In this document: piece after piece, positions 1-64,000 of the stretch
Layout of the letters: the number at the start of each line of letters is the position of its first letter
Position numbering within the stretch: position 1 is the stretch's first letter
Assembly (NCBI GenBank): GCA_026401075.1
Contig: JAPLNQ010000237.1
Span: 28,790-92,789 of the forward strand
Length of the DNA: 64,000 nt
DNA from: Planctomycetia bacterium
GTDB lineage: Bacteria > Planctomycetota > Planctomycetia > Pirellulales > UBA1268
Reading direction: 5' to 3'
The notes under the pieces: generated by a model
Databases searched by the model: none
The model's input: the letters and a program-made list of their open reading frames with translations, nothing else
Told to the model about the DNA's origin: nothing
Program-made: the position numbers and the translations under genes

Positions 1-519
1 GTTGCCCAGATGTGTAAAGCAGGAGAGCCCGGCATCGATGGCGTCGTTCAGTACGGCCAGTGACGGATCGCAATGGCCGGCCGACACGAGAATGCCCTGC
101 TGGGCGAGCCACTGGGTGGTGGCATGGCCCGCGTCGTGTTCGGGCGCAAGCGTCACGAGTCGCACGAGTCCACGGCCCGCATGGACCAGCCGCTTCGCAA
201 CATCCACACTCGCCGGCAGGACGTGCTCGTGCGGATGGGCGCCGACGAAGCCGGGCAAAGGGCTGATAAACGGCCCCTCCACATGGATACCGACCATCAC
301 CTCGCGCACCGACTCGTCCTCGGCGTGCAACTCCGCGAGCCTGTCGATTCTCGCTGTCATCCGGTCGAGCCGATCGGTGATGATGGTGGCGAGCATCCGG
401 CCGCCACCGTCGCGGCGCACCGCAGCGCAGGCCTGCCGCATCGCGTCGAGGCTCAAATCGTCGGCATTAAAGTCGACGCCCTTGGAGCCGTTGAGCTGGA
501 GGTCGAGGGGATGCGTCAT
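1..519 (-). CDS. nagA: N-acetylglucosamine-6-phosphate deacetylase, N-terminal 173 codons (gene continues past the left edge)
   Basis: Own minus-strand translation from ATG at 519: MTHPLDLQLNGSKGVDFNADDLSLD...VMVGIHVEGPFISPLPGFVGAHP...ILVSAGHCD...CFTHLGN, open to nt 1. The GIHxEGPF and SAGH blocks are typical of NagA. It is not in the ORF track because no stop lies inside the window. It sits 42 nt downstream of the nagB-like gene. Confidence 0.7.
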   Translation of the reverse strand, partial: MTHPLDLQLNGSKGVDFNADDLSLDAMRQACAAVRRDGGGRMLATIITDRLDRMTARIDRLAELHAEDESVREVMVGIHVEGPFISPLPGFVGAHPHEHVLPASVDVAKRLVHAGRGLVRLVTLAPEHDAGHATTQWLAQQGILVSAGHCDPSLAVLNDAIDAGLSCFTHLGN

Positions 520-561
520 GGATATGGTCCATCGGGCAGAGGCGTGGACACTGCCCGGGTT

Positions 562-1329
562 TCAGGTCGACGCGGCCGGGCCGGGCTGACGGTCCGACAG
601 GAGCGACGCCGCTTCCCGATCAAGATGCAGGCTGCAGTGTGGGTGCGTTCGCAGGATCGAGGCGGGCACGGTGGGCGTGAGCGGTCCCTCAACGGCAGCC
701 CGCACCGCCTCGGCCTTCCGCCGGTCGGGCACGGAACAGACGATCGTGCGGCTGGCGAGAATCCGGCGGATCGACATCGAAAGCGCCTGCGTCGGCACGC
801 TCTCAAGCGAGGGAAACCAGCCTTCGCCGACCTGCTGTCGTCGGCACGGCTCGTCGAGCGTCACGACCAGATACGGTGCCGTCGTCTCGAAGTCGGCGGG
901 CGGGTCGTTAAACGCCACGTGGGCATTTTCGCCGATACCGATCATCGACACATCAAACTCGTCCGGCGGCACGAGCGTGGCGAGCCGGCGGCACTCGGCC
1001 ACGGGGTCGGCCTCAACGCCAACCTCATGAAAAGCCCCGGGATGGATGGGTAAGCGTTCGACGAACCGTTCACGCAGGTAGCGGCGGAAGCTCGCCGGAT
1101 GGTCGGGCGACAGGCCGACGTATTCGTCGAGGTGATAGATGGTGATCACATTCCACGGAATGCCAGCCGTGGCGCCGAGCGCAGCCAGCACCTCGAACTG
1201 CGACGAGCCCGTGGCAACCACGAGGGTGGCCGACCCCTTGCGATCGTAAGCTGCTTTCAGTGCCGTCGCCGCCTCGGCAGCCGCGGCCCCACCCATGGCC
1301 GCCCGATCCTCGTGGATGACGATTTTCAT
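562..1329 (-). CDS. nagB: glucosamine-6-phosphate deaminase / 6-phosphogluconolactonase family protein
   Basis: ORF 562..1368(-). Start moved to the in-frame ATG at 1329 (MKIVIHEDRAAMG). Family blocks LVVATGSSQ, IYHLDEYVGL, MIGIGENAHVAFNDP. Directly upstream of nagA. Confidence 0.75.
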   Translation of the reverse strand: MKIVIHEDRAAMGGAAAAEAATALKAAYDRKGSATLVVATGSSQFEVLAALGATAGIPWNVITIYHLDEYVGLSPDHPASFRRYLRERFVERLPIHPGAFHEVGVEADPVAECRRLATLVPPDEFDVSMIGIGENAHVAFNDPPADFETTAPYLVVTLDEPCRRQQVGEGWFPSLESVPTQALSMSIRRILASRTIVCSVPDRRKAEAVRAAVEGPLTPTVPASILRTHPHCSLHLDREAASLLSDRQPGPAAST

Positions 1330-1413
1330 GAGACGCTCCCTGCGAACCGTGTCGATCGCTGACAGCATATCTCAATGGCGACGAGCATGCCGCAGCCGGC
1401 TCCACGATGCGGC

Positions 1414-3505
1414 CTACGCGTACCGCTCCACCACGACACGGGCCGGCGGCAGGCTGTCGAGGAAGATTCTCCCATAGGGCTTCGTCAGCATCCGTGGGTC
1501 CAAAATCACCACGGAACCCCGATCCGAGCCGCTGCGGATCAAGCGTCCAAAACCCTGCTTGAGTTTGAGCACTGCCTCCGGCAGCTGATACTCGGCGAAA
1601 GCATTGCCACCGGCCGCATGAATAGCTTCGATCCGCGCGGCGGTCAGCGGCCGGTCGGGCACGGCGAACGGCAGCTTCGTGATGATCACGTTGACGAGCT
1701 GGTCGCCCGGCAGATCGATCCCCTGCCAGAAGCCGTCGGTGCCCAAGAGCACGCTCCCCGGCCCTTCCCGAAAATCGGCGAGCATCCGCGAGCGGTTGAA
1801 CCCATCCGACTGGCTCACGAGCCGGTAGTTTTTCCCCGCGCACCAGCCGGCGAGTTCCTTTGACGCCTTCGTCAGCGACGCGATGCTTGTGAAGAGTACC
1901 ATCGCCCGCCCTCCGCTCCGCTCGACGTAGCGGCGGATCATCTTCACCACGGCCTGGTCATACGCATCCCGCGCGGTTGGATCGGGCAGCCTGTCGACCA
2001 AGATCAGCTCCGCCTGCCGGGCGTAGTCGAACGGACTGCCCAGCTGCTGGGAGCGAGCCTCTGCGACTCCCAGCCGACGCTTGAGAAACGCGTAGTCGCC
2101 ATCCACCGACGCAGACTCAGGATCGAAGACGTCTTCGGGATCCGATCGGCTCCGTCCGCCCACAGCCAGCGTGGCGCTCGTCAGCACGACCGTGCCCACA
2201 CGGCCGAAGAGTTCGCGCTTGAGCATCGCGCCCACGTCGATCGGCGCGCTTGAACTCCACCCACCAGACACAGCCCGGCTCGTTCTGCCCCAGCCACATG
2301 TCGAGGCTGCCGGCCAGCCCCGCGAGCCGGTCGGCGAGTGACAGAAAATCATGCCGTTCGGCCTGGTTGGTGATCTTTTCGCCGGCCGCCCGTAGCTGCC
2401 GGCCGAGCCCCTGAAGCGAGTCGCCCAGCGTGTCGGGCAGGAGGTGCGGAGCGGTCACCCGCCACGGCGACGGCCCACGGTCGGCCAGCTTCGCGCGAAC
2501 TTCCCCAAAGAAATCCTCGGCCGCCCGGCGGCACCGCAGCACGGACAGTTCCAGTTCTTCGAGCCCGTAATGGACCGCGAGCCCGCGGTGGGTCCGCTCG
2601 TTGTAGAGCTTGGAGAGCACGCGGTCGACAGCGACGCTCGACAGGCTCACGCCCAGGTGGTCGCTTGCCGCCCCCTCGACCATGTGGGCCTCGTCGAAGA
2701 TCACGACGTCGTAGTCGGGCAGGAGGCTCGCGCCCCCTCGGCGCAAGGCCAGGTCTGAAAAGAAGAGTGCATGGTTGACGATCAGCACCTGCGCATGCGC
2801 CATGCGGCGGCGGGCGGCGTAGTAATGACACTGCTTGTAGGTGGGGCAGGCCCGGCCCATGCAGTTGCCGGCGTCGCTCGCGACTTCGTCCCAGACGGCA
2901 TCGTGCGGCACGAACGGGAGATCGGCGAGCGAGCCGTCGGCCGTCTGCTTCGCCCACCCGCTGATCTCTCCAAGCTGGGCCATCTCCCCCTCCTCGGGAA
3001 AGAGGCTGCCGGCCCGTTCGCGGGCCAACGCCAGCCGCCTGAGGCTGACATAGTTCCGTCGGCCCTTCACGAGCACGGCGGAAAACTCCCGCGGCATCAC
3101 CGCGGCTACGAGCGGGATGTCCTTCGTGACGAGCTGTTCCTGCAGCGCGATCGTGTGCGTGGAGATCACGATCCGCCGGGGGCGTCTGGTGCCGGAACCG
3201 CCCGCCGCGTTCTCGCCTGCTGCTCCCTCGTCGTCTGCACCGGGCTCATCATCGACTCGAGATGCAGCGGGAGCCGGAATCGCGTCTCCCTCGACCTGAT
3301 CGGCGGTGGCCGCGAGGATGGCGGGCACGAGGTAGGCCAGACTCTTCCCGGTGCCGGTGCCCGCCTCGACGATCGCGTGCTGCCGATTGGCGATCGCCTC
3401 GGCGATCAGGTTGGCCATCACCATCTGCTGCGGCCGCGACTCCCAGCCCGCGAGCCGGGCGGCAAGCCGACCGGTGGGCGACAGCAGTTCGTCGGGAGTC
3501 GTCAT
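1414..3505 (-). pseudogene. DinG/Rad3-family ATP-dependent DNA helicase, reading frame broken near 2240-2260
   Basis: The N-terminal part is in ORF 2117..4165(-), from ATG 3505 (MTTPDELL; Walker A EAGTGTGKSLAYL; DEAH box VVIFDEAHMV; Cys cluster NCMGRACPTYKQC). The C-terminal part is in ORF 1414..2352(-) (APIDVGAMLKRELF, VVLTSATL, GFWQGIDLPG, VIITKLPF). The frames switch inside gagttcaagcgcgcc. This could be a true pseudogene or an assembly indel. Confidence 0.7.
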
Positions 3506-3645
3506 GTGGGCAATGTACCCGCTGCGGGCCTTGGAAAATCTCCCACCGCGAAACGACCGGGAGAGCCGGGGACTGTCTTCACGCGAAACATGACATCGTT
3601 TCGCCCTGACGAGCGGATGCCCGTCCTTAGCCAGTTTCTTCGACC

Positions 3646-3733
3646 CGTGGCCACGAGTTTTTAACTTGTGGAATATGCCCGGGGGACACGGACAAGTTGA
3701 AAACTTGCCGCCACGGTGGAGCGGGACACGGAC
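3646..3733. repeat. palindromic intergenic repeat, family 1 (GGCAAGTT-N4-AACTTGCC core), one unit plus terminal module, inverted relative to 8886-9037
   Basis: cgtggccacgagtttttaacttgtgg ... acggacaagttgaaaacttgccgccacgg ... ggagcgggacacggac is the reverse complement of the element at 8946-9037 with a few mismatches. It lies in the divergent helicase/argH intergenic region. Confidence 0.75.
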
Positions 3734-3803
3734 GCTGATGGATTTCCCAGGGATCGGAAGTACAAATAAGCCGACCGTCCCAGTTCTTACGAGAGGTTTT
3801 TCC

Positions 3804-5195
3804 GTGGCAGCATCGCAAGGTCCGCAGAAGGCATGGGGCGGCGTGTTTCGTGAGCCGACCGACAAGCGGGTCGAGGCGTTCTCAGAAAGCGTCTCGTTCG
3901 ATCGTCGCCTGGCCGACGACGACATCGACGGCTCGATCGCCCACGCGCGGATGCTGGCTGCCTGCGGCCTGATGTCGGTGCCCGAGGCCGACGCGATCTC
4001 GCAGACGCTCGAGGAAATCCGCCGGCAGATCGCTGACGGCCAGTTCGAGTTCACCGCCTCCAAGGAAGATATCCATCTCCACATTGAGGCGGCCCTGACT
4101 GCCCGCCTCGGCGACACCGGCCGCAAGCTACACACCGCGCGGAGCCGCAACGACCAGGTGGCCACCGACCTGCGGCTCTACTGCCGGCGAGCCATCGACC
4201 GCATCGATCACGGGCTGCTGGAACTCCAGCGGGCGTTCCTCGGCTTCGCCGTCCGCGAGCAAGGGCTGATCATTCCCGGCTACACCCACATGCGCCGCGC
4301 GCAGCCGTTGCTGGCGGCGCACCAGCTGCTCGCCTGGTGCGAGAAATTCCAGCGCGACCGCGAGCGGCTCGCCGACTGCCGCAGCCGCACCAACGTGCTG
4401 CCCCTCGGCTCGGGGGCGCTCGCCGGCACGACCCTGCCGATCGACCGCGACCACGTGAAAGACGCCCTCGGCTTCGCTTCCGTGGCGGCCAACAGCCTCG
4501 ACGGCGCGAGCGACCGCGACTTCGTCTGCGAACTGGCCTTCGTGATTGCGCTGGCCGGCGTGCATCTCTCCCAGTGGGCCGAGGAGTGGGTGATCTACAG
4601 CACGCAGGAATTCAGTTTCCTCCGCCTGCCGGAGGGCTTCTGCACGGGCAGCTCGATCATGCCGCAGAAGATCAATCCCGACGTGCTCGAGCTCATCCGT
4701 GGCAAGTCGGCGCGGTCGATCGGCAATCTGCAGTCATTGCTCGTGCTATTGAAGGGCCTGCCGACCGCCTACAACCGCGACCTCCAGGAAGACAAGGAGG
4801 CGATCTTCGACTCGATCGACACGCTCGAAGCGGTGCTCGGCGTGGCCGCGCCGCTGGTGGCCGGTAGCTCGTTCGACCGGGAAAGGGTGACCGCCACGAT
4901 CGAACGTGGCCACCTCGACGCCACCAGCCTGATGGAGGCGTTGATCGGGGCTGGCGTGCCGCAGCGGACCGCCCATGAACTCGTCGGCACATTCGTCCGC
5001 CGGGCGATGACCCGGGGCGTGTCGCTGGCAGAGCTTACCGATCATGAGTTTTTGCAGGATTATGCCGGCTGGAACGCCTCGCTCCGCAGCGCACTTGGGG
5101 CATCCAGGGCAGTTGAACGGATGGTGAGTTTCGGCTCCACCGCTCCGGCACAGGTTGCCGACCAGATAGCTGCGTGGGACCGCCGGCTCGCCTAA
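3804..5195 (+). CDS. argH: argininosuccinate lyase
   Basis: ORF 3666..5195(+). The conserved core begins at QKAWGGVFREPTDKRVEAFSESVSFDRRL. No ATG lies nearby, so the start is placed at the in-frame GTG 3804, preceded by GAGAGG (3791-3796). Signature GSSIMPQKINPD. The resulting 463 aa is a typical length. Confidence 0.9.
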   Translation: MAASQGPQKAWGGVFREPTDKRVEAFSESVSFDRRLADDDIDGSIAHARMLAACGLMSVPEADAISQTLEEIRRQIADGQFEFTASKEDIHLHIEAALTARLGDTGRKLHTARSRNDQVATDLRLYCRRAIDRIDHGLLELQRAFLGFAVREQGLIIPGYTHMRRAQPLLAAHQLLAWCEKFQRDRERLADCRSRTNVLPLGSGALAGTTLPIDRDHVKDALGFASVAANSLDGASDRDFVCELAFVIALAGVHLSQWAEEWVIYSTQEFSFLRLPEGFCTGSSIMPQKINPDVLELIRGKSARSIGNLQSLLVLLKGLPTAYNRDLQEDKEAIFDSIDTLEAVLGVAAPLVAGSSFDRERVTATIERGHLDATSLMEALIGAGVPQRTAHELVGTFVRRAMTRGVSLAELTDHEFLQDYAGWNASLRSALGASRAVERMVSFGSTAPAQVADQIAAWDRRLA

Positions 5196-5237
5196 GAGAT
5201 TGGAGCCGCCGCCCGCGCCTTTCGCGGGGGGTGGCGA

Positions 5238-7808
5238 GTGGCGACGAGCGTTTTCAGAGTGGCTTCGGTGTGGTGCGTTGTTGCGCTGGCGACGGTCTGC
5301 GTGGCTCCTGCCAGCGCAGCCGATGGCGTGCGGCCCATGCCCGATCCGTTGGCTCAAGCCGTGATCGAATCACTCGCCTTTCCCCCACGGACCACCCCCC
5401 CGGCCCTGCTCGATGCCGCGATCCGTGCCGCCGACGTCGAGGCCTACGACGTCGCTGCCCGCTATTTCTCCAAGTTCGCCGATGCGCTCGAGAAGGCGGG
5501 CGACAAGCGGCTCGATCTGCTCGCCGATCTGGGCGACACCGCCGATCCCGCCAGCCTTCGCCGGCTCGAGCGGGTGCTCGGCGACCTTGATGAAGACGTG
5601 CGGCCCGTCGTGCAGGCGATGCGTGAAGCCTCGCGGGAACGGCGGCGGGATCCCGCCCGGCTCAAGCGGGCTGCCGATGAACTCGCCAGCGACAAGCCCG
5701 CCACGCGGGCCACCGCCTTCGACCAGCTGGCGCGAGCTGGCGTCGATGCCCTCCCCGTGCTCGTTGACCTGTTGCAGAGCGAAGACGCGGCACAGGAGCG
5801 GTCTCACGAGCTCGCCCGGGAGCTCATCCGCACGCTCGGCACCGACGCCAGGCAGCCGTTGCTCGCCTGGCTGGGCTCCGACGACGTGCAGCACTGGCCC
5901 GGCGTCATCGAGGCGCTCGCTGCCAGTGTCACCCACGACGATGCCGCCACCGTCGCCGTGCATCTGCTGGCGCCGGCACTCGTGGCCGACGCGCCCCCGG
6001 CGGTACGCGATCGTGCAAACCGCGTGCTCAAACAATTGGCAGCCCGCGGGATGCTGCCGGCCGCCGACATGGACGGCAACACGGTGCCGCCAGGCCCCGG
6101 CACCGCGATCACGGTGCTCACCCGCAGGCTCGACCGGGTGCTCTCGATCGACGGCCTCCCCGCCCCCGACCACCTGATCATGGAACCGGTGCTCGATCCG
6201 GCCACGGCGTTCGCCGCCGCCGGCAAGACGGTGGAGCGTTTCGTCTGGAATCCGGAGGCAGGCCGGCTCGAGCGCGTGAATCTGTCGCCGCAGGCAGCAC
6301 GCACGCAGGAGGCAGTCCATCTGGCACGTGATCTGGCCGCGCTCGACGCCACTGATCCAGACGCCGTTCGCCTTGTGCTCCTCGCGCGGCTGGAATCGCT
6401 GCTGGCTGCCGCCGGCGATCCCCTCACGGCGCTCGACCGCGTGCCCACCGAACAGTTCCAGGACGCGGTCACGGGACCTGAGGGCTTCGACTACGAGGCA
6501 GCGGCCGACGTGCTCGAGATCGCGGCTTCACGTGGCATGTTCGCCGCAGCTGCCGGGGCGGCCCGGGCGATCGCGGCAGCTCATGCCGACGCGGTTGCCA
6601 AAGTCACTGACGCCCCAGCGACCGAAGACCCAGCGACCGAAGATCCAGCGACCGGCGACACGTCGACGGGCAAGAGGGCGGCCGAGGAACAAGCCGCTGC
6701 CGAGGCGGCCGCTGCCCTCACCCCCGCGGTGCGGGCATCCCTGCTGCGAGCGCTGGCGGTGCCCGACGCCACGCTGCAGTTCGAGACGGCGCGAACCCTT
6801 GCCCAGGCCGGTGGCGATCCGCCCTACCGTGGCTCGAGCCGCGTGGTCGAGATCCTGCTTCAGGCTGCCACCAGCACCGGTGAGGAGATCGCCGTAGTGG
6901 CACACCCCGACGCGGTCGTGCGGGAAGAACTGGCCACGAATCTCTCCCGGTTCGGCTACCGCATTGAAAAAGTCGCCTCGGGCCGCGACGCGATCCTCGC
7001 CGCACGGGCAAGCGTCGACACGGTGCTCGTTGTGATTGCAGCACGCACCGTCCGGCCCACGGCATTGGAGACGGTGCAGTTCATCCAACGGCAGGCAACG
7101 GGCGACGTGCCGCCGGTGCTCGTGGTGGTCGACCCGCTCGACGACGATGCCCGTGGCAAATTCCTCACGCAGCTGCTCCTGAAGTTCTCCGATCTGGACT
7201 GCGTCGGAATCATCGATCGCCTCGACAGCCTCTTCATGCCGCGGATCGACCTGGTCACCGGCAAGCTGATCGGACCGCCACGGTTTCCCGATCATCTGGC
7301 CCAGGTGGCCGGCCCGCAGGCCGTCGCCCCCGCGGCGCGGCAGGCCCGCGCGACGCAGCGAAGGACTCGCGCCGCACAGAGTCTGGCCCTACTGGCCGAC
7401 CTGGGCCGCCGGGGCTGGGACGTGGCGGCTGCCGAGACGACGGCGCGACTCGCGCTCATGCAGAGCCCGCAGCCAGGAAGCCCCACCAATCTCTTCGGCC
7501 CGGCCGCGTCCCTGCTGGGAACCATCGGTTCGAGCCGGGCGCAACAGGCTCTTCTGGGGGAGACGGAGCGGACCGACCTGCCCGCGGAGTCGCGGAAGCA
7601 GGCTCTCGCGGCCTTCGCCGAGAGCGTGAACCGCTATGGTGTGCTCCTCGAATGCGGTCCCCTACGGGCCGCCTACGCACGGTACAATCATTCGTCTGCG
7701 TCGACCGACCGAGCCGTGGCCGGAGCGGTCCTCGACGTCATTGAAACGCCCTCCAGGAAGGCCCGCCCCGTCTCTGCCGATGCTGCGCACCCCAGGCCAA
7801 CACGGTGA
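5238..7808 (+). CDS. hypothetical 856-aa protein with signal-peptide-like N-terminus, HEAT-like repeats and a receiver-like (non-phosphorylatable) segment
   Basis: GTG start at 5238 after a G-rich RBS. N-terminus [30 protein letters not shown]. Helical repeats around aa 150-230. [13 protein letters not shown] peptide repeat. A CheY-like pattern at aa 549-650 that lacks the acidic pocket. Confidence 0.6.
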
Positions 7809-8841
7809 CGACACCAGCTCTCCGATCAAGGGCCTGATCGGGTCAGGGCCGGCGATGATGGAGGTCTACGCGATGACGCGGCGGGTGGCCGCGTCGAATG
7901 CGTCGGTCTTGCTCGTGGGCGAGACCGGCACGGGCAAGGAGCTGGTCGCCAAGGCGATCCACCAGCTTTCGCCGCGAGGCAGCGGACCCTTCGTCCGCGT
8001 CAATTGCGGCGCTCTCTCCGAAAGCCTGCTGGAGAGCGAACTCTTCGGCCACGTCCGCGGCTCGTTCACCGGCGCGATCGCCAACCGCACCGGGCGGTTC
8101 GAGGCCGCCCACACCGGTACGATCTTTCTCGACGAGATCAACTCCACCACGCCGAAGCTGCAGGTGAAGCTCTTGCGAGTTTTGCAGGAACGCGAGTTCG
8201 AACGGGTGGGCGACACCGAGACGATCCGTGTTGACACGCGAGTGATCGCGGCGAGCAACCGCGAACTGCTCGACGAGGTGGCGAAGGAAAACTTCCGCGA
8301 GGACCTCTACTACCGTCTCAACGTCGTGCCGATCTACCTGCCTCCGCTGCGGGCCCGTCGGGAGGATATTCCACAGCTGGTGAGCCACTTCCTCGAACAC
8401 TACAACGAGGCCAACGACCGCTACGTCGTGCACATCCAAAAGGAGGCCGCAGCGGCGCTGGCGAAGTATCACTGGCCGGGCAACGTTCGCGAACTGCAGA
8501 ACGTGGTCGAGCGGTGTGTGGTGATGGCCACCGGTGACGAACTCACGCTCGACCTCCTGCCACCGGCAATGACGGGCGACCGGCCGACGGTTTCCCTTCC
8601 CGGACGAGGAGGCGATCTCGACAGCCTCGCACGGGACCTCGTGGAGCAGGGCATGGTGACGGCCGGCCCCGACGACGAGAACCTGTTCGACCGCATCGTC
8701 AGCCGCGTGGAACGGGAACTGATCGCCCAGATGCTCGCCGACTGCAAGGGCGTGCAGCTCAAGGCCGCCGCCCGGCTCGGCATCAACCGCAACACGCTCC
8801 GCAAGAAGCTCCAGGAGCACGGGCTGGAAGAGGCTGAGTGA
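7780..8841 (+). CDS. sigma54-dependent transcriptional activator (AAA+ plus Fis-type HTH only, no N-terminal sensory domain)
   Basis: ORF 7636..8841(+). The first ATG that leaves the AAA+ core intact is 7780 (MLRTPGQ...[12 protein letters not shown]). Walker A GETGTGKE, Walker B TIFLDEI, sigma54-contact loop GSFTGA, C-terminal [23 protein letters not shown]. It overlaps the upstream ORF by 29 nt. Confidence 0.8.
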
Positions 8842-8885
8842 GGGCGGCCGTATACACGCGACGGCTCGGCATCCTTCCCGGCCGA

Positions 8886-9037
8886 CGTGGCGGCAAGTTT
8901 TTAACTTGTCCGTGTCTCCGCTCCCCGTGGCGGCAAGTTTTCAACTTGTCCGTGTCTCCGCTCCCCGTGGCGGCAAGTTTTTAACTTGTCCGTGACATAT
9001 CGCGGATTCCACAAGTTAAAAACTCGTGGCCACGAGG
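8886..9037. repeat. family 1 repeat array: 40-bp unit x2.7 in tandem plus terminal hairpin module
   Basis: The unit cgtggcggcaagttttTaacttgtccgtgtctccgctccc occurs at 8886-8925, 8926-8965 (1 mismatch) and 8966-8994 (truncated), followed by acatatcgcggattccacaagttaaaaactcgtggccacgagg. It lies between the convergent sigma54 activator and lipA genes. Confidence 0.85.
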
Positions 9038-9094
9038 CGAACTCCTTCGGTCTTGTCCTTCATGCCGAGACAGCCTCAACACCGCTTTCCGCTT

Positions 9095-10075
9095 TCACCC
9101 CACGATCATGCCGTCTTCGGCCATGTCGCGGGCGTGGTAGCTCGACCGCACGAGCGGTCCGCTGGCCACGCGTTTGAATCCCAATCCGCGGGCGAGCGAG
9201 CCCAACTCGTCGAACTCCTCCGGCGGCACATACCGCTCCACCGGCAGCGAATCGAGCGTCGGCTGCAGATATTGCCCGAGCGTGAGAAAATCGACACCGT
9301 GGTCGAGCAGGTCGGCGAAGACATCGAGCAGTTCGTCACGGGTCTCGCCGAGCCCAAGCATGAGCCCGCTCTTCGTCTTCACGGTCGGCATGCACCGCTT
9401 CGCATCCGCGAGCAATTGCAAGGTCCACGGATAGTGGCTCTTGCGACCGCGCACGGTGCGGTAGAGGCGGGGCACCGTCTCCGTGTTGTGGTTGAAAACC
9501 TCGGGCTTTGATCGCATCAGCCGTTCGATCGCTCCATCCTTGCCGATGAAGTCCGGCACCAGCACCTCGACCGTGGCACCGGTGGCCGCCCGCACCGCCT
9601 CCACCGTCAGCCGAAAGTGCTCGGCGCCGCCATCAGGCAGGTCGTCGCGGGTCACGCTCGTGATCACCACGTGCCTGAGTCCCAGCCGCTTCGCAGCCTC
9701 GGCCACGCGCTCGGGCTCGTCCTGCTCCAGCGCCTCCGTCTTTCCCTTCGGCACCGAGCAGAAGCCGCAGGGCCGCGTGCAGACGTTACCGAGGATCATG
9801 AACGTTGCGGTGCGGGCCGACCAGCACTCCAGCCGGTTGGGGCACTTCGCCGACGAGCAGACCGTCTCCAGGCCGAGTTCGGCAATCAGGTGCGCCGTCT
9901 CGCCATGGCCGCCGCCCGGCTCCAGATTCCGCCGCAGCCATGGAGGCAGCCGGCGGGATGGCTGCAACTGCACCGTCGCAGACTCGGCGGAGCCGCAGCC
10001 GGTCTTGCCTCCGGTATTGGGGCCGGCTCCGTCATCGACAGAAATGATCGGGAGGGAGCCGAACGGTGAGTCCAT
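9095..10075 (-). CDS. lipA: lipoyl synthase
   Basis: ORF 9095..10210(-), start at in-frame ATG 10075 (MDSPFG). Auxiliary cluster CSSAKCPNRLEC, radical-SAM CTRPCGFC, C-terminal RSSY. It starts 1 nt after the stop of the upstream LipB-like gene. Confidence 0.9.
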   Translation of the reverse strand: MDSPFGSLPIISVDDGAGPNTGGKTGCGSAESATVQLQPSRRLPPWLRRNLEPGGGHGETAHLIAELGLETVCSSAKCPNRLECWSARTATFMILGNVCTRPCGFCSVPKGKTEALEQDEPERVAEAAKRLGLRHVVITSVTRDDLPDGGAEHFRLTVEAVRAATGATVEVLVPDFIGKDGAIERLMRSKPEVFNHNTETVPRLYRTVRGRKSHYPWTLQLLADAKRCMPTVKTKSGLMLGLGETRDELLDVFADLLDHGVDFLTLGQYLQPTLDSLPVERYVPPEEFDELGSLARGLGFKRVASGPLVRSSYHARDMAEDGMIVG

Positions 10076-10076
10076 G

Positions 10077-10850
10077 TTATCCGACACTTCTCGTGCGCTC
10101 CGATGGTGCCGATCCGGCGACTTGAATCGCGATGGGAAAGCCCGACTGAATGTGCGATTGGGGAAACTCGAAGGCGTCGACGACGTGCTCCACGAGCGCC
10201 GCTCGGGCATCCTGCAGCCGCACCCGGCGTTGCACGTCGGCCTCCACCGATCCCATCGTATGCGTTCCGGCCCCGGCGGCGACAGGCACGCTTTTGATCC
10301 GGCGGTGAAGCTCGAGCGGGGGCTGAATGTTCAAAAACCCGCCGTGCCAGGCCACCCCCCGCCGCACGGCAACGCCGACGGCCGCCAGCAGCCCGGTCCG
10401 GCCGAAGATCCCGTGCATCCGGGAATCACGGGCCGCGCCACACCGCAGGCTGCGGATAGCCCCCTCGAGCCCGGACTCCAGCCGCTCCAGATAGGGACCC
10501 ACGGCGTGGCGACCGAGCCCCAGATCTGCCAGCGACGCAAACAGGCTGATACCAATCTGGCCGGGGCCATGCAGCACCGCTCCGCCACCGCGACCGACGA
10601 ATCGTACCTCCAGTCCGCGCGACCGCAGGTCATCATCGGTGAGGGCGATGTCGGCACGGGACCCGAGCCTCCCAATCGTGATCGACGGCGCGAGATCATA
10701 GAGCACGAGCGTCGGCGGTCGGCCATGCGGCTCCGACACCTCCCACGCAAGCCGCTCGGCCATCGCTCCGTAGGCCTCGAGGCCGATGGTGCCGGCCAGC
10801 CAGACGGCAACGCCCGAACGCGACGAACAGTCTGCACGACGTGCATTCAT
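10077..10850 (-). CDS. lipB: LipB-like octanoyltransferase family protein (BPL/LplA/LipB fold), catalytic Lys/Cys not evident
   Basis: ORF 10077..10976(-), start at ATG 10850 (MNARRADC). Family blocks RGGGAVLHGPGQIGISLF and AAVGVAVRRGVAWHGGFLNI. In a by-eye alignment to E. coli LipB, the EKKI lysine position reads GLLA and the PCG cysteine position reads PVA. Confidence 0.6.
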   Translation of the reverse strand: MNARRADCSSRSGVAVWLAGTIGLEAYGAMAERLAWEVSEPHGRPPTLVLYDLAPSITIGRLGSRADIALTDDDLRSRGLEVRFVGRGGGAVLHGPGQIGISLFASLADLGLGRHAVGPYLERLESGLEGAIRSLRCGAARDSRMHGIFGRTGLLAAVGVAVRRGVAWHGGFLNIQPPLELHRRIKSVPVAAGAGTHTMGSVEADVQRRVRLQDARAALVEHVVDAFEFPQSHIQSGFPIAIQVAGSAPSERTRSVG

Positions 10851-10863
10851 GATCGCGGTCGCC

Positions 10864-13800
10864 TCACTTCGCCAACGCCGCGTGCAGGGCATCCCACGGC
10901 AGCGGTGCCCACGGCAGGGCTTCCGGCAGGCGGATCGGCGCCGGGCCGTTGGCAGCCCGCGGTGTGAGACCGGCATCGGCCAGTTCGATCGCCCGGTCGA
11001 CGGCCGTCGTCAGACGGTCCAGCCAGGCCGGCACCTCCACGCCCGAGCCACCAGCCACGCCCAAAAATTTCTCGGCACAGGCCTCGAGCCTGCCGCCGGC
11101 TCCCACGGGGCTTCCCGTGAACAGTTCCTGCACGGCCGGATCCACCAAAGCCTCGAGTTCATCCTGCTCCAGCGGCATCGTGAACGGCCGCCGCACCCGA
11201 TCTGACACGCTCGCCAGCCGCACGCCCCAGTGCGTCTCCAGCCGCGCAAGCCGCTCCACCAAGTTCTCGGCCGTCGTGCCGGTCTCATCCCGCATGCGAC
11301 CCCGCCAGGCTTCGGCCGCCTCAACCGCAGCCCGCCGTGCCAGCACCCGGTGTGCCATGTTCACCGGCCGCAGCGTCCACGCGATGCGTTCGTGCTCCGC
11401 CTTGATTCGCAGGAAGTCGAGCAGCACGTGCAGGCATTCACCGCGATCCGATTGCGTGGTCGTGGAGTTCCAGTCGCGGTATTCCGAATGGTTTTCCGCC
11501 ACGCTCTCGAGCACCAGCCGCAGCCGCGACGCAGCCTGTTTGATCGGCAGGGCACCGCTGGCAAGATCCTCGAGCAGCCGCGTGGGACGCCGCTGCGGCG
11601 CTGGGGAGTCGGGCAGTTCGATGTCGTCCGGCTCGCCCGCCGCACGGTCCACGAGATGCTCGAGAAAATTCCGCACGCCACCGCGGAGGATGCCACGCAG
11701 CGACGGCGGCGAGAGCAGTTGCTGCGTGAAGAGGCCCGCGCCATAGCGTTCGACGAACGCCCGGATCGCGGCAAATGACTCGTCGTCACGGACCCGCTCC
11801 AGCACCGAGAGCCGTAGCTGCCGGGCATGCGCCGTCCAGGTGTCGAGCAGGCGGGGCACGAGCATCGACAGGCCGTCGAGAATCCGCTGCGTGGCCACAG
11901 CAGGCTCCGGCTTCGCGCTGCCAGCCTCCGCCACCGTCGCGGTCTCCACGATCCGCTCCACGAGCGCCTTGGTCCCGGCCTCGAACACGCGGTCGAACTC
12001 GCTCACGCTGGCCGCGCCCCTCGGCCGCCGGCTCTCGAGCGCCTTGGCAAGGTGCACCATCTCGGCCGTCTCCGCCACGAGCCCCAGCCGCGGCAGACAG
12101 GCCGCCAGCCGCGTCAGCAGCCGCTCCCTGCTCCGCGCCAGCACGATCCGCTTGGGATCACCACCACGCGCCAGCGGCACATAGAGCACCATCGTGCCGA
12201 CGAGCCTGCTCCGCACGAGGGCCAGCTGATCCCGCGTCGCTTCCGCCTCGCCCGCGAACATCGCCGCAAACAGCCTGCCAATCGATGCCTTGCCCGTGCG
12301 GCGTCGCGGCGACGGCGGCTGACCTCCACTCCGCATCCCGGCCCCATGCAGCCGCGCCGACAATATCCAGAGCGTCTCGCTCGCCTGCAACGCCGCCTCG
12401 ATCATCTGCTCGGCGGCGGCATCACGGTGCCACCGCAGCTTGTCGAACTCGGTGGGCGACATCCCCGGAGGCGGCGTGGCATCGCGACCGGCCACCGTGG
12501 CGGCCGCGCGGATCAGCGTCCGTCGCAGCCGCCGCACCGCATGCCGCCAGCCGGAAACGGCATCGATTTCAGCCTGCGACGGGCTCGTGCCCGCCGCCGC
12601 ATCGCTCGTACACCACGCCACCACCGCATCCGCGAGCAGCCGAAATACGCCCATCATGAATTCGGCCGCACTCTCCACTGCCGCCACGCCCGCCAGCGTC
12701 GAGCCGCCGCCGCCTTCCATGTCGAGCATGCCACCATCGACGCCGTCGTCAGTGGAGTCGCGCCAGACCATCGACTCGTAGGCCGACGCCACACGTTCCT
12801 CGCCGCTGTCATCGTCATCCGTCTGTTCGTCGGCGAAGTCGTCATGGAGACCGTCGGGACCGTCGGCCTCCCGCGCCGGCCGCCTGCCATCCCCCGGTTC
12901 GCGACCGGTCGCGGCCGCCTCGATCACGTCGGCCACGCCGCTGGTGTTGGCCTCGATCAGCTCGATAAACCGGCGGACGCGGAGCCTGGCCGTCTCTGAT
13001 CGGTCGGCGCAGGCACGTGTCATCCACCGCACGGCCTCCCCCATCCAGACGACGCCGGAGCGGTCGATCGCCGAACCCTCCAGTAACGACGCCCAGTGAA
13101 TGAGCAAACCCATCGCGCCGTCGAGATCCCCCTCGCGGAGCAGGCAATCGGTGGCCTGCGCATGCGTCTCGGGCGACGAGAACGACGCCACTTCCTCCCG
13201 CCAGAAGCCAGGCGGCGGCGGCAGGGGTGCGGTCTCACGGCGGCGCGTGAGCGCCGCGATCACCTCCCGTGCAGAGTCGTAGACCTCGCGGCCGGAGAGA
13301 TGCGGCACGCCCGACACCGTCGTCGTCGCGAACCGATCCCACCAGCCACCGAGGTGTTCGCCGGCGTCCGCTGCCCGCGCCGCCGCAGCCGGCGGTCCGT
13401 CGAGTGCGGCCTGTCGCCACACGGCGGCATACCCGTCGAGGATCGATTCCGTGATCCCGACGAGATCATCCACGCGTGGATCGGTCAGGCTTTCGCCTCC
13501 GGGTTCGTGGAGGGGAAACTGTCCGCCCAGGCCGAGGATGTTCCACGGATCGACCAACGCGCCACAGGCCACCGCCCGCATGAGCAACGTGGTGGCGGCA
13601 TCGAGCTGATCGAGTGCGGCGGTACTTTCTTGCGCGCAGATGCGCTCATCGGCGCCTGCCGCCTGCCGCAATGACTGCTGCGCCGCCACGACGCGGCTGG
13701 TGATTCTGGCCGCCATACGGGCCGACGCGGCGGGCACCATGCCGGCCATCCGTTCCGCGCCGTCCGCCCGTCCCAGTCGCGCGAGCACGGCCGCCAGTGC

Positions 13801-15042
13801 CACGCTCTCCACCTGGCGCGCCCGCCGGCTGGCGAGCAGGCTGTTGATGTGCCGCCGCACGCCACCGAAGGGCTGACGCAGACGGCTGGTCTCCTCGTCC
13901 AAAACCTGCCGATGATCCGCCGGCAACTGCGTCATCAGCCAGCGGTAGAACTCGTCGCGGTAACCGGCGATCCGCGGGAGCAGGTCGGCCAGCGGCAGAC
14001 TCGCGGAGGTCGCTCCCGGTCCGTGACCGGACAGACCCGAGGCCATCAGGATCACGCCCGCCAACACGGCCGCCGACTCGCGCCGCAGCTGCGCCTGCCG
14101 CTCAGGCCCGAGATCGGCAGGCGACTCGACCGCCGCCTCGGCCCACGACAGGATGCCGTCGAGGGTGGCCTGCTGCACCACCATGCGCCGGTAGCAGCCC
14201 TGGCCATCGATGCGGGCGGGGTCCCACAGGCCGAAGAGATAGTTGGGCCGACTCGCTGCGGGATGCAGAAAATCAAACGCGCGCGGATCAAATGCCAGCT
14301 CCTCCAGCATGGCGAGCTCAAAGTCGGCCTGTCGCAGGAGCGGTTCCGGCGCCTGTTCAAGGATCGCCATCGCATCCTCCACGAGCCGGCGGTAACGGCC
14401 GTGCGCGGCACCCGCTCCGCGGATGAACAGCGGCACAGGCCGGACTCGCTCGTGTGGATAGGGCTCCGAGAGCTGGCCGTTTTCAAGCACGGCCACCGGC
14501 CGCCAGCCGACGTAGTCGTTGAGCCGGCCGATCGCCTGCCGCACGATGGCGTCGAGATCGGCACCAGCCACGTCGCTGGCCAGATCGCTAGCTAGGATGG
14601 CCATCGCCGCCGCCATCAGGAAGAAGGGCCGTTCGAAGCCGCCAGCTGGCTGATGTTCCAGAAGATCGCCGTGGAAGGCACGGTAGGCCGGCAGCAGTCG
14701 GGAGAAGAGCAGGTCGAGCACCGCCCTGGCCTGCGTGGCGTCCCGAAATGCGGCCTCGGTTACCGCAAGCGCCTCCAACCGCTCGGCGAGAAGGACGGCC
14801 ACGCGGGTCGCGGCATCGGGCCGCTCCACGATCGGGCCGGCGGCGGTCGCGGAGTGCTCGGGGGGCGACTCGACAGCCTCAAAAACGGCATTCATCGCCC
14901 GCCAGACGGTCGGATCGAAGGCCCCGGACGAGAAGTTCAGATACCCCAACACAACGGCCGCGGGATCACTCGGTCGGGTCCGCTTGGGATCGACCTGCGG
15001 GGTGTGTCTGGAATCGGTGGGGGAGTCCTGCCGCATCGGCAA
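10864..15042 (-). CDS. hypothetical 1392-aa protein, apparently all-helical, no recognisable domain
   Basis: A single uninterrupted ORF with high third-position GC. It ends 13 nt before the LipB-like start. It contains an acidic linker (DDFADEQTDDDDSGEE) in the middle. I recognise no catalytic motif. Confidence 0.7.
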   Translation of the reverse strand: MPMRQDSPTDSRHTPQVDPKRTRPSDPAAVVLGYLNFSSGAFDPTVWRAMNAVFEAVESPPEHSATAAGPIVERPDAATRVAVLLAERLEALAVTEAAFRDATQARAVLDLLFSRLLPAYRAFHGDLLEHQPAGGFERPFFLMAAAMAILASDLASDVAGADLDAIVRQAIGRLNDYVGWRPVAVLENGQLSEPYPHERVRPVPLFIRGAGAAHGRYRRLVEDAMAILEQAPEPLLRQADFELAMLEELAFDPRAFDFLHPAASRPNYLFGLWDPARIDGQGCYRRMVVQQATLDGILSWAEAAVESPADLGPERQAQLRRESAAVLAGVILMASGLSGHGPGATSASLPLADLLPRIAGYRDEFYRWLMTQLPADHRQVLDEETSRLRQPFGGVRRHINSLLASRRARQVESVALAAVLARLGRADGAERMAGMVPAASARMAARITSRVVAAQQSLRQAAGADERICAQESTAALDQLDAATTLLMRAVACGALVDPWNILGLGGQFPLHEPGGESLTDPRVDDLVGITESILDGYAAVWRQAALDGPPAAAARAADAGEHLGGWWDRFATTTVSGVPHLSGREVYDSAREVIAALTRRRETAPLPPPPGFWREEVASFSSPETHAQATDCLLREGDLDGAMGLLIHWASLLEGSAIDRSGVVWMGEAVRWMTRACADRSETARLRVRRFIELIEANTSGVADVIEAAATGREPGDGRRPAREADGPDGLHDDFADEQTDDDDSGEERVASAYESMVWRDSTDDGVDGGMLDMEGGGGSTLAGVAAVESAAEFMMGVFRLLADAVVAWCTSDAAAGTSPSQAEIDAVSGWRHAVRRLRRTLIRAAATVAGRDATPPPGMSPTEFDKLRWHRDAAAEQMIEAALQASETLWILSARLHGAGMRSGGQPPSPRRRTGKASIGRLFAAMFAGEAEATRDQLALVRSRLVGTMVLYVPLARGGDPKRIVLARSRERLLTRLAACLPRLGLVAETAEMVHLAKALESRRPRGAASVSEFDRVFEAGTKALVERIVETATVAEAGSAKPEPAVATQRILDGLSMLVPRLLDTWTAHARQLRLSVLERVRDDESFAAIRAFVERYGAGLFTQQLLSPPSLRGILRGGVRNFLEHLVDRAAGEPDDIELPDSPAPQRRPTRLLEDLASGALPIKQAASRLRLVLESVAENHSEYRDWNSTTTQSDRGECLHVLLDFLRIKAEHERIAWTLRPVNMAHRVLARRAAVEAAEAWRGRMRDETGTTAENLVERLARLETHWGVRLASVSDRVRRPFTMPLEQDELEALVDPAVQELFTGSPVGAGGRLEACAEKFLGVAGGSGVEVPAWLDRLTTAVDRAIELADAGLTPRAANGPAPIRLPEALPWAPLPWDALHAALAK

Positions 15043-15214
15043 TCGTGCCTCGTTGTTTCACGCTCGTCCGGGGACGGCACGGGCCTCGGGGATCGCGCCG
15101 GCAGGCCTGCAGTTTAGCAGTTTCGCCGACCATGATTTCGTGGGCTAAGCTTGAATGGCGGGAATCCGGCCCCGCCGCTTCCGATGCCCAGTCCTTGAGA
15201 ATCAGGCCTCTGAT

Positions 15215-16597
15215 ATGATCGCCAGGATTCACACTCGAGCCCATTTGAGCCTTCTTCTGCTGCTGGCGGTCGCTTCCGCGGCCGTCGCCCCCACCCAGGC
15301 CGTCGGGCAGTCCTGCCTTGCCGGCACGGCCGCCGACGAATTCACCGCCGACGCGGCAGGACTGACGCGCGAGTGGATCCTGCAGCTGCCCTACGTGGCG
15401 AGTGGCTATAGCCTGGATCAGGTGGTGGTGGGAGACGGGCTGGTCGTGGCCCAGACCTCTGATGGAACCGTCCACGCCGTGCAGGCCGCCCCCTGGGGTG
15501 AGGGCTCCCCGGCGGCAGGTGCTCCGAGGCCCGGGTCGTTGCTCTGGTCACAGCGGGTCGGCACCGGCGGTGGCCCGATCACGCGGGCCGGCATCGGCAC
15601 CGATCTCGTCGTTGTTCCCCATGACCGCATCATCACCGGCCTGGAACGGTCGACTGGCCATCTCCGCTGGGAAGAGCCATTCGGTCAGATCGTGTCGGGC
15701 GGCGCAACCGTGATCGGCAACTGGGCCTACGTGCCCAGCTCGCCAGGGACCGTCAATCGCGTCGCCGTGAATCCGCTGCGACACTCGGCGGAAACCACGA
15801 CAGCAGACGACAAACGGGCGGCAGCGCCGACTGGCAAGAAGGCCGCCAAGAAGACGAAGGCCAAGCGGCAACGGAAGGAGAGCCTCACGCCCATCGCCAT
15901 CCAGTCCGGCGGCAATAACCACGTCGAAATCGCGCCGATCCAACTGACGACCGGCGTGCTCTGGTGCACATCGGACGGGTTGCTAGTCACCCTTCAGCCC
16001 AGCGAACTGGACTGGCGGCGGCTCGAATTCTCGCTGGAAAATCCACCGGCGGGTTCTCCCGTGGTGCGGGACCGCAGTATTTTCGCCGCCACGACGGCGG
16101 GCGACCTGGCGCGGGTCGACCTTCCCGTCAGCAACAAGAAGGAGCTGCAGCTGACATGGCACACGGTGCTGCCAGGCCCCGCCTTCTCCGGGCCGTTTCT
16201 CTCCGGCGACACGGTCGTCGTCTCGCTCGGCGATCTGGGGATCGCCGCCTATTCCGCCGAGACGGGCGTCGAACGCTGGCAGACCTGCCTGACCGGCAAA
16301 ATCCTTGCCGTCGGCGGCGGCCGGGTGTGGCTCATCGATGAACTGGGGAAGCTTTCCGCCTTCGACCTTGCCGATGGCGCCCCCCGCGAGCGGCTCTGCC
16401 TTGGACCGTTCACCCTGCCGGTGGTCAACATCCACTCCGACCGGCTGCTGCTGGCATCTTCGTCGGGCATGCTCGTGAGCCTGGCGCCACGGGCGACAGG
16501 CACGCCCACCCCCGCCGAGGCGGCCGACCCAGCCGCTACCGCGCCCGTTGCACCGGCACGCGGGACTTCGGGTCCTGCCGCCACGCCTCGACCATGA
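15215..16597 (+). CDS. secreted PQQ-like (BamB-type) beta-propeller repeat protein
   Basis: ORF 15155..16597(+), start at in-frame ATG 15215 giving signal peptide MIARIHTRAHLSLLLLLAVASAAVAPTQA. Repeated xxD/ExxTGxxxW blades (LERSTGHLRWEE, SAETGVERWQT, FDLADGAPRERL). Confidence 0.7.
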   Translation: MIARIHTRAHLSLLLLLAVASAAVAPTQAVGQSCLAGTAADEFTADAAGLTREWILQLPYVASGYSLDQVVVGDGLVVAQTSDGTVHAVQAAPWGEGSPAAGAPRPGSLLWSQRVGTGGGPITRAGIGTDLVVVPHDRIITGLERSTGHLRWEEPFGQIVSGGATVIGNWAYVPSSPGTVNRVAVNPLRHSAETTTADDKRAAAPTGKKAAKKTKAKRQRKESLTPIAIQSGGNNHVEIAPIQLTTGVLWCTSDGLLVTLQPSELDWRRLEFSLENPPAGSPVVRDRSIFAATTAGDLARVDLPVSNKKELQLTWHTVLPGPAFSGPFLSGDTVVVSLGDLGIAAYSAETGVERWQTCLTGKILAVGGGRVWLIDELGKLSAFDLADGAPRERLCLGPFTLPVVNIHSDRLLLASSSGMLVSLAPRATGTPTPAEAADPAATAPVAPARGTSGPAATPRP

Positions 16598-17321
16598 GCG
16601 CGTAGAGGTCGCGGTCGTACCGGTGGAGCCGGTGCGGATCCTGGAAGAAACACTCGCTCGCCACCGCAAAAAATTCCCCGGGCCCCTCGGCGGCGTAGTC
16701 GTCGAACGCGACGAACCGCCCCTCGTCGAGCGCCTCCGCGAATCGCTCCCGGCAGTCGAGAATTCCCCGCGTCCACTCGCGCCTCGCGGTTGCCGATGCC
16801 AGCGGCGGAACGCCGTCGATCTCGCCGTCGAGCAGGTCGATGGCGTGGGCACACTCGTGGATCACCACGCTTCGCGGTCCGTCGCGAAGCCGGCCGCCCT
16901 CGACCACCCGTGGCCAGGAGAGCACCATGCTGCCACCGTTCCAGGTCTCACCCAGACGAGGTTCCTTCCACAGCAACTCACCGCCACCCTCCAGCGGCGT
17001 CGACCGCTTCCCAAAATAGTCGCCCGGATAGACGAGCACCGACTGCAGGTGGTCGAAGAACTCGTCGGGTAGACCCAGCACGATCAGGCCGGCCTGGCCG
17101 GCGATCGACACGCGGACCTCGTCGTCGATCTCCATGCCGCGACAGCCCTCGAACCGCTTCTCGGCGACGAAGACAGCGATCCACGCCTGCAGCCGTTCCC
17201 GCTCGTCATCGGCGAGCCACTGCATCTGCCGCAGGTTTCGCCTGAGGATGTCGCTCCAGACCGGCGGCCACGGCCTCGCCCGGATCGAGCGGCGTCGTCG
17301 GGACCGGAGCCAGCCAAACAT
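16536..17321 (-). CDS. MtfA-like zinc metallopeptidase (M90 family)
   Basis: HExxH as VVIHECAHAI, downstream EFFAVASECFF, about 260 aa. This pattern is typical of MtfA/DUF980 peptidases. Its 3' end overlaps the convergent PQQ gene by 62 nt. Confidence 0.65.
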   Translation of the reverse strand: MFGWLRSRRRRSIRARPWPPVWSDILRRNLRQMQWLADDERERLQAWIAVFVAEKRFEGCRGMEIDDEVRVSIAGQAGLIVLGLPDEFFDHLQSVLVYPGDYFGKRSTPLEGGGELLWKEPRLGETWNGGSMVLSWPRVVEGGRLRDGPRSVVIHECAHAIDLLDGEIDGVPPLASATARREWTRGILDCRERFAEALDEGRFVAFDDYAAEGPGEFFAVASECFFQDPHRLHRYDRDLYALMVEAWRQDPKSRVPVQRAR

Positions 17322-17344
17322 AGAGACACCCGTGGCGTCCGATG

Positions 17345-17497
17345 CTATGGCTTCAAGGGCAGCGGCATCCGCCGGAAAAACAGGTCCAATGCCAGGATCA
17401 GACAGCCGCTCGACACGGCGATGAACGACAACAGCAGCATCGCCGTGTAGACGGTCATCGGCGGACGCGGAGCACTGGGGTTGGAATCGTCGGCCAT
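17345..17497 (-). CDS. small (50 aa) single-pass membrane protein
   Basis: Own translation: MADDSNPSAPRPPMTVYTAMLLLSFIAVSSGCLILALDLFFRRMPLPLKP*. It is below the size cut-off of the ORF track. It is wedged between the coiled-coil gene and the MtfA-like gene on the same strand. Confidence 0.4.
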   Translation of the reverse strand: MADDSNPSAPRPPMTVYTAMLLLSFIAVSSGCLILALDLFFRRMPLPLKP

Positions 17498-17543
17498 GGT
17501 ATTCAGGATGCTTCGGAGTCTGGCGGCAGTCTCGGACGCGGGA

Positions 17544-18371
17544 TTACGCTTTCAGTCGCGTGGTGACCTTGTCACCCCGCTGGACGATGCCCCGCGAGTA
17601 TTCTCTGACGAGCACGGCGATTGCCCGATCGGGCTTCACGCTCTTCACGATCGCCCGGCCAAGATACTCGTCGTTGCGATAGACCTCGATCTGGTGGCCG
17701 GTCTGAAGGCCGTCGTCGAAGCCCAACGACACCTCGATGGCGTCGTCCGCCACGGCCACGACGACGCCGTTCATCGTCGGCACGCGGTCCTTCGGCAGGC
17801 TGTCGAGCGACAGTCCGTTTTGCTTCAGGAGCAGGCGGGCCTGGGCGACCTGCTTTTCCAGCTGTGCCTTCCGCTCGTTGGCGATCTCGAGGAACGACTC
17901 CTTTTCGTGCAACTGGCCGGCGATCTCCGCCGCTCGGGTCACCTGCGAGTCGACCTTCTGCTGCTTGTCTCGCACCTCGGCCTGGAGCTTCGTGACTTCC
18001 TCCCGAGCCCGGGTGAGGTCAGCCTCGACGGTAGCCAGATCGGCGATCTTCTTCTGCATCTCCGTCAGTTTGTCATCGCGGGCGTCTTTGAGGGTCTTGA
18101 GCTCTTTGTCTTTCTCGATGAGCGCCTGCTGGAACTTGGCGACCACTTGGTCGCGGGCCGCCTCCGACGTGGCGACGTTCGCCGTCAGCCGCGTGATCTC
18201 CTGATTGAGACTGGTCTCCTCGGTCTTGAGCTTGTCCAGGTCTTCCTGCTTCTTCTTGGCAACTTCCTGCCAGTTGACGTGCGACGAATAGATCGCGACG
18301 GCAAAGCTCATGAGCATCAGGCTCATGACGAAGACACCAAACACGAAAATCTTGCCGAGGACGTTTTTCAT
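17544..18371 (-). CDS. membrane-anchored coiled-coil protein with C-terminal small beta domain
   Basis: N-terminal TM helix (IFVFGVFVMSLMLMSFAVAIY). A long K/E/Q-rich heptad region of about 150 aa. The C-terminus GVVVAVADDAIEVSLGFDDGLQTGHQIEVYR resembles a small barrel. Local GC is lower than in the neighbours. Confidence 0.7.
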   Translation of the reverse strand: MKNVLGKIFVFGVFVMSLMLMSFAVAIYSSHVNWQEVAKKKQEDLDKLKTEETSLNQEITRLTANVATSEAARDQVVAKFQQALIEKDKELKTLKDARDDKLTEMQKKIADLATVEADLTRAREEVTKLQAEVRDKQQKVDSQVTRAAEIAGQLHEKESFLEIANERKAQLEKQVAQARLLLKQNGLSLDSLPKDRVPTMNGVVVAVADDAIEVSLGFDDGLQTGHQIEVYRNDEYLGRAIVKSVKPDRAIAVLVREYSRGIVQRGDKVTTRLKA

Positions 18372-18471
18372 GGTCGAACCACAGCGCTCGCGGAATGGCG
18401 ACGTTTCAACAGGCGGTATGGAACCGCTTCCCGCCCGCTCCCATCAGCCTACGCGTTGATCGGCAGGCGGG

Positions 18472-20247
18472 TCAACGACTCTGCAACCTGCCTCGCCGGG
18501 ACCATCCCGACAGCAGTGCGACCGCTGCGACCGCCACACACGCCCCCAGCGGCAGACTCCCCCAGACAAGCCACGGACTCGTGCGGCCGTCGGGCCTGAC
18601 ACGTGCCCGCAGGGTGCCAGTAGCCCGCCTGGGCCCCCTGGCCAACAGCCGGCCCGAACCGTCGATCCAGGCTGAAAACCCCGTGTTTGCCGCGATCGCC
18701 AGCGGCGTCCGCACCTCGACCGCCCGGAAAATCGCCGCCGTCAGGTGCATGTCGAGTTCACTCGACCCCCAAAACCAGCCGTCGTTGGTGAGGTTGACGA
18801 TGACGTCGGGCCGGCCCCCTTGACGGCCCAGTTCGAGCACCAGCGTCCGCACCGCCTCCGGCAGGGCTGTCTCATAGCAGATGTTCACCGCCACACGCGA
18901 GCCGGCGATCGTCACCGCCACCGGCTGGGTGCCGGCCGTCAAGCCAGCCGGGAGCGGCGTGAGCCGGTAGAGCCAGGGAAAACGCTCGGCGAGCGGAATG
19001 TACTCGCCAAACATCACAGGGTGCTGCTTGCTGTAGCACGCCAGCGCGACGCCCTCGGGATCGAGAAACAGACCGCAGTTGTAGTTTTTCGCGCCGGACG
19101 GGGCGTGTGGAGTGACCACCTGCTTGTCGAGGCCAACCAACCAGTGCGTGCCATACCGCCGCGCGAAGGCGGCCAGCAGCGTGAGCCGTTCCTGCTCGAG
19201 GACGCGACGACAGACCGCCTGCCGATCGGCGGCAGTCCCCGTCGTATCCCGACCGGCGAGCGTCTGCGCGACGACGCTCTCGGGCAGCACCTCGTCGGGA
19301 TCGATATCGAGCAGTCCCCACCGCCACATCGTCTCCGGCCAGACGATGAGGTCGGGACGCGATGGGCCGGCTTCACCCACGGCTGGTCCTTCACGCAAGT
19401 CCAGCGCAGCCATTGTGAGGTCGTCGTAGTGCTGTGCCACATCACCGGCGGCATCGGGATCATGCTTGAGTTCGGTGTCGATCGATCCCTGCACGAGCAG
19501 CACGTCGAGCACAGGGCCTTCCGACCGCGGCTCGCCCTGAATCCGCCAGTGTCCGTAGCCGATGGCGGCGACCAGCACGACGGCGGCGGCCAGGCCCGCC
19601 AGGACGGCCGCACGAACGCGCTCGCGCGACGCCACCGCGGCGACGGACTCGGCCAGACCGGCGGCCACGGCCATCACCACGCCCCCCACACCAACCGCCC
19701 CCAGGCAATCAGCCACCTGGATGAGCGTGGTCCATCGCCACTGGGTGTGTCCCAGTCCGCCGAACGTGAAGCCTCCCAGCACCGAGCCGCGGAGGTGCTC
19801 GCAGGCCATCCATGCCACGGGCGCCGCCACCACCAGCGGCCACCGCCAGCCATGCACCAGCCGGCGGGCGATCGCGACGAAGAGTGGCAGGGAGCAGGCC
19901 AGATAGGCCGAGAGTGCCACCCAGCCGATCGACGTCGCGGGGTGTGGCAGCCGCAGCCAATGAATTGCGGCCAGCCAGTGGCAGAAGCCGCCCAGCCACA
20001 GGCTCCGCCACGGATGCGCGGCCGAGAGACGGTCGGCCTGCACGATCGCCAGCCACGGCAGCGGCGCCAGCCAGGCGAGCATCCAGCAGTCGGCAGGCGG
20101 TTGCACGAGAAACATCGCGGCCGCGCCGGCCAACGCGAGGGACAGTACGCCGCGGCCGTTCAACGTCCCGTGAAACAGACCGGCCGTGTCCAGGCGGTCG
20201 AGCAGCAACCGGCCCAGCCGGCCCGCTTCGGTCGGCCGGTGCGTCAT
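18472..20247 (-). CDS. lnt: apolipoprotein N-acyltransferase
   Basis: Multi-TM N-terminal half followed by a CN-hydrolase domain with DLIVWPETMW and VAVNICYETALPE. 591 aa. Confidence 0.85.
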   Translation of the reverse strand: MTHRPTEAGRLGRLLLDRLDTAGLFHGTLNGRGVLSLALAGAAAMFLVQPPADCWMLAWLAPLPWLAIVQADRLSAAHPWRSLWLGGFCHWLAAIHWLRLPHPATSIGWVALSAYLACSLPLFVAIARRLVHGWRWPLVVAAPVAWMACEHLRGSVLGGFTFGGLGHTQWRWTTLIQVADCLGAVGVGGVVMAVAAGLAESVAAVASRERVRAAVLAGLAAAVVLVAAIGYGHWRIQGEPRSEGPVLDVLLVQGSIDTELKHDPDAAGDVAQHYDDLTMAALDLREGPAVGEAGPSRPDLIVWPETMWRWGLLDIDPDEVLPESVVAQTLAGRDTTGTAADRQAVCRRVLEQERLTLLAAFARRYGTHWLVGLDKQVVTPHAPSGAKNYNCGLFLDPEGVALACYSKQHPVMFGEYIPLAERFPWLYRLTPLPAGLTAGTQPVAVTIAGSRVAVNICYETALPEAVRTLVLELGRQGGRPDVIVNLTNDGWFWGSSELDMHLTAAIFRAVEVRTPLAIAANTGFSAWIDGSGRLLARGPRRATGTLRARVRPDGRTSPWLVWGSLPLGACVAVAAVALLSGWSRRGRLQSR

Positions 20248-20519
20248 GGGACAGCCTCGAATTCGGCAATCACCGTGCCGGGTGTCACAACGTCATCCTC
20301 ATCCACGAACTGCGTCATCAGGCGGCCCGCGACGGGCGCCTCCAGGTCGATGGTCGCTCCGCCGACGAGCAGTTCCACCACGCGATCCCCTTCCAGCACA
20401 TCGGCGCCCTCGGGCACGAGCCAAAGGGATACCCGCATCGACATGCCTATCACGCCGCACTCCGGCACCGCCAGCGGCTCGCGTCGAGGGTGGGCGTCTG
20501 TCGGCATTCCTGTCTGCAT
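20244..20519 (-). CDS. biotinyl/lipoyl-like (barrel-sandwich hybrid) domain protein without any lysine
   Basis: ORF 20244..20633(-). Plausible starts are ATG 20519 or 20507. The pattern LAVPECGVIGMSMRVSLWLVPEGADVLEGDRVVELLVGGATIDLEAPVAGRL follows lipoyl-domain spacing, but the E-x-D-K-A position reads LVGGA. It overlaps the lnt start by 4 nt. Confidence 0.5.
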   Translation of the reverse strand: MQTGMPTDAHPRREPLAVPECGVIGMSMRVSLWLVPEGADVLEGDRVVELLVGGATIDLEAPVAGRLMTQFVDEDDVVTPGTVIAEFEAVP

Positions 20520-20566
20520 CGATCGCTGTATCCCCGGCGTGATCACGGTCCACCAGCACGCGGCGG

Positions 20567-21514
20567 CTACTCGAGCCCGCGCAGCCATTCCAGCAGCACG
20601 CCGCCGACTGCCTCCAGCGACTCCGGCGCACACTGTCGGGGCGTGTCTTGCATGGTGTGCCAGTGCGGATAGTCGAAGTCGATGATGTCGCAGGTGGGAA
20701 TCTTGCCGATCATCCGCAGCGGCACATGATCATCCTCGACCGTGTATTTGGGACGGGGCACGAACTGCCGCACGTTCCGGTGGGCTGCCACGGCCCAGAT
20801 CGCATCCACGATCGGGCTGGTGTCGGGCCAGGTGACGCTCTGCTGCTCCTGCCAGATTTGGAGGTCGCGGTCGGCCACCATGTCGACGATCACGCCACAG
20901 CGGTAGCGGTGCTGCTGCCGACCGGCCTGCTGCTCAGCGGCATACTGCCTCGCAAAGAAGGTCGATCCCAGGAAATAGGGGTCACGCTTCTCAACGACAT
21001 ATTCCTCCGCATCGAAGAGCACGAAGTCGACGCCCACGGGGCCCGGCAGCGAGGGCATCGCGCGGGCCAGTTCCATCAGCAGCGCCACGCCGCTGGCGCC
21101 GTCGTTGGCTCCGATGAACACGCCCTTGGGATCGACGGGATCGCGGTCGGGGAAGGGACGGGTGTCGTAATGGGCACCGATGAGCACGCGGTCGCGGCGG
21201 TCGGGATGCCATTCGACGATGAGGTTTTCCATATGCACCGGTGCAGCGGTGCGCCGGTCCCGGATCTGAAAGGCCTGCCCGTGCACCGCGCCGCCCGCAG
21301 CGCGGAAGTGGGCGGCCAACAGGGCCCGCTGCTTCACCATGGCCGGCGAGCCGCTCGTCCGCGGTCCCAGCCCCGAGATCGCCTCCAGGTGCGCGAACGC
21401 CTGCAGACCGGAGAATGCCGGCGGCTCCTCCGCCCGGCTCACGGCCGGCAACGCGACCGCCGCCAACAGGGCCGCGGCAATCATGTGTGAGTGCATCCGA
21501 TGCAAGCCGCTCAT
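20567..21514 (-). CDS. secreted M28-family peptidase / glutaminyl-cyclase-like protein
   Basis: ORF 20567..21766(-). Start at ATG 21514, preceded by GAAGGAG. Signal peptide MSGLHRMHSHMIAAALLAAVALPAVSRA. Metal-ligand blocks GAHYDT, GANDGASGVA, FVLFDAEE. Confidence 0.75.
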   Translation of the reverse strand: MSGLHRMHSHMIAAALLAAVALPAVSRAEEPPAFSGLQAFAHLEAISGLGPRTSGSPAMVKQRALLAAHFRAAGGAVHGQAFQIRDRRTAAPVHMENLIVEWHPDRRDRVLIGAHYDTRPFPDRDPVDPKGVFIGANDGASGVALLMELARAMPSLPGPVGVDFVLFDAEEYVVEKRDPYFLGSTFFARQYAAEQQAGRQQHRYRCGVIVDMVADRDLQIWQEQQSVTWPDTSPIVDAIWAVAAHRNVRQFVPRPKYTVEDDHVPLRMIGKIPTCDIIDFDYPHWHTMQDTPRQCAPESLEAVGGVLLEWLRGLE

Positions 21515-21617
21515 GCAGACTCCTTCACCGAATAGTCTAATGCATCGAGGCCCGCTCACGGTCCTGTTGTTTTGGCAACATCCTGCCGCACCACTGCCCC
21601 CGGCCCCGGCATCCACC

Positions 21618-23396
21618 ATGAAACCATGTCTGAAACCGTTTCTGTATCGCGTGGCCTGCCTGCTGCTGGCGTTGGCATGGGCAGCCGGTGCGCGGGCGGG
21701 CGGAGGCCCCGAGAACCTGTTTCTCGTCGTCAATGCCTCGAGCCCCGACAGCGTTGCGGTGGCCAATGCCTATGCCGCCCTGCGCGGCATTCCCCCCATC
21801 AACGTGCTCATGCTGCCATGGCAGGAGAGCACCGAAAGCATCAGCATCGCCACGTTTCGCAGCGACCTGCTCGACCCCGTGCTCAAGGCGATCGATGGCC
21901 GTCGACTCGCCCCCCAGATTCATTGCGTCGTCTATTCGAGCGACTTTCCCTGGCGGATCGACTTCGCCGAGGAGATGCCCGAGGCACTCGCCTCGCAGCA
22001 GCTGCTCAAGTTTCCATCCGGCTCGCTGACTGGCATGACGATGCTCTACGGCGCGGTGCGGAGCGGCAAGGGTCCGGTCTGGCTCGATCCGCAGAGCAAC
22101 CGCTACTGGCGGCCGCTCGATGCCGCGGGCGTGCCGAAGTCGACCGATGGTTTCCAGGGTTGGCATCGCTACGATGCCCAGGGTGATGTCGTGAAAGAGG
22201 CCGGCAACCGCTACTTGCTTTCAGTGATGCTGGGAGTGACGGCCGGCCGGGGCAACTCGGTGCCCGAGATCATTCGCGGACTGGAGGCATCGGCGGCGGC
22301 CGACGGCACCAAGCCACCCGGCACGATCTACTTCGTGACCAACGACGACGTGAGGACTACGACCCGCAGCCCGGCCTTCCCGCCGATCGTACAGGCACTC
22401 GAAGCCCTCGGGGTCAAAGCCGAGATCGTCTCCGGCGTGCTGCCGTCGGCCAAACGCGACGTGGCGGGGCTGATGATGGGGTCGGCAGACTTCGACTGGC
22501 CCGCGAGCAAGAGCACGATCGTGCCCGGCGCCATCTGCGAAAACCTCACCAGCTACGGGGGGATTTTCACGCCGTCCGTTGGCCAGACGCCGCTCTCCGT
22601 CTTCATCCGCGCCGGTGCCGCCGGCTCCAGCGGCGCTGTCATCGAGCCCTACGCACTGCAGGCGAAGTTTCCACACCCTGCAATCCACGTGCACTACGCC
22701 CGCGGCGCCACGCTGGCCGAGGCCTTCTATCAATCGTTACAGGCGCCGTATCAGCTCTTGGTGGTGGGCGACCCGCTCTGTCGCCCCTGGGCCACGATCC
22801 CGCAGGTGGAGGTCGTGATGGCAGGCGACGGCCAAGAAATCGCCACCAATGCGACGCTCTCCGGCTCGATCGAACTGCTGCCGCGGGCGACGGTGGCGAG
22901 CCAGAAGTCAGCCCGCGACGGGTCGGCCTCAACCGGTGCCGTCGACCACTTCACGCTCTTTGTTGACGGCGTGCAACTGGCACAGTGCCGCCCCGGCGAC
23001 CGCCTGCCACTCGACACGGCGCAGCTGGCCGACGGACATCACGAACTCCGCCTGGTGGCCACTGAATCATCGTCGGTTCAATCGCAGGGCCGCTGGGTGC
23101 TGCCGGTGCGGTTCGCGAACCATGGCAAGACGCTCGCGCTCGAGGTCAAGCCTGCCCGCGTGAGCGTCGCGGGAACGGTGCGGGTGCGTGTGGGCGGCGA
23201 GGGGCTCGATGGGGTGGCGGTGTTTTCGATGGGGCGGGTGCTGGGCCGAACCCCCGGAGGCGACACGACGATCGAGGTGCCGGCCGAACTCCTCGGCCGC
23301 GGCCGCGTGACGATCCGCGCCACGGGCCGCTCCGGTCCCGGCGCAGCCAACAGCGTCAACGCCGACCCCGTCACGATCGAGGTGACGGAGAAGTAG
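21618..23396 (+). CDS. secreted hypothetical protein (592 aa)
   Basis: ORF 21339..23396(+), start at in-frame ATG 21618 (MKPCLKPFLYRVACLLLALAWAAGARA). The N-terminal LFLVVNASSPDSVAVANAYAALRGIPP block recalls a conserved PVC-group hypothetical family, from memory only. Confidence 0.6.
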   Translation: MKPCLKPFLYRVACLLLALAWAAGARAGGGPENLFLVVNASSPDSVAVANAYAALRGIPPINVLMLPWQESTESISIATFRSDLLDPVLKAIDGRRLAPQIHCVVYSSDFPWRIDFAEEMPEALASQQLLKFPSGSLTGMTMLYGAVRSGKGPVWLDPQSNRYWRPLDAAGVPKSTDGFQGWHRYDAQGDVVKEAGNRYLLSVMLGVTAGRGNSVPEIIRGLEASAAADGTKPPGTIYFVTNDDVRTTTRSPAFPPIVQALEALGVKAEIVSGVLPSAKRDVAGLMMGSADFDWPASKSTIVPGAICENLTSYGGIFTPSVGQTPLSVFIRAGAAGSSGAVIEPYALQAKFPHPAIHVHYARGATLAEAFYQSLQAPYQLLVVGDPLCRPWATIPQVEVVMAGDGQEIATNATLSGSIELLPRATVASQKSARDGSASTGAVDHFTLFVDGVQLAQCRPGDRLPLDTAQLADGHHELRLVATESSSVQSQGRWVLPVRFANHGKTLALEVKPARVSVAGTVRVRVGGEGLDGVAVFSMGRVLGRTPGGDTTIEVPAELLGRGRVTIRATGRSGPGAANSVNADPVTIEVTEK

Positions 23397-23413
23397 CTGG
23401 CTTCACGAAAAAC

Positions 23414-23434
23414 ATCGCATCGTGCGATTTTTTC
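23414..23434 (+). terminator. weak intrinsic terminator candidate
   Basis: atcgca-tcg-tgcgat stem-loop followed by tttttt, 18 nt after the stop at 23396. Confidence 0.35.
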
Positions 23435-23501
23435 TTGGCGGGCCTCCGCCCGCTGGTGCTTACTCGGCCCTCCGGGCCTAGCGCTGAATAGTACGATGCA
23501 C

Positions 23502-23644
23502 CCGTGAGGGGCTGCCCATGCCCCGAGAGCCGGCGTTGCTGACCAGCGCAGGCAGGATGCCGGAGCGCAGTCAGCATCGAGTGAGCGAAGGCCATGGATG
23601 GCCGTAGCGAACGTCCGGCGACGGGGCATGGGCAGCCCCGAACC
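23502..23644. repeat. MITE-like element, family 2 (about 143 bp, roughly 18-bp terminal inverted repeats)
   Basis: The ends ggggctgcccatgccccg and cggggcatgggcagcccc are reverse complements. Nt 23502-23591 are identical to 42421-42510. It lies between convergent genes. Confidence 0.75.
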
Positions 23645-23658
23645 AATGCGCCACTGCG

Positions 23659-24306
23659 TCAAATCAAATGGCCCGTCTCATTGAACGCGACGAGCCGCGG
23701 CCCCGGCCATTTGAGCTGCGTCACCGAGCAGTTGGCCAGCGCCGGCAGCCTCGTGAACGGCCGCTCCGCAGCCGCCGCCAGGAGCGGATGCTCGCGGCCC
23801 AGCATGCTGCCCAGCGCCGCAGTGAGCACGCCGCCGTGCGCCACCACGATCATGCCCGGGGTGTCGCGGCCGGCAAGCATCTCGATCGCCGCACGGCCGC
23901 GGGCCGCCAGCTGCGCACGCGACTCGCCGCCGGGAATCACGTAGTGCACGTCGCCCGACCGCCACTGGGCCACCTCCTCGGGGAACTCGGCCTCGAGATC
24001 GGCCCAGAGATGCCCTTGGAAAATACCTGCATGCAGTTCGCAGAGCCCTTCCTCCAGCATGACCGGTAAGCCGAGGGCGGCGGCGATCTCGGCGGCCGTC
24101 TCGCGGGCCCGCCGCAGCGGACTCGACCAGACTTCGCCGATCGACGCTTGAGCGACGGGCGGCGATGCTGAGAGGCTACGGCTCCAGGCAGCGATCTGCC
24201 GCGCCTGTGCACGGCCGAGGTCCGACAGTTCGATATCCTCTTGTCCCTGCACGCGTCCCTCGAGGTTGGAGACGCTTTCGCCGTGACGCACGAGGTATTG
24301 CAGCAT
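23659..24306 (-). CDS. histidine phosphatase family protein (phosphoglycerate-mutase-like)
   Basis: The N-terminal LVRHGESVSNLEGRVQG (RHG motif) and the later AHGG motif are typical of the family. 215 aa. Confidence 0.8.
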   Translation of the reverse strand: MLQYLVRHGESVSNLEGRVQGQEDIELSDLGRAQARQIAAWSRSLSASPPVAQASIGEVWSSPLRRARETAAEIAAALGLPVMLEEGLCELHAGIFQGHLWADLEAEFPEEVAQWRSGDVHYVIPGGESRAQLAARGRAAIEMLAGRDTPGMIVVAHGGVLTAALGSMLGREHPLLAAAAERPFTRLPALANCSVTQLKWPGPRLVAFNETGHLI

Positions 24307-24315
24307 GTCCGCAGA

Positions 24316-26010
24316 CTACCGCGTCAGATCGGTCGCGGGCAGGGTGGCCACGTCCGACCGCGTTGCAGCAGGGGCGGCTCGGTGCGGGGCGGCATGTCCG
24401 CCCTGCGATACGGGAGATGTCGCTGTGGGGGTGTTGGCCTTGGAAAGCTGCTCGACAAACTCGCGACCGGTTCCCTGCAGCACAAACACGTCGCTGGGAA
24501 CCTGCGCGGCACCGCGGGGGCGCACGATGCAGATCACCTCGGCCTCGCCATCGTGTCGCCACACATGATCGATCAACGCCTGTTCGCCGGCCGTGAGCTT
24601 CTGCGGGGCGGCGCCGGGGCCGGCGCCGTTCGGGCTGTTGGTGGGGGCCGTGGCGGCGGTGGGCAGGGCATCGGCGCGGTCGCGACGGTCGAACGACACC
24701 GGTGGCATTTCCGCCGGCATGCTCGGTAGCGCGGGCCCCGACGAGACGGCGGCCACGTCGCCCGCGCCACCGCTGGGATAGACGCTGCGATAGACGAAGG
24801 CGAGGCCGGCCTCGTCGAGCTGCTCGTGGATCGTCGGGAGTGCGGCGAAAAGCCCCTCGTTGTCGGCGGGATCGGCAGCGTTGCAGACGCCGATGAGCGT
24901 GCCGTCGAGCGCGAAGAGCCCGCCACCGCTGCGTCCCTGCACGGGCTGACCGGCAACCTGCACGTTCGCCGGTCCCAGATACTTGTCGACGGCGGTGACG
25001 CGGCTGTGATGGATCGTCGGGTCGTCGCCTCCATCGCAGCCAACCGTCACCACGGATGCACCTGGCTGCGTGTTGTGGTCAGCACCGCCGACACGGACCG
25101 GTTCGATCTGCCTGTCGGTGAAGATGCTCACCAGCGCGAGGTCGCGCTTGAGATCCCACGAGACGACCTGACCTGCCACACCCCGCGGGCCGTCTGGGCC
25201 GAACAGGTCGACCTCGACCCTGCCCTTGCCCTGGGAATCACGAAAGATGTGGCCGCAGGTAAGGATCAACGCCTCGCCCTGACGGCAGTCGATCACGGTG
25301 CCGGTTCCGCGCGACACGCCCTGGGAATCCTCGACGAGCAGACGTGCTGTGGAGGCCATCAGCCGCCGCTCGAGCGCGGCCCGCTGGGTGGGATCAAGTT
25401 GCGGGCCGCCGGCGGTCGTCCGTTGATCGGCTCCCGATGCCGCGACCGGTTGCTTGAGTCGCGGGGCCGCTGGTCGGTCCGGCTGCCGGGCGGCGGCGGG
25501 TGGAACAGCTGTCACGATCGCGGCGCCGGTGGTCTGCGGAGCGGCCTTCGGCTCGGTGGACAACGGCGCTCCAGCTGGCGTGACCGGCACCGGGATGCCT
25601 GCCAGGGCGGTGGCAGCCGGTGGTGTCGCCAGGGGCGCGAGGCCCAGCGGCTGCCGGCTTTTGGCCAGCAGTGTTTCCAGTTCGCCTCGGGTCGTGGCGC
25701 CGTTGATACGACCAACTTCCTGACCCTTGACCAAGAGCACGTAGCAAGGCACTCCGGTCACGCCAAAGCGGCGGACGAGGTCGCCCTCATGATCGACATC
25801 GACGTGCCGCACGACCCACCCGGCCGCCGTGATTTCGCCCACCAGCGGCGCCATCTGTCGGCACGGGCCGCACCACGACGCAGAAAAATTGAGGAGCACG
25901 ACATCGCCGGCGGCGACGGCAGCCGGATTGCCGCAGGCCGGTGAAGCGCACAGTGCCATCAGCCCCATCACGGCTGTCATTCGGAAGAGGAGTCGCGAGG
26001 ACCTGATCAT
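24316..26010 (-). CDS. secreted thioredoxin-domain / trypsin-like serine peptidase fusion protein
   Basis: Signal-like N-terminus, then a thioredoxin domain with WCGPC (LLNFSASWCGPCRQM), a Pro/Ala-rich linker, then a chymotrypsin-fold-like region (TGTVI...LTCGHIF, DLALV, GRSGGGLF). Confidence 0.7.
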   Translation of the reverse strand: MIRSSRLLFRMTAVMGLMALCASPACGNPAAVAAGDVVLLNFSASWCGPCRQMAPLVGEITAAGWVVRHVDVDHEGDLVRRFGVTGVPCYVLLVKGQEVGRINGATTRGELETLLAKSRQPLGLAPLATPPAATALAGIPVPVTPAGAPLSTEPKAAPQTTGAAIVTAVPPAAARQPDRPAAPRLKQPVAASGADQRTTAGGPQLDPTQRAALERRLMASTARLLVEDSQGVSRGTGTVIDCRQGEALILTCGHIFRDSQGKGRVEVDLFGPDGPRGVAGQVVSWDLKRDLALVSIFTDRQIEPVRVGGADHNTQPGASVVTVGCDGGDDPTIHHSRVTAVDKYLGPANVQVAGQPVQGRSGGGLFALDGTLIGVCNAADPADNEGLFAALPTIHEQLDEAGLAFVYRSVYPSGGAGDVAAVSSGPALPSMPAEMPPVSFDRRDRADALPTAATAPTNSPNGAGPGAAPQKLTAGEQALIDHVWRHDGEAEVICIVRPRGAAQVPSDVFVLQGTGREFVEQLSKANTPTATSPVSQGGHAAPHRAAPAATRSDVATLPATDLTR

Positions 26011-26253
26011 CCGTGGGCTCCGGCGAGTCTGGTGTGCGGGGCTTGCTGGTCGAAATGGCGGCGGCGTCGGAAGGCTGCCGACCGCGCGGCGGGATGGTGC
26101 CCTGCACGCACGACGGGGACAAGACCATTTTGCGTTTCACAACCCGCCAGTTGCTTTCCTATTCCACCTGTTTTTCGCGCGATTTCCCCGTTTACCACGC
26201 ACGCTCATACAATCGCCGTTCCGTTTGCCTTGAGACATCTCTAGAAACCCAGC

Positions 26254-28380
26254 ATGACCGACCGCGTCCGCCGTATTCTCGTCACCTCCGCCCTGCCCTA
26301 CGCCAACGGGCACATTCATTTGGGGCACCTGGTCGAGTACATCCAGACCGATATCTTCGTGCGGTTCCAGAAGCTGCGTGGCCACGAGGCCGTTTATCTC
26401 TGCGCCGACGACACGCACGGCACTGCGATCATGATCCGGGCCCAGGCCGAGGGCCGCAGCGAGCATGCACTGATCGCCGCGATGCGGGAGGCACACCTCG
26501 CCGATTTCGGTGGCTTCCAGATCGGCTTCAATCATTACGGCTCCACCGACAGTGACGCCAACCGCCGGCTGTGCGGTGTCATCTGGCGGAGCCTGCGGGA
26601 TCGCGGCCTGATCACCACGCGCGACGTGCAGCAACTCTACGACACCAAGGCCGGCGTCTTTCTCGCTGACAGGTTTGTCCGCGGCACGTGCCCCCGCTGC
26701 CAGACGGCCGACCAGTACGGCGACTCGTGTGAACAGTGCGGCGCGGCCTACACGCCGGCCGACCTTGTCGACCCCGTCAGCACGCTCTCCGGCACGCGGC
26801 CGGAGGTGCGGTCGGCCGAGCACCTGTTCGTGACGCTCGAACAGATGCACGCCTTCCTCGAAGAGTGGACGCAGCGTTCCGGCGCCCTCGATCCGCGCAT
26901 TGCCAACTACCTCGCCGGCCACTTCCTCTGCGACCCGCTTCGTGATTGGGACATCTCGCGGCCCGCCCCCTACTTCGGTTTCGAGATTCCCGACGCCCCG
27001 GGCAACTACTGGTATGTCTGGTTCGACGCGCCGATCGGCTATCTGGCCGCCACCAGCGAGTGGTGCGCCGCTCACGGCGGTTCGTTCGAATCGTGGTGGC
27101 ACCGCGATGGATCTGCACCGGCTGCCGAGATCCATCACTTCATCGGTAAGGACATCACCTATTTCCACACGCTCTTCTGGCCAGCCATGCTGGAGGCGGC
27201 CGGCCTCCAATTGCCGAAGCGGGTCCACATCCACGGCTTTCTCACCGTCAACGGCCAGAAGATGTCGAAGAGTCGGGGCACGTTCCTCCTGGCGCGAACC
27301 TACCTCGACCACCTCGATCCGGGCATGCTGCGGTATTACTATGCCGCAAAACTCTCTGGCGGCATCGACGACCTCGATCTGAACCTCGAGGAATTCACCG
27401 CGAAGGTGAATTCCGATCTGGTCGGCAAGGTGGTCAACCTCGCCAGCCGCACCGCGCGGTGGCTGGAGCAGACAGGCCTCGCGCCAGACTATCCCGACGA
27501 TGGCGGCCTCTTCGCCGCAGCGGCCGCCGACGGCGCTGCCATCGCCGAGGCCTACGAGGCCTGCGACTTCGCCCGCGCGATGCGAACCATCATGCAGGCC
27601 GCCGACCGCGCCAATGCCTACGTCGACGCCGAACAGCCGTGGAAGCTCGCCAAGGCGGGCCCGGAGTCGGCCGCGAAGCTGCACGACGTCGCCAGCGTGG
27701 CGATCAATCTGTTCCGGCAGATCGCGGTCTACCTCGCGCCCGTGCTGCCGGTGTTCGCAGCGCAGGTCGGCGAACTGGTCGGTGGGCCCATCCTCTCATG
27801 GGAGGAGTCGCAGCGACCGCTCGCGGGCCAACCGGTCGGCAGCTTCCGCTCGCTCATGCGCCGGGTCGAACCCGCACAGATCGAGAGCATGCTGGCAGCC
27901 TCGGTCACGCAGGCACGGGAATCCCAGGCCAAGGAACCGACGCAGCACGCCGTCCCCAATCAGTCCACTACGAAAGGAACAACGTCCATGGAACCTTCCG
28001 CCAGCCCGATTGATTCGGGCGAAGCCCTCGCCGCTGAGCCGCTCGCCCCCGAGTGCACGATCGATGATTTCACGAGGGTCGACCTCCGCGTGGCCCGCGT
28101 GCTTGCCGCCGAGGAGGTGCCCGAAGCGAAGAAGTTGCTCAAGCTCACGATCAGCTTCGGTGGCGAAGCGACCCGCACGGTGTTCGCGGGGATCAAGGGA
28201 TTCCACACGCCGGAGTCGCTCGTCGGCCGGCTCGTCGTGGTGGTCGCAAACCTCGCGCCGCGGCAGATGAAGTTTGGACTGAGCGAGGGGATGGTGGTGG
28301 CCGCCAGCGGCGCAGGCGCCACGGGCGTCTATCTTCTCTCCCCCGACTCCGGCGCCCTTCCCGGCATGCGGCTGCGGTGA
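26254..28380 (+). CDS. metG: methionine--tRNA ligase with C-terminal tRNA-binding domain
   Basis: HIGH region [11 protein letters not shown], zinc knuckle CPRCQ...CEQCG, KMSKS, C-terminal EMAP/Trbp111-like [11 protein letters not shown]...[14 protein letters not shown]. Confidence 0.95.
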
Positions 28381-28672
28381 CTTCACGCCGAGCTCGGAGA
28401 AGGCCCAACCCGCCGGGGGCGGTGAAAGCCTCCGACTCGAGGCGAGGATACGCCGACTCGCTTCGGCTTTCTCCGACCCCCGGCTCCTCAACTCCAGATG
28501 CTGAGGAGCCGGTCGGAGGCACGCGCAGGAGTCGGTGAACTTTGCGACTCACGAACGATTCACCATCATCCACGAGCATCCTGTAGCAAAGTCCGCCGGC
28601 GACGAGCATGCCGCAGCCGGCGAACCAATGCGGGTGACTGTGGTCGCGTCTTGGTTTCGACGGAGCGAACGT

Positions 28673-28712
28673 CCGGCTTTCGGGGCACGGGCAGCCCCGA
28701 ACTGCGACACTT
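28673..28712. repeat. solo right-end remnant of the family 2 element
   Basis: gagcgaacgtccggctttcggggcacgggcagccccgaac matches the right 40 nt of the elements at 23502-23644 and 42421-42562. Confidence 0.45.
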
Positions 28713-28793
28713 GGCCAGGCGTAGAATGACCGTGCAGACCGAACATCCGTCGTCCCCGGCAGCGGACGTCTTCACCCCGAGGAGGTCCTCCCC

Positions 28794-29258
28794 ATGTCGC
28801 GACCCATCATTCTCGTTCCCACCGATTTCTCGACCGCCAGCGACGCGGCGCTTCCGCAAGCGGAGGCGCTGGCCAAGCAAAAGTCGGCGTCGCTGTTGAT
28901 CCTCCACGTGGAGGAGCCGCCTTTGGCGTATGGCAGTGGCGAACTCTACTACGGGCTGCCCGAGCCCAATTCGGAGCGGATTCTCAAGATGCTGGAAGAC
29001 GTGAGGCCCGCCGATCAGACTGTGGCATTCACGCACCGGCTCACCATGGGTGATCCCGCCGGCGAGATCGTCCGGATCGCGGCCGAGGAGGGGGTCGAGA
29101 TGATCGTGCTCGGCACGCACGGCCGGTCCGGCCTGACCCGCATGCTCATGGGCAGCGTGGCGGAGGCCGTCGTCAGACGGGCGCCCTGCCCGGTGCTTGT
29201 CTATCGGGTGGCAGCGGAGACACTGGTGGGACGGAGGGCTGAAGCGCTCCACCTCTGA
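28794..29258 (+). CDS. universal stress protein (UspA family)
   Basis: GGAGG RBS. ILVPTDFS...LLILHV...MIVLGTHGRSGLTRMLMGSVAEAVVRRAPCPVLV. Confidence 0.85.
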   Translation: MSRPIILVPTDFSTASDAALPQAEALAKQKSASLLILHVEEPPLAYGSGELYYGLPEPNSERILKMLEDVRPADQTVAFTHRLTMGDPAGEIVRIAAEEGVEMIVLGTHGRSGLTRMLMGSVAEAVVRRAPCPVLVYRVAAETLVGRRAEALHL

Positions 29259-29283
29259 CGATACGCGGAAAGTCTCGCATCGC

Positions 29284-30231
29284 ATGTCGACACGGCGAAT
29301 CCTCGAACTCCGCAGCAGGATCCGCGCGGGGCTGCGCGACGTGTTCGATCAACTGGGGTTCGTCGAGGTCGACACGCCGGTGCTCTCGCCCGAGGTGCTG
29401 CCTGAGGCGCATATCGATCCGATTGCCGTGCATGTCGACGGCCCGGATCGACCTCCACACTATCTCCAGGCAAGCCCTGAGGCACTGATGAAGCGGCTGC
29501 TGGCAGCCGACTCGGGGCCGATCTATCAGTTTGCCCGGTCGTTCCGTGCTGGCGAGCGTGGCAGGCAGCATGATGTCGAGTTCGTGCTTCTGGAGTGGTA
29601 TGCCCCCGGCACGACGCTGACCGATGCCGCCACCCTTCTGGAGCGACTCTGCCGCACGGCACTGGGCACAAGCGGCGTCGAACGGATCACCTGTTCGCGC
29701 GCCTTTGGCGAGTGGGCGGGCGTCGATCCGCTCTCCGCGACGCTCGCTGATCTCGCCGCGGCCGGCAGGCGTGCGGGTCTCGAGCCGGTGCCGGAAATGG
29801 ACCGCGATCCTCCCGACCAGCAATGGGATCGCTGGTTTGAACGACTGCTCGCCGAGGTGATCACGCCGCGGCTGGGACACGAACGGCCCACGATGCTCGA
29901 GGCATGGCCGGTCTCGCAGGCGGCCTTCGCCCGCATCGATCCCGACGATCCGCGGGCGGCTCGGCGGTTCGAACTCTTCTTCACCGGCGTGGAACTGGCC
30001 AATGGCTGGGAGGAAGAGACCAGTCGGTCAGTGCTCGAGACCCGGATCGAAGCCGCCAACCGGATCCGCGCGGCGGATGGGCGGGCCGTCCTGCCATCAC
30101 CGCGGCGGCTCCTCGCCGCCCATGGTCCGGCGATGCCCGAGGGGGTCGGCGCCGCACTCGGGTTCGACAGGCTCGTGATGCTCGCGGCCGGTGCCGATTC
30201 GATCGACGCCGTCCGCTGCTTCAGGGAATAG
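29284..30231 (+). CDS. epmA: EF-P beta-lysine ligase (class II LysRS paralogue, GenX/PoxA)
   Basis: ORF 29197..30231(+), start at in-frame ATG 29284. It is collinear by eye with E. coli EpmA: FVEVDTP, YLQASPEALMKRLLA, QFARSFRAGERGRQHDVEFVLLEWY, ELANGWEE, GAALGFDRLVMLA. Confidence 0.8.
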   Translation: MSTRRILELRSRIRAGLRDVFDQLGFVEVDTPVLSPEVLPEAHIDPIAVHVDGPDRPPHYLQASPEALMKRLLAADSGPIYQFARSFRAGERGRQHDVEFVLLEWYAPGTTLTDAATLLERLCRTALGTSGVERITCSRAFGEWAGVDPLSATLADLAAAGRRAGLEPVPEMDRDPPDQQWDRWFERLLAEVITPRLGHERPTMLEAWPVSQAAFARIDPDDPRAARRFELFFTGVELANGWEEETSRSVLETRIEAANRIRAADGRAVLPSPRRLLAAHGPAMPEGVGAALGFDRLVMLAAGADSIDAVRCFRE

Positions 30232-30238
30232 CGTCTTC

Positions 30239-30308
30239 AAAAAGGGGACGCAGCTCTTTTCAGAAACAGAAAAGAGCCCAGGCCCAGAAAAGAGCTGCGT
30301 CCCCTTTT
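30239..30308. terminator. long hairpin (22-bp perfect stem) between convergent genes, family 3
   Basis: aaaaggggacgcagctcttttc ... gaaaagagctgcgtcccctttt, with A/T runs on both sides. This could be a bidirectional terminator. Confidence 0.6.
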
Positions 30309-30322
30309 CGCGTGCGGCTGGC

Positions 30323-31018
30323 TTACGGCCCGAGGTCGATCTTCGTGATCGTCCAACGCTCCACGCGCCGCTTCTGCTCGTTCACGACGACGGGCACGAG
30401 CTGCAGACGTACATCCACGGCGTCGCCACCGGCACAGGGCGACAGTCGGATCTGCACGCACCAGTCATTCCCCGTCTCCTCGTCGCGACCAGTGGACCGC
30501 ACGTCGCGAACGGCCGCGGTGCCACAGCCGAGGATCGCCGACACCGCGGGCAAAGACTCGATGGCAACGGCCGTGCTATCGGCGTGGGCGTGGTGCTCAT
30601 GATGCTCCGGTTCGCCAGGCCGATGGCCGTCCCCATGAGAGGGCGGCAGCAGATGCTGGCCAAGCATGCTCTGGGCAGCGGAGAGTCGCTTTTCGCCGAG
30701 GGCGTCGAGCCACGCATGGGCCACCCCCTGGGCGCGCCGCTCCATGATTGATCTCGTGAACAGGCTCGCCGTCACGGCCTGAACGCCGAATCCCACGGAC
30801 AGGGCGAGGCCCACCAATGCGGCCGCCCGCCCCGCCTTCTCCGCACCCAACCGCATGACATCCGCCAGTCCCACGAGAGCGATCGCCGTGCCCGCCAACG
30901 GCAGGACCCAGAGCAACGGAGTCGTGATCGCCAGGCTCGACAGCACGCCCAGCACTGCCGCCGCCACGGCCAGTTTGCTCACCGGGCGGTAGCTGATTAT
31001 TTCAGCAGACGCTTTCAT
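30323..31018 (-). CDS. hypothetical membrane protein (2-3 TM N-terminus, His-rich loop, soluble C-terminal domain)
   Basis: ORF 30323..31018(-). TM helices LAVAAAVLGVLSSLAITTPLLWVLPLAGTAIALVGL. HGDGHRPGEPEHHEHHAHAD stretch. Last gene of the pilT block. Confidence 0.6.
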   Translation of the reverse strand: MKASAEIISYRPVSKLAVAAAVLGVLSSLAITTPLLWVLPLAGTAIALVGLADVMRLGAEKAGRAAALVGLALSVGFGVQAVTASLFTRSIMERRAQGVAHAWLDALGEKRLSAAQSMLGQHLLPPSHGDGHRPGEPEHHEHHAHADSTAVAIESLPAVSAILGCGTAAVRDVRSTGRDEETGNDWCVQIRLSPCAGGDAVDVRLQLVPVVVNEQKRRVERWTITKIDLGP

Positions 31019-31024
31019 GGAAGA

Positions 31025-31615
31025 TCACTTCGCCGCGGTGCGAAGCCCTGGTTCCCCCTCGAGTTTCAGCCGCCTGTCCGCATACCGCAGGATGAAGTCC
31101 GCGTCCTGATCGAATGCATGGTCGGGCCAGGCGAACGGTCCCGTCCGCGAACTGCCGCGCACCCAGCCCAGCCACTTGCGGTCGGGAGCGAGCCCCAGAA
31201 ACATCCGCGCCTCTGGCGTCGGCTGCACGAGGCTGCGGGGCACGGGAGCCGTATGCAGCGTCGCCGCAGTGAATGCCATCAGCACCCAGCCCGTCAGGAA
31301 CGCCGGAATCCCCACGCCGATCCGTTCCACCAGTTGTGGAAATTCCACGTTGTTGGGTGACAGGCGGTCGGTCGCCTCACGCGCCAAGGCGAGCACCACG
31401 CAAAAAATCAGCCAGATCGACAGGAAGTCGAGCAGGTAGGTGTAGCTGGCGAGATGCCCTTCGAGGAATTGTGCCAGCGGCGCAAACCACGCCGTGGCGA
31501 TGGAGGCCGCCAGCAGCACGTTGAAAAACATCAGCAGTGATCGCCACAAGCCTTCACGCACCAGCATGCCGGTGACGGCGGCGAGGATCGCAAGGAGCAT
31601 GAGCGTGATGATCAT
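31025..31615 (-). CDS. CvpA-like integral membrane protein
   Basis: Four predicted TM helices. The N-terminal pattern MIITLMLLAILAAVTGMLVREGLWRSLLMFFNVLLAASIA resembles the CvpA family. It overlaps the upstream stop by 4 nt (ATGA). Confidence 0.45.
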   Translation of the reverse strand: MIITLMLLAILAAVTGMLVREGLWRSLLMFFNVLLAASIATAWFAPLAQFLEGHLASYTYLLDFLSIWLIFCVVLALAREATDRLSPNNVEFPQLVERIGVGIPAFLTGWVLMAFTAATLHTAPVPRSLVQPTPEARMFLGLAPDRKWLGWVRGSSRTGPFAWPDHAFDQDADFILRYADRRLKLEGEPGLRTAAK

Positions 31616-33546
31616 TTCTTATCTCCCGGCTGGGCTCCCTTCTTGGGAACGGGCTTGGACCCGGCTCTGGGGACGGCTTGGGGAACGGCCTTGGAGGCAG
31701 CCGGCGTCCCGGCCTCCTTTTTCGTCCCGAAGACCCTCTGTATTTCGTCGAGCGAAGTCAGTCCTGCCGCCACGACCGCCAGTCCCTCTTCGCTCAAGGG
31801 ACGCATGCCATCCTTGACAGCTGCCTGCCGCAGCACCTTGGCATCCACCTCTTTCGCAATCGCCTGCCTGACTGTGGGACCGGCGGCAAGCTCGAAGATG
31901 GCCGTGCGGCCGACGAACTGCCGCCCGGCGCAGAACCGACAGCCTCCGTGCGGAGACGCCCGCTTGATCTCGGGCAACTCTTCGGCGGTGACTTTAAGCC
32001 GCTGCAACAGCTCGGGCGGCGTGGGCAACACCTCACCGCACTTCATGCAGAGCTTGCGAATGATCCGCTGGGACAGCGAGCCAAGGAGGCACCTCGCGAG
32101 TTGGTCCCGGGGAATACCCATATCGAGCAGCTTCTGGACGGCATCGAGCGCGTCGGCCGCCTGCAGGCACACAATGACGAACTGCTGGTCGTTGGCGAGC
32201 TCCGCGAGCTTGACGGCCATTTCCTTATCGACCAGGTCGCGCGTCACAATCGCGCGGGGATATTCGAGCAACGCAGCCTTGAGCGCCGATAGCGGTACCT
32301 CGCCCGCCGCCGCGGAATACCGCACCGGCTTGATGTTTTGCACCTCCTGGTGAGGAATGCCGCTGTCTTCGATCGACACGAAATCCCGCAACAGACGGTC
32401 GGTCGACGACAGCACCATGTCGAACGTCGTCGAGCAGCCGGTGGCCGGCGGCGACGACACCACGAATAGACCCTTCTCCAAGGCGATCAGTTCGCGCACT
32501 CGCGCAGCCATCGCCCCCGACATGCCGAGATCCTCGAGCTTCTTGGGAGCAAAGGGGGGTATTTCGAGCGTGATGACGACCTGCTTGGCGGTCTTCGTGG
32601 CCCGCGTGGAGAGCCGGCACGGCCGCTTCTTGCCGTCGACTTCGATTGTGAAGCCGGCATCCTTTTCACCACTGAGCTTGGCGGCCTCGGCCCCGGCAAT
32701 GGTCCGCAACACCGCCAACCCCGCGTTACCGATGGTCGCGTCGAGCGGCGGCGCATCGGCCCAGACTTCGGCCTGCTTCGATTTTCCCGAGCCCTTCGCC
32801 GGCGTCTTCACGGCCCGCGATGGGCCCGTAATCCCGTCGACTGCATGCCCCACCCTGATCCCGTCAGCAGCGGCCTCGATGATCATCGTCGAGGCTCGAG
32901 CGGCCGCCGCCTCCTGGAGCAGCTTCTTGGCTGTTTCGAAGCCCGGCATGGCCGCGGCCCCCTCCTGCCATTTCTGGTTTTCTTCCGGCGTCTCCGCGGC
33001 CGTGGCGACCAGCGTGACCCACGGCAGTCCGTTGTCCATAATCGCTGGTGCCTTCACCTTGACGCCCATCAGCTTCAATCCGGCGCTCAACGCCCGCCGC
33101 AGGTGGGCGATCGTGAATATGCTTTCCGCCGGGGGCGCCTTGGGATTTCGAACACGGCTATAGAGAAAGAGCGGCAAAAGCCAGGCGAGTGCCATCAGGG
33201 CCTGCCCGGCGGCCGACCAAGGGATCCACCAGGCGAGCAAGCTGCACGCCACGAATGGAAAGACCGCACACGCCGTCCAGAATTCAGGCCGGATCTTGAA
33301 CCGGGCGCTGTCGCGGAAGATCCAGTCGCTGGTAGCGGCCCAGGCGGCGATCCACGCCCACCAGCAGACCAACGGCAGAATCGCGAGGCCGCCCGCTGCA
33401 TCACGCGTCAGCCACTCCGGGCTCGTCCCCGGCCACGCGTCGTCGGCCCGCGCCACAACGGCCGACACTGCGAACATGCAGCCTGCATGCCCCGCCATGG
33501 CGAATCTTTGTGACCTCCAAGGCATCGCGCCGGCTCCTTCAGCCAT
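31612..33546 (-). CDS. membrane-anchored GspE/PilB-family protein with degenerate ATPase motifs (predicted pseudo-ATPase)
   Basis: N-terminal about 130 aa with about 4 TM helices. GspE-like blocks ASTMIIEAAADGIRVGHAVDG, RLSTRAT, CMKCGE...CRFCAG. Walker A reads SPPATGCS, the Asp box reads EDSGI, RQDPD reads LEYPR, and the His box reads DQQFVIVCLQA. The start overlaps the pilT stop (TGATG). Confidence 0.7.
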   Translation of the reverse strand: MAEGAGAMPWRSQRFAMAGHAGCMFAVSAVVARADDAWPGTSPEWLTRDAAGGLAILPLVCWWAWIAAWAATSDWIFRDSARFKIRPEFWTACAVFPFVACSLLAWWIPWSAAGQALMALAWLLPLFLYSRVRNPKAPPAESIFTIAHLRRALSAGLKLMGVKVKAPAIMDNGLPWVTLVATAAETPEENQKWQEGAAAMPGFETAKKLLQEAAAARASTMIIEAAADGIRVGHAVDGITGPSRAVKTPAKGSGKSKQAEVWADAPPLDATIGNAGLAVLRTIAGAEAAKLSGEKDAGFTIEVDGKKRPCRLSTRATKTAKQVVITLEIPPFAPKKLEDLGMSGAMAARVRELIALEKGLFVVSSPPATGCSTTFDMVLSSTDRLLRDFVSIEDSGIPHQEVQNIKPVRYSAAAGEVPLSALKAALLEYPRAIVTRDLVDKEMAVKLAELANDQQFVIVCLQAADALDAVQKLLDMGIPRDQLARCLLGSLSQRIIRKLCMKCGEVLPTPPELLQRLKVTAEELPEIKRASPHGGCRFCAGRQFVGRTAIFELAAGPTVRQAIAKEVDAKVLRQAAVKDGMRPLSEEGLAVVAAGLTSLDEIQRVFGTKKEAGTPAASKAVPQAVPRAGSKPVPKKGAQPGDKK

Positions 33547-34748
33547 CAGCTAATGCCCTTCAGCGCCATGACCAGCGCCTCGCGGTTGGGCGCGATCTCG
33601 AGGGCATCGTGGCGGTCGATGAGCCCCAGATCGATGAGGCTCTTGAGACTTTGCGTGAAATCCTGCATGCCGTCCTTCACCGACTTCTTGATGTGGTCGG
33701 CGATCAGGTGATCTTGCTCCTCCAGCACATATTTCCGGATCAGCACGTCGATGAACATGACCTCGACGACCGGCACGCGGCTCACGCCGGGCTTGATCGA
33801 CTTGAGCAGTTTCTGGGCCACGATCCCCTTCATGTTGAAGGCGATGGCACTGCGGATGGAGGGATGCTCCTCCTGCGGAAACAGGTCGAGGATGCGGCCG
33901 ATGCAGCTCGACGCGCTGGCGGCGTGGATCGTGCCGAACACGAGGTGGCCCGTTTCAGCCGCGTGGATCGCCGTCTTGAACGTCTCCACGTCTCGAAGCT
34001 CGCCCACGAGGATGATGTCTGGGTCCTCGCGGACGGCATGCTTCATGCCGATCTCGAAGTTCCGCACGTCGTTGCCGATCTCACGCTGGTTGATCAGGCA
34101 CTTGTCCTCGGTGAAAACGAATTCGATCGGATCCTCGAGGGTGAGGATGTGCTTGCGGTAGTTTCGGTTGATGTAGTTGAGCATCGACCCGATCGTCGTG
34201 CTCTTGCCGGAGCCCGTCACGCCCGCGAGCAGCACCATGCCCTGGTCGAGCTGGCAGAGCCGCTCGATCGCGGGCGGCAGGAAGAGCTTCTCGAAATCGG
34301 GGATCGTGTTGTTGACGCGGCGGGCCACGAGGCCCCAGGCGCCCTGCTGCGTGAGCATGTTGATGCGGAACCGCCACCGCACGCCATCAACGACACAGGT
34401 GTGCGCGAAGTCGGCGCCGCCGTCGGTGTCGAAGATGCCCCGTTGCCGCGGGTTCATGATCGGCGCACAGAGCCGTTTCATCTGCTCGGCGTTAATCGGC
34501 GGATACTTCAGCGGCTGAAGCGAGCCCTTCACCCGCATGTAGGGCGGCTTGTCGACCTTGAGGTGCAGGTCGCTGCCGTTGAGCTTGACCATGGCCTCGA
34601 ACAGCCGGTCGATCTCCAGGCCGGCCGGCTCGATCGCCACGGGTGGCGTCGAGGCCGCGGAAACTGGAGCAGACTCTGGAGCCGCGGCAAGCGGGCTGCC
34701 GGATGATGCTGACTCAGACGGTGCGGTCGCGGGGTCGAGTGTCGCCAT
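33546..34748 (-). CDS. pilT: type IV pilus retraction ATPase PilT/PilU family
   Basis: Walker [46 protein letters not shown]. It has an Ala/Pro/Ser-rich N-terminal extension of about 45 aa. Confidence 0.85.
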
Positions 34749-35529
34749 GGTTCGTCGTCGCCACAGGTCTGACGGGGATCCCCCGCCGCTGGAATAATTC
34801 CTTTACCTCCCGGATCGTACACTCTCCGAAGTGGAAGATGCCAGCGGCCAGCGCCGCATCCGCTCCACCCTGCTCAATCGCATCCGCGAGGTGCTCCGGT
34901 CGGCCCGCTCCACCACTGGCCACGACGGGAATCCCCACCGCCCGACTGACCGCGGCCGTGATCTCCAGATCGTAGCCGTCGCGGGTGCCATCCCGGTCCA
35001 TGCAGGTTAGCACGATCTCCCCTGCTCCGAGCAACTCCACCCGTCGGGCCCAGTCGACCGCCTCCAGCCCCGTCGGCACCCGGCCGCCGTTGACGAACAC
35101 CTCCCAGATCTCACGGCCATCCCTCACGACCCGTTTAGGATCGATGTTCACGACCGTCGCGCAGCTGCCGAGCCGGTCGGCCACCGCCGTGATCAGCTCC
35201 GGCGTCCGCACGGCGGAGGAGTTGATACTCACCTTCTCGGCGCCGGCGTGGATGAGCCGCACCGCATCGTCGAGCGTGCGGATGCCGCCGCCAACGGTGA
35301 ACGGCATGAAGATGGTCTCCGACACGCGGCGGACCACGTCGAGCATGATCGCGCGGCCCTCGTGGCTGGCGGTGATATCGAGGAAGACGAGTTCGTCGGC
35401 TCCCTCCGCCTCGTAGCGGGCCGCCACCGAGACGGGGTCCCCGGCATCGACGAGGTCGAGAAACCGCGTGCCCTTCACGACCCGGCCGCGTTCGACATCG
35501 AGGCAGGGGATGATGCGTTTGGCAAGCAT
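34714..35529 (-). CDS. hisF: imidazole glycerol phosphate synthase, cyclase subunit
   Basis: [20 protein letters not shown]...[11 protein letters not shown]...FTVGGGIR...ASGGAG. Its 3' end overlaps the pilT start by 35 nt. Confidence 0.9.
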
Positions 35530-35544
35530 GGGTCGGTGGTGCCC

Positions 35545-36389
35545 TCAGGTGGGCCGTGCGACGGTCTCGGCCGGCCGCGTGATGCGGCCTTCGTCGGGGC
35601 TCGACGCGGTGGCGTAGAGCTTCTTCGGAATCCGTCCGGCCAGCCACGCCTGCCGGCCGGCGAAGCAGGCCGCCCGCATCGCCTGTGCCATCCGCAGCGG
35701 GTGGGCGGCATGGGCGATCGCCGTGTTGAGCAGCACGCCGTCGACACCCAATTCCATCGCCGCGGCCACGTCGCTGGCTGTGCCCACGCCCGCATCCACG
35801 ATGACCGGATAGTCGGGATCACCCTCCTTCAAATACTCCATGCAGATCCGCAGATTGTTGGCGTTGAGGATGCCCTGCCCGGAGCCGATCGGGCTGCCCG
35901 CCGGCATGACGCTGGCAGCCCCCAGATCCTTGAGGCGTTTTGCCACGACCGGATCGTCGCTGGTGTAGACGAGCACGGTGAATCCCTCCCTCACCAGCCG
36001 CTCGGTGGCCTCGAGCGTGCCGACGGGATCGGGCAAGAGCGTCCGCTTGTCGCCGAGGACCTCGAGCTTCACCCACTCGGCACCGGGGTTGCCCAGTTCG
36101 CGGAGCAGCTCGCGTTTTCGCCGGCGGCATTGATGAGCCGTTCGCGCCGTACCGCCACGGTGACACAATCCGTGCCGGAGGCCTCGAGGCACGTTTGCAT
36201 CTCGGCATGGCTCGCATATTTGCCCGTGCCCACGACCAGCCGGCTGGCCAAGGTCATCCCACCAACACGCAGCGGCTCATCGGCTGTGGCGAGGGCGGCT
36301 GCGGCGGCGGCTGGCACGGTGGCAGGCTGGGGCATGGTGTCGATGCGTGGGGTGAGATGGAAGAACGCGGCAGGGCGGCCGTCAGCCAC
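35545..36389 (-). pseudogene. thiG: thiazole synthase, frame broken near 36100 with the conserved LPNTAG block missing
   Basis: The N-terminus is in ORF 36069..36389(-) ([13 protein letters not shown]...[11 protein letters not shown]). The remainder is in ORF 35545..36192(-) ([17 protein letters not shown]...[14 protein letters not shown]...[10 protein letters not shown]...VLLNTAI). The join reads ..INAAGEN / [19 protein letters not shown]. Confidence 0.7.
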
Positions 36390-36600
36390 CGCCCACGAGC
36401 GTCACCAGTTCGAGGCGGTCGCCGGGCTGGAGTCTACAGTCTGCAAGCCGCGCACGCGGCACCACCTCTTCATTGACCTCCACGGCGAGCGGCCGGCCCG
36501 CGAGACCCAGTGCTTCGACCAAATCGCCGGCCGTCGAACCCATGGGCACCGCGCGGGACTCGCCGTTGACGATGACAGTGATTTCCAAAGGCTCTCCCAT
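36382..36600 (-). CDS. thiS: sulfur carrier protein ThiS
   Basis: 72 aa, ubiquitin-like pattern ending ...VTLVGGG*. Directly upstream of thiG. Confidence 0.8.
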   Translation of the reverse strand: MGEPLEITVIVNGESRAVPMGSTAGDLVEALGLAGRPLAVEVNEEVVPRARLADCRLQPGDRLELVTLVGGG

Positions 36601-36613
36601 CTTGGGGCGGTCC

Positions 36614-37189
36614 TTACTTCGCCTTGGCCCCGCCGCCCCGCGGCCGGGCGATGTCGAGGAGCACCAGCGGAGCCATCATCTGCGGCTGCTGCGCATTCCA
36701 GGGAATACCATACGCGGCCGTGGTGCCGGTGGACGAGTCGGTGACGTAGAGCACCGACGACGCGAGCGTCACCGTGCCGCGCCGCGGCTCCGCCACTCCC
36801 GAGACGAGCAGGAACTTGGGGTTCTTCGCCTGCCCGGCCTTGAAGCCCAGATCCTTGAGCACGTTGTGCTTGTAGGCGACGCCGAATTGCGCCGTACTGG
36901 GATTGAGCACACCACCCGAGAGGTCGCCCGTCTCGAAGTCGAGCATGAAGAATCCCTCGACGCCAACATCGAGGGGAACGGTGCAGACGGCGAACGATCC
37001 GTCCGACTGCGACGTGACGGCGGACACCCGCGGCAATTGCTCGGGCGATCCAAACCGGCCGCCGAGCACCATTCCACCGACTGCGGCCACCAACACAATC
37101 AACGTTCCCGCGGCACCTGCCGCCGTATCCCGCATCCGTGAACTCATTCTCAGAATCCTTTCTTTGTCGCCATCCATACCGTTGCTCAT
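36614..37189 (-). CDS. hypothetical single-pass membrane protein
   Basis: ORF 36614..37465(-). The first 92 codons are an out-of-frame read of the upstream gene's PA-rich tail, so the start is placed at ATG 37189 (alternatives 37177 and 37147). TM helix AAGAAGTLIVLVAAVGGMVLGG. Confidence 0.55.
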   Translation of the reverse strand: MSNGMDGDKERILRMSSRMRDTAAGAAGTLIVLVAAVGGMVLGGRFGSPEQLPRVSAVTSQSDGSFAVCTVPLDVGVEGFFMLDFETGDLSGGVLNPSTAQFGVAYKHNVLKDLGFKAGQAKNPKFLLVSGVAEPRRGTVTLASSVLYVTDSSTGTTAAYGIPWNAQQPQMMAPLVLLDIARPRGGGAKAK

Positions 37190-37214
37190 GCCGTCGGCTT
37201 CAACGGCGAGGTCT

Positions 37215-39044
37215 TTACTTCTTGTCAGCGTCCGGCTTCGCCGCTGGTGCTGGTGTCGCCGCTGGTGCTGGCGCCGCGGCGGGTGCTGGTGTCGCGGCGG
37301 GTGCTGGTGTCGCTGGTTTTGCTGCAGCCGGGGCCGGTGGGGCTGCTGCAGGGGCTGGCGCCGGAGCCGGCGTGGCTGCGGGCGCAGGCGTTGGGGCAGG
37401 CGCTGGAGCCGCAGCCTGCACCACAGAAATCCGGAACTTCCCGATGGCATGCGTGCCATCGGCATACTGCTGATCGATCGTGATCGCCAGCGGCGCGCCG
37501 GCCGACAGCTTTACATCCGGGGCGATGTCGAACGTTGCGGCATGCTCCTTGCCCGTGCCGCCGCTGATCGCCCAGCCGGTCTCGGGGTTGTCGTCGATCG
37601 CACCGGCCACGGCAAAGCCACCCTGCTCGTAGTCGGCCTTGGCACCGGAGAACTTCGCCTTGGTCGGTGTCTCGTTCGATCCCGGGGCACCGAAGAGCAC
37701 CGCGAATGTGCTGAGCACGAAGTTGCCGTTCCCGGCGCGGCCTGGCCCCTGACCGGGCAGGCTGGCATCGGGCAACGCCTCGAGCTTGATCGCCTTCGCC
37801 TCCACTCCAGCCGGGATGACAGCCTTGAGCGTGTAGGTATCCTTGGCGAGGCTTCCCGTGACGGTGAGGGTGCCGTCGGGGGCGATCGCCGCCGTGGCGC
37901 CGGCCATGCTCTTGAACTCGGTCGGCACGAGCGTCGTCGCCTTCTGCGCGGTGGCCGCAGCGGGAGCCGGGGCAGGCGCCGGTGGAGGACTCGGCGGCGG
38001 CGGCGGTGGCGGCAGGAGCTTGGCGGCCGGCGTCGGCACGAGCTTTCCGCCGACGTGCGAACCGACGAACATCGTCTTGCCATCGGGCGCGAAGGTCACG
38101 CACCAGACGCTCGACTTCGCAGCCTCCGGGCCTTCCTGCTCCCCCTTCGCGTTCACATCCCAGAGCTTCACGGCGCCGTCGAGGCTGCCGCTGGCCAGCC
38201 GCGTGCCATCGGGCGAGAACGAGGCGCTCGTCACCCAGTCTTTGTGGCCCGAAAGCGTGGCGAATTCCTTGGAGTCGGAGGTGGTCCAGAGCTTGATCGT
38301 GCGATCAGCGCCGGCCGTGGCGAGCTTCGAGCCGTCGGGCGAATAGGCGACGGCCCAGAGCGCGTCGGTGTGGCCTTCGAGCTTGCCTTTTTCGTTGCCT
38401 GTGGCTGCATCCCACAGCTTCACGAGTTTGTCGCCGCCGCCGGTGGCGGTCGTCGCGCCGTCAGGCGAGAAGCCGACGGCCGTGACCGGCCCAGCATGGG
38501 CGGCGATGGTCTTGATCTCCTTGCCGTCGGCCGTGTTCCAGAGCACGACGGTGCCATCCTCGCCAGCCGAGGCTAGCTTCGTGCCATCGGGCGAGAGATC
38601 GAGCGACCGCACCCAGCCCTTGTGCTTCTTGAGGTCTGCCTTCAGAGTCCGCGCCGGCAGGTCCCAGAGCTTGACCAGGCCGTCGTAGCCGGCCGTCGCC
38701 GCAAGCTTGCCATCCTTCGAGACCTTCACCGCCCAGACCGCAGTGGGATGGCCAGCCAGATCGCCCACCCGGGAACCGTCCGCCTTCCAGACGACGACGT
38801 CGCCGGGCCGGTAGAGCAGGCTCTCACCGCCCGCGGTGACGAGCGTCGCGCCGTCGCGGGCATAATCGGCAGCGATCACCCACCGCGTGAAGGCGGGGAG
38901 GTTGGCCGCGGGAGCTGGCGCGGCGGCCGCCGGTGCAGCTGCGGCAGGCTCGGCGGCTCGGGCAGCAGCCTGGAGAAGGCAGGGCGCCACACTGCACAGG
39001 GCGACTTTCAGGCAAACGAGGGAAAAACGAGCGAAGCGTCGCAT
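37215..39044 (-). CDS. secreted WD40 beta-propeller protein with poly-Pro linker, beta-sandwich-like domain and Pro/Ala-rich tail
   Basis: ORF 37215..39116(-), start at ATG 39044 after GGAGA. Signal peptide MRRFARFSLVCLKVALCSVAPCLLQAAARA. At least 6 WD repeats (GHxxxVWAVxxSPDGxxLATAGxDxxxKLWD). PPPPPPPSPPPAP linker. AIDDNPETGWA...GKFRISV domain. Confidence 0.8.
   Translation of the reverse strand: MRRFARFSLVCLKVALCSVAPCLLQAAARAAEPAAAAPAAAAPAPAANLPAFTRWVIAADYARDGATLVTAGGESLLYRPGDVVVWKADGSRVGDLAGHPTAVWAVKVSKDGKLAATAGYDGLVKLWDLPARTLKADLKKHKGWVRSLDLSPDGTKLASAGEDGTVVLWNTADGKEIKTIAAHAGPVTAVGFSPDGATTATGGGDKLVKLWDAATGNEKGKLEGHTDALWAVAYSPDGSKLATAGADRTIKLWTTSDSKEFATLSGHKDWVTSASFSPDGTRLASGSLDGAVKLWDVNAKGEQEGPEAAKSSVWCVTFAPDGKTMFVGSHVGGKLVPTPAAKLLPPPPPPPSPPPAPAPAPAAATAQKATTLVPTEFKSMAGATAAIAPDGTLTVTGSLAKDTYTLKAVIPAGVEAKAIKLEALPDASLPGQGPGRAGNGNFVLSTFAVLFGAPGSNETPTKAKFSGAKADYEQGGFAVAGAIDDNPETGWAISGGTGKEHAATFDIAPDVKLSAGAPLAITIDQQYADGTHAIGKFRISVVQAAAPAPAPTPAPAATPAPAPAPAAAPPAPAAAKPATPAPAATPAPAAAPAPAATPAPAAKPDADKK
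37218..37415. repeat. imperfect tandem GC-rich repeats encoding the (P/A/T)n tail
   Basis: gctggtgctggtgtcgc-type units are reiterated. They translate on the minus strand as PAPAATPAPAPAPAAAPPAPAAAKPATPAPAATPAPAAAPAPAATPAPAA. Confidence 0.5.
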
Positions 39045-39259
39045 CACTGGGGTCTCCACGGGGGGCTCCATACAAGAGCTGAAACGGGCGCCGAACCAAC
39101 GAACCAAAAAAGGCAACGGACCGAAGGCATTTCGGCAATGTCTGCCGACAAGCCTCCCGAGTATAGTTCCGACTCACCGTCCGATTCCATTTGGGTCCCC
39201 CAGTCCGGCTCCGGTCGGTTTTTTGGGGGCTCTCCTGCCATCTCGCGAGGGATTCGACC

Positions 39260-40957
39260 ATGTCCACGCCATCCCGCTCGTCGTTGTCCAAACCATCCGC
39301 CGCCGCCGGCAAACGCCGGGCGGTGCTCGTCGCCAATGGCGATCTCCGCGAGGAGGCCAACCGGGTCTGCTGGCCGGCGCAGCAGGCGATGGAGGTCGAC
39401 CTCGTGAGGGCCTTTGCCGCCGCCGGCTGGAAGCTGGAGCGGGGCCATACCGCGTCGAAGGCCCGCGGCCATGGTTTCATCGCCAGCGCCCGCGAGGGGC
39501 TCGACGTGTTCGAGACGATTGACCCCGATGTGCCGCTGGTCGTGGCCGAGGCGGTCTGGCAGTATTCCAACCATGTGCTCCCGGGGCTCACGACCCACTC
39601 CGGCCCGATCCTCACGGTGGCCAACTGGTCGGGCCAGTGGCCGGGCCTGGTGGGCATGCTCAACCTCAACGGCTCGCTCACGAAGGCGGGTGTTCGTTAC
39701 TCGACGCTCTGGGCCGACGACTTTGCGAGCCCAAGCTTCCGGCGGCACCTGCAGGCCTGGCTCGATCACCGCGCCGTGCACCATGACACGAGCCATGTCG
39801 TGCCGTTCGCCAAGGTGTCGATCCCGCGCAAGCTCGCGCACGCCGCCGAGACGATCGCAGCCGATCTCCGCCATCGCAAGGCGCTGATGGGGGTGTTCGA
39901 CGAGGGCTGCATGGGGATGTTCAACGCCATCATTCCCGACCACCTGCTCCACGCCACCGGCGTCTTCAAGGAGCGGCTCAGCCAGAGTGCGCTCTACTAC
40001 GAGACCACGCAGGTGACCGACGCCGAGGCAAAGGAGGTCTTCCGCTGGATCGAAAAAGCGGGGATGCAGTTTCACTTCGGCAAGCAAGAGACCACCGACC
40101 TCACCCGGGCCCAGGTGCTCGAGCAGTGCAAGATGTATGTGGCCGCGGTCCGTATCGCCGACCGCTTCGGCTGCGACTGCATCGGCATCCAATACCAGCA
40201 GGGGCTCAAGGATCTCCTGCCGGCCAGCGATCTCGTGGAGGGGATGCTCAACGACTCGAAGCGGCCACCCGTGACCGCGGCCGGCTCGTCGAAGCCGCTC
40301 TACAAAGGAAAGCCGCTCGTGCACTTCAACGAGGTGGACGAGTGCGCCGGGCTCGACGGCCTGCTCACGCAACGCGTGCACGAGGCGGTCGGTGAGCCGG
40401 TGGAGAACACGCTCCACGACATCCGCTGGGGCGACTGGGACCAGTCACGGACCACCGACCAGTGGGTCTGGGTGTTCGAGATCTCGGGCGGTGCCCCGCC
40501 GGCACACTTCACGGGCGGCTGGAAGGGCGCGCATGGCTACCGGCAGCCGCCGATGTATTTCCGGCTCGGCGGCAGCACGCTGGCCGGGGTGAGCAGGCCG
40601 GGCGAAATCGTCTGGAGCCGGATCTGGATCGACAACGTGGAGGGCCATGAAAAGCTCTGCATGGACATTGGCCGAGCCCAGGTGGTGACGCTGCCGGAGG
40701 AGGAGACGCGACGTCGGCTCGAATCGACCACGAAGCAGTGGCCGATCATGCATGCGGTGACCTACGGCATCTCGCGTGACCAGATGATGGCCCGTCACAA
40801 GGCCAATCACATCCAGGTGGCGTATGCGAAAGACGCCGCCGGCGCCGACAGGGCCGCCCTCACGAAGGCCGCGGTCGCACGGGCACTGGGCATCGAGGTG
40901 AACTTCTGCGGCACGCGGGGCCACGGCGTGTCGCCGAGCCTGCGCTGGGATGCGTGA
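39260..40957 (+). CDS. L-fucose isomerase family (FucI-like) sugar isomerase
   Basis: ORF 39191..40957(+), start at in-frame ATG 39260 after GAGGGA. The blocks [24 protein letters not shown] and C-terminal [29 protein letters not shown] parallel the E. coli FucI layout by eye. Confidence 0.55.
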
Positions 40958-40964
40958 GGAGCAC

Positions 40965-41061
40965 GTCTTCGGCAAGTTGAAAACGTGCCGCCACGATGGA
41001 GTTTGAAGACGTCCTGCCGGTATCGATCGCTCCGTGGCGGCAAGTTTGTAACTTGCCGTGG
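40965..41061. repeat. family 1 repeat, two units in inverted orientation
   Basis: ggcaagttgaaaacgtgccgccacg (40971-40995) and cgtggcggcaagtttgtaacttgccgtgg (41033-41061). Between convergent genes. Confidence 0.7.
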
Positions 41062-41071
41062 CTTCGGCCCG

Positions 41072-42370
41072 TCACGCCCGCACGAGCGGCTCGACCACGC
41101 CCGTGCTGTCACCAAATGAAGGCATGTCGATGCCTGACCCCTTGAGAATTGTCAGCCACGCGTTGCACAGGGGCGTGCCCTTGGGCACGACGATCTGCTC
41201 ACCCATGCAGAGGCCCGCGCCGCGACCGGCCACGAGCGTGGGGCAGTTGTCGAGGCTGTGGCCGGTGCGGATGTTGCTGCCGTAGACAACCGTCGTGTGG
41301 TCGAAGAGTGTGCTGCCGTCCGGCTCCTTCGTCGCCTTGAGACGATCGAAAAGCCCCGCGAGCAGTTCGCTCTGGGCGGTGTCGCGTCGCTGCGACGCTT
41401 CCTGCTTCTCGCCGGCATGGCCGTGGTAGTGGCTCATCGTGTGGGCCTCCACCTTGATGCCGAGGCTCGAGACGAGCGTGCTCACCGGCTGCCGGTAGGT
41501 GATCACCCGCGAGCTGTCGGTTTCGAGGGCGAAGGCCGCGATCTCATACATCAGCCTGATCTCCTCGACTCCCGCGAGGCCCGGCTTCGGCTCCGCGATG
41601 GCCGGCTGCGGACGTTCCACGCCGAGCCACTTCCTGTCGCGGGCGAGCTTCGCCTCGAGGTCGCGAATGCCGTCGAAGTATTCACGAAGCTTCTCCCGGT
41701 CGGCCTTGCCCAGGCGGCGGCCAAGTTCACGGACATTATCGATCGCGTCGTCGAGCACGCTCTTTCGTTCCAGGAGCCTCGCCTGTTGCTGCTCCAGCGG
41801 CGTCGTGTCCCGAGCGAAGAGCTTGTGAAACGCCTCGACAGGGTTGCGGGGGCCGCCCAGCGGCTTGCCACGGGAGTCCCACGAGAGCGACAGGCCCGGG
41901 CCATGCCCGGAGCCGCCCGCCGCCTCGCCGCAGTCGAGGCAGAGCGAGTCGAACCTTGTGGCAGCTCCGAGCCGGCTCGCCGCGACCTGGTCCACCGACA
42001 CGGTGTTGGAAAAGGCCTGCCCAGGCTGGCCAAACTCGTTGGCACCGGTCAGCCAGAACGTGCTGCCGTAGTGGCCGTTGGCGGTGTGCCGGTGCCAGAG
42101 CCCCTGGATGATCGTGAAGTCGGCCTTGTGCTTTTCCAGCGGCTGAAGGCCTGGCGGCAGCGGATAGTCCCGCCCGGGCTTGTTCGCGTCGGGATACCAC
42201 GAGTCGTTCGTCACGCCCCAGCCGAAGCCGAGAAAGAGGAGCCGCTTGGGCCGCGGCTCCGCCGTGGCGGCGGCCGCAAACCGGCGAAAGCCGAGTGATT
42301 CAAGCGCGGGCAGCGCGATGATCGCGGTGCCTGTCTCGAGAAATCGACGACGTTCGAGCGGAATGTTCAT
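41072..42370 (-). CDS. DUF1552-type protein (Tat-signal-like N-terminus), usual partner of PSD/DUF1592-type proteins
   Basis: ORF 41072..42970(-). Start at ATG 42370 after GGAGAA (MNIPLERRRFLETGTAIIALPALESLG). Blocks LLFLGFGWGV, FWLTG, SVDQVAA, LSWDS, NPVEAFHKLF. Confidence 0.7.
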   Translation of the reverse strand: MNIPLERRRFLETGTAIIALPALESLGFRRFAAAATAEPRPKRLLFLGFGWGVTNDSWYPDANKPGRDYPLPPGLQPLEKHKADFTIIQGLWHRHTANGHYGSTFWLTGANEFGQPGQAFSNTVSVDQVAASRLGAATRFDSLCLDCGEAAGGSGHGPGLSLSWDSRGKPLGGPRNPVEAFHKLFARDTTPLEQQQARLLERKSVLDDAIDNVRELGRRLGKADREKLREYFDGIRDLEAKLARDRKWLGVERPQPAIAEPKPGLAGVEEIRLMYEIAAFALETDSSRVITYRQPVSTLVSSLGIKVEAHTMSHYHGHAGEKQEASQRRDTAQSELLAGLFDRLKATKEPDGSTLFDHTTVVYGSNIRTGHSLDNCPTLVAGRGAGLCMGEQIVVPKGTPLCNAWLTILKGSGIDMPSFGDSTGVVEPLVRA

Positions 42371-42420
42371 GGTAGTTCTCCGAGGAGCAAGTTCTCGTGG
42401 CAGTGTGACTGTTGTTGAAT

Positions 42421-42562
42421 CCGTGAGGGGCTGCCCATGCCCCGAGAGCCGGCGTTGCTGACCAGCGCAGGCAGGATGCCGGAGCGCAGTCAGCATCGAG
42501 TGAGCGAAGGACAGGATGTCCGAAGCGAACGTCCGGCGGCGGGGCGTGGGCAGCCCCGAACC
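42421..42562. repeat. MITE-like element, family 2, second full copy
   Basis: 90 nt are identical to 23502-23591, with the same terminal inverted repeats. It sits inside the operon, between the PSD-family gene and the DUF1552 gene. Confidence 0.75.
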
Positions 42563-42605
42563 GTCGATCACATTGTCATGTCTTGGATGTTCCAACTTGT
42601 CACTG

Positions 42606-45294
42606 TCACTTCGATCGAAACGCCTCGCTCTGCACGAGCGCGTGGATGAACTCTCGGATCGCAAAGTCTTTGGCGGCGGCCCGGGCCATGCCCGGAGCCG
42701 CCCGCCTCCACGAGAGCCTTCGCGAAGCCGCGGGCGAAATCCTTCTCCCGCGCGGCGACGGCATCGCGAAAACCATCGAAGCCGATGAATGACGGGCCGC
42801 CATGGAAGCGGCCGGCCACCTCGATCGGCCATGTTTTCTTCATGGCTGCATTCGGCTGGCCATGGGCATCGACCGGCGTGTAGCTGTCTTCCGTGCGCCA
42901 GGCACCCACGGCGTCGAAGTTTTCGAGCGCGAGACCCGGCGGATCGATCCGCCGGTGGCAGTTTGCGCACTGCGGCTCCTCCTGGTGGGCGACCAGCCGC
43001 TCCTGCGTGGTGAGCGATTTTCCCGCGAGCCTCGCCACCTGCGGCACGTTCGGCGGCGCCGGCGGTGGCGGATCGTCGAGCAGTTTGCGGAGCACCCAGG
43101 CGCCCCGTTCCACGGGGCTTGTGTGCTCACCGTCGCTGCCCATCGCATGGATCGCCGCCATGCCCAAGAGCCCGCCCCGCGGATTGCCCGGTGGCACGGA
43201 CACCCGCCGGAACTCATCGCCGACGACGCCGTCAATGCCGTAGTACTCGGCAAGCAGTCCGTTGACGACGATGAAATCCGCGTTGAGGAGATCACCTAAC
43301 CGGCCATTGGTCCGCAGGAGATCCGCGAACGTCTCATAGACCTCGCGGCGGGCCGCCTCCTTTGCGGCCGCGTCGAACCGCGGATAGGTCGCGTGGCTAA
43401 ACTGGAAGAAGTCGAGCCGGTCCATGGAGAGCCATTGCGACACGAACGGCACCACGAAGCTGCGCACCCGCGGGTCGTCGAGCAGCCGCCGGCACTGCTC
43501 GTCGAGCGCGGCAGGATCGCCGAGTCGTGCGGTTTGGCCATCTCTCTTGGCCTTCTGTCGTAGGATCGCGTCCGGTGGCTCGCCCCAGAGCAGGTAGGAG
43601 AGCCGGCAGGCCAGCTTCTGTCCGTCGAGCGTGTCGTCGCCGTCGTCGTTACTGCGTTCGGGCTCGGCACGATAGAGAAACCTGGGCGATGCCAGCACCG
43701 ATGCAAGCGTGTCCTCGAGCGCCGCCGCGTGCGTGGCCCCGACCTTGCGGCGCAGCATGGAGGCCGTCATCAGTCGGTCGAGGTAGCCTTTCGGTGCCGA
43801 GGCTCCGCGATATGCTTCGAGCACGAACCGCCCGAGCGCCGACTTGATCGCCGCGGGCGGAAGTGAAGCCCCGCGTTCGTCGAGCGGGATATCGAGCGCG
43901 CCGAGGCCGGGCGGCACCCTACTCGCCCGATCGGGCAGCCGCTCGATCTCCAGCCAGTCGATCCAGATCGCGAGTTCGGGCCCGACGCCGTTGGCCTTCT
44001 GCGCCTCCTTGAAGCGAGCCACGGCACGCGCCAGCTGCCCCATGCCTCGTTCCCGGATGAAGAGCATCCGGCTGCGGCCGTCGTGCTTCGCCAGGATCAC
44101 GTACGGGATCTCGATCACGGCCGGAGCATCGAGGGTGCCGAGCACCTCGTGGGTGCTCGTGGCCGGCACGTCTTGGGGCCACGGGGCCTGCCCGAATTCG
44201 ATGAAGCGGCGATCGGCCGGAGCCTGCGGCGTCGCTCCGGCTCGAACCCGCACCACATAGTCGCCCGGCGGCCAATCGTCCGGAATCCGCAACGCGAACC
44301 AGTTGTTGGCATAGCTCGACCGGCCGGCTCCCGGCAGCGTGAGATAAGCCCCCGTGTCGAGGTGCGACTGTTCGAGATACCGCTTCTCGTATGCGATAAA
44401 CTCAGTGTTGCTGTTCAGTTCCCAGAGAACCTGCTCGTCATAGGGTTTGGGCCAGCCAAACTGGTCGGGCGCGGGTGCCCCGGGAATCTGCCTCCACTGG
44501 TGGACCATCTGCCAGTCGCTCCTGGCACGCTTCCGGATCTCGGCGAGCGTTTCGGCATTTTCGGGCTTGTTGGCGGCGGCGAGAACCGCATCGACCCACG
44601 CCTTCGCCCGCTTGTGCTCGTCGAGCCATTTCTCATGGGTTGTCGCGAACCACGTGCGGCCGGCCTCGACCTCGACCCGCAGTTTCTTCTCGACGCCGAT
44701 CGCAGCCTGTCGCAGAAACGCCTCGTGGACCGCCTCGCGGCCGAGTGCCCGGTACTGGTCGAACTGGTCGCCCGACATGAAGAGGTTGCTGCCGGAGGTA
44801 TCGAAGCCGCCGGACCGCGTGTCGGCCGGCAGTTCATTGACGTCGATCTCCACCCCGAGGAGCTGCCGCAGCGTGTTTTGATACTCGCGGCGGTTGAGCC
44901 GCCGCAGGAGCGTGTCGTCGCCCTGGTCGGCCAGGCTTTTCCGCGCCGCCACCATCGCATGGGAGAGATCGTCGAGCAGCTCGATCTTCCGGGCCGGATC
45001 GAGCGACTTCGCATCGGCCGGCGGCATCTCGCCCGAGTTCAAGGCGTTGAGCACCTTCTGCCATCGCTCCGCCATTTCGACCGAGTCGATCGCCCGCGTG
45101 AGCGTGTCGACGCGGAACGACGCCTGGGCATCGTCCGGCCCGTGGCATTCGAGGCAGTGCTCGGCGAGCAGCGTCGGCGACGCGGCGGTCACGCGCGGCG
45201 GTTCGTCGCTGCACGGAGCGGGGCTCTCGCATGCCACCGCCATGGCGGCCAGCAGGGCGGGCAGCCATCCCGGCAGCACTTTCGGCATGGTCAT
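42606..45294 (-). pseudogene. planctomycete PSCyt/PSD-type protein (DUF1587/1592/1595/1588/1585-like), C-terminal frame broken near 42680-42710
   Basis: ORF 42568..45480(-), start at ATG 45294 overlapping the upstream stop (ATGA). CxxCH (CLECHGPDD) after a signal peptide. CANCHRRIDPPGLALENFDAVGAWR block. The family-typical C-terminus DFAIREFIHALVQSEAFRSK* is only found in another frame (ORF 42606..42803). Confidence 0.7.
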
Positions 45295-45734
45295 TTCGTC
45301 TTGGCTGGCGCGGACGTGGTGTCGATCTCGATGTCGATCTGGTTGTGCCCCGGCTTCACCGTGCGGGTGAACTTCGACTGCCGGCCGTAGTGCTCCGGGA
45401 TGCGGACATCCTTGAGGGCATCCGGCACCTTCGGGATGCCTTCGACCATCTGCGGCATGACCGTGACCCGCACGAGGCACTCGTCGGGCATGACGCCCTT
45501 GCGGGCCGCCGTGAAGAAGAGTTCGTACTTTCCCTTGTCGTCGGTGATGCCCATCGACGGCGAGCCCTTCAGCCCCTGCGGCTGGAAATCGACGCGGATA
45601 CCGGCCGGTGCCGCCGCGCCGTCAATTTTCACCGCGCCCGTGCACGTGACACCGACGCCTCGCGGACCGCAACCGGCGGGGAGCAACGTCAGGCCGATGG
45701 CGACCAGCAGGAGGAACCGGCTTCGCGATCGCAT
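45291..45734 (-). CDS. lipoprotein with carboxypeptidase-regulatory-like beta-sandwich
   Basis: Lipobox LLPAGC after MRSRSRFLLLVAIGLT. GAVKIDGAAAPAGIRVDFQP...DDKGKYELF pattern. 147 aa. Confidence 0.65.
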   Translation of the reverse strand: MRSRSRFLLLVAIGLTLLPAGCGPRGVGVTCTGAVKIDGAAAPAGIRVDFQPQGLKGSPSMGITDDKGKYELFFTAARKGVMPDECLVRVTVMPQMVEGIPKVPDALKDVRIPEHYGRQSKFTRTVKPGHNQIDIEIDTTSAPAKTK

Positions 45735-45737
45735 CGC

Positions 45738-46727
45738 TCAGTATTCTCCCACGGCGAGGCCATCGGCGCGCGTGCTCAGCCGCTCGTACACGCCGCGGCT
45801 CGAACTCGAGATATTGCTCAGATAGCTGTTGATACTGGCGTCCACGCTGCCATCAAAGGTCCAGAGCAGCGGGTTCGTCTGGATCATGTCGTCGATGAAC
45901 CGGACTGATGCGTCACCCATCGCGAAGTTCGCGCCGGCGGGGTGGAAGCTGCCGAAGGCGTCTGTCAGGCCCGAATTGAGTTTGTTTACCGTCCACCGGG
46001 TGGTCTCCACGAAGACGTTGTTCTGGTTGACCGTGCCGGTCCAGATGCCGGGCATTTTGCCAGGATTGACTCCCACCGCCGGCGTGCCACCGGCCTCGCC
46101 GACGAGGAACGTCTTCGAGAGTCCATCCGTGAAATCCTTGAAGGCGGCGCCCTTCACCTTGCGAAAGGCCCCTTGCGACAGACGAATCTGCTGGTCGGTG
46201 CTGCCGCCCCACGATCCCGTCGCCCCGCCATTGGCAAGATAGTTCGACTTGCTCGAGGTGAAGGTGAGCCACGAAGCGGCCGAGTTGACCTGTACCTCCG
46301 GGTCGAGGAGCGCGACCGTGTCGGTCGGACACACGAACGACGGGATCGCCGCCCGGGCCTGGGCCGCGACCGCCGTATCCATATACATCGGCACCTGCAT
46401 CCGCCAAGTCGTCTGGTTCATGCAGGCGTCGAAGAGTGACGCCTGCTCGATATAGGGCAGCACGAAGAGCATCCAACTCCAACCCTGGCGACCCTTCGTA
46501 TCCACGGTGCTGTTGGTTGCCGACGGCGGCAGCGTCTTGTTGGCGTCTTGGTAGTTGTGCAGGGCCACAGCCACCTGCTTCATGTTGTTGCTGCACTGCG
46601 ACCTGCGGGCCGCTTCCCGTGCCGCCTGCACGGCTGGCAGGAGCAGACCCACGAGCGTGCCGATGATCGCGATCACGACCAGGAGCTCGACCAACGTAAA
46701 CGCACGCTTCGACGCAATTGATCTCAT
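45738..46727 (-). CDS. DUF1559 protein with prepilin-type N-terminal cleavage/methylation signal
   Basis: ORF 45738..46859(-), start at ATG 46727. KRAFTLVELLVVIAIIGTLVGLLLPAVQAAREAARRSQCSNNMKQ is the canonical planctomycete DUF1559 N-terminus. C-terminal SFHPAGANFAMGDASVRFI. Confidence 0.85.
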   Translation of the reverse strand: MRSIASKRAFTLVELLVVIAIIGTLVGLLLPAVQAAREAARRSQCSNNMKQVAVALHNYQDANKTLPPSATNSTVDTKGRQGWSWMLFVLPYIEQASLFDACMNQTTWRMQVPMYMDTAVAAQARAAIPSFVCPTDTVALLDPEVQVNSAASWLTFTSSKSNYLANGGATGSWGGSTDQQIRLSQGAFRKVKGAAFKDFTDGLSKTFLVGEAGGTPAVGVNPGKMPGIWTGTVNQNNVFVETTRWTVNKLNSGLTDAFGSFHPAGANFAMGDASVRFIDDMIQTNPLLWTFDGSVDASINSYLSNISSSSRGVYERLSTRADGLAVGEY

Positions 46728-46826
46728 GATCCTGCTCCCGCGGCTCCGCCAAACGACCTTGGATACGACAGGCAGACACTCCGCCCCTCTCCACACGGAT
46801 CTTAGGCGGCCGCCGCACCCCCTGCC

Positions 46827-46844
46827 ATTGTCGATTTCGACAAT
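46827..46844. promoter_or_regulatory. 18-bp palindrome ATTGTCGA-TT-TCGACAAT, candidate operator upstream of the DUF1559 operon
   Basis: Perfect 8+2+8 inverted repeat, preceded by ctgcc, 100-117 nt upstream of ATG 46727. A near-identical site lies at 47567-47584. Confidence 0.45.
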
Positions 46845-46855
46845 AAGGACTGTTT

Positions 46856-47509
46856 TCAAGGGATCCGCTTCGGCGGACCGCCGGACAGCAGTCCCCGCTC
46901 AAACCCGCGGGCGACGGCCTGCGCCGTATTTGCGGCATCGAGTTTGACCTTGATCGCGGTCACGTGCGCCCGCACGGTTCGCTCCGTAATATCGAGCCGT
47001 CGTCCCATCTGGTCGATCGAAAGGCCCTCGCGGAGCAGTCGCAGCACGTCGAACTCGCGCGGCGTGAGCGGCCCATTCGGATCGCGGGCGGCGAGCTTTC
47101 GCGCGATCGCCTCGCCGAGCGGCCGGCCTCCGGCATGCACCTCGCGGACCGCCGCGACGAGGTCGCCATAGCGGACCGACTTCGTGATGTAGCCACTGGC
47201 CCCGGCGTCGAGGGCGGCGATCACGTCGTCGCAATCCTCGGATGAGGTCAGCATCAGCACCTTCGCCTGGGGATGCCGGGCCCGTAACCGGCGGACCGTC
47301 TCGATCCCGTCGATCCCCGGCATGCTCACGTCGATGAGCGCAACGTCGGGCCGTAGCCGTTCCCACTGCGCGACCGCCGTCACGCCGTCCTCCGCCTGGG
47401 CCACGATTTCGAGACCTTCCTCGGTGCCGAGCGTACGAGCCAACCCCTCCCGAAACAGCGGGTGGTCGTCGACGACGAGCAGACGGATCGTGGCAGTTAT
47501 GGCGAGCAT
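46856..47509 (-). CDS. NarL/FixJ-family response regulator (receiver plus LuxR-type HTH)
   Basis: ORF 46856..47785(-), start at ATG 47509 (MLAITATIRLLVVDDHPLFREGL). DVALIDVSMPGIDG, LTSS, HTH LTPREFDVLRLLREGLSIDQMGRRLDITERTVRAHV. The start overlaps the kinase stop by 1 nt. Confidence 0.9.
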   Translation of the reverse strand: MLAITATIRLLVVDDHPLFREGLARTLGTEEGLEIVAQAEDGVTAVAQWERLRPDVALIDVSMPGIDGIETVRRLRARHPQAKVLMLTSSEDCDDVIAALDAGASGYITKSVRYGDLVAAVREVHAGGRPLGEAIARKLAARDPNGPLTPREFDVLRLLREGLSIDQMGRRLDITERTVRAHVTAIKVKLDAANTAQAVARGFERGLLSGGPPKRIP

Positions 47510-49755
47510 CAAGGATTCCTGACGACGTTTCGAAGACCATGATCGCCCGCCGCTCCGGCGGCTGCCATTGTCGGTTCCGACAATGCGCTCTCCGTGGCGC
47601 CTTCCAGCCTGCTCGTTGGCACGATGATCGCCACATGCGTGCCGCGACCGGAGTGGCTCTCGATGGCGGTCGTCGCGCCGATGCGCCTCGCCCGTTCCCG
47701 CATCCCGCGGACCCCAAAATGCCCATCCAGCAACTCGCGGCCGGCGACGTCGAATCCAATACCGTCGTCCGTCACCGTCAGGCACAGTCCGTCCGGCTTG
47801 GACACGACCCGCACCTCGATCGCCGCCGCATCTGCATGTTTCAAGGCGTTGTTGACCGCCTCCCGCATGATCCGCAGCAGCTGGTATTGCACGAGGGACG
47901 GCACGCGTGGCAGGTCGCCGGCGGCGTCGAACCGAATCGGCACGGTGGTGAGCGACCGCAAATAAGCCACCTGCGCCGCCAGCGATTCGAGGAGCGAGCC
48001 ATCGTGGCGGGCCGGATCGCGGAGATCCCAGAGGAAGTCGTGGGTCTCTGACTGAAGCCGGGCGAGCAGACCTCGCTGCTCTTCCAACACGTGCCGGGAC
48101 CGTTCGTCGGTCGCCCGATGGGCTGCGGCATCCAGCCGTAACGAGATGCCGGCGAGATCCTGTTCGAGTGTGTCGTGAAACTCGCGGGCGATACGATGGC
48201 GCTCCTCGGTAGCAGCCTCTGCCTGCAGTTTTTTCTCAATAACCGCCAGTTGCCGCGTCACCTGGCGACGCAACAGCATAACCCAGACGCTCGCAATGCC
48301 CGCGACCATGGCCACAGCTGCGAGTGCGGCCGCCAGCCGGTGCGGCTTCCACCAGGATGGGGCACGGACGATCCGCACATCGGCTGCGGATCGCAGCAAC
48401 AGTTGCAGCTGCCCGAACGGCCGGAGCGCGATGATCCTGCCGACCTCGGCAGTGTCGGTCGCGTCCTCGCGCACGATCCCGGTCGCCATGACCTCGCTCC
48501 CAGGCTCCATTCGTCGCAGGATCCGAAACGCGTCCGGCTGTGCCACGGCCACTGCGCTCGTACTTCCCGAGTTGAGCAGCACGACGCCACCGGGGCCGTT
48601 TGCCTGCACGTCGACGACGCGCGCCGGAAAGGTGACAAGGCAGCCCTTGTAATCACCCGGTGCGGCGACGGAACCATGATACGACGCGTGCATGTTGATG
48701 CCCACGATCTCTTCCGGAGTGATCCGGATTGTCGCGAGCGGCCTGTCTGCTGCGAGCCGCCGCACCACAGCCTCCACGATTCCAGCGACGTCACGATGGG
48801 CGTCGACGAAACCGGAAACCTCAACGCGATCCCCGGGGGAAAACCGCTCGGACGAGGATGTCTCCACCCGCACGCCCATCGTGCCCTCCTGGAGATAGAG
48901 AAACTTCGAAGGCTCGGCGAACGTGACCGTTCCCTGCGTCCGAATCCGACGCCCTTCGGCGGGTTCCGGACTGTATTGGGCGATCGCCTGCAGCGCCACC
49001 ATTGGAGCGTCGAAGGCTGATCCGGCCGCGGGGCGTTCGACGGCGATATCAGCGGCGTGGACGATCGACACCCGGGGAGAGAGAAACTCGCCTCGGGTGT
49101 TGAATCGCATCGCCCCGACGCCCACCAGCCGGACGGCCGCATCGACGAGCGAATCCGGTGGCCCGTCGAGCACTCTCTTGGGCACCGTGGCCTCGAAGCG
49201 GTGGCCGCAGTCGTCGAGTACGAGGAGCCATTCTTCGGCCGAATCCCGAAAACCCTGCACCACGCCCAACACAGTGACCCGCAGGCAATCATCCGCGCCG
49301 CTGAAGAACCGGTCCCGATCGACGGGCCGTGGCTCGGGCTCGGAGCGTTCGCCGAGGATGCGGATGCCAACGGGCGAGATATTCGGGGAATAACCGCCGC
49401 GGTTGGCCCACCCATGGACTTCGACCTCCAAGCCGGGAGTGAGCCGGGCGAGCACGCTGGAATCGATCTGCGGAAAACCGCGCCGCCCGGGCGGCGCAGG
49501 AGTGTCGATCCAGATGCCGCCCGAATCATCCTGCACGATGAGACCATTCGCTCCACGCCACGTCACGACACCCCGTATCGTCACCAGGCGGCGGGCGGGG
49601 GCATTTACGTCGGCGAGCACGTCGCGGATCGACACGAGCGGCGGGAGTGCTGGAACATCGTCACCAGCCCCGGCACGCGGAACCGCCAACCAGCACGTCA
49701 CAGCCAACACCAAAAGCACAAGCCGCGGCGGTACGAAAAGCATCGATCGACCCAT
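47509..49755 (-). CDS. sensor histidine kinase (HisKA_3 / NarX-LiaS type) with large extracytoplasmic N-terminal domain
   Basis: Signal/TM MLFVPPRLVLLVLAVTCWLAV, a periplasmic region of about 440 aa, a second TM LAAALAAVAMVAGIASVWVMLL, H-box RIAREFHDTLEQDL, ATPase blocks NNALKHA, DDGIGF, GHFGVRGMRERA. Confidence 0.85.
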   Translation of the reverse strand: MGRSMLFVPPRLVLLVLAVTCWLAVPRAGAGDDVPALPPLVSIRDVLADVNAPARRLVTIRGVVTWRGANGLIVQDDSGGIWIDTPAPPGRRGFPQIDSSVLARLTPGLEVEVHGWANRGGYSPNISPVGIRILGERSEPEPRPVDRDRFFSGADDCLRVTVLGVVQGFRDSAEEWLLVLDDCGHRFEATVPKRVLDGPPDSLVDAAVRLVGVGAMRFNTRGEFLSPRVSIVHAADIAVERPAAGSAFDAPMVALQAIAQYSPEPAEGRRIRTQGTVTFAEPSKFLYLQEGTMGVRVETSSSERFSPGDRVEVSGFVDAHRDVAGIVEAVVRRLAADRPLATIRITPEEIVGINMHASYHGSVAAPGDYKGCLVTFPARVVDVQANGPGGVVLLNSGSTSAVAVAQPDAFRILRRMEPGSEVMATGIVREDATDTAEVGRIIALRPFGQLQLLLRSAADVRIVRAPSWWKPHRLAAALAAVAMVAGIASVWVMLLRRQVTRQLAVIEKKLQAEAATEERHRIAREFHDTLEQDLAGISLRLDAAAHRATDERSRHVLEEQRGLLARLQSETHDFLWDLRDPARHDGSLLESLAAQVAYLRSLTTVPIRFDAAGDLPRVPSLVQYQLLRIMREAVNNALKHADAAAIEVRVVSKPDGLCLTVTDDGIGFDVAGRELLDGHFGVRGMRERARRIGATTAIESHSGRGTHVAIIVPTSRLEGATESALSEPTMAAAGAAGDHGLRNVVRNP
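47567..47584. promoter_or_regulatory. 18-bp palindrome ATTGTCGG-TT-CCGACAAT, second copy of the candidate operator
   Basis: Perfect 8+2+8 inverted repeat, also preceded by ctgcc, 58-75 nt upstream of the response-regulator ATG, inside the last codons of the kinase gene. Confidence 0.4.
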
Positions 49756-49897
49756 GGCGTCACCTCGTCAAGCGGCCGTTCCCACGGACTACTCCGAGTT
49801 CTTCTTACATCACTCACACGGCCGGTCAAAGCTCCCCTGCGACACCGGCTGCGTCGCAGTGCCTGATCAGCACCAAGCAGCAGGGACTGCGAGACAA

Positions 49898-49990
49898 TCA
49901 TTTCGTCTTGGTCGGCTCGGAAGTCGTGTCGATCTTGATGTCGATCGTGTTGTGGCCGGGCTTGACGGTGCGCATGAGGGGCGACTGCTC
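49898..49990 (-). pseudogene. 3' remnant of a paralogue of the lipoprotein gene 45291..45734
   Basis: Own translation ..GEQSPLMRTVKPGHNTIDIKIDTTSEPTKTK* compared with ..RQSKFTRTVKPGHNQIDIEIDTTSAPAKTK*. Nucleotide similarity is about 75 percent by eye over about 75 nt, including tcatttcgtcttgg. There is no 5' part. Confidence 0.55.
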
Positions 49991-49994
49991 GCCG

Positions 49995-50177
49995 GCCGCC
50001 GGCGGCGTAGATGACGGCCTTTTCGTCGAGGTCGTGTCGCAGGCTCGTTTCGGCCACCTCGATCACCAGCAGGCTATCGGCCGAGTGAGGCCGCCGCGAG
50101 GCGTAGTCCTGCGGCCGCACCCAGGCGACGTCGGGCTGCGGCACACTCTGCCGGCCGGGGATGGCAAGCGTGAGATA
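49995..50177 (-). pseudogene. internal fragment of a Uma2 (DUF820) family endonuclease gene
   Basis: Part of ORF 49698..50144(-) plus upstream codons: YLTLAIPGRQSVPQPDVAWVRPQDYASRRPHSADSLLVIEVAETSLRHDLDEKAVIYAAGG. This is the PD-(D/E)xK core pattern of Uma2 proteins. It lacks both the N-terminus and the C-terminus. Confidence 0.5.
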
Positions 50178-50183
50178 ATCGGG

Positions 50184-50222
50184 GACGGGAGCGGATTTTC
50201 GCAGCGGAGATCCGCTCCCGTC
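50184..50222 (-). terminator. hairpin downstream of mazF (family 3-like sequence)
   Basis: gacgggagcggat / atccgctcccgtc 13-bp stem with a 13-nt loop, 30 nt after the mazF stop. The left arm resembles the 59086 hairpin (ggggacgggagcg.attttc). Confidence 0.45.
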
Positions 50223-50251
50223 GCCGTGTCCGCTCCTCCCTCCACGCCCTG

Positions 50252-50599
50252 TCAGCAGTCCGGGTTGATGAGGAGGGCTTCGAGGCGACCGATGACCTCG
50301 TCAAGCACCTCATCCGGAACCGTCTCGATCCTCCGCACCCGTCGCACCTTCCAGTCCACGGATCGGACGTGGTCGGCAAGAATCACGCTCGTTACCCCGT
50401 CGGCCGTGCAAACGGGAACCTCGAACGAATACCCTTTGGCCTGGCGGGTGGCCGGGCAGATCACGCACAAACTCGTCTTCCGGTTGTATGCCTTCGGGCT
50501 GACGACGAGTGCCGGGCGATGCCCCGACTGCTCGCGGCCCTGACGTGGATTGAGGTCGATCCAGACGAAGTCGCCACGATCCGGAACGTAGCTGGCCAT
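50252..50599 (-). CDS. mazF: type II toxin, MazF/PemK-family endoribonuclease
   Basis: MASYVPDRGDFVWIDLNPRQGREQSGHRPALVVSP...CPATRQAKGYSFEV..., 115 aa. ATGA overlap with the upstream antitoxin. Confidence 0.85.
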   Translation of the reverse strand: MASYVPDRGDFVWIDLNPRQGREQSGHRPALVVSPKAYNRKTSLCVICPATRQAKGYSFEVPVCTADGVTSVILADHVRSVDWKVRRVRRIETVPDEVLDEVIGRLEALLINPDC

Positions 50600-50841
50600 C
50601 AGTTGACGACCTCCGCCCCCACGTCGGGACCGAAGTCGCTCTCACCATGCAGTTTTGCGGGAGTGCATGTTCGCAGGAGCTGCGACAGGCGATGCCGCGG
50701 CCGAGCCTTCGGCCGCATCACGATCGCGCCGGCCTTGCACTCGAGGTCCACCTGCGTGCCTTCTCGCATGGCAAGACTCTCGGCGAGCCGCGCGGGGATC
50801 CGCACCGCCAAGCTGTTGCCCCATTTTTGCACTGCAGCCAT
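50599..50841 (-). CDS. mazE: type II antitoxin, MazE / AbrB-SpoVT family
   Basis: MAAVQKWGNSLAVRIPARLAESLAMREGTQVDL is the swapped-hairpin AbrB-like N-terminus. 80 aa. Confidence 0.85.
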   Translation of the reverse strand: MAAVQKWGNSLAVRIPARLAESLAMREGTQVDLECKAGAIVMRPKARPRHRLSQLLRTCTPAKLHGESDFGPDVGAEVVN

Positions 50842-50857
50842 GTCCGCGCTCCCGCTT

Positions 50858-50891
50858 CCAAAGGAATGTATCTACATTGTATATCCTTTGG
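50858..50891. promoter_or_regulatory. nested palindrome (CCAAAGGA...TCCTTTGG with inner ATGTA-TC-TACAT), candidate mazEF operator/promoter
   Basis: AT-rich. On the coding strand it reads ccaaaggatatacaatgtagatacattcctttgg, contains TACAAT, and ends 17 nt before the GGGAG RBS region of mazE. Confidence 0.5.
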
Positions 50892-50930
50892 TGCCGCATC
50901 CGTCAAGCCAACTTGAGCCATGGCGGCAGA

Positions 50931-51530
50931 TCAGTCGTCCGGTGTATCGATGAGCTGCTGGAGTCTGGCTGCCAGTTCGGGCGGAAACCGGGCGGGCCAG
51001 GTGGCATCGATGAGGCCGATCTCCAGCATGTCGAGGAGGTGCACCTGGTCTTTGCGCCGGTACGACGTGAGCTTCATCCGCACCAGCGGCTCGAGGCCGA
51101 GCACACGATAGGTCTTGAACGACGTCGATTCCGACACGTCCGGCACCGCTGCGACATACTCGGGCCGCACCTTCTCGCCGGAGAAGATCACGTGCACGGC
51201 ATCACGGGCCTTGGCCCCGGGACCGTCGAGAAACATCTCGATACCGGCGGTCCGACGATGGACGAAGCCATTCTTCTCGAGCGCCTCCGCGGCGCGACCG
51301 AGGTCTTCACGTCGCAGCACGAGATCGACGTCCTGCGTGAACCGCACCGCCGACTCGTCAACCTGTTCCACCCAGGCCATCACGGCATTGCCACCGATCA
51401 CGGCATAGGGAACGCCCGCCGCCTCCAGAGCGGCCGTTGACCGCAGCAGTCGGTCGCGAATTTTTTCCACGGCTCGCTCCATGCGGTCGAGGGCCAGCAG
51501 GCCGTCATACTCGGCATTGGATTCAGTCAT
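50931..51530 (-). CDS. nucleotidyltransferase-fold protein (AbiEii/AbiGii-like pattern)
   Basis: ORF 50931..51773(-), start at in-frame ATG 51530 (MTESNAEYDG). VIGGNAVMAWVEQVDESAVRFTQDVDLVL fits the GG...RxTxDxD pattern of minimal NTases. No AbiEi-like partner is adjacent. Confidence 0.55.
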   Translation of the reverse strand: MTESNAEYDGLLALDRMERAVEKIRDRLLRSTAALEAAGVPYAVIGGNAVMAWVEQVDESAVRFTQDVDLVLRREDLGRAAEALEKNGFVHRRTAGIEMFLDGPGAKARDAVHVIFSGEKVRPEYVAAVPDVSESTSFKTYRVLGLEPLVRMKLTSYRRKDQVHLLDMLEIGLIDATWPARFPPELAARLQQLIDTPDD

Positions 51531-51665
51531 TGGAAGTGCCAGACTCGGACGCTGTGACCCGGCGCCGGGGTGGGAACGGCGGCAGCCCGCAGGACGAGCT
51601 TTCCCCTGTAGAATAGCCCTACGCACCGCAGACCCGCAAAGCCCACCGACGGAAAAGGAGCTCGC

Positions 51666-53228
51666 ATGAACATCCAGGGCTATCTCGGCATCGATGCCGG
51701 CACGCAGGGGCTTTCCGTCATCTTCTGCGATGAATCGCTGAAAATCCTCGCCCACGGCGAGGGCTCCTATCAAATGGTGCCCGGCCTCGCCGCCGACTGC
51801 TACGAACAGCAGCCGGGCGACTGGGAGCAGGCGCTGGCCACGGCCATGACCGGGCTCTGTAAGAAACTGGACGCTGCCGGGATCATGATGGAGGTGCAGG
51901 CGATCGGCATCTCAGGCCAGATGCATGGCGAGGTGCTGGCCGATGACCTCGGCCGGTCGCTATCCCCGGCGCGGCTCTGGTGCGACAGCCGCAACGAGGC
52001 CGAGGGGCACGAACTCACTGAGAAGCTCGGCGTGAAGTGCCCCAAGCGAATCACGACCGCTCGCTGGCTCTGGACGATCCGCCACCAGCCCGAGAAGGCC
52101 GCCAAGGTGGCCCACATCACCACGCCTGCCGGCTGGATCGCGTTCCGGCTCACGGGCCAGTGGAACCTCGGCATCGGCGACGCGGCCGGGATGTTTCCGA
52201 TCGATCAGAAGACTCTCGACTACGACTCAAAACTCCTCACCGACTTCGACGCAATCGTCGCGACGCTGCCCCACGGCAAGCAACTGCGTCCTCTCAAAGA
52301 CCTGTTGCCCCATGTGAAGAAGGCGGGCGAGGACGCCGGCACGCTCGATGGCCACGGCGCCACGCTGCTCGGCCTGCCGACCGGCATCCAGGTGGCGGCC
52401 GCCGAAGGGGATCAGCCGGCGGCGCTCGTCGGATCGCTGATCGGCGCGGCGGGGATGGTGTCGATGAGCTTCGGCACGAGCGTCGTCGCCAACGCGGTGG
52501 GCGACCGGGCCTTCCAGGGCATCTCCCGCGCGGTCGACCACTTCTGCGCCCCCGACGGCAAGCCGATCAACATGGTCTGGCTGCGGAACGGCACCACGGC
52601 GATGAACATGGTGGTGGAGATGTTTGGCAAGGTAAACGGCGAGGTGAACGGCACGGGGCGTGGCGATGCCTTCACGGCCGTGATGCCGAGCTTGCTCGCG
52701 GCCCCCGACGACTGCGGCGGCCTGCTCGCCCTGCCCTTCATGGACGACGAGCCAGGCCTCGGCGTGTCACGGGGCGGCACGGCCTGCGTGATCGGACTCA
52801 ACGACATGAACGCCACGCCGGGCAACGTCGCCAAGGCGATGCTTCTCGCGACGATCTTCAACCTGAAGATGGGCAGCGACGAGCTCGACAGCCAGGGCTT
52901 TCCGCGGACGGAGATCGTGCTCTCCGGCGGTGTCACGAAGACGCCGGCCGTCGGCCAGATCCTCGCCGACGCCTTCAACACGCCGGTGTCGATCCTCGAC
53001 GGTGCCGCCGAGGGCACAGCCTGGGGGGCGGCGATCTTGGCGAAGTATCGCCGCCTCTCGATCGCCGGTCAGGCTCCAGCGTGGTCGGCATTCCTCGCCG
53101 GCCATGCCAACGGCACGCCGACCCGGTTCACACCGCGGCCGTCAGCGACCGCCGTCTATCACGCGATGGAAAAGCGTTACCGCCGGCTGGTCACCCTCCA
53201 CGGCCAGCTCGAATCGGCGGTCGAGTGA
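51666..53228 (+). CDS. FGGY-family carbohydrate kinase
   Basis: AAGGAG RBS. LGIDAGTQGLSV N-terminal ATPase motif, ISGQMHG, C-terminal GGVTKTPAVGQILADAFN. 520 aa. Confidence 0.85.
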   Translation: MNIQGYLGIDAGTQGLSVIFCDESLKILAHGEGSYQMVPGLAADCYEQQPGDWEQALATAMTGLCKKLDAAGIMMEVQAIGISGQMHGEVLADDLGRSLSPARLWCDSRNEAEGHELTEKLGVKCPKRITTARWLWTIRHQPEKAAKVAHITTPAGWIAFRLTGQWNLGIGDAAGMFPIDQKTLDYDSKLLTDFDAIVATLPHGKQLRPLKDLLPHVKKAGEDAGTLDGHGATLLGLPTGIQVAAAEGDQPAALVGSLIGAAGMVSMSFGTSVVANAVGDRAFQGISRAVDHFCAPDGKPINMVWLRNGTTAMNMVVEMFGKVNGEVNGTGRGDAFTAVMPSLLAAPDDCGGLLALPFMDDEPGLGVSRGGTACVIGLNDMNATPGNVAKAMLLATIFNLKMGSDELDSQGFPRTEIVLSGGVTKTPAVGQILADAFNTPVSILDGAAEGTAWGAAILAKYRRLSIAGQAPAWSAFLAGHANGTPTRFTPRPSATAVYHAMEKRYRRLVTLHGQLESAVE

Positions 53229-53241
53229 CGACGGTGACGAT

Positions 53242-53266
53242 CCCCCGGCTCACGCCGGGGGCTTTT
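53242..53266 (+). terminator. intrinsic terminator
   Basis: cccccggc-tcac-gccggggg followed by ctttt, 14 nt after the kinase stop. Confidence 0.7.
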
Positions 53267-53315
53267 ATGCCGCATACAAGCCCGAAGCGTCAGCGCCGGG
53301 ATTCCACGTCCGCAT

Positions 53316-54496
53316 TTACCGCGGTGCGGTTTCACTCACGGCCAGCATTCGCTCGAGCGCCGTCACGGCCCACTTCGCGGTCTCGTCATCGACCCGGATG
53401 ACGTTCACCGGATTTCCTGCCTCCACGTGTTCGAGGCTCCAGCAGAGGTGCGCAAGATCGATCCGATACATCGTCGCGCACATGCAGACCACCGGCGAGA
53501 GAAACCGGATCGTCTGCTCCGGATGCTGCTGCTCAAGCCGCTTGACCAGATGCAACTCCGTGCCGATCGCCCACGTCGTGCCGGGCGGCGCCGCCTCCAC
53601 CTGCTTGATGATGAAGCTCGTCGAGCCCGCGAGGTCGGCCTTGTCAACCACTTCCATCGGGCACTCAGGATGCACGAGCACCTTCACGCCCGGCAGGTTC
53701 GCCCGCACGGCATCGACATGCTCCGGTCGGAACATCGCATGCACGCTGCAGTGACCCTGCCAGAGGATCACACGGCTCTTCTCGATCTGCCGGGCATCGT
53801 TGCCGCCTAGCCTTGGCTCGTGTGGACTCCAGACGCACATCTCGTCGAGCGGGATGCCCATCTTCCGCGCCGTGTTTCTCCCGAGATGCTGATCCGGAAA
53901 GAAGAGCACCCGTTTCGTCTTCGCGAAGGCCCAGTCGAGCACGGCCCGGGCGTTGCTCGACGTGCAGACGATGCCGCCATGCCGGCCACAGAAAGCCTTG
54001 AGGCTGGCCGCCGAGTTGATGTAGGTCACCGGCGTGATGTCGGAGGTGTCGATCACGCTGCCGAGGTCGGCCCAGGCGTCTTCGACCTGCTCGATGGCGG
54101 CCATGTCGGCCATCGAGCAGCCCGCGGCCATGTCTGGCAGCACGACCGTGACACGGCCTGCCGCCCTCGCTGCCGCTGAAACCTGCGCAGCCACCTTCTC
54201 CGGCCGATTGACAAGGATATCGGCCGTCTCGGCCATGAAATGGACGCCGCAAAAGACGATAGCCTCGCAGGCCTCCCGCTCGGCGGCCGACTTGGAGAGC
54301 TGGTAGCTGTCGCCCTGGAGGTCGGCGTGTGCGATCACGCCATGCCATCCTGCTGGTAATGGTGGCCGAGGATCACCAGCCGCGGGCCCATTCGCCGGCG
54401 GACCGCCTCGATCCGCTCGCTGAGCACGGCGTCGCCCAGTCCGCGGTAGGCGGCAAGCGGTCCGGCAGGCTCCGGGTTGGGAAGAATCGCGGTCAT
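53316..54496 (-). pseudogene. nadA: quinolinate synthase, single frameshift near 54335-54350
   Basis: The N-terminus is in ORF 54335..54544(-) (MTAILPNPEP...RLVILGHHYQQDG). The rest is in ORF 53316..54620(-) (VIAHADLQGDSYQLS, VFCGVHFMAETADIL, CSMADMA, VTYINSAA, ILWQGHCSVH, VHPECP, CATMYRI). This is compatible with a 1-nt indel in gatggcatggcgtgatc. Confidence 0.75.
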
Positions 54497-54640
54497 GATC
54501 GAGTCCAGTATACGGGGAGAGTGCCCGTGCGATGTCGTCGGCAAACGCTATACTGTCGGGCCGGTGGACCGCCCCGGCGGCTCCCCGCACATCCGGCGTG
54601 AAATCCGGTCTCTCTCCCATCTGAAGGACGGCAAGGCGTT

Positions 54641-55000
54641 ATGGCGCGAAAAGTGGTGAATCGCAAGGAACTCAGGGCCCAGAATGATGCGGCCGAGGCC
54701 CGCGAGAAGACGAAGAAGGCGCCCAAGAAGTCGCCCCAGGACAAGGCGGCCAAGACACCCAAGCCGAAGAAGGAAAAGGTCGCCAAAGACCCCAAGGCGC
54801 CCAAGAAACCGAGCCGCAAGAAGACCGCCAAGGAATCGCGGATGAAGGCCTTCTGGGGCGTCTACAACCAGGGCATGAAGCGGCTGGCGATGTTTGAATA
54901 CTCCGACAAGAAGGCCGCCGAGAAGAAGGCCGCCGATCTGATGGCGTCGTCCAGGACCAACCATTTCATCCAGCTCGTCAAGGAACCGATCACCGAGTAA
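54641..55000 (+). CDS. small basic protein: Lys/Pro-rich N-terminal half, conserved-looking C-terminal half
   Basis: 119 aa. KTKKAPKKSPQDKAAKTPKPKKEKVAKDPKAPKKPSRKK, then AFWGVYNQGMKRLAMFEYSDKKAAEKKAADL...HFIQLVKEPI. Confidence 0.6.
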   Translation: MARKVVNRKELRAQNDAAEAREKTKKAPKKSPQDKAAKTPKPKKEKVAKDPKAPKKPSRKKTAKESRMKAFWGVYNQGMKRLAMFEYSDKKAAEKKAADLMASSRTNHFIQLVKEPITE

Positions 55001-55033
55001 CGGGATCTCCGTGGAACGGGAAAGGCGGCGTTC

Positions 55034-55804
55034 ATGCGATCCCCAACGGTCGGCACGACGGTGACGTGTACAGCAGTTCTGTCACAGGCTGCCATCAGCC
55101 TGCTGCTGGTGATGCTGCTGACCGCCACCGGGTGTACGAAAACAGCGGACAAGAAATCCACGGCGGCGGCCGACGGCGGCAACGCGGAAGCAGCCGTGGC
55201 CGACGGCGAAACTGACGGCGTCGATTTCGATACCGCGATCGCGGTCGATGACGGGAAGGTCGAAGCCTGCTCTCCCATGGGCTGGACCCGCGGTCCGCAG
55301 TCGAAGAGCTATCTCGTCAAATACGTCCCAAGCCGGAAGAAGACCTATCCGTCGATCGTCGTGATGGCGGCCGATGCGCCCGAGGGCATCGTCGAGGTCG
55401 ACGCCGGGTCGCAGAAGGATTTCGTGGCCGCGATCGCCGCCAGCCTGGCCGGCACCTTTTCGAAGAACGGCAAGAGCACGCTGCTTCAAAAGCCCGCCGC
55501 CTCAAGGCTCGGTCCGCACTTCGGCGCCACGTGGGCTGCGCCTGCCACGATCAACGTCGATGGCATGAAAGAAACGATCGATCGCACCAGCTATGCGGCT
55601 GTGATCGGCGGGCGGATGTACACCGTCGAGGTGCGGGCGCCCAAAGGAAAGCTCGATAGCGAGGGCCGCGCGGCCGCCCGTGCCGTGGCGGCGGCGCTGG
55701 CCCCGCCGGCAGTTGGAGAAGCGGCTCCGGCCGCAGAAGAAGCGGCGCCGGCAACCGAAGAAGTGCCGGCCGCAGAAACCGACGCCGCTGCCGAGCAGAA
55801 GTAA
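55034..55804 (+). CDS. hypothetical lipoprotein
   Basis: Lipobox LLTATGC after a hydrophobic stretch. Ala/Glu-rich C-terminal tail. Confidence 0.6.
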   Translation: MRSPTVGTTVTCTAVLSQAAISLLLVMLLTATGCTKTADKKSTAAADGGNAEAAVADGETDGVDFDTAIAVDDGKVEACSPMGWTRGPQSKSYLVKYVPSRKKTYPSIVVMAADAPEGIVEVDAGSQKDFVAAIAASLAGTFSKNGKSTLLQKPAASRLGPHFGATWAAPATINVDGMKETIDRTSYAAVIGGRMYTVEVRAPKGKLDSEGRAAARAVAAALAPPAVGEAAPAAEEAAPATEEVPAAETDAAAEQK

Positions 55805-55839
55805 GGAAGCCGAAGCGGTATCCGCTGCATGCCCGGAGT

Positions 55840-55866
55840 CCCCCGGCTTCCGCCGGGGGCTTTTCT
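55840..55866 (+). terminator. intrinsic terminator
   Basis: cccccggc-ttcc-gccggggg followed by cttttct. The stem is the same as the terminator at 53242. Confidence 0.7.
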
Positions 55867-55934
55867 ATCGGTCGTGCGACCCGCGACAAGAAGCCCCGGA
55901 CGGAAGTCCGGGGACACCGAGCCGCCGTGCGTCC

Positions 55935-56750
55935 TCACGCCCAGGGGCTCTTCCAGTCGCCCCACGCCCCCAGGTATCGCTTCAACCCCGGGAACTGGTC
56001 GGTGTGCGCCTCGATCCACTCGCGGGCCGACTCGATGAGAGCGTGTTCCCGCTTCAGGTCGATGTCTCCCGCCACCACCCGCGACCGCAGGAAGATGAAG
56101 TAGGTGTCGAGCACATCGCCGCGGCAGTAGTCGTGGATCTCCGCCGCCCGCCCCGCGTCCCAGAGGTCCTGCACCATGTGGCCGGCGACGTCCATCTTGC
56201 CCGGCTTGCCGATCAGGTTGGCCGCCAGCGAGAGCCCGCCGTTGAACCGGGAGGCGCCGCTGTTGGTGAGCCACTCGTGCAGATCGAGATGGGCAGACAT
56301 GTTGTAGCGGTAGCGGGGCTGATCGAAGCTCCGGGCGTCCTCGGCAAACCAGTCGGCGATCTGAAGGCCGTAACGGAAGGCACAGAGTTCGAGCAGCGGC
56401 AGGTCAAAGCCCCGGCCGTTAAAGGTCACGAGCGTGGGCCGGTTGTATTTCTGCCAGCCCTCCCAGAATGTCCGCACGATCTCGTGCGGCCGGGCCTCTT
56501 TCTCGTCGAGGGCCACGAGATCGAGCAGGTGGAAGTCTCGCGCCACCTTCGCGATCACCAGCGACACCGGTAGTTGGTAGGTGTAGGGGATGAAGTCTTT
56601 GCCGTTCTCCTTGAGCAGTTCCTCGCGGTATTTCGCGATGGCCGCGGCGGGACTGAGAGTCTCCCCCGGATACTTCATCCGCGACACAAGCGCGCCGTCG
56701 GCCACGCTCTCGATGTCGAACACGAAATAAGCGGTGTCGAGCTTGGCCAT
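55935..56750 (-). CDS. predicted 3'-5' exonuclease (PolB-exonuclease-like, RNase H fold)
   Basis: ORF 55935..56873(-), start at ATG 56750 after GGAGG. Exo I-like FVFDIES, later FNGRGFDLPLL and YCRGDVLDTY motifs. Confidence 0.6.
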   Translation of the reverse strand: MAKLDTAYFVFDIESVADGALVSRMKYPGETLSPAAAIAKYREELLKENGKDFIPYTYQLPVSLVIAKVARDFHLLDLVALDEKEARPHEIVRTFWEGWQKYNRPTLVTFNGRGFDLPLLELCAFRYGLQIADWFAEDARSFDQPRYRYNMSAHLDLHEWLTNSGASRFNGGLSLAANLIGKPGKMDVAGHMVQDLWDAGRAAEIHDYCRGDVLDTYFIFLRSRVVAGDIDLKREHALIESAREWIEAHTDQFPGLKRYLGAWGDWKSPWA

Positions 56751-56775
56751 GGGCAAGCCTCCGGAGACGTCTGGC

Positions 56776-57972
56776 CTATCGCCGTGCCAGCGGGTGCTTG
56801 AGCGGGAGCCACGCGCCGTCGGCCTTGCTCGACGCCACCGACTGCTCGATGAAATACATTCCCTCCACGCCATCGCAGATGTTGGGATAGATGGTGTTCA
56901 CCCGCTCGAACGGCTGGCCGGTGCCAGCCAGTTCCATCGCGTCGAAGGCGGCGCGGTAGACGTTGGCAAACGCCTCGAAAAACGCCTCCGGATGGCCCGC
57001 GGGCAGCCGGCATGAGGCCTTCGCCAGGGGGAGCGTGTAGGGGGCGTTGGGATCGCGGGTGTAGATCGCGTGGGGATGGCCGTTCCTGCGGACAAAGAGC
57101 TGGTTGGGATTCTCCTGGTGCCATTCGAGGCTCGCCTTCGTGCCGTCGATCTGGATCCGCACGTCGTTCTCGCGGCCGTGGCTGATCTGCGAGGCGGTCA
57201 CGGTGCCCAGCGCACCGTTCTCGTAGCGGATGACGGCATGGCCGTAGTCGTCGAGCGGCCGCGGCGGCTCGAAGATCTTGAGATGCGCGCTGATCTTTTC
57301 AGGGAGCAGGCCGGTCATCGACCGCCCGAGGTTGTAGGCATGGGTGCCGATGTCGCCGAAGCAGCCGGCAGCACCGCTCTTGGTCGGATCGGTCCGCCAG
57401 GCGGCCTGCTTCTGGCCCTCGCTCTCGAGCCGCGAACGCAGCCAGCCCTGGATGTATTCCGCGCGGATCGCCTGGATCTCACCCAATTCGCCGGAGAGCA
57501 CCATCTCGCGGGCCTGTCGCACGAGCGGGTAGCCGGTGTAGTTGTGGGTGACGGCGAAGACGACGTTCGACTGCTTGACGATGGCTGCCAGGTCCTCCGC
57601 TTCTTTGAGCGTGAGCGTGAGCGGCTTGTCGCAGACACAATGGAAGCCGGCCTCGACGGCGGCCTTGGCGACCGGAAAGTGCATGTGGTTGGGCGTGGCG
57701 ATCGAGACGAAGTCGATCCGCGTGCCAGCAGGGAGGGACTTTTCCCTGTCGAACATCTCCTGGTAGGAGCCGTAGGCGCGGGAGAGGTCGATGTCGTAAT
57801 CGGCGGCGCTGGCCTTGGCTCGCTCGGGGTCGCTCGAGAGCGCGCCTGCCACGAGTGCAGCCCGGTTGTCGAGCACGGCCGCCGTGACGTGGACCCGCCC
57901 AATGAATGAGCCCTGGCCGCCCCCCACGATGCCCATCCGGAGTTTCCTGCCCAACGCGCCGTTCGTAGCCAT
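56776..57972 (-). CDS. Gfo/Idh/MocA-family oxidoreductase
   Basis: Rossmann N-terminus LRMGIVGGGQGSFIGRVH, ATPNHMH, EKPL-like CDKPLT. 398 aa. Confidence 0.85.
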   Translation of the reverse strand: MATNGALGRKLRMGIVGGGQGSFIGRVHVTAAVLDNRAALVAGALSSDPERAKASAADYDIDLSRAYGSYQEMFDREKSLPAGTRIDFVSIATPNHMHFPVAKAAVEAGFHCVCDKPLTLTLKEAEDLAAIVKQSNVVFAVTHNYTGYPLVRQAREMVLSGELGEIQAIRAEYIQGWLRSRLESEGQKQAAWRTDPTKSGAAGCFGDIGTHAYNLGRSMTGLLPEKISAHLKIFEPPRPLDDYGHAVIRYENGALGTVTASQISHGRENDVRIQIDGTKASLEWHQENPNQLFVRRNGHPHAIYTRDPNAPYTLPLAKASCRLPAGHPEAFFEAFANVYRAAFDAMELAGTGQPFERVNTIYPNICDGVEGMYFIEQSVASSKADGAWLPLKHPLARR

Positions 57973-58088
57973 AGTCCAATCCCCTTTCTTTTCAGTCGTC
58001 TCTTCTAAACGTGAGTCTGAGCGTGGGAAAAACCACCCTGGGCGTGAAAACCACCGCTCCCGTGCTCGCGAAATCTATCACACCGCCG

Positions 58089-58122
58089 AAAAAATAAAAA
58101 AAAGCCGTTCGGGAACGGCTGC
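58089..58122 (-). terminator. minus-strand intrinsic terminator with no obvious upstream gene
   Basis: The minus strand reads agccgttcccgaacggct followed by tttttttatttttt. It lies in the divergent oxidoreductase/rhomboid intergenic region. Confidence 0.5.
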
Positions 58123-58180
58123 TACGATTCATGTGGCCCTACGAAGCCCTTCCACACATCTCTCGCCCAGGCGCGCCACC

Positions 58181-59086
58181 ATGGGATTCCAAGATCGCGG
58201 CTACTCCCGCGACTCACGCCAGCCATTCATGGTGGACTGGACGGCCGTGATGACGATCATGGTCGTCAACATCGCCATTTGGGTGGCCAACCTCGTGGCT
58301 GCTGGGCAGGTGTCGGTCAGTGAGTTTCTGTCGCTGCAGGGCGACCTGCCACGGCACCTGCTGAAAATCTGGGAACTGGTCACCTACGGCTTCGTTCACG
58401 CCCCGCTCGATCCGTGGCACCTCATCGGCAACATGCTGATGCTCTGGTTTTTCGGCCGTGAGGTCGAGGAGATCATGGGCCGGGGCGAGTTCTTCCGCTT
58501 CTACTTCACCGCCATCGTCATCGCCGGGCTCGCCTGGCTGGCGAGCGTGCAGCTCTTTCCCGACCGGGGCGGGTCGGTGGCGAACTATCACCTGATGGGT
58601 GCCAGCGGCGCGATCATGGCGGTGTTTGCGGTGTTCGTTTGGTACTACCCCCGGCAGACCGTGCTCCTCTGGTTCGTGCTCCCGGTGCCGGTGTGGGCGC
58701 TCGGCCTGCTCTATCTCGTGATGGACGTGCAGGGAGCGGCCAACGGCGGTGGTCAGGTGGCCCACGTGGCCCACATCGCCGGTGCAATCTTCGGACTCTG
58801 CTACGCGTGGCGGGGCTGGAATCTCTCGGGGCTTGGCGACATGCAGGAGAGGCTGCAGACACAATTGCGGGGCCTGCGTCGCGGGATGCGTGTGGTGCGT
58901 CCACCGGAAGACGACGATGACAACGATCCTCCGCCGCGGTCCCGCGATCGCGACGACGTGGCAATGCAGGAGACGGTCGATCGCATCCTCGAAAAGATCA
59001 GCCGATCCGGCGAGGCAAGCCTCACGCCCGCCGAGCGCGACACGCTCACCCAGGCCAGCCGCCGACTGAAAGAACGCATGCGTTAG
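58181..59086 (+). CDS. rhomboid-family intramembrane serine protease
   Basis: ORF 57815..59086(+), start at in-frame ATG 58181. HLIGNMLMLWFFG, catalytic GASGAIMAVF, HIAGAIFG. Acidic/basic cytoplasmic tail. Confidence 0.85.
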   Translation: MGFQDRGYSRDSRQPFMVDWTAVMTIMVVNIAIWVANLVAAGQVSVSEFLSLQGDLPRHLLKIWELVTYGFVHAPLDPWHLIGNMLMLWFFGREVEEIMGRGEFFRFYFTAIVIAGLAWLASVQLFPDRGGSVANYHLMGASGAIMAVFAVFVWYYPRQTVLLWFVLPVPVWALGLLYLVMDVQGAANGGGQVAHVAHIAGAIFGLCYAWRGWNLSGLGDMQERLQTQLRGLRRGMRVVRPPEDDDDNDPPPRSRDRDDVAMQETVDRILEKISRSGEASLTPAERDTLTQASRRLKERMR

Positions 59087-59175
59087 GTAAATGGGGACGG
59101 GAGCGATTTTCCGAAGCGTTCTTACGGGCCATGTCCCTTGTGCCACTCGGAAAATCGCTCCCGTCCCCATTTACC
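59086..59175. terminator. 29-bp perfect-stem hairpin between convergent genes, family 3
   Basis: ggtaaatggggacgggagcgattttccga (59086-59114) and tcggaaaatcgctcccgtccccatttacc (59147-59175). The arms touch both stop codons. Confidence 0.6.
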
Positions 59176-59815
59176 GGCGGATGGTTGCCGGCTGGGCGGC
59201 CGTGCGAAGGTCGGACGGCGGCTGCATCCGAAGCCGGTTGATCGCTGCTGCCAGTTCCTTGAATTCAAGCTCGTCGAGGTGGCCGCTTTGCACGGAGTGG
59301 GTCCTGCCGTTGGTATCAATGGCCACCACGTTGGGCCCGCCCGGCACCATGCCGAATGTGTGCTCCATGACGCCCTCGAAGTCGAGCCACACCGGCACGT
59401 GCGGCGAGTCGGTCCGCATCCGCGACCGCGCCACGGTCTCAAGCGGCTTGGGCACCTCCGGCATGCAGGCCACCGGGATCACGTGCACGTCGGGGACGCG
59501 GACATTCGCCGGCCAGCCAGGCAGACCCGCCACCGGCTGACGCGACCATTCGCTCGCCGGCGCGGTCTCGGCCGTCGGATGAAACAGCACGTGCAGCCGG
59601 CGGCCGAGGTCGAGCGCTGCCTCGGCCCCCTTCCGCTCCGCATAGACGAGCACCACCACGTCGCCGCGAAACACGCCCGTCTCCCGCCGGTTGCGAAACT
59701 GGTCCTCCATCGCGATGTTGACGAAGCGATCGCCAGTCTGGGCCCGTGCCACCGACGCCGTCGGCATGAGCAGGGCCAGCAACAGCAGGGAGAGGACGAA
59801 GCGGGGGCTAGTCAT
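59171..59815 (-). CDS. secreted hypothetical protein
   Basis: Signal peptide MTSPRFVLSLLLLALLMPTASVARA. 214 aa. I recognise no motif. Confidence 0.6.
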   Translation of the reverse strand: MTSPRFVLSLLLLALLMPTASVARAQTGDRFVNIAMEDQFRNRRETGVFRGDVVVLVYAERKGAEAALDLGRRLHVLFHPTAETAPASEWSRQPVAGLPGWPANVRVPDVHVIPVACMPEVPKPLETVARSRMRTDSPHVPVWLDFEGVMEHTFGMVPGGPNVVAIDTNGRTHSVQSGHLDELEFKELAAAINRLRMQPPSDLRTAAQPATIRR

Positions 59816-59847
59816 CAGGGCACTCTTGTGGGGAGGAAGGAACGGGG

Positions 59848-62717
59848 TCAGGCGGCCCGACGAATGTGGGCTTTTCCGAAGGGCACCGTCACGGCATCGG
59901 CCGCCGCGTCGTCGCTGGGATGAGCGTCGGCATCGGCGTCGATCGCTTGAGCGTCATCGGCCTCGTCATCGGCGGCCCGGCCGGACCGCACTAGGGCGAG
60001 CACGGCCGGCAGGAAGATCAGCGACGTGAGCGTGCAGGTCGTCACGCCGATCGTGAGCACGCGGCCCAGGCTCTCCAGCCCCTTGTGGCTGGCCACCATC
60101 AGGGCACCGAACCCGAGGATCGTCGTGAGCGCGTCGACGAGCACCGAGTTGGCGGTCGAGGCGCTGATCCGATACGGCCCCGGCCGCTCCAGGCTGTCGT
60201 GCACGATGTGCACGCCGTAGTCGACGGCGATGCCAAGAATGAGCGGGATGCCGATCAGGTTCGCGGGATTCAGATCGATGCCGACCAGCCCCATGAGGCC
60301 GAGTGTCTGGGCCATGCCCAGCGCCAAAGGCAGCGCAGCGAGCAGGCTGTTGGTGATGCTGCGGAAGTCGAGCCAGAGCACGGCCAGGATCACCACGAGC
60401 GAATAGATCGCCGCCTGCTCGTAGCTCCGCTTCATCTCCAGCGACGCCTCGTAGGCCTGCAGGGGGTTGCCGGTGGCCCGGGGATCGACGCTGCGGACCT
60501 CCTTCACGAACCGCTCGAGCGAGGCGAAGTTCCAGATGTCGCCACGGCCGTAGATCTTGAGCAGATGGCGGCCGTTCTGGCCGACGAACCGGTCCACGAG
60601 ACTCGGGGGCAGGTCGTCGAGCTTGGGCGGATTGGGATCCGCGACGGCAGAGAGCGCGTGCAGTCGCGTGAGCAGATCGCCGGCCGACTGCTGCTGAAAG
60701 GCGGCCAGCGACTGGAAGCATTCGTTGGGCGCCAGACGACGCAGCGTCTCCCGGGCACGCTCCAGGTGCCACGCCGTCCGCAGGCCGCCGGGACGCTTGG
60801 CCGCCTCGCCCTGCGCCCAGGCGAGCGTCTCTCCGAGGCCGTCGAGCTGATCGATGGGAATCTCGGGAGGACGCTCGGGCAACCCCGCCAAACGGCCGCG
60901 GATGCGTTCGATGAGCGGCCGCTTCAGTTCCTCGTCCACAGGCAACAGCGATGCGATCTCATCGACGCGTTCGACGGTCGCGAGCTTCGTGAGCTGCTCC
61001 TTGCGGGCCAGCAGTTCCTCCCGCGAGTCGGCGATCGAAAGGGCATACCACACGCTCTGGTCGCATTCGGCGAGGAGCTTCTTTTCGACAGCCACGCTCT
61101 CGAGACCCTCGGCCTGCAGGTTGAGCAGGTTGTGGTCGTAGTCGAGTTCGTGGAAGCCGGAGGCGACGGCCATGGTCGCCGCCATCGCCGCCAGCGCCAC
61201 GAACCGTGGATGCCGAGTGAGCGGAGCCAGCCATTCGTGCACCGGCACCGGCGTGGGGATCCGGTCACCCCGCGGGCCGCGGTCGACCAACGCCACCACC
61301 GCCGGCAGCACGAGCAATTCGGCCGCGCAGCAGAGCAGGATGCCACCACCGGCGATCATGCCGAGTTCCGCCACCCCCACGAAGCTCGTCAGCGCCGCGC
61401 AGAAGAAGGCTACCGCCGTCGTGATCGCGCCGGTGAGGATGCCGGGGCCGACGCGGGCGCTCGCATCGAGCAGAGCGTCTTCGCAGGAGAGCCCGCGCCG
61501 CCGCATTTCGAGATACCGGCCGATGTAGTAGGTGCCGTAGTCGATGCCGACGCCGATCATGGTGACGGTGAACGTCACACTGAGGATGTTGAGATGGCCC
61601 ACACTCGCGGTGGCCCAGGCGAAGGCCCAGGCCATGCCGATGACGAGCACGCCGTTGGCCATGAGGGCGTGCCGTACGCCGCCGAAGCCGGCGATGATCA
61701 CCACGATCACGGCCGCGAGCGACAGGCCGCTGGCCCACATCATCGACTGCTGGCTGGTCCGCATCTCGTCGTCTTCCATCACCGGCAGCCCGGTGAGGCC
61801 GATCGTGACGTCAGCATGGCGGGCGGCAACGAGCTTGATGAGCCGGCGGAGTTCATCGGTGGCGGCCGACGCGCCGGCAAAACCTTCCTTCTCCTTCGCC
61901 AGTCGCAAGAGCACGAATCCGAGTTGTCCGTCCTTGGCAAGGAGATGCTGGCTCGAGAGATCTCGGAGCGTGGAGGCCACGGCGAGACGTAGCCACACGT
62001 GCCGGCATCGGCCGCGCGGCGGCCGGCCTCGAGGCCGGCGAGCAGGCTTTCGCTGTAGCGTTCCAGGGAAGCCAGCGGCGGCTCCTGCATGCCGGCTGCG
62101 GTCTGGCTTCGATCAACAGTCTGCGGCGTGCCGGCGACCATCTGCCCGGCAAGTCCGCCGACCATCGACGCCACCTTCAGGTGCGTCCAGCCGCCCGCGA
62201 GGATCGGCTCGGTCCGTTCGATGAACTGGTCGATCGCCGCAAGATCCGCGGGCGAAAGATAGTGCAGCCCCTTGGCACGGACCTTCGACAGGTCGACCTC
62301 GTGGAGCACCGAGCGGAAGCGTTCGCCGTCCTGCGCGACTTCCCGCGACAGCTCCTCGAGCACCCTCACCACGCGGTCGCGGGTCGGCCCCTCCACGACG
62401 ACCACCGCGTCGTCGTCCTCGCCGAACTCGTGGATGTAGTCGATCCAGAGCTTGTTGTAGTCGCTCTTGGGGTCGAGTAGATCGACACGGCTCACCTTGT
62501 AACCGAGCGACTGCGCCGTATAGGCCCCGGCCACCACTGCCGAGATCACGGCACCGAGCACGACGGCCATGGGCGCCCGCAGGCACAGCCTTGTCCCCGC
62601 GATCAAGGCCCGGCCGAGGAGGCGCGTGGGCAGGTGCACATCGGTCGGGCCTGGGTCTGTCAGCGCCGTGGCTTCAGTCGGATCCGGGGCATCAGTTGGA
62701 TCATGGCGTCGCAGCAT
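59848..62717 (-). pseudogene. MMPL/RND-superfamily transporter (HpnN-like), single frameshift near 61970-61980
   Basis: N-terminus in ORF 61779..62717(-), remainder in ORF 59848..61998(-). Two 6-TM bundles with GVGIDYGTYYIGRY and LGIAVDYGVHIVHD. The join reads ..GYVSPWPP / TLRDLSSQHLLAKDG, compatible with a 1-nt indel. Confidence 0.75.
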
Positions 62718-62922
62718 CAGCTCGTATTCCTTCCCGGCAGGGGGCAGGAAACGTAGCGAACCTGCGGCAGCGGGCCAACAGGTTCTTTTTGACAGTTGGC
62801 GAGCCCCGGCAAAGTGGGTAAACCCTCGGGATTTTTAGGCGGAATGATTGGTTCGGAAGGTCCGCGCAGGCCGAAATTCCTTCCATGCGGCGACCGTGGC
62901 CGCGTCACAGGGGGGAAACAGC

Positions 62923-63873
62923 ATGACGATTGCGCGTTCGTGGGTGGTATTGGCTGGAGTCGTGGTGGCGATGGCAGCCGCGATGCCGCGGCTGCCCGTC
63001 ATGGCCGACGTGGCGAACGGTTCGACGGCGCGGGGCGACACAGGCTCTTCGAGCCGCGAGTCACGCCGCCGGGCGCTCGAGGCGTTGCCCTTGAGCCGCA
63101 TGCCGGAGCCACAGCGGAAGGCGGTCGAGCCCTGCCTGCGATCCGCGACGCTCTATCGCCGCCTGCCGGTCGAAACGGTGGCCTGCGATGGCGAACTACT
63201 CGATTTCGCGCTCGCCAAGCCGGAAGCCATCGTGGACATCTGGCGGGTGCTCGGCATCAGCCGTCTGACGCTCGATCCGGTAGGGCCGAGGCAATGGAAG
63301 CTCAGTGATGGCTACGGCACCACCGGTGTGCTGCGGCTGGTGCACCAGGAGCGGCAGGGCCGCGGTGGCCTGCTCGTATTCCACGGCCGGGGTGTCTATA
63401 CAGGCCCACTGTCGCCCAAAAATCTCACCGGCAGCTGCGTGATGCTGGTGCGGCACGGTCCGGCCATGCCGGGGGCCGACGGCCGCGAACGGCAGATGAT
63501 CCAGATCGACACCTTTCTCGACATGGACGGCATCGGCTTGGAAATCGTCACCCGCACGCTGCAGCCGATCATCGTGCGGTCCGCCGCGGCGAACCTGCAC
63601 GAGATCTGCCTCTTCATGACCACGCTCTCCGACTCCGCACGGACCAATCCCGAGGGCGTGGCACAGCTGGCCGGTCGGCTCCAGCAGACCGACGCCGCCG
63701 ACAGGCAAACGCTCGCGACGATCGCGCGGCGGGCCGCACAGCCCGCTGCCAACGCGATGCTTCAAGGGGCCCGTCGCGAGGCGGCAGATGTGGCGGCCGC
63801 CGATCGGCTCCAGACGGAACTTGCGGCCCGCTGGCTGAGTGCCGACGAACTCGACCGCATGCAGCGGCAGTAG
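62923..63873 (+). CDS. secreted hypothetical protein
   Basis: ORF 62848..63873(+), start at in-frame ATG 62923 after GGGGGA. Signal peptide MTIARSWVVLAGVVVAMAAAMPRLPVMA. Confidence 0.6.
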   Translation: MTIARSWVVLAGVVVAMAAAMPRLPVMADVANGSTARGDTGSSSRESRRRALEALPLSRMPEPQRKAVEPCLRSATLYRRLPVETVACDGELLDFALAKPEAIVDIWRVLGISRLTLDPVGPRQWKLSDGYGTTGVLRLVHQERQGRGGLLVFHGRGVYTGPLSPKNLTGSCVMLVRHGPAMPGADGRERQMIQIDTFLDMDGIGLEIVTRTLQPIIVRSAAANLHEICLFMTTLSDSARTNPEGVAQLAGRLQQTDAADRQTLATIARRAAQPAANAMLQGARREAADVAAADRLQTELAARWLSADELDRMQRQ

Positions 63874-63880
63874 GCTGGCG

Positions 63881-64000
63881 TCATCGCGTCGCGCGATCGG
63901 GTGACGCTTCCGGCGCGGCGGCGATGCGGACGCGGGCCTCCGACGCCACCACGTAGGGTCGCTTGTATTCGGGCATGTAGCCACGCGCGCCGCGGACGGC
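63881..64000 (-). CDS. 3' end (39 codons) of an unidentified gene entering from the right edge
   Basis: Own translation: AVRGARGYMPEYKRPYVVASEARVRIAAAPEASPDRATR*, with strong third-position GC. The product is not identifiable. Confidence 0.35.
   Translation of the reverse strand, partial: AVRGARGYMPEYKRPYVVASEARVRIAAAPEASPDRATR

Follow-up and report, generated by a model that had tools for sequence, protein, structure and literature searches.

The window analysed here, a stretch of 64,000 nucleotides of planctomycete DNA, carries three co-oriented genes on its minus strand, in the order large gene, LipB-like gene and lipA (Table 1). Reading the sequence confirmed this order and the 13-nt and 1-nt spacers reported in the first-pass annotation: the stop codon of the large gene is separated from the LipB-like ATG by GGCGACCGCGATC, and a single nucleotide lies between the TAA of the LipB-like gene and the ATG of lipA. 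The large gene is probably co-transcribed with the LipB-like/lipA pair in the lineage of the window. A scan for sigma-70 promoters returned zero sites, a result that is uninformative for a planctomycete. On the same strand, 9.4 kb away from the pair, we found a gene for a small protein resembling a lipoyl domain.

The lipA product is, on its sequence, a canonical lipoyl synthase in everything we tested. It contains an auxiliary-cluster CX4CX5C motif (CSSAKCPNRLEC), a radical-SAM CX3CX2C motif (CTRPCGFC) and a C-terminal RSSY, so that both Fe-S cysteine motifs and the RSSY noticed in the first pass are indeed present. Its match to TIGR00510, at 344.7 bits, exceeds the cutoff of 310.25, and NF004019 is matched with 380 bits.

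The consensus of the homologues of the large protein starts at the ATG two codons into the open reading frame, and two proteins that are 98% identical to it (P0121 and P0122) are also 1390 aa long; this ATG is probably the true start. The protein had been described as an orphan, a view that must be abandoned, as databases contain 1,320 or more homologues of it at E<=1e-3, with 64-98% identity among the top 120. The accompanying remark that it has no recognisable motif still stands. Searches against Pfam, NCBIfam, PADLOC and the PDB sequences, profile search included, gave zero matches, and none of the 120 homologues listed has a Pfam domain. Structure prediction followed by Foldseek, the route advised in the first pass, gave confident AF2 models of the two halves (pLDDT 78 and 81, pTM 0.73 and 0.80) and no fold assignment; against the PDB, both halves found generic helical-repeat matches only (best E=0.28 and 0.04, TM <=0.29). 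As modelled, this conserved protein is soluble and all-alpha, without a fold match.

Table 1. Genes, codons and other features of the locus, in window coordinates.
Feature	Position	Strand	Description
Large gene ORF	10864-15042	(-)	TTG start gives 1392 aa; from the ATG at 15036 (10864..15036), 1390 aa
LipB-like gene	10077..10850	(-)	257 aa; predicted LipB fold and substrate-binding loops, without the catalytic Cys/Lys dyad
lipA	9095..10075	(-)	326 aa; canonical lipoyl synthase by sequence
Terminator-like hairpin and T-run	9023..9036	(-)	~60 nt past the lipA stop codon; consensus match only
Lipoyl-domain look-alike gene	20244..20507	(-)	87 aa; lipoyl lysine missing; stop overlaps the lnt ATG
RGGGAVLHGPGQ	10557..10592	(-)	RGG loop and HGPGQ, substrate-binding loops of LipB; conserved in the clade and the wider family
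Cys137 codon	10440..10442	(-)	RCGxxR, invariant clade-specific motif; candidate relocated nucleophile
Leu154 codon	10389..10391	(-)	aligned with the catalytic Lys (E. coli K135, M. tuberculosis K142)
Ala192 codon	10275..10277	(-)	aligned with the acyl-thioester Cys (E. coli C169, M. tuberculosis C176); hypervariable loop

Catalytic positions and conserved motifs of the LipB-like protein

The LipB-like protein scores 67 bits on the Pfam family LplA-B_cat (PF21948, cutoff 27), which assigns it to the LplA/LipB catalytic-domain fold, and a profile of its family aligns to solved LipB structures with E=8.6e-40 (2qhs) and 1e-28 (M. tuberculosis LipB). The earlier suggestion that it keeps the LipB fold is therefore well founded. 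It nevertheless falls below the equivalog cutoffs for LipB, with 38.0 versus 83.55 bits on TIGR00214 and 44.7 versus 155 on NF010925. For comparison, a canonical representative (P0353) reaches 132.9 bits on TIGR00214, and the protein of the window scores lowest on this model among the family members tested.

Using phmmer, we aligned the protein to the LipBs of Thermus thermophilus (2qht/2qhs, E=2e-15) and M. tuberculosis (1w66). In both alignments (2qht, 1w66), Leu154 lies under the catalytic Lys, and an Ala of the AAG at residues 191-193 lies under the Cys of the PCG motif (Ala192 against 2qht; the 1w66 alignment has a gap immediately before the Cys). The family profile aligned to the solved LipBs displays the same loss of the dyad. 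On these alignments both catalytic residues of LipB are absent from the LipB-like protein, as the first-pass annotation had claimed from a by-eye comparison; a profile alignment might have placed a Lys and a Cys at the catalytic sites, and it places Leu154 and Ala192 there instead. Across the clade of the window, position 154 is Leu in 119/121 members and Leu or Val in all 121, with Lys in 0/121, and in the wider family the same position is occupied by Q, L, P or R. Position 192 is variously A, V, G, P, T or S within the clade, where any Cys at residues 178-200 occurs in only four of the 121 members. The single Lys of the protein, K186, is an Arg in 73/121 relatives. A further difference from LipB is that its G-x-x-K is replaced by GRTG(L/Q) in the LipB-like family, whose C-terminal tail is also conserved, with (S/T)G(F/H)P family-wide and a final RVG in the clade of the window.

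This family comprises hundreds of 50%-identity clusters from the Pirellulales, the Planctomycetales (including the cultured Lacunimicrobium album) and the Gemmataceae, and its gene sits directly upstream of lipA in nearly all cases. Among 127 aligned database representatives, taken from the best 150 matches, the dyad is absent in 97 and canonical in four; about ten of the remainder, mostly from the Gemmataceae, keep the Cys without the Lys. Searching the literature for LipB pseudoenzymes, for LipBs without the dyad and for LipB-like proteins of Planctomycetes returned nothing relevant.

Other parts of the LipB active site are well preserved. R87, G88, G89, H94, G97 and Q98, which belong to the RGG loop and the HGPGQ motif, are invariant or nearly invariant in both the clade and the wider family, and the RGG loop is known to have a substrate-binding role (PMC9307952). 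The acyl pocket of E. coli LipB includes V41, T48, R71, T76, H78 and H150 (PMC9307952); these residues and Q82 correspond, in the order V41, T48, R71, T76, H78, H150 and Q82, to Y51, T58, R87, V92, H94, H169 and Q98 of the LipB-like protein, five of the seven being identical.

Two cysteines are conserved outside the canonical site. Position 137, located 17 residues upstream of the catalytic Lys position, is Cys in 121/121 clade members and V, I or L in the wider family. In a second subfamily (P0253-like), the Cys of a CEH motif is present in 119/119 members, and the same site is Y, C, F or A in the clade of the window. Either of these subfamily-specific invariant cysteines could be a relocated nucleophile, an observation that counts against a non-catalytic reading of the protein.

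The LipM/LplA/LipL branch shares Pfam PF21948 with the LipB-like protein and differs from it in other respects. A profile search against solved lipoate-protein ligases gave E values of at least 0.045 at best, and none of the LipM-type structures gave a good alignment. At the aligned site (LplA K133) the protein lacks the Lys that is invariant in the superfamily, and at 257 aa it has no C-terminal accessory domain of the LplA type. The catalytic Cys of LipM, which lies upstream, and that of LipB are found at different sequence positions.

Since both catalytic residues have been lost and no other family member tested scores lower on TIGR00214, this open reading frame could be taken for a functionless, decaying relic of lipB. 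This is hardly credible, given a dN/dS of 0.10-0.13 at dS 0.36-0.54, an open reading frame that is intact in 80/80 species-level genomes, dozens of invariant residues and a family conservation that reaches down to ~30% identity. The gene is under purifying selection and is not decaying, because its dN/dS of ~0.1 is close to that of lipA (0.08-0.10), and we rejected the pseudogene reading on this value.

Gene neighbourhood of the LipB-like/lipA pair

The LipB-like gene is followed by lipA in 80/80 clade loci, which were obtained from a genome scan and represent close relatives (56-94% identity). The same order was found in 8/8 distant planctomycete loci, reached via database representatives and their contigs; in many of these the stop codon of the first gene overlaps the start codon of the second, and in one a Uma2 gene is inserted between the two. 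This tight spacing or overlap suggests that the two proteins are produced together. A working octanoyltransferase would equally be expected to have a conserved gene at the classical lipB-lipA site, and this too counts against a non-catalytic reading.

The large gene behaves differently. Among 67 informative species-level relatives, it is adjacent to the LipB-like gene in 41 (intergenic gap ~15-111 nt), separated from it in 20 by 0.76-5.8 kb of inserted genes, for example an aminotransferase, and absent in six, of which those that were checked have an FGGY kinase gene instead. It was found in 0/8 of the distant loci, all of which have the LipB-like gene and lipA. The flanking genes for a sigma-54 activator and a PQQ-repeat protein are equally syntenic, so the adjacency of the large gene reflects general collinearity. 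The conserved unit is the dyad-less LipB-like gene followed by lipA, and the large gene is a lineage-specific neighbour only.

These data bear directly on the idea, put forward in the first-pass annotation, of a functional three-gene triad in which the LipB-like protein has been recruited as a binding module for the 1392-aa protein. The 13-nt spacer in the window and the short gaps in the 41 adjacent loci do make co-transcription plausible. Conservation of the large gene with the lipB-lipA pair in relatives was proposed as the check on this idea, and it largely fails: a triad sits poorly with insertions in 20/67 loci, the absence of the large gene from 6/67 and from every distant locus, and other neighbouring genes that are just as syntenic. 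We consider a triad highly unlikely. The wider formulation of the same proposal, different chemistry or a binding role, is fair as far as it concerns non-canonical chemistry or binding in general, because the dyad is absent and the gene is not decaying; the part that tied binding to the large protein is not sustained.

A different partner emerged from the distant loci, as a gene for a lysine-less lipoyl-like protein directly follows lipA in seven of the eight. These homologues score 35-39 bits on PF00364, and the look-alike of the window, located away from the pair, matches the small protein of one such locus (L083) by tblastn (E=2.5e-12). By phmmer it aligns to E2 lipoyl domains with E=0.0025-0.011, consistent with a barrel-sandwich hybrid domain. 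In this alignment it carries VGGATIDL where lipoyl domains have xxDKAxxE, with a Gly at the position of the lipoylated Lys. This position is D, G, P, S, G, Q, A and G in eight family members, the copy of the window included, with Lys in 0/8.

Carrier look-alikes of this kind have a parallel in the BADC proteins of plant acetyl-CoA carboxylase, which resemble biotin carriers and lack the biotinyl lysine. As in that case, a carrier-like protein without a modifiable lysine is kept beside the real machinery, although BADC proteins belong to another cofactor system in another kingdom and the planctomycete protein is known here from its sequence.

Possible roles of a dyad-less LipB beside LipA

The LipB-like protein shares with LipB (TIGR00214; 1W66, 2QHS/2QHT) its fold and family, the RGG loop, HGPGQ, the acyl pocket and a gene directly upstream of lipA, and differs in its missing dyad, its hypervariable Cys loop and its score of 38 versus 83.55 bits. 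As the pocket for the octanoyl or lipoyl chain and the phosphopantetheine-binding loops appear to be retained, it could still bind an octanoyl or lipoyl arm. With no acyl-thioester intermediate possible at the canonical site, we propose that it would act as a non-catalytic adaptor or regulator made together with LipA, and that octanoyl transfer itself would be carried out by a LipM/LplA-type enzyme encoded elsewhere. The window would then hold two units that merely abut, the LipB-like/lipA pair and the gene for the large 1390-aa protein, the latter having landed upstream of an old pair in this Pirellulales lineage. We give this explanation as a whole, in which the LipB-like protein is a partner of LipA that binds the octanoyl/lipoyl arm without catalysis, or at least without thioester chemistry, a probability of about 0.5.

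A laboratory counterpart of this natural protein exists in the engineered K135A/C169A variant of E. coli LipB, which lacks the same two residues, is inactive and binds C8-ACP with a Kd of 36 uM (PMC9307952). The variant is artificial, whereas natural members have acquired additional conserved features, and partners, in the course of evolution.

The LipB-like protein may instead still be the octanoyl-ACP:protein octanoyltransferase, working by aminolysis in a ternary complex or with a relocated nucleophile (Cys137, or the CEH Cys in the sister subfamily). This is a real possibility, if a somewhat doubtful one. It would account for the classical lipB-lipA position, the strong purifying selection, the intact substrate loops and pocket, and the presence of one invariant Cys in each subfamily. 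A stepwise path that keeps activity is also conceivable, as members with the Cys alone exist and E. coli LipB K135A retains about one fifth of its Vmax (PMC9307952). However, no Cys or Lys is conserved family-wide, since C137 is replaced outside the clade and the CEH Cys inside it. The counterparts of the CEH Cys are V41 in E. coli LipB and W37 in LplA, where this residue touches the lipoyl moiety; the Cys would thus lie on the side of the distal chain end, remote from the thioester carbon. The inactivity of K135A/C169A also argues against this reading. As the donor and the acceptor of LipB use a single site, its mechanism is presumably of the substituted-enzyme (ping-pong) type, and direct transfer would be unlikely without remodelling. 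Finally, the co-conserved lipoyl domain could not be acylated.

The source of octanoyl transfer in our preferred reading, a LipM/LplA-type enzyme, has some precedent in the phylum. A 2014 survey listed LipA together with an LplA/LipM-like gene in 5/6 Planctomycetes genomes and LipA with an annotated LipB in 0/6 (PMC3917532 Table 4), an old hint that is not specific to the clade of the window. When the window plus 1.2 Mb from related loci, a tiny sample, was searched by tblastn with approximate E. coli LipB and LplA queries, LipB matched only the LipB-like genes and LplA gave zero matches. Lineages in which the set of lipoyl genes does not add up, such as those with LipM and without LipL, have been described, and many bacteria with LipM and LipA lack LipL and may use unknown amidotransferases (PMC10332631).

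The LipB-like protein could accordingly be imagined as an analogue of LipL, an amidotransferase or relay from a GcvH-type carrier to E2 domains in a LipM-based pathway without LipL. Besides the reported co-occurrence of LipM-like genes and LipA in Planctomycetes, the preserved pocket for an acyl-lysine arm would suit such a role. LipL chemistry itself proceeds through a Cys thioester intermediate, for which this family has no family-wide Cys, and the lipoyl-like partner lacks a lysine on which the cofactor could be carried. We regard this analogy as improbable.

The partner domain also allows a more ambitious and distinctly tentative extension of the preferred reading. LipA, the dyad-less LipB and the lysine-less lipoyl domain might together form a previously undescribed three-protein lipoyl-assembly module, in which the latter two, as pseudo-enzyme and pseudo-substrate, would be a new kind of accessory system for lipoyl synthase. 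This pair may hold an octanoyl-thioester non-covalently and offer it to LipA, with sulfur insertion then taking place off the target protein, or it may regulate LipA as a decoy. The Pirellulales clade of the window would have partly dispersed the module and remodelled its LipB-like protein further, with loss of CEH and gain of the invariant RCG cysteine.

Lipoyl assembly is regarded as well mapped, with LipB or LipM, LipA, LipL, LplA and LipS1/S2 as its components. The family described here stays beside lipA across much of the phylum, usually with a lysine-less lipoyl domain. Its members are either LipBs that have adopted new chemistry or pseudoenzymes that naturally accompany a radical-SAM enzyme as its partner. 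JGI, and some NCBI records, name these proteins 'lipoyl(octanoyl) transferase', and pathway reconstructions for Planctomycetota may consequently credit a LipB activity that is absent.

Gene arrangement and LipA

The three minus-strand genes occupy positions 9095-15042, with the 13-nt and 1-nt spacers described in the first-pass annotation; a check of the sequence found both coordinates and spacers right. The coordinates are collected in the table. G+C content in the window is about 67%, and a plus-strand antisense ORF of 494 codons with high GC3 (0.78) runs across parts of both lipA and the LipB-like gene. Since homology strongly supports the minus-strand genes, this ORF is most likely one of the shadow ORFs typical of high-G+C DNA.

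Coordinates of features in the window and at the distant planctomycete loci (L handles)
Feature	Position	Strand	Remark
Terminator-like hairpin	9023-9036		about 60 nt past lipA
Sigma-54-dependent activator	7636-8841	+	downstream flank, convergent with lipA
lipA, 326 aa	9095-10075	-	starts 1 nt past the LipB-like TAA
LipB-like gene, 257 aa	10077-10850	-	ends TAA
Conserved LipB-like tail, 29 residues	10077-10163
C137 codon of the LipB-like gene	10440-10442
Spacer, large gene/LipB-like gene			13 nt, GGCGACCGCGATC
Large gene ORF, 1392 codons	10864-15042	-	longest ORF, TTG start
Conserved linker motif of the large protein	12727-12819		residues 742-772
Antisense ORF, 494 codons	9483-10967	+
PQQ-repeat/BamB-like protein	15155-16597	+	upstream flank, divergent from large gene
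Lipoyl-domain look-alike, window	20244-20507	-	stop overlaps ATG of lnt; 9.4 kb from LipB-like gene
Lipoyl-domain look-alike, L083	11778-12059
Lipoyl-domain look-alike, L085	12025-12303
Lipoyl-domain look-alike, L086	5988-6233
Lipoyl-domain look-alike, L088	11860-12126
Lipoyl-domain look-alike, L089	9835-10095
Lipoyl-domain look-alike, L090	9757-10026
Lipoyl-domain look-alike, L091	10491-10727
LipB-like, Cys kept and Lys lost, L086	4384-5124
LipB-like, Cys kept and Lys lost, L091	8001-8852

On TIGR00510 LipA reaches 344.7 bits (cutoff 310.25), and it contains the motifs CSSAKCPNRLEC, CTRPCGFC and RSSY. Judged by score and motifs it is canonical, in line with its earlier description as fully functional-looking.

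A LipB-like protein that has lost its catalytic dyad

The LipB-like protein matches PF21948, the domain of LplA/LipB catalysis, at 67 bits and falls far under every LipB equivalog cutoff (38 bits on TIGR00214 versus 83.55). Its PDB matches by phmmer are LipBs only, from Thermus thermophilus (2qht/2qhs, E=2e-15) and Mycobacterium tuberculosis (1w66). In the alignments to both 2qht and 1w66 the catalytic Lys (E. coli K135) is replaced by Leu154, and the Cys of the PCG motif (E. coli C169) faces an Ala of AAG191-193, Ala192 in the case of 2qht; the 1w66 alignment has a gap before this Cys. A 40-sequence family profile matched the same structures at 1e-39 (T. thermophilus) and 1e-28 (M. tuberculosis) with the dyad result unchanged. 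The absence of both catalytic residues, first noticed from the single sequence, is thus upheld by pairwise and profile alignment. Among 121 members of the window's clade, at an identity of at least 62%, 119 have Leu at residue 154 and two have Val, residue 192 varies (A/V/G/P/T/S), and only four have any Cys within residues 178-200. This is not a decaying gene: it is under strong selection, with a dN/dS of 0.10-0.13 against relatives at dS 0.36-0.54 (lipA, 0.08-0.10; large gene, 0.13-0.15).

The substrate-binding apparatus is conserved. In the clade R87-G88-G89-G90, H94, G97, Q98 and N174 vary little or not at all. The E. coli LipB counterparts of the LplA lipoyl-contact residues are V41, T48, R71, T76, H78 and H150, plus Q82 (PMC9307952); in the window protein these are, in order, Y51, T58, R87, V92, H94, H169 and Q98. 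The E. coli K135A/C169A double mutant is catalytically dead and still binds C8-ACP with a Kd of 36 uM, and K135A alone retains about one fifth of Vmax (PMC9307952). With its dyad gone and its binding apparatus conserved, the natural protein therefore resembles this engineered binder. Its last 29 residues form a conserved tail that is not in canonical LipB (FPxSHIQSGFP...E..SRVG in the clade, H..TGHP in the wider family), which could be a docking motif.

Comparative alignments and gene order establish a LipB-like protein with its dyad lost, its pocket and substrate-binding loops kept, under strong selection and in persistent tight linkage with lipA. Such a protein may still bind the octanoyl or lipoyl arm, would be unable to follow the thioester-intermediate mechanism of LipB, and could act as an adaptor or regulator for LipA. 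Octanoate transfer would then fall to another enzyme, a step whose one basis is a 2014 survey that found LipA with an LplA/LipM-like gene in five of six Planctomycetes genomes and LipA together with an annotated LipB in none of the six (PMC3917532).

The dyad-less family and its genomic context

We searched 1.84 billion cluster representatives exhaustively for relatives of the LipB-like protein and obtained 2,389 hits at E<=1e-3, of which 381 reached E<=1e-10. We could align 127 of the 150 best representatives: 97 have neither the Lys nor any Cys in the PCG region, four have the canonical dyad, and about 10 of the remainder, several of them from Gemmataceae, keep the Cys and have lost the Lys. 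Examples are found at L086 and L091 and in the database representatives P0349, P0369, P0382 and P0384; these resemble evolutionary stages lying between the canonical form and the dyad-less one. TIGR00214 scores fall stepwise from 133 bits for a canonical member through 85, 75 and 68 to 38 for the window protein, whose clade is the most diverged of the members tested. The family motif GxWGRTG(Q/L) replaces GVWVxxxK and is accompanied by a conserved tail, (S/T)G(F/H)P, at the C terminus.

The main alternative to a non-catalytic binder is that the protein catalyses by non-canonical chemistry, possibly via C137 (RCGxxR), which is Cys in 121/121 clade members. We found no Cys common to the whole dyad-less family, each subfamily having its own invariant one. 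In the subfamily of representative P0253 it is the Cys of CEH (119/119), in the column of window residue 51, where the window's clade has Y/C/F/A; this corresponds to E. coli V41/LplA W37 in the acyl pocket, and W37 contacts the lipoyl moiety in LplA (PMC9307952). We regard such chemistry as rather unlikely and favour binding without LipB catalysis. Within the searchable literature we found neither a dyad-less LipB family described nor a module joining it to LipA and a Lys-less lipoyl domain. Some NCBI records already avoid the LipB name ("lipoyl protein ligase domain-containing protein"); others, and JGI, use lipoyl(octanoyl) transferase.

A genome scan returned 80 species-level genomes (56-94% identity), each of them metagenome-assembled and from Pirellulales or Planctomycetia, and in every one lipA directly follows the LipB-like gene. 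The same order was found at eight distant loci (26-35% identity), including cultured Lacunimicrobium album and one Gemmataceae genome, where the LipB-like gene lies immediately upstream of lipA, often overlapping it; the exception is L091, with a Uma2-family gene in between. A canonical LipB representative adjoins E3/E2/E1 genes, not lipA. In 7/8 distant loci a gene for a 78-93-aa Biotin_lipoyl domain lies directly 3' of lipA. All eight of these small look-alikes, window copy included, lack the lipoyl lysine, having D/G/P/S/G/Q/A/G in place of the K in the DKA of E2 domains. The ancestral module, as read from this recurrent order and the uniformly missing Lys, is dyad-less LipB, LipA, Lys-less lipoyl domain. 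Gene order across most of the family establishes this linkage; in the window's clade the third gene lies 9.4 kb away.

The large upstream protein

The first-pass annotation had offered, as one of two options, that the LipB-like protein was recruited as a binding module for the large protein, and this was not supported. At 67 informative loci the large gene lies at most 300 nt upstream in 41, is split off by inserted genes (0.76-5.8 kb; one is an aminotransferase) in 20 and is absent from six; in the three large-gene-absent loci checked, an FGGY kinase gene is directly upstream of the LipB-like gene. It was found at none of the eight distant loci. Collinearity equal to that of the large gene is seen for the sigma-54 activator and PQQ-repeat genes, which keep their positions in most clade relatives, reflecting extended collinearity of the region, so the triad is local gene order. 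Co-transcription in the window's lineage is plausible; a functional link to the LipB-like protein and LipA is not supported.

Nor is the large protein an orphan, its homologues numbering at least 1,320. Their alignments start at a Met two codons in, and P0121/P0122, database representatives 98% identical to it, are 1390 aa long, which point to an ATG start at 15036 rather than the TTG at 15042. The earlier remark that it carries no recognisable motif stands: no Pfam domain was found among the 120 homologues listed, and NCBIfam, PADLOC and PDB-sequence searches gave no match. Transmembrane segments are absent. AF2 gave confident models for residues 3-725 (pLDDT 78, pTM 0.73) and 740-1392 (pLDDT 81, pTM 0.80), almost wholly helical apart from a small beta region around residues 180-290; Foldseek against the PDB returned only generic solenoid resemblance (E >=0.04). 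Between the helical halves, an otherwise variable acidic linker contains the strongly conserved motif EE(S/R)VASAYESMVWRDSTDDGVDGGMLD, where AF2 confidence is low (pLDDT <50).

Follow-up and report, generated by a model that had tools for sequence, protein, structure and literature searches.

The PSD/DUF1592 gene and its neighbor

The window, meaning the whole 64-kb stretch of DNA that was analysed, carries on its minus strand a PSD/DUF1592 gene and, downstream, its partner, a DUF1552/HXXSHH gene. The PSD product is identical to MCX7431528.1 (P0245), from a Planctomycetia MAG. An open reading frame of 970 aa is present at 42568-45480 on the minus strand, and the real gene is the 908-aa form starting at 45294. 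The main features of the locus were as follows.

42568 to 45294, minus strand: PSD-family gene as deposited, 908 aa (open reading frame and start codon), with the final 45 aa out of frame
41072 to 42370, minus strand: DUF1552/HXXSHH gene, intact, 432 aa, downstream partner of the PSD gene (Pfam PF07586, E = 6.6e-73)
42416 to 42562, unstranded: intergenic repeat of ~147 nt forming a long hairpin between the two genes, with a second copy at 23497-23644

The DUF1552 gene was 100% identical at the DNA level to two Logan contigs (L001 and L002). The intergenic repeat had a fold energy of -86.4 kcal/mol (z = -6.9), and an Rfam scan of the window, including this repeat, gave no match.

Searching the 908-aa product against Pfam identified PSCyt1, PSD3, PSD5, PSD4, and PSCyt3, with PSD2 absent at E < 0.01. 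In the deposited frame, the C-terminal fragment of the product scored 14.7 bits for PSD2/DUF1585 (PF07624), below the gathering cutoff of 25.8 bits, and all orthologues carried PF07624. The family sequence was abandoned directly after FAKALVE, at residue 863 of 908. Comparison with orthologues thus bore out the claim of the earlier note that the 970-aa frame loses its family-typical C terminus at a 29-nt block. The lost C terminus was found, as had also been claimed, to run on in another frame.

42606 to 42677, minus strand: native C terminus AAKDFAIREFIHALVQSEAFRSK plus stop, undecayed, 23 codons intact, now out of frame

This remnant corresponded to positions 52 to 74 of the PSD2 profile and differed from the relatives L003, L004, and L006 by 0 to 1 mismatches in 72 nt. 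In every orthologue checked, the sequence read FAKALVE-YALGRPCGFRDEPLVE[S/A]IVARA-AAKDFAIREFIHALVQSEAFRSK followed by a stop, so that the YALGR-type segment suspected to be missing proved to be a stretch of 22 codons. The EY[AT]LGR-type motif was present in its strict form in 264 of 271 family members and as close variants in the remaining 7, and it began exactly 45 residues from the C terminus in 257 of the 271. The new 45-aa tail of the deposited product runs through former intergenic DNA and had no Pfam match.

Exchange of 67 native nucleotides for a 29-nt tract

The block at the end of the family sequence is the 29-mer GGCCCGGGCCATGCCCGGAGCCGCCCGCC, which occurs once in each gene, in direct orientation on the same strand and 785 nt apart.

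42678 to 42706, minus strand: 29-nt tract identical to 41893-41921, occupying the place of 67 missing native nt (orthologous DNA alignments)
41893 to 41921, minus strand: donor tract in the DUF1552 gene, encoding (A)GGSGHGPG

Both positions agreed with the earlier note. No third match was found in the window even with up to 3 mismatches, shuffled sequence gave 29-mer matches in 0 of 100 shuffles, which excludes chance, and the exact 29-mer was absent from the GTDB genomes (185,579 species, one genome each). On the evidence of the 64-kb window and the GTDB genomes, the idea of a common or dispersed genomic repeat, such as a REP- or MITE-like element, was therefore rejected.

DNA alignments to L003-L008 showed that 67 nt (22 codons) had been swapped for 29 nt, a net change of -38 nt that puts the final 45 residues into a different frame and abolishes the PSD2 domain. 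None of the orthologues shared the 29-mer at this site, and in all of them the C terminus was in frame and intact. Among homologous loci in GTDB genomes, the C-terminal region was disrupted in none of the 75 that could be assessed. A simple 29-nt insertion was ruled out, since the frame stays broken without the 29 nt and the orthologues show the loss of 67 nt; the frame was restored by removing 28 nt and not by removing all 29.

The description of the entire 29-nt block as filler needed qualification. Its identity to the donor was complete (29/29), but the outermost 4 and 9 nt at its two ends, at most 13 in total, also match the PSD genes of relatives, so that only 16 to 20 nt are unambiguously donor derived. 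The positions shared with relatives are 42678-42686 (9 nt) and 42703-42706 (4 nt), on either side of the core.

42687 to 42702, minus strand: 16-nt core (plus strand, CATGCCCGGAGCCGCC), with the DUF1552 gene as its sole possible source

The direction of copying was established from the donor side. L003, L006, and L008 have DUF1552 orthologues in which the tract is retained with 1 to 2 mismatches, in agreement with the earlier suggestion that GGSGHGPG is native coding sequence there. The PSD copy matched the DUF1552 allele of its own genome at 29/29 positions, and the orthologous alleles differed at 1 to 2 sites. From the own-allele match and the conserved native tract it follows that the DUF1552 gene was the donor and the PSD gene the recipient; the 29/29 match to the own allele, with orthologues off by 1 to 2 sites, likewise indicates a recent and lineage-specific event. 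Its recency is also evident from a dN/dS of 0.17 to 0.22 over codons 1 to 863 of the PSD gene, together with the near-perfect remnant described above.

Candidate switch points

The sequences bordering the exchange were compared with those of the relatives.

42707 to 42717, minus strand: native left flank, codons A-L-V-(E), containing a 10-mer (42708-42717) and the first CTCGTGGA copy (42707-42714)
41879 to 41888, minus strand: another occurrence of the 10-mer, belonging to the native DUF1552 sequence and separated from the donor tract by 4 nt

The 8-nt direct repeat CTCGTGGA occurred twice in the native PSD sequence of the relatives, 48 nt apart. The second copy was followed by GAGGCG in L004 and L005, the identity at the donor-entry side being GGCG or GAGGCG. 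At the 3' boundary, the relatives showed either 9 nt (GCCCGGGCC, in L006 and L007) or 6 nt. These identities suggest a microhomology at each switch point if the ancestor resembled the relatives, which are ~92 to 95% identical at the nucleotide level and mutually variable at exactly these positions.

The 10-mer CCACGAGAGC, noted earlier as flanking the block on opposite sides in the two genes, was indeed found at both places. An unrelated third copy occurred at 30871, giving 3 copies in the window against 0.29 expected, and 0.65% of random sites in the window had a flank match of this length. In their PSD orthologues, L006 and L007 carry the left-flank sequence GCTCTCGTGG unchanged. The 10-mer was rejected as a part of the copied tract, as it is native in the orthologues of both genes and not collinear between the loci.

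A probable single deletion with templated insertion

Taken together, the data are best explained by a recent complex mutation in one planctomycete lineage, in which a deletion in the PSD/DUF1592 gene was coupled to a templated insertion that disrupted PSD2, and we regard this as the probable history of the locus. The repair of a deletion by templated insertion, as first proposed, is thus supported by the sequence lost, the 29/29 donor copy, and the unchanged donor. The 67 nt, which encode YALGRPCGFRDEPLVE(S/A)IVARA and with it the core of the PSD2/DUF1585 domain at the C terminus, would have been exchanged for 29 nt taken from the same strand of the neighboring DUF1552 gene, 785 nt downstream. 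Along the most likely path, a strand growing at a stalled fork or a resected break would have switched templates on three occasions, each time at a short identity. The first change would be a slip between the two native CTCGTGGA repeats, the second a jump into the DUF1552 gene at GGCG/GAGGCG with ~16 to 20 nt copied, and the third a return into the PSD gene at (GCC)CGGGCC. We infer this order and number of switches, and likewise the enzymes that would have been involved. The ~147-nt hairpin is a possible replication obstacle. Two observations fit this scheme less well: a template 785 nt away is beyond the distances described for eukaryotic templated insertions, and no simple realignment path makes use of the 10-mer.

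On this sequence evidence, the PSD gene is probably a loss-of-function allele or a young pseudogene.

Is the junction an artifact?

The main alternative is that the junction arose outside the cell, either as an in vitro polymerase chimera (template switching during amplification or library PCR) or as a mistake of local assembly, polishing, or gap closing that was carried into the MAG consensus. In vitro PCR template switching likewise uses microhomology. The junction is carried by a single deposited MAG assembly, and no independent sighting was obtained from the GTDB genomes, the JGI metagenome contigs, or the protein collection. The JGI metagenome contigs gave no match either to a junction 28-mer or to a gapped pattern for any shortened allele, and the closest locus in the GTDB genome set was 83% identical. 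Among proteins, a search with the frameshifted tail returned intact relatives as the best matches (the closest, P0121, at 98% identity), a search with the C-terminal half returned no close fragments, and exact-product look-ups with the full protein and with guessed contig-edge fragments of both alleles found no other match. Window-identical Logan contigs (L001, L002, L088, and L089) all end before the junction, on either side. The clear purifying selection on the rest of the PSD gene is also compatible with an artifact, and the zero decay of the out-of-frame C terminus fits an artifact and a very recent event equally.

Other observations argue against an artifact. No more than 9 to 10 nt are common to the native sequences of the PSD and DUF1552 genes, and therefore no k-mer assembler path should connect them and the junction would have to exist in the reads. 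A rare library chimera would be unlikely to win the consensus. The assembly flanks are base perfect, being 100% identical on both sides to three independent Logan assemblies (ERR15302210, ERR15302219, and SRR20698642), and the record is labeled as a MAG and not as an amplified single-cell genome. An artifact is accordingly considered somewhat unlikely, and the junction is presumably present in cells, beyond the assembly.

Two mutations or a new function

If the junction is real, it could also have been produced by two separate mutations, an in-frame 48-nt slippage deletion between the CTCGTGGA copies and a later ectopic patch from DUF1552 (6 nt to 16 nt) into the already damaged domain. An 8- to 9-nt direct repeat is present in all close relatives, the GAGGCG following its second copy matches the window, and the arithmetic is exact (-48 + 10 = -38). 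An allele with the 48-nt deletion alone was not found, however, the gapped pattern having no match in the JGI metagenome contigs and none of the 75 assessable homologous loci being disrupted or frameshifted C-terminally. Two rare events at one site in a gene otherwise undecayed are also less parsimonious than one complex event, making this history very unlikely.

Selection for the new 45-aa tail, or rescue of the frame through programmed ribosomal frameshifting, is extremely improbable: the copied tract is read as GGSGHGPG in both genes and the product stays at the family-typical 908 aa, but the arrangement occurs in no orthologue (all are in one frame, with 0/75 assessable loci disrupted), the tail has no Pfam match and extends through what used to be intergenic DNA, and a return to the original frame cannot bring the domain back, its conserved motif core having been physically lost. 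A programmed frameshift was rejected specifically because the two-frame layout is not conserved in orthologues.

Implications of the lesion

MCX7431528.1 is listed in GenBank as an ordinary DUF1592 protein, with its C-terminal domain gone and the lesion unflagged. The lesion escapes annotation because the shifted frame yields the same 908-aa length by accident, and checks of length or identity will therefore miss pseudogenes of this kind. If reads confirm the junction, it would provide a clean natural case of a bacterial deletion with templated insertion in which donor, recipient, and candidate microhomologies can be identified. A search of a limited set of papers found no bacterial templated-insertion scars, while eukaryotic ones are well documented. 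From one locus, scanning close MAG relatives for such scars appears feasible, but a pathway is not established thereby. The event adds one neat case, of limited interest, to a class of mutation already known, and the junction adds nothing new on the function of the PSD/DUF1552 gene pair.

Comparison with known systems

Ectopic gene conversion resembles this event in that a short patch is overwritten from another locus with the donor unchanged. Conversion between paralogues was rejected, as the PSD and HXXSHH families are unrelated in Pfam and the identity between the two loci ends within 35 nt; only the tract and a few 8- to 10-nt identities are common to them, and length was not conserved (67 nt to 29 nt).

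Short-range template switching, including quasi-palindrome mutations (PMC5453318, PMC7954356, and PMC7202029), is similar in producing a cluster of changes in one event with bases drawn from a nearby alternative template, and its proposed mechanism likewise relies on a stalled fork and short identities. In such events, the opposite strand is copied to leave an inverted copy no more than tens of bases away, whereas here a direct copy from 785 nt away was coupled to a 67-nt loss. A short inverted template switch was therefore rejected, both copies being direct and on the same strand.

Among bacterial pseudogenes, 43% of small deletions were found between microhomologies of 2 to 11 nt (PMC6054270); such deletions are attributed to alternative end joining, for which that study cites Chayot et al. 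2010 on E. coli. As in those cases, a bacterial gene was here probably inactivated by a deletion, whose ends would, judging from the relatives, lie at short direct identities; unlike those plain deletions, the present one also contains a tract copied from a second locus.

In eukaryotes, polymerase-theta-mediated end joining leaves deletions with templated insertions as its footprint (PMC4032859; reviewed in PMC12426944). The present event differs from that footprint in its host, an uncultured bacterium, in its template, which lies not close to the break as in the break-flanking cases of PMC4032859 and PMC12426944 but 785 nt away, and in its inferred microhomologies of 4 to 9 nt, compared with single-nucleotide priming in worms. 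It agrees in the size of the deletion (67 nt, within the 50- to 200-bp class), in an insert of ~16 to 29 nt reproducing exactly a neighboring sequence of the same chromosome, in the short identities at the switch points suggested by the relatives, and in being compatible with several cycles of priming, extension, and dissociation. It is tempting, although we consider it unlikely, to see the junction as the in vivo scar of an end-joining or template-switch pathway of Planctomycetes, in which, as in eukaryotic polymerase theta repair, few-base priming, ectopic copying hundreds of bases away, dissociation, and rejoining would follow one another. The donor would then be chosen because the sequences to the left and right of the lost segment each have a 9- to 10-nt match inside 23 nt of the neighboring gene. 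If so, templated-insertion scars would be a mutational signature recoverable from bacterial genomes.

Replacement of the PSD2 core and its annotation

The gene carrying the junction and the neighbouring donor, with the displaced C-terminus, are:

41072-42370, minus strand: DUF1552/HXXSHH gene, 432 aa (PF07586, E = 6.6e-73)
42568-45294, minus strand: PSD-family gene, 908 aa; PSCyt1, PSD3, PSD5, PSD4 and PSCyt3 found, but not PSD2
42606-42677, minus strand: native C-terminus AAKDFAIREFIHALVQSEAFRSK and stop, translated in another frame

All retrieved orthologues of the PSD-family product read ...GFAKALVE-YALGRPCGFRDEPLVE[S/A]IVARA-AAKDFAIREFIHALVQSEAFRSK and stop; those compared were eight proteins at 81 to 91% identity, the 98%-identical fragment P0121 and the full-length P0252 at 94.9%. 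In six orthologous loci (L003 to L008), 67 nt lie between GTGGA and GCCGCC/GCCGCA, where the window has the 29-mer GGCCCGGGCCATGCCCGGAGCCGCCCGCC instead. Thus 67 nt were replaced by 29 nt, a net change of -38 nt, and hence the frame is shifted. This alignment sizes the segment that, to an earlier note, seemed to be missing between FAKALV and KDFAIREF, and the C-terminus does continue in another frame as described there. The 970-aa ORF of that note exists and loses the family C-terminus, but its extent is too long; the orthologue-matching start at 45294 gives 908 aa. A simple 29-nt insertion was rejected, as the frame stays shifted once all 29 nt are taken out; removal of 28 nt brings it back, yet the domain core would still be absent.

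What has been lost is the core of PSD2 (DUF1585, PF07624), a domain that in the deposited frame scores 14.7 bits against a cut-off of 25.8 bits. The strict EY[AT]LGR-type pattern was present in 264 of 271 family members, with close variants in the remaining 7, and in 257/271 the motif begins exactly 45 residues before the C-terminus. Among 185,579 GTDB representatives, a set from which the window's species is absent, the closest homologous locus was 83% identical; the relatives are MAGs labelled Planctomycetia, Planctomycetaceae and Pirellulales. The C-terminal region was disrupted in none of the 75 assessable homologous loci there (79 in total, four being cut by contig ends).

The 908-aa product, frameshifted tail included, is identical to P0245 (GenBank MCX7431528.1, from a 96.7-kb contig). 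The allele is therefore already public, annotated as an ordinary, intact DUF1592 protein despite the frameshift. By coincidence, the shifted frame stops at the 908 aa that the closest orthologues also have, and a check on length would therefore not reveal it. Judged by sequence, one PSD/DUF1592 gene has probably been inactivated by loss of PSD2 and missed by annotation, a caution for pseudogene detection.

Source and age of the copied tract

Exactly two copies of the 29-mer were found in the window, at 41893-41921 and 42678-42706, even with 3 mismatches permitted, and none of 100 dinucleotide-preserving shuffles gave a match. The DUF1552 copy had been described as native-looking; in the orthologous DUF1552 genes of L003, L006 and L008, and partly of L005, it is indeed conserved native coding sequence, as are the TGTC that follows and the 10-mer CCACGAGAGC. 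Compared with the window's tract, these orthologues show only 1-2 differing positions, and the PSD copy matches the window's own DUF1552 allele at 29/29. DUF1552 was therefore the donor, and copying occurred in this lineage.

The event is young. Codons 1-863 of the PSD gene gave dN/dS of 0.17-0.22 against four orthologues, and the out-of-frame 72-nt remnant has 0-1 mismatches to three of the four. These last 72 nt (42606-42677) are nearly identical to L003, L004 and L006, strains with a synonymous divergence of 0.23-0.38 elsewhere in the gene, indicating unusual DNA-level conservation of both the 3' end and the intergenic element next to it.

Anatomy of the junction

Native and rearranged sequences, in gene orientation

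Native (L005/L006): AAG GCT CTC GTG GAA TAT ... GAG CCG CTC GTG GAG GCG ATC GTC GCC CGG GCC GCC GCC AAA
Window: AAG GCT CTC GTG GAG GCG GGC GGC TCC GGG CAT GGC CCG GGC C GCC GCC AAA
Donor: GGC GAG GCG GCG GGC GGC TCC GGG CAT GGC CCG GGC CTG TCG CTC TCG TGG

In the native PSD gene, CTCGTGGA occurs twice, 48 nt apart (ALVE ... PLVE); in L004 and L005, GGCG follows the second of these, matching the window and the donor's GAGGCG(GCG). Just before GCCGCC stands GCCCGGGCC (L006/L007) or CGGGCC (L003/L008), matching the donor's 3' end. Owing to these short identities at the tract edges, only the central 16 nt (42687-42702) are unambiguously foreign. A first switch would lead from the first CTCGTGGA repeat to the second, another from the PSD gene to the donor, and a third back to the PSD gene. 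This path, with 4-9 nt of identity at each switch, yields the window sequence exactly, and its arithmetic fits (-48 + 10 = -38); we infer it from relatives that differ at exactly the junction positions. Alternatively, the 5' junction could be a blunt join after GTGGA.

The flanking 10-mer was present at both reported positions, 41879-41888 and 42708-42717, with a third, unrelated copy at 30871 (3 observed versus 0.29 expected in the window). It is native to both genes: L006 and L007 carry it unchanged in their PSD orthologues, as do L003, L006 and L008 in their DUF1552 orthologues. Because tract and 10-mer are not arranged collinearly in the two genes, no simple realignment of a primer makes use of it. 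Flank matches of at least 10 nt occur at 0.65% of random window sites, a figure computed after the fact, and elsewhere in the window, only in the donor are the 10-mer and GCCCGGGCC no more than 100 nt apart. The 10-mer may have served to anchor the second DNA end in this same opened stretch of the donor.

The earlier observation was confirmed, and its reading as a deletion with templated insertion through microhomology or template switching is supported, with refinements.

Real allele or assembly artefact

The junction probably exists in cells, counting one-event and two-event versions together; an artefact is the less likely reading. No more than 9-10 nt are common to the native sequences, too short an overlap for a k-mer assembler to join them, so the junction should be in the reads. 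Logan assemblies of three runs matched the window at 100% identity over 40928-42446, 43942-46665 and 44165-46288; this shows that the local consensus is accurate and that several samples contain the strain. In favour of an artefact, all these contigs stop before the junction (L001 and L002 end within a ~147-nt repeat), and no independent sighting of it was obtained in GTDB genomes, JGI metagenome contigs or the protein collection.

Other repeats in the window

The ~147-nt intergenic element has two copies at 92-97% identity, 42416-42562 (between the PSD and DUF1552 genes) and 23497-23644. The former forms a single long, imperfect hairpin on folding (-86.4 kcal/mol, z = -6.9), and the element had no Rfam match; in the relative L005, where the flanking genes reach only ~95% identity, its conservation is almost 100%. 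Palindromic repeats built on CGTGGCGGCAAGTTTTTAACTTG (3639-3733, 8886-9041 and 40970-41058) look like terminator or REP-type elements; one cluster comprises three tandem 40-nt copies, and another copy lies directly past the DUF1552 stop codon. An exact 20-mer, CCAGACCGGCGGCCACGGCC, at 17256-17275 and 19653-19672 (2.4 kb apart, unrelated flanks) may be a chance match or a further small templated patch. Five 126-nt tandem units at 66-71% identity (38160-38722) within a long ORF suggest a repeat-domain protein with 42-residue repeats.

Comparison with known mutations

The case is chiefly useful as a clean and testable bacterial example of a templated-insertion scar. Its footprint has the shape of a "deletion with templated insertion" (PMC4032859, PMC12426944); the eukaryotic cases described there are 50-200 bp deletions with short inserts copied from flanking DNA, involving repeated priming and dissociation. 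A further resemblance is to bacterial pseudogene deletions flanked by microhomology and attributed to alternative end joining (PMC6054270). It differs from short inverted replication template switches (PMC5453318, PMC7954356, PMC7202029), the copy here being direct and lying at a distance of 785 nt, and from gene conversion, as donor and recipient genes are unrelated. The event adds one more case to a known class of mutation and does not represent a new system.
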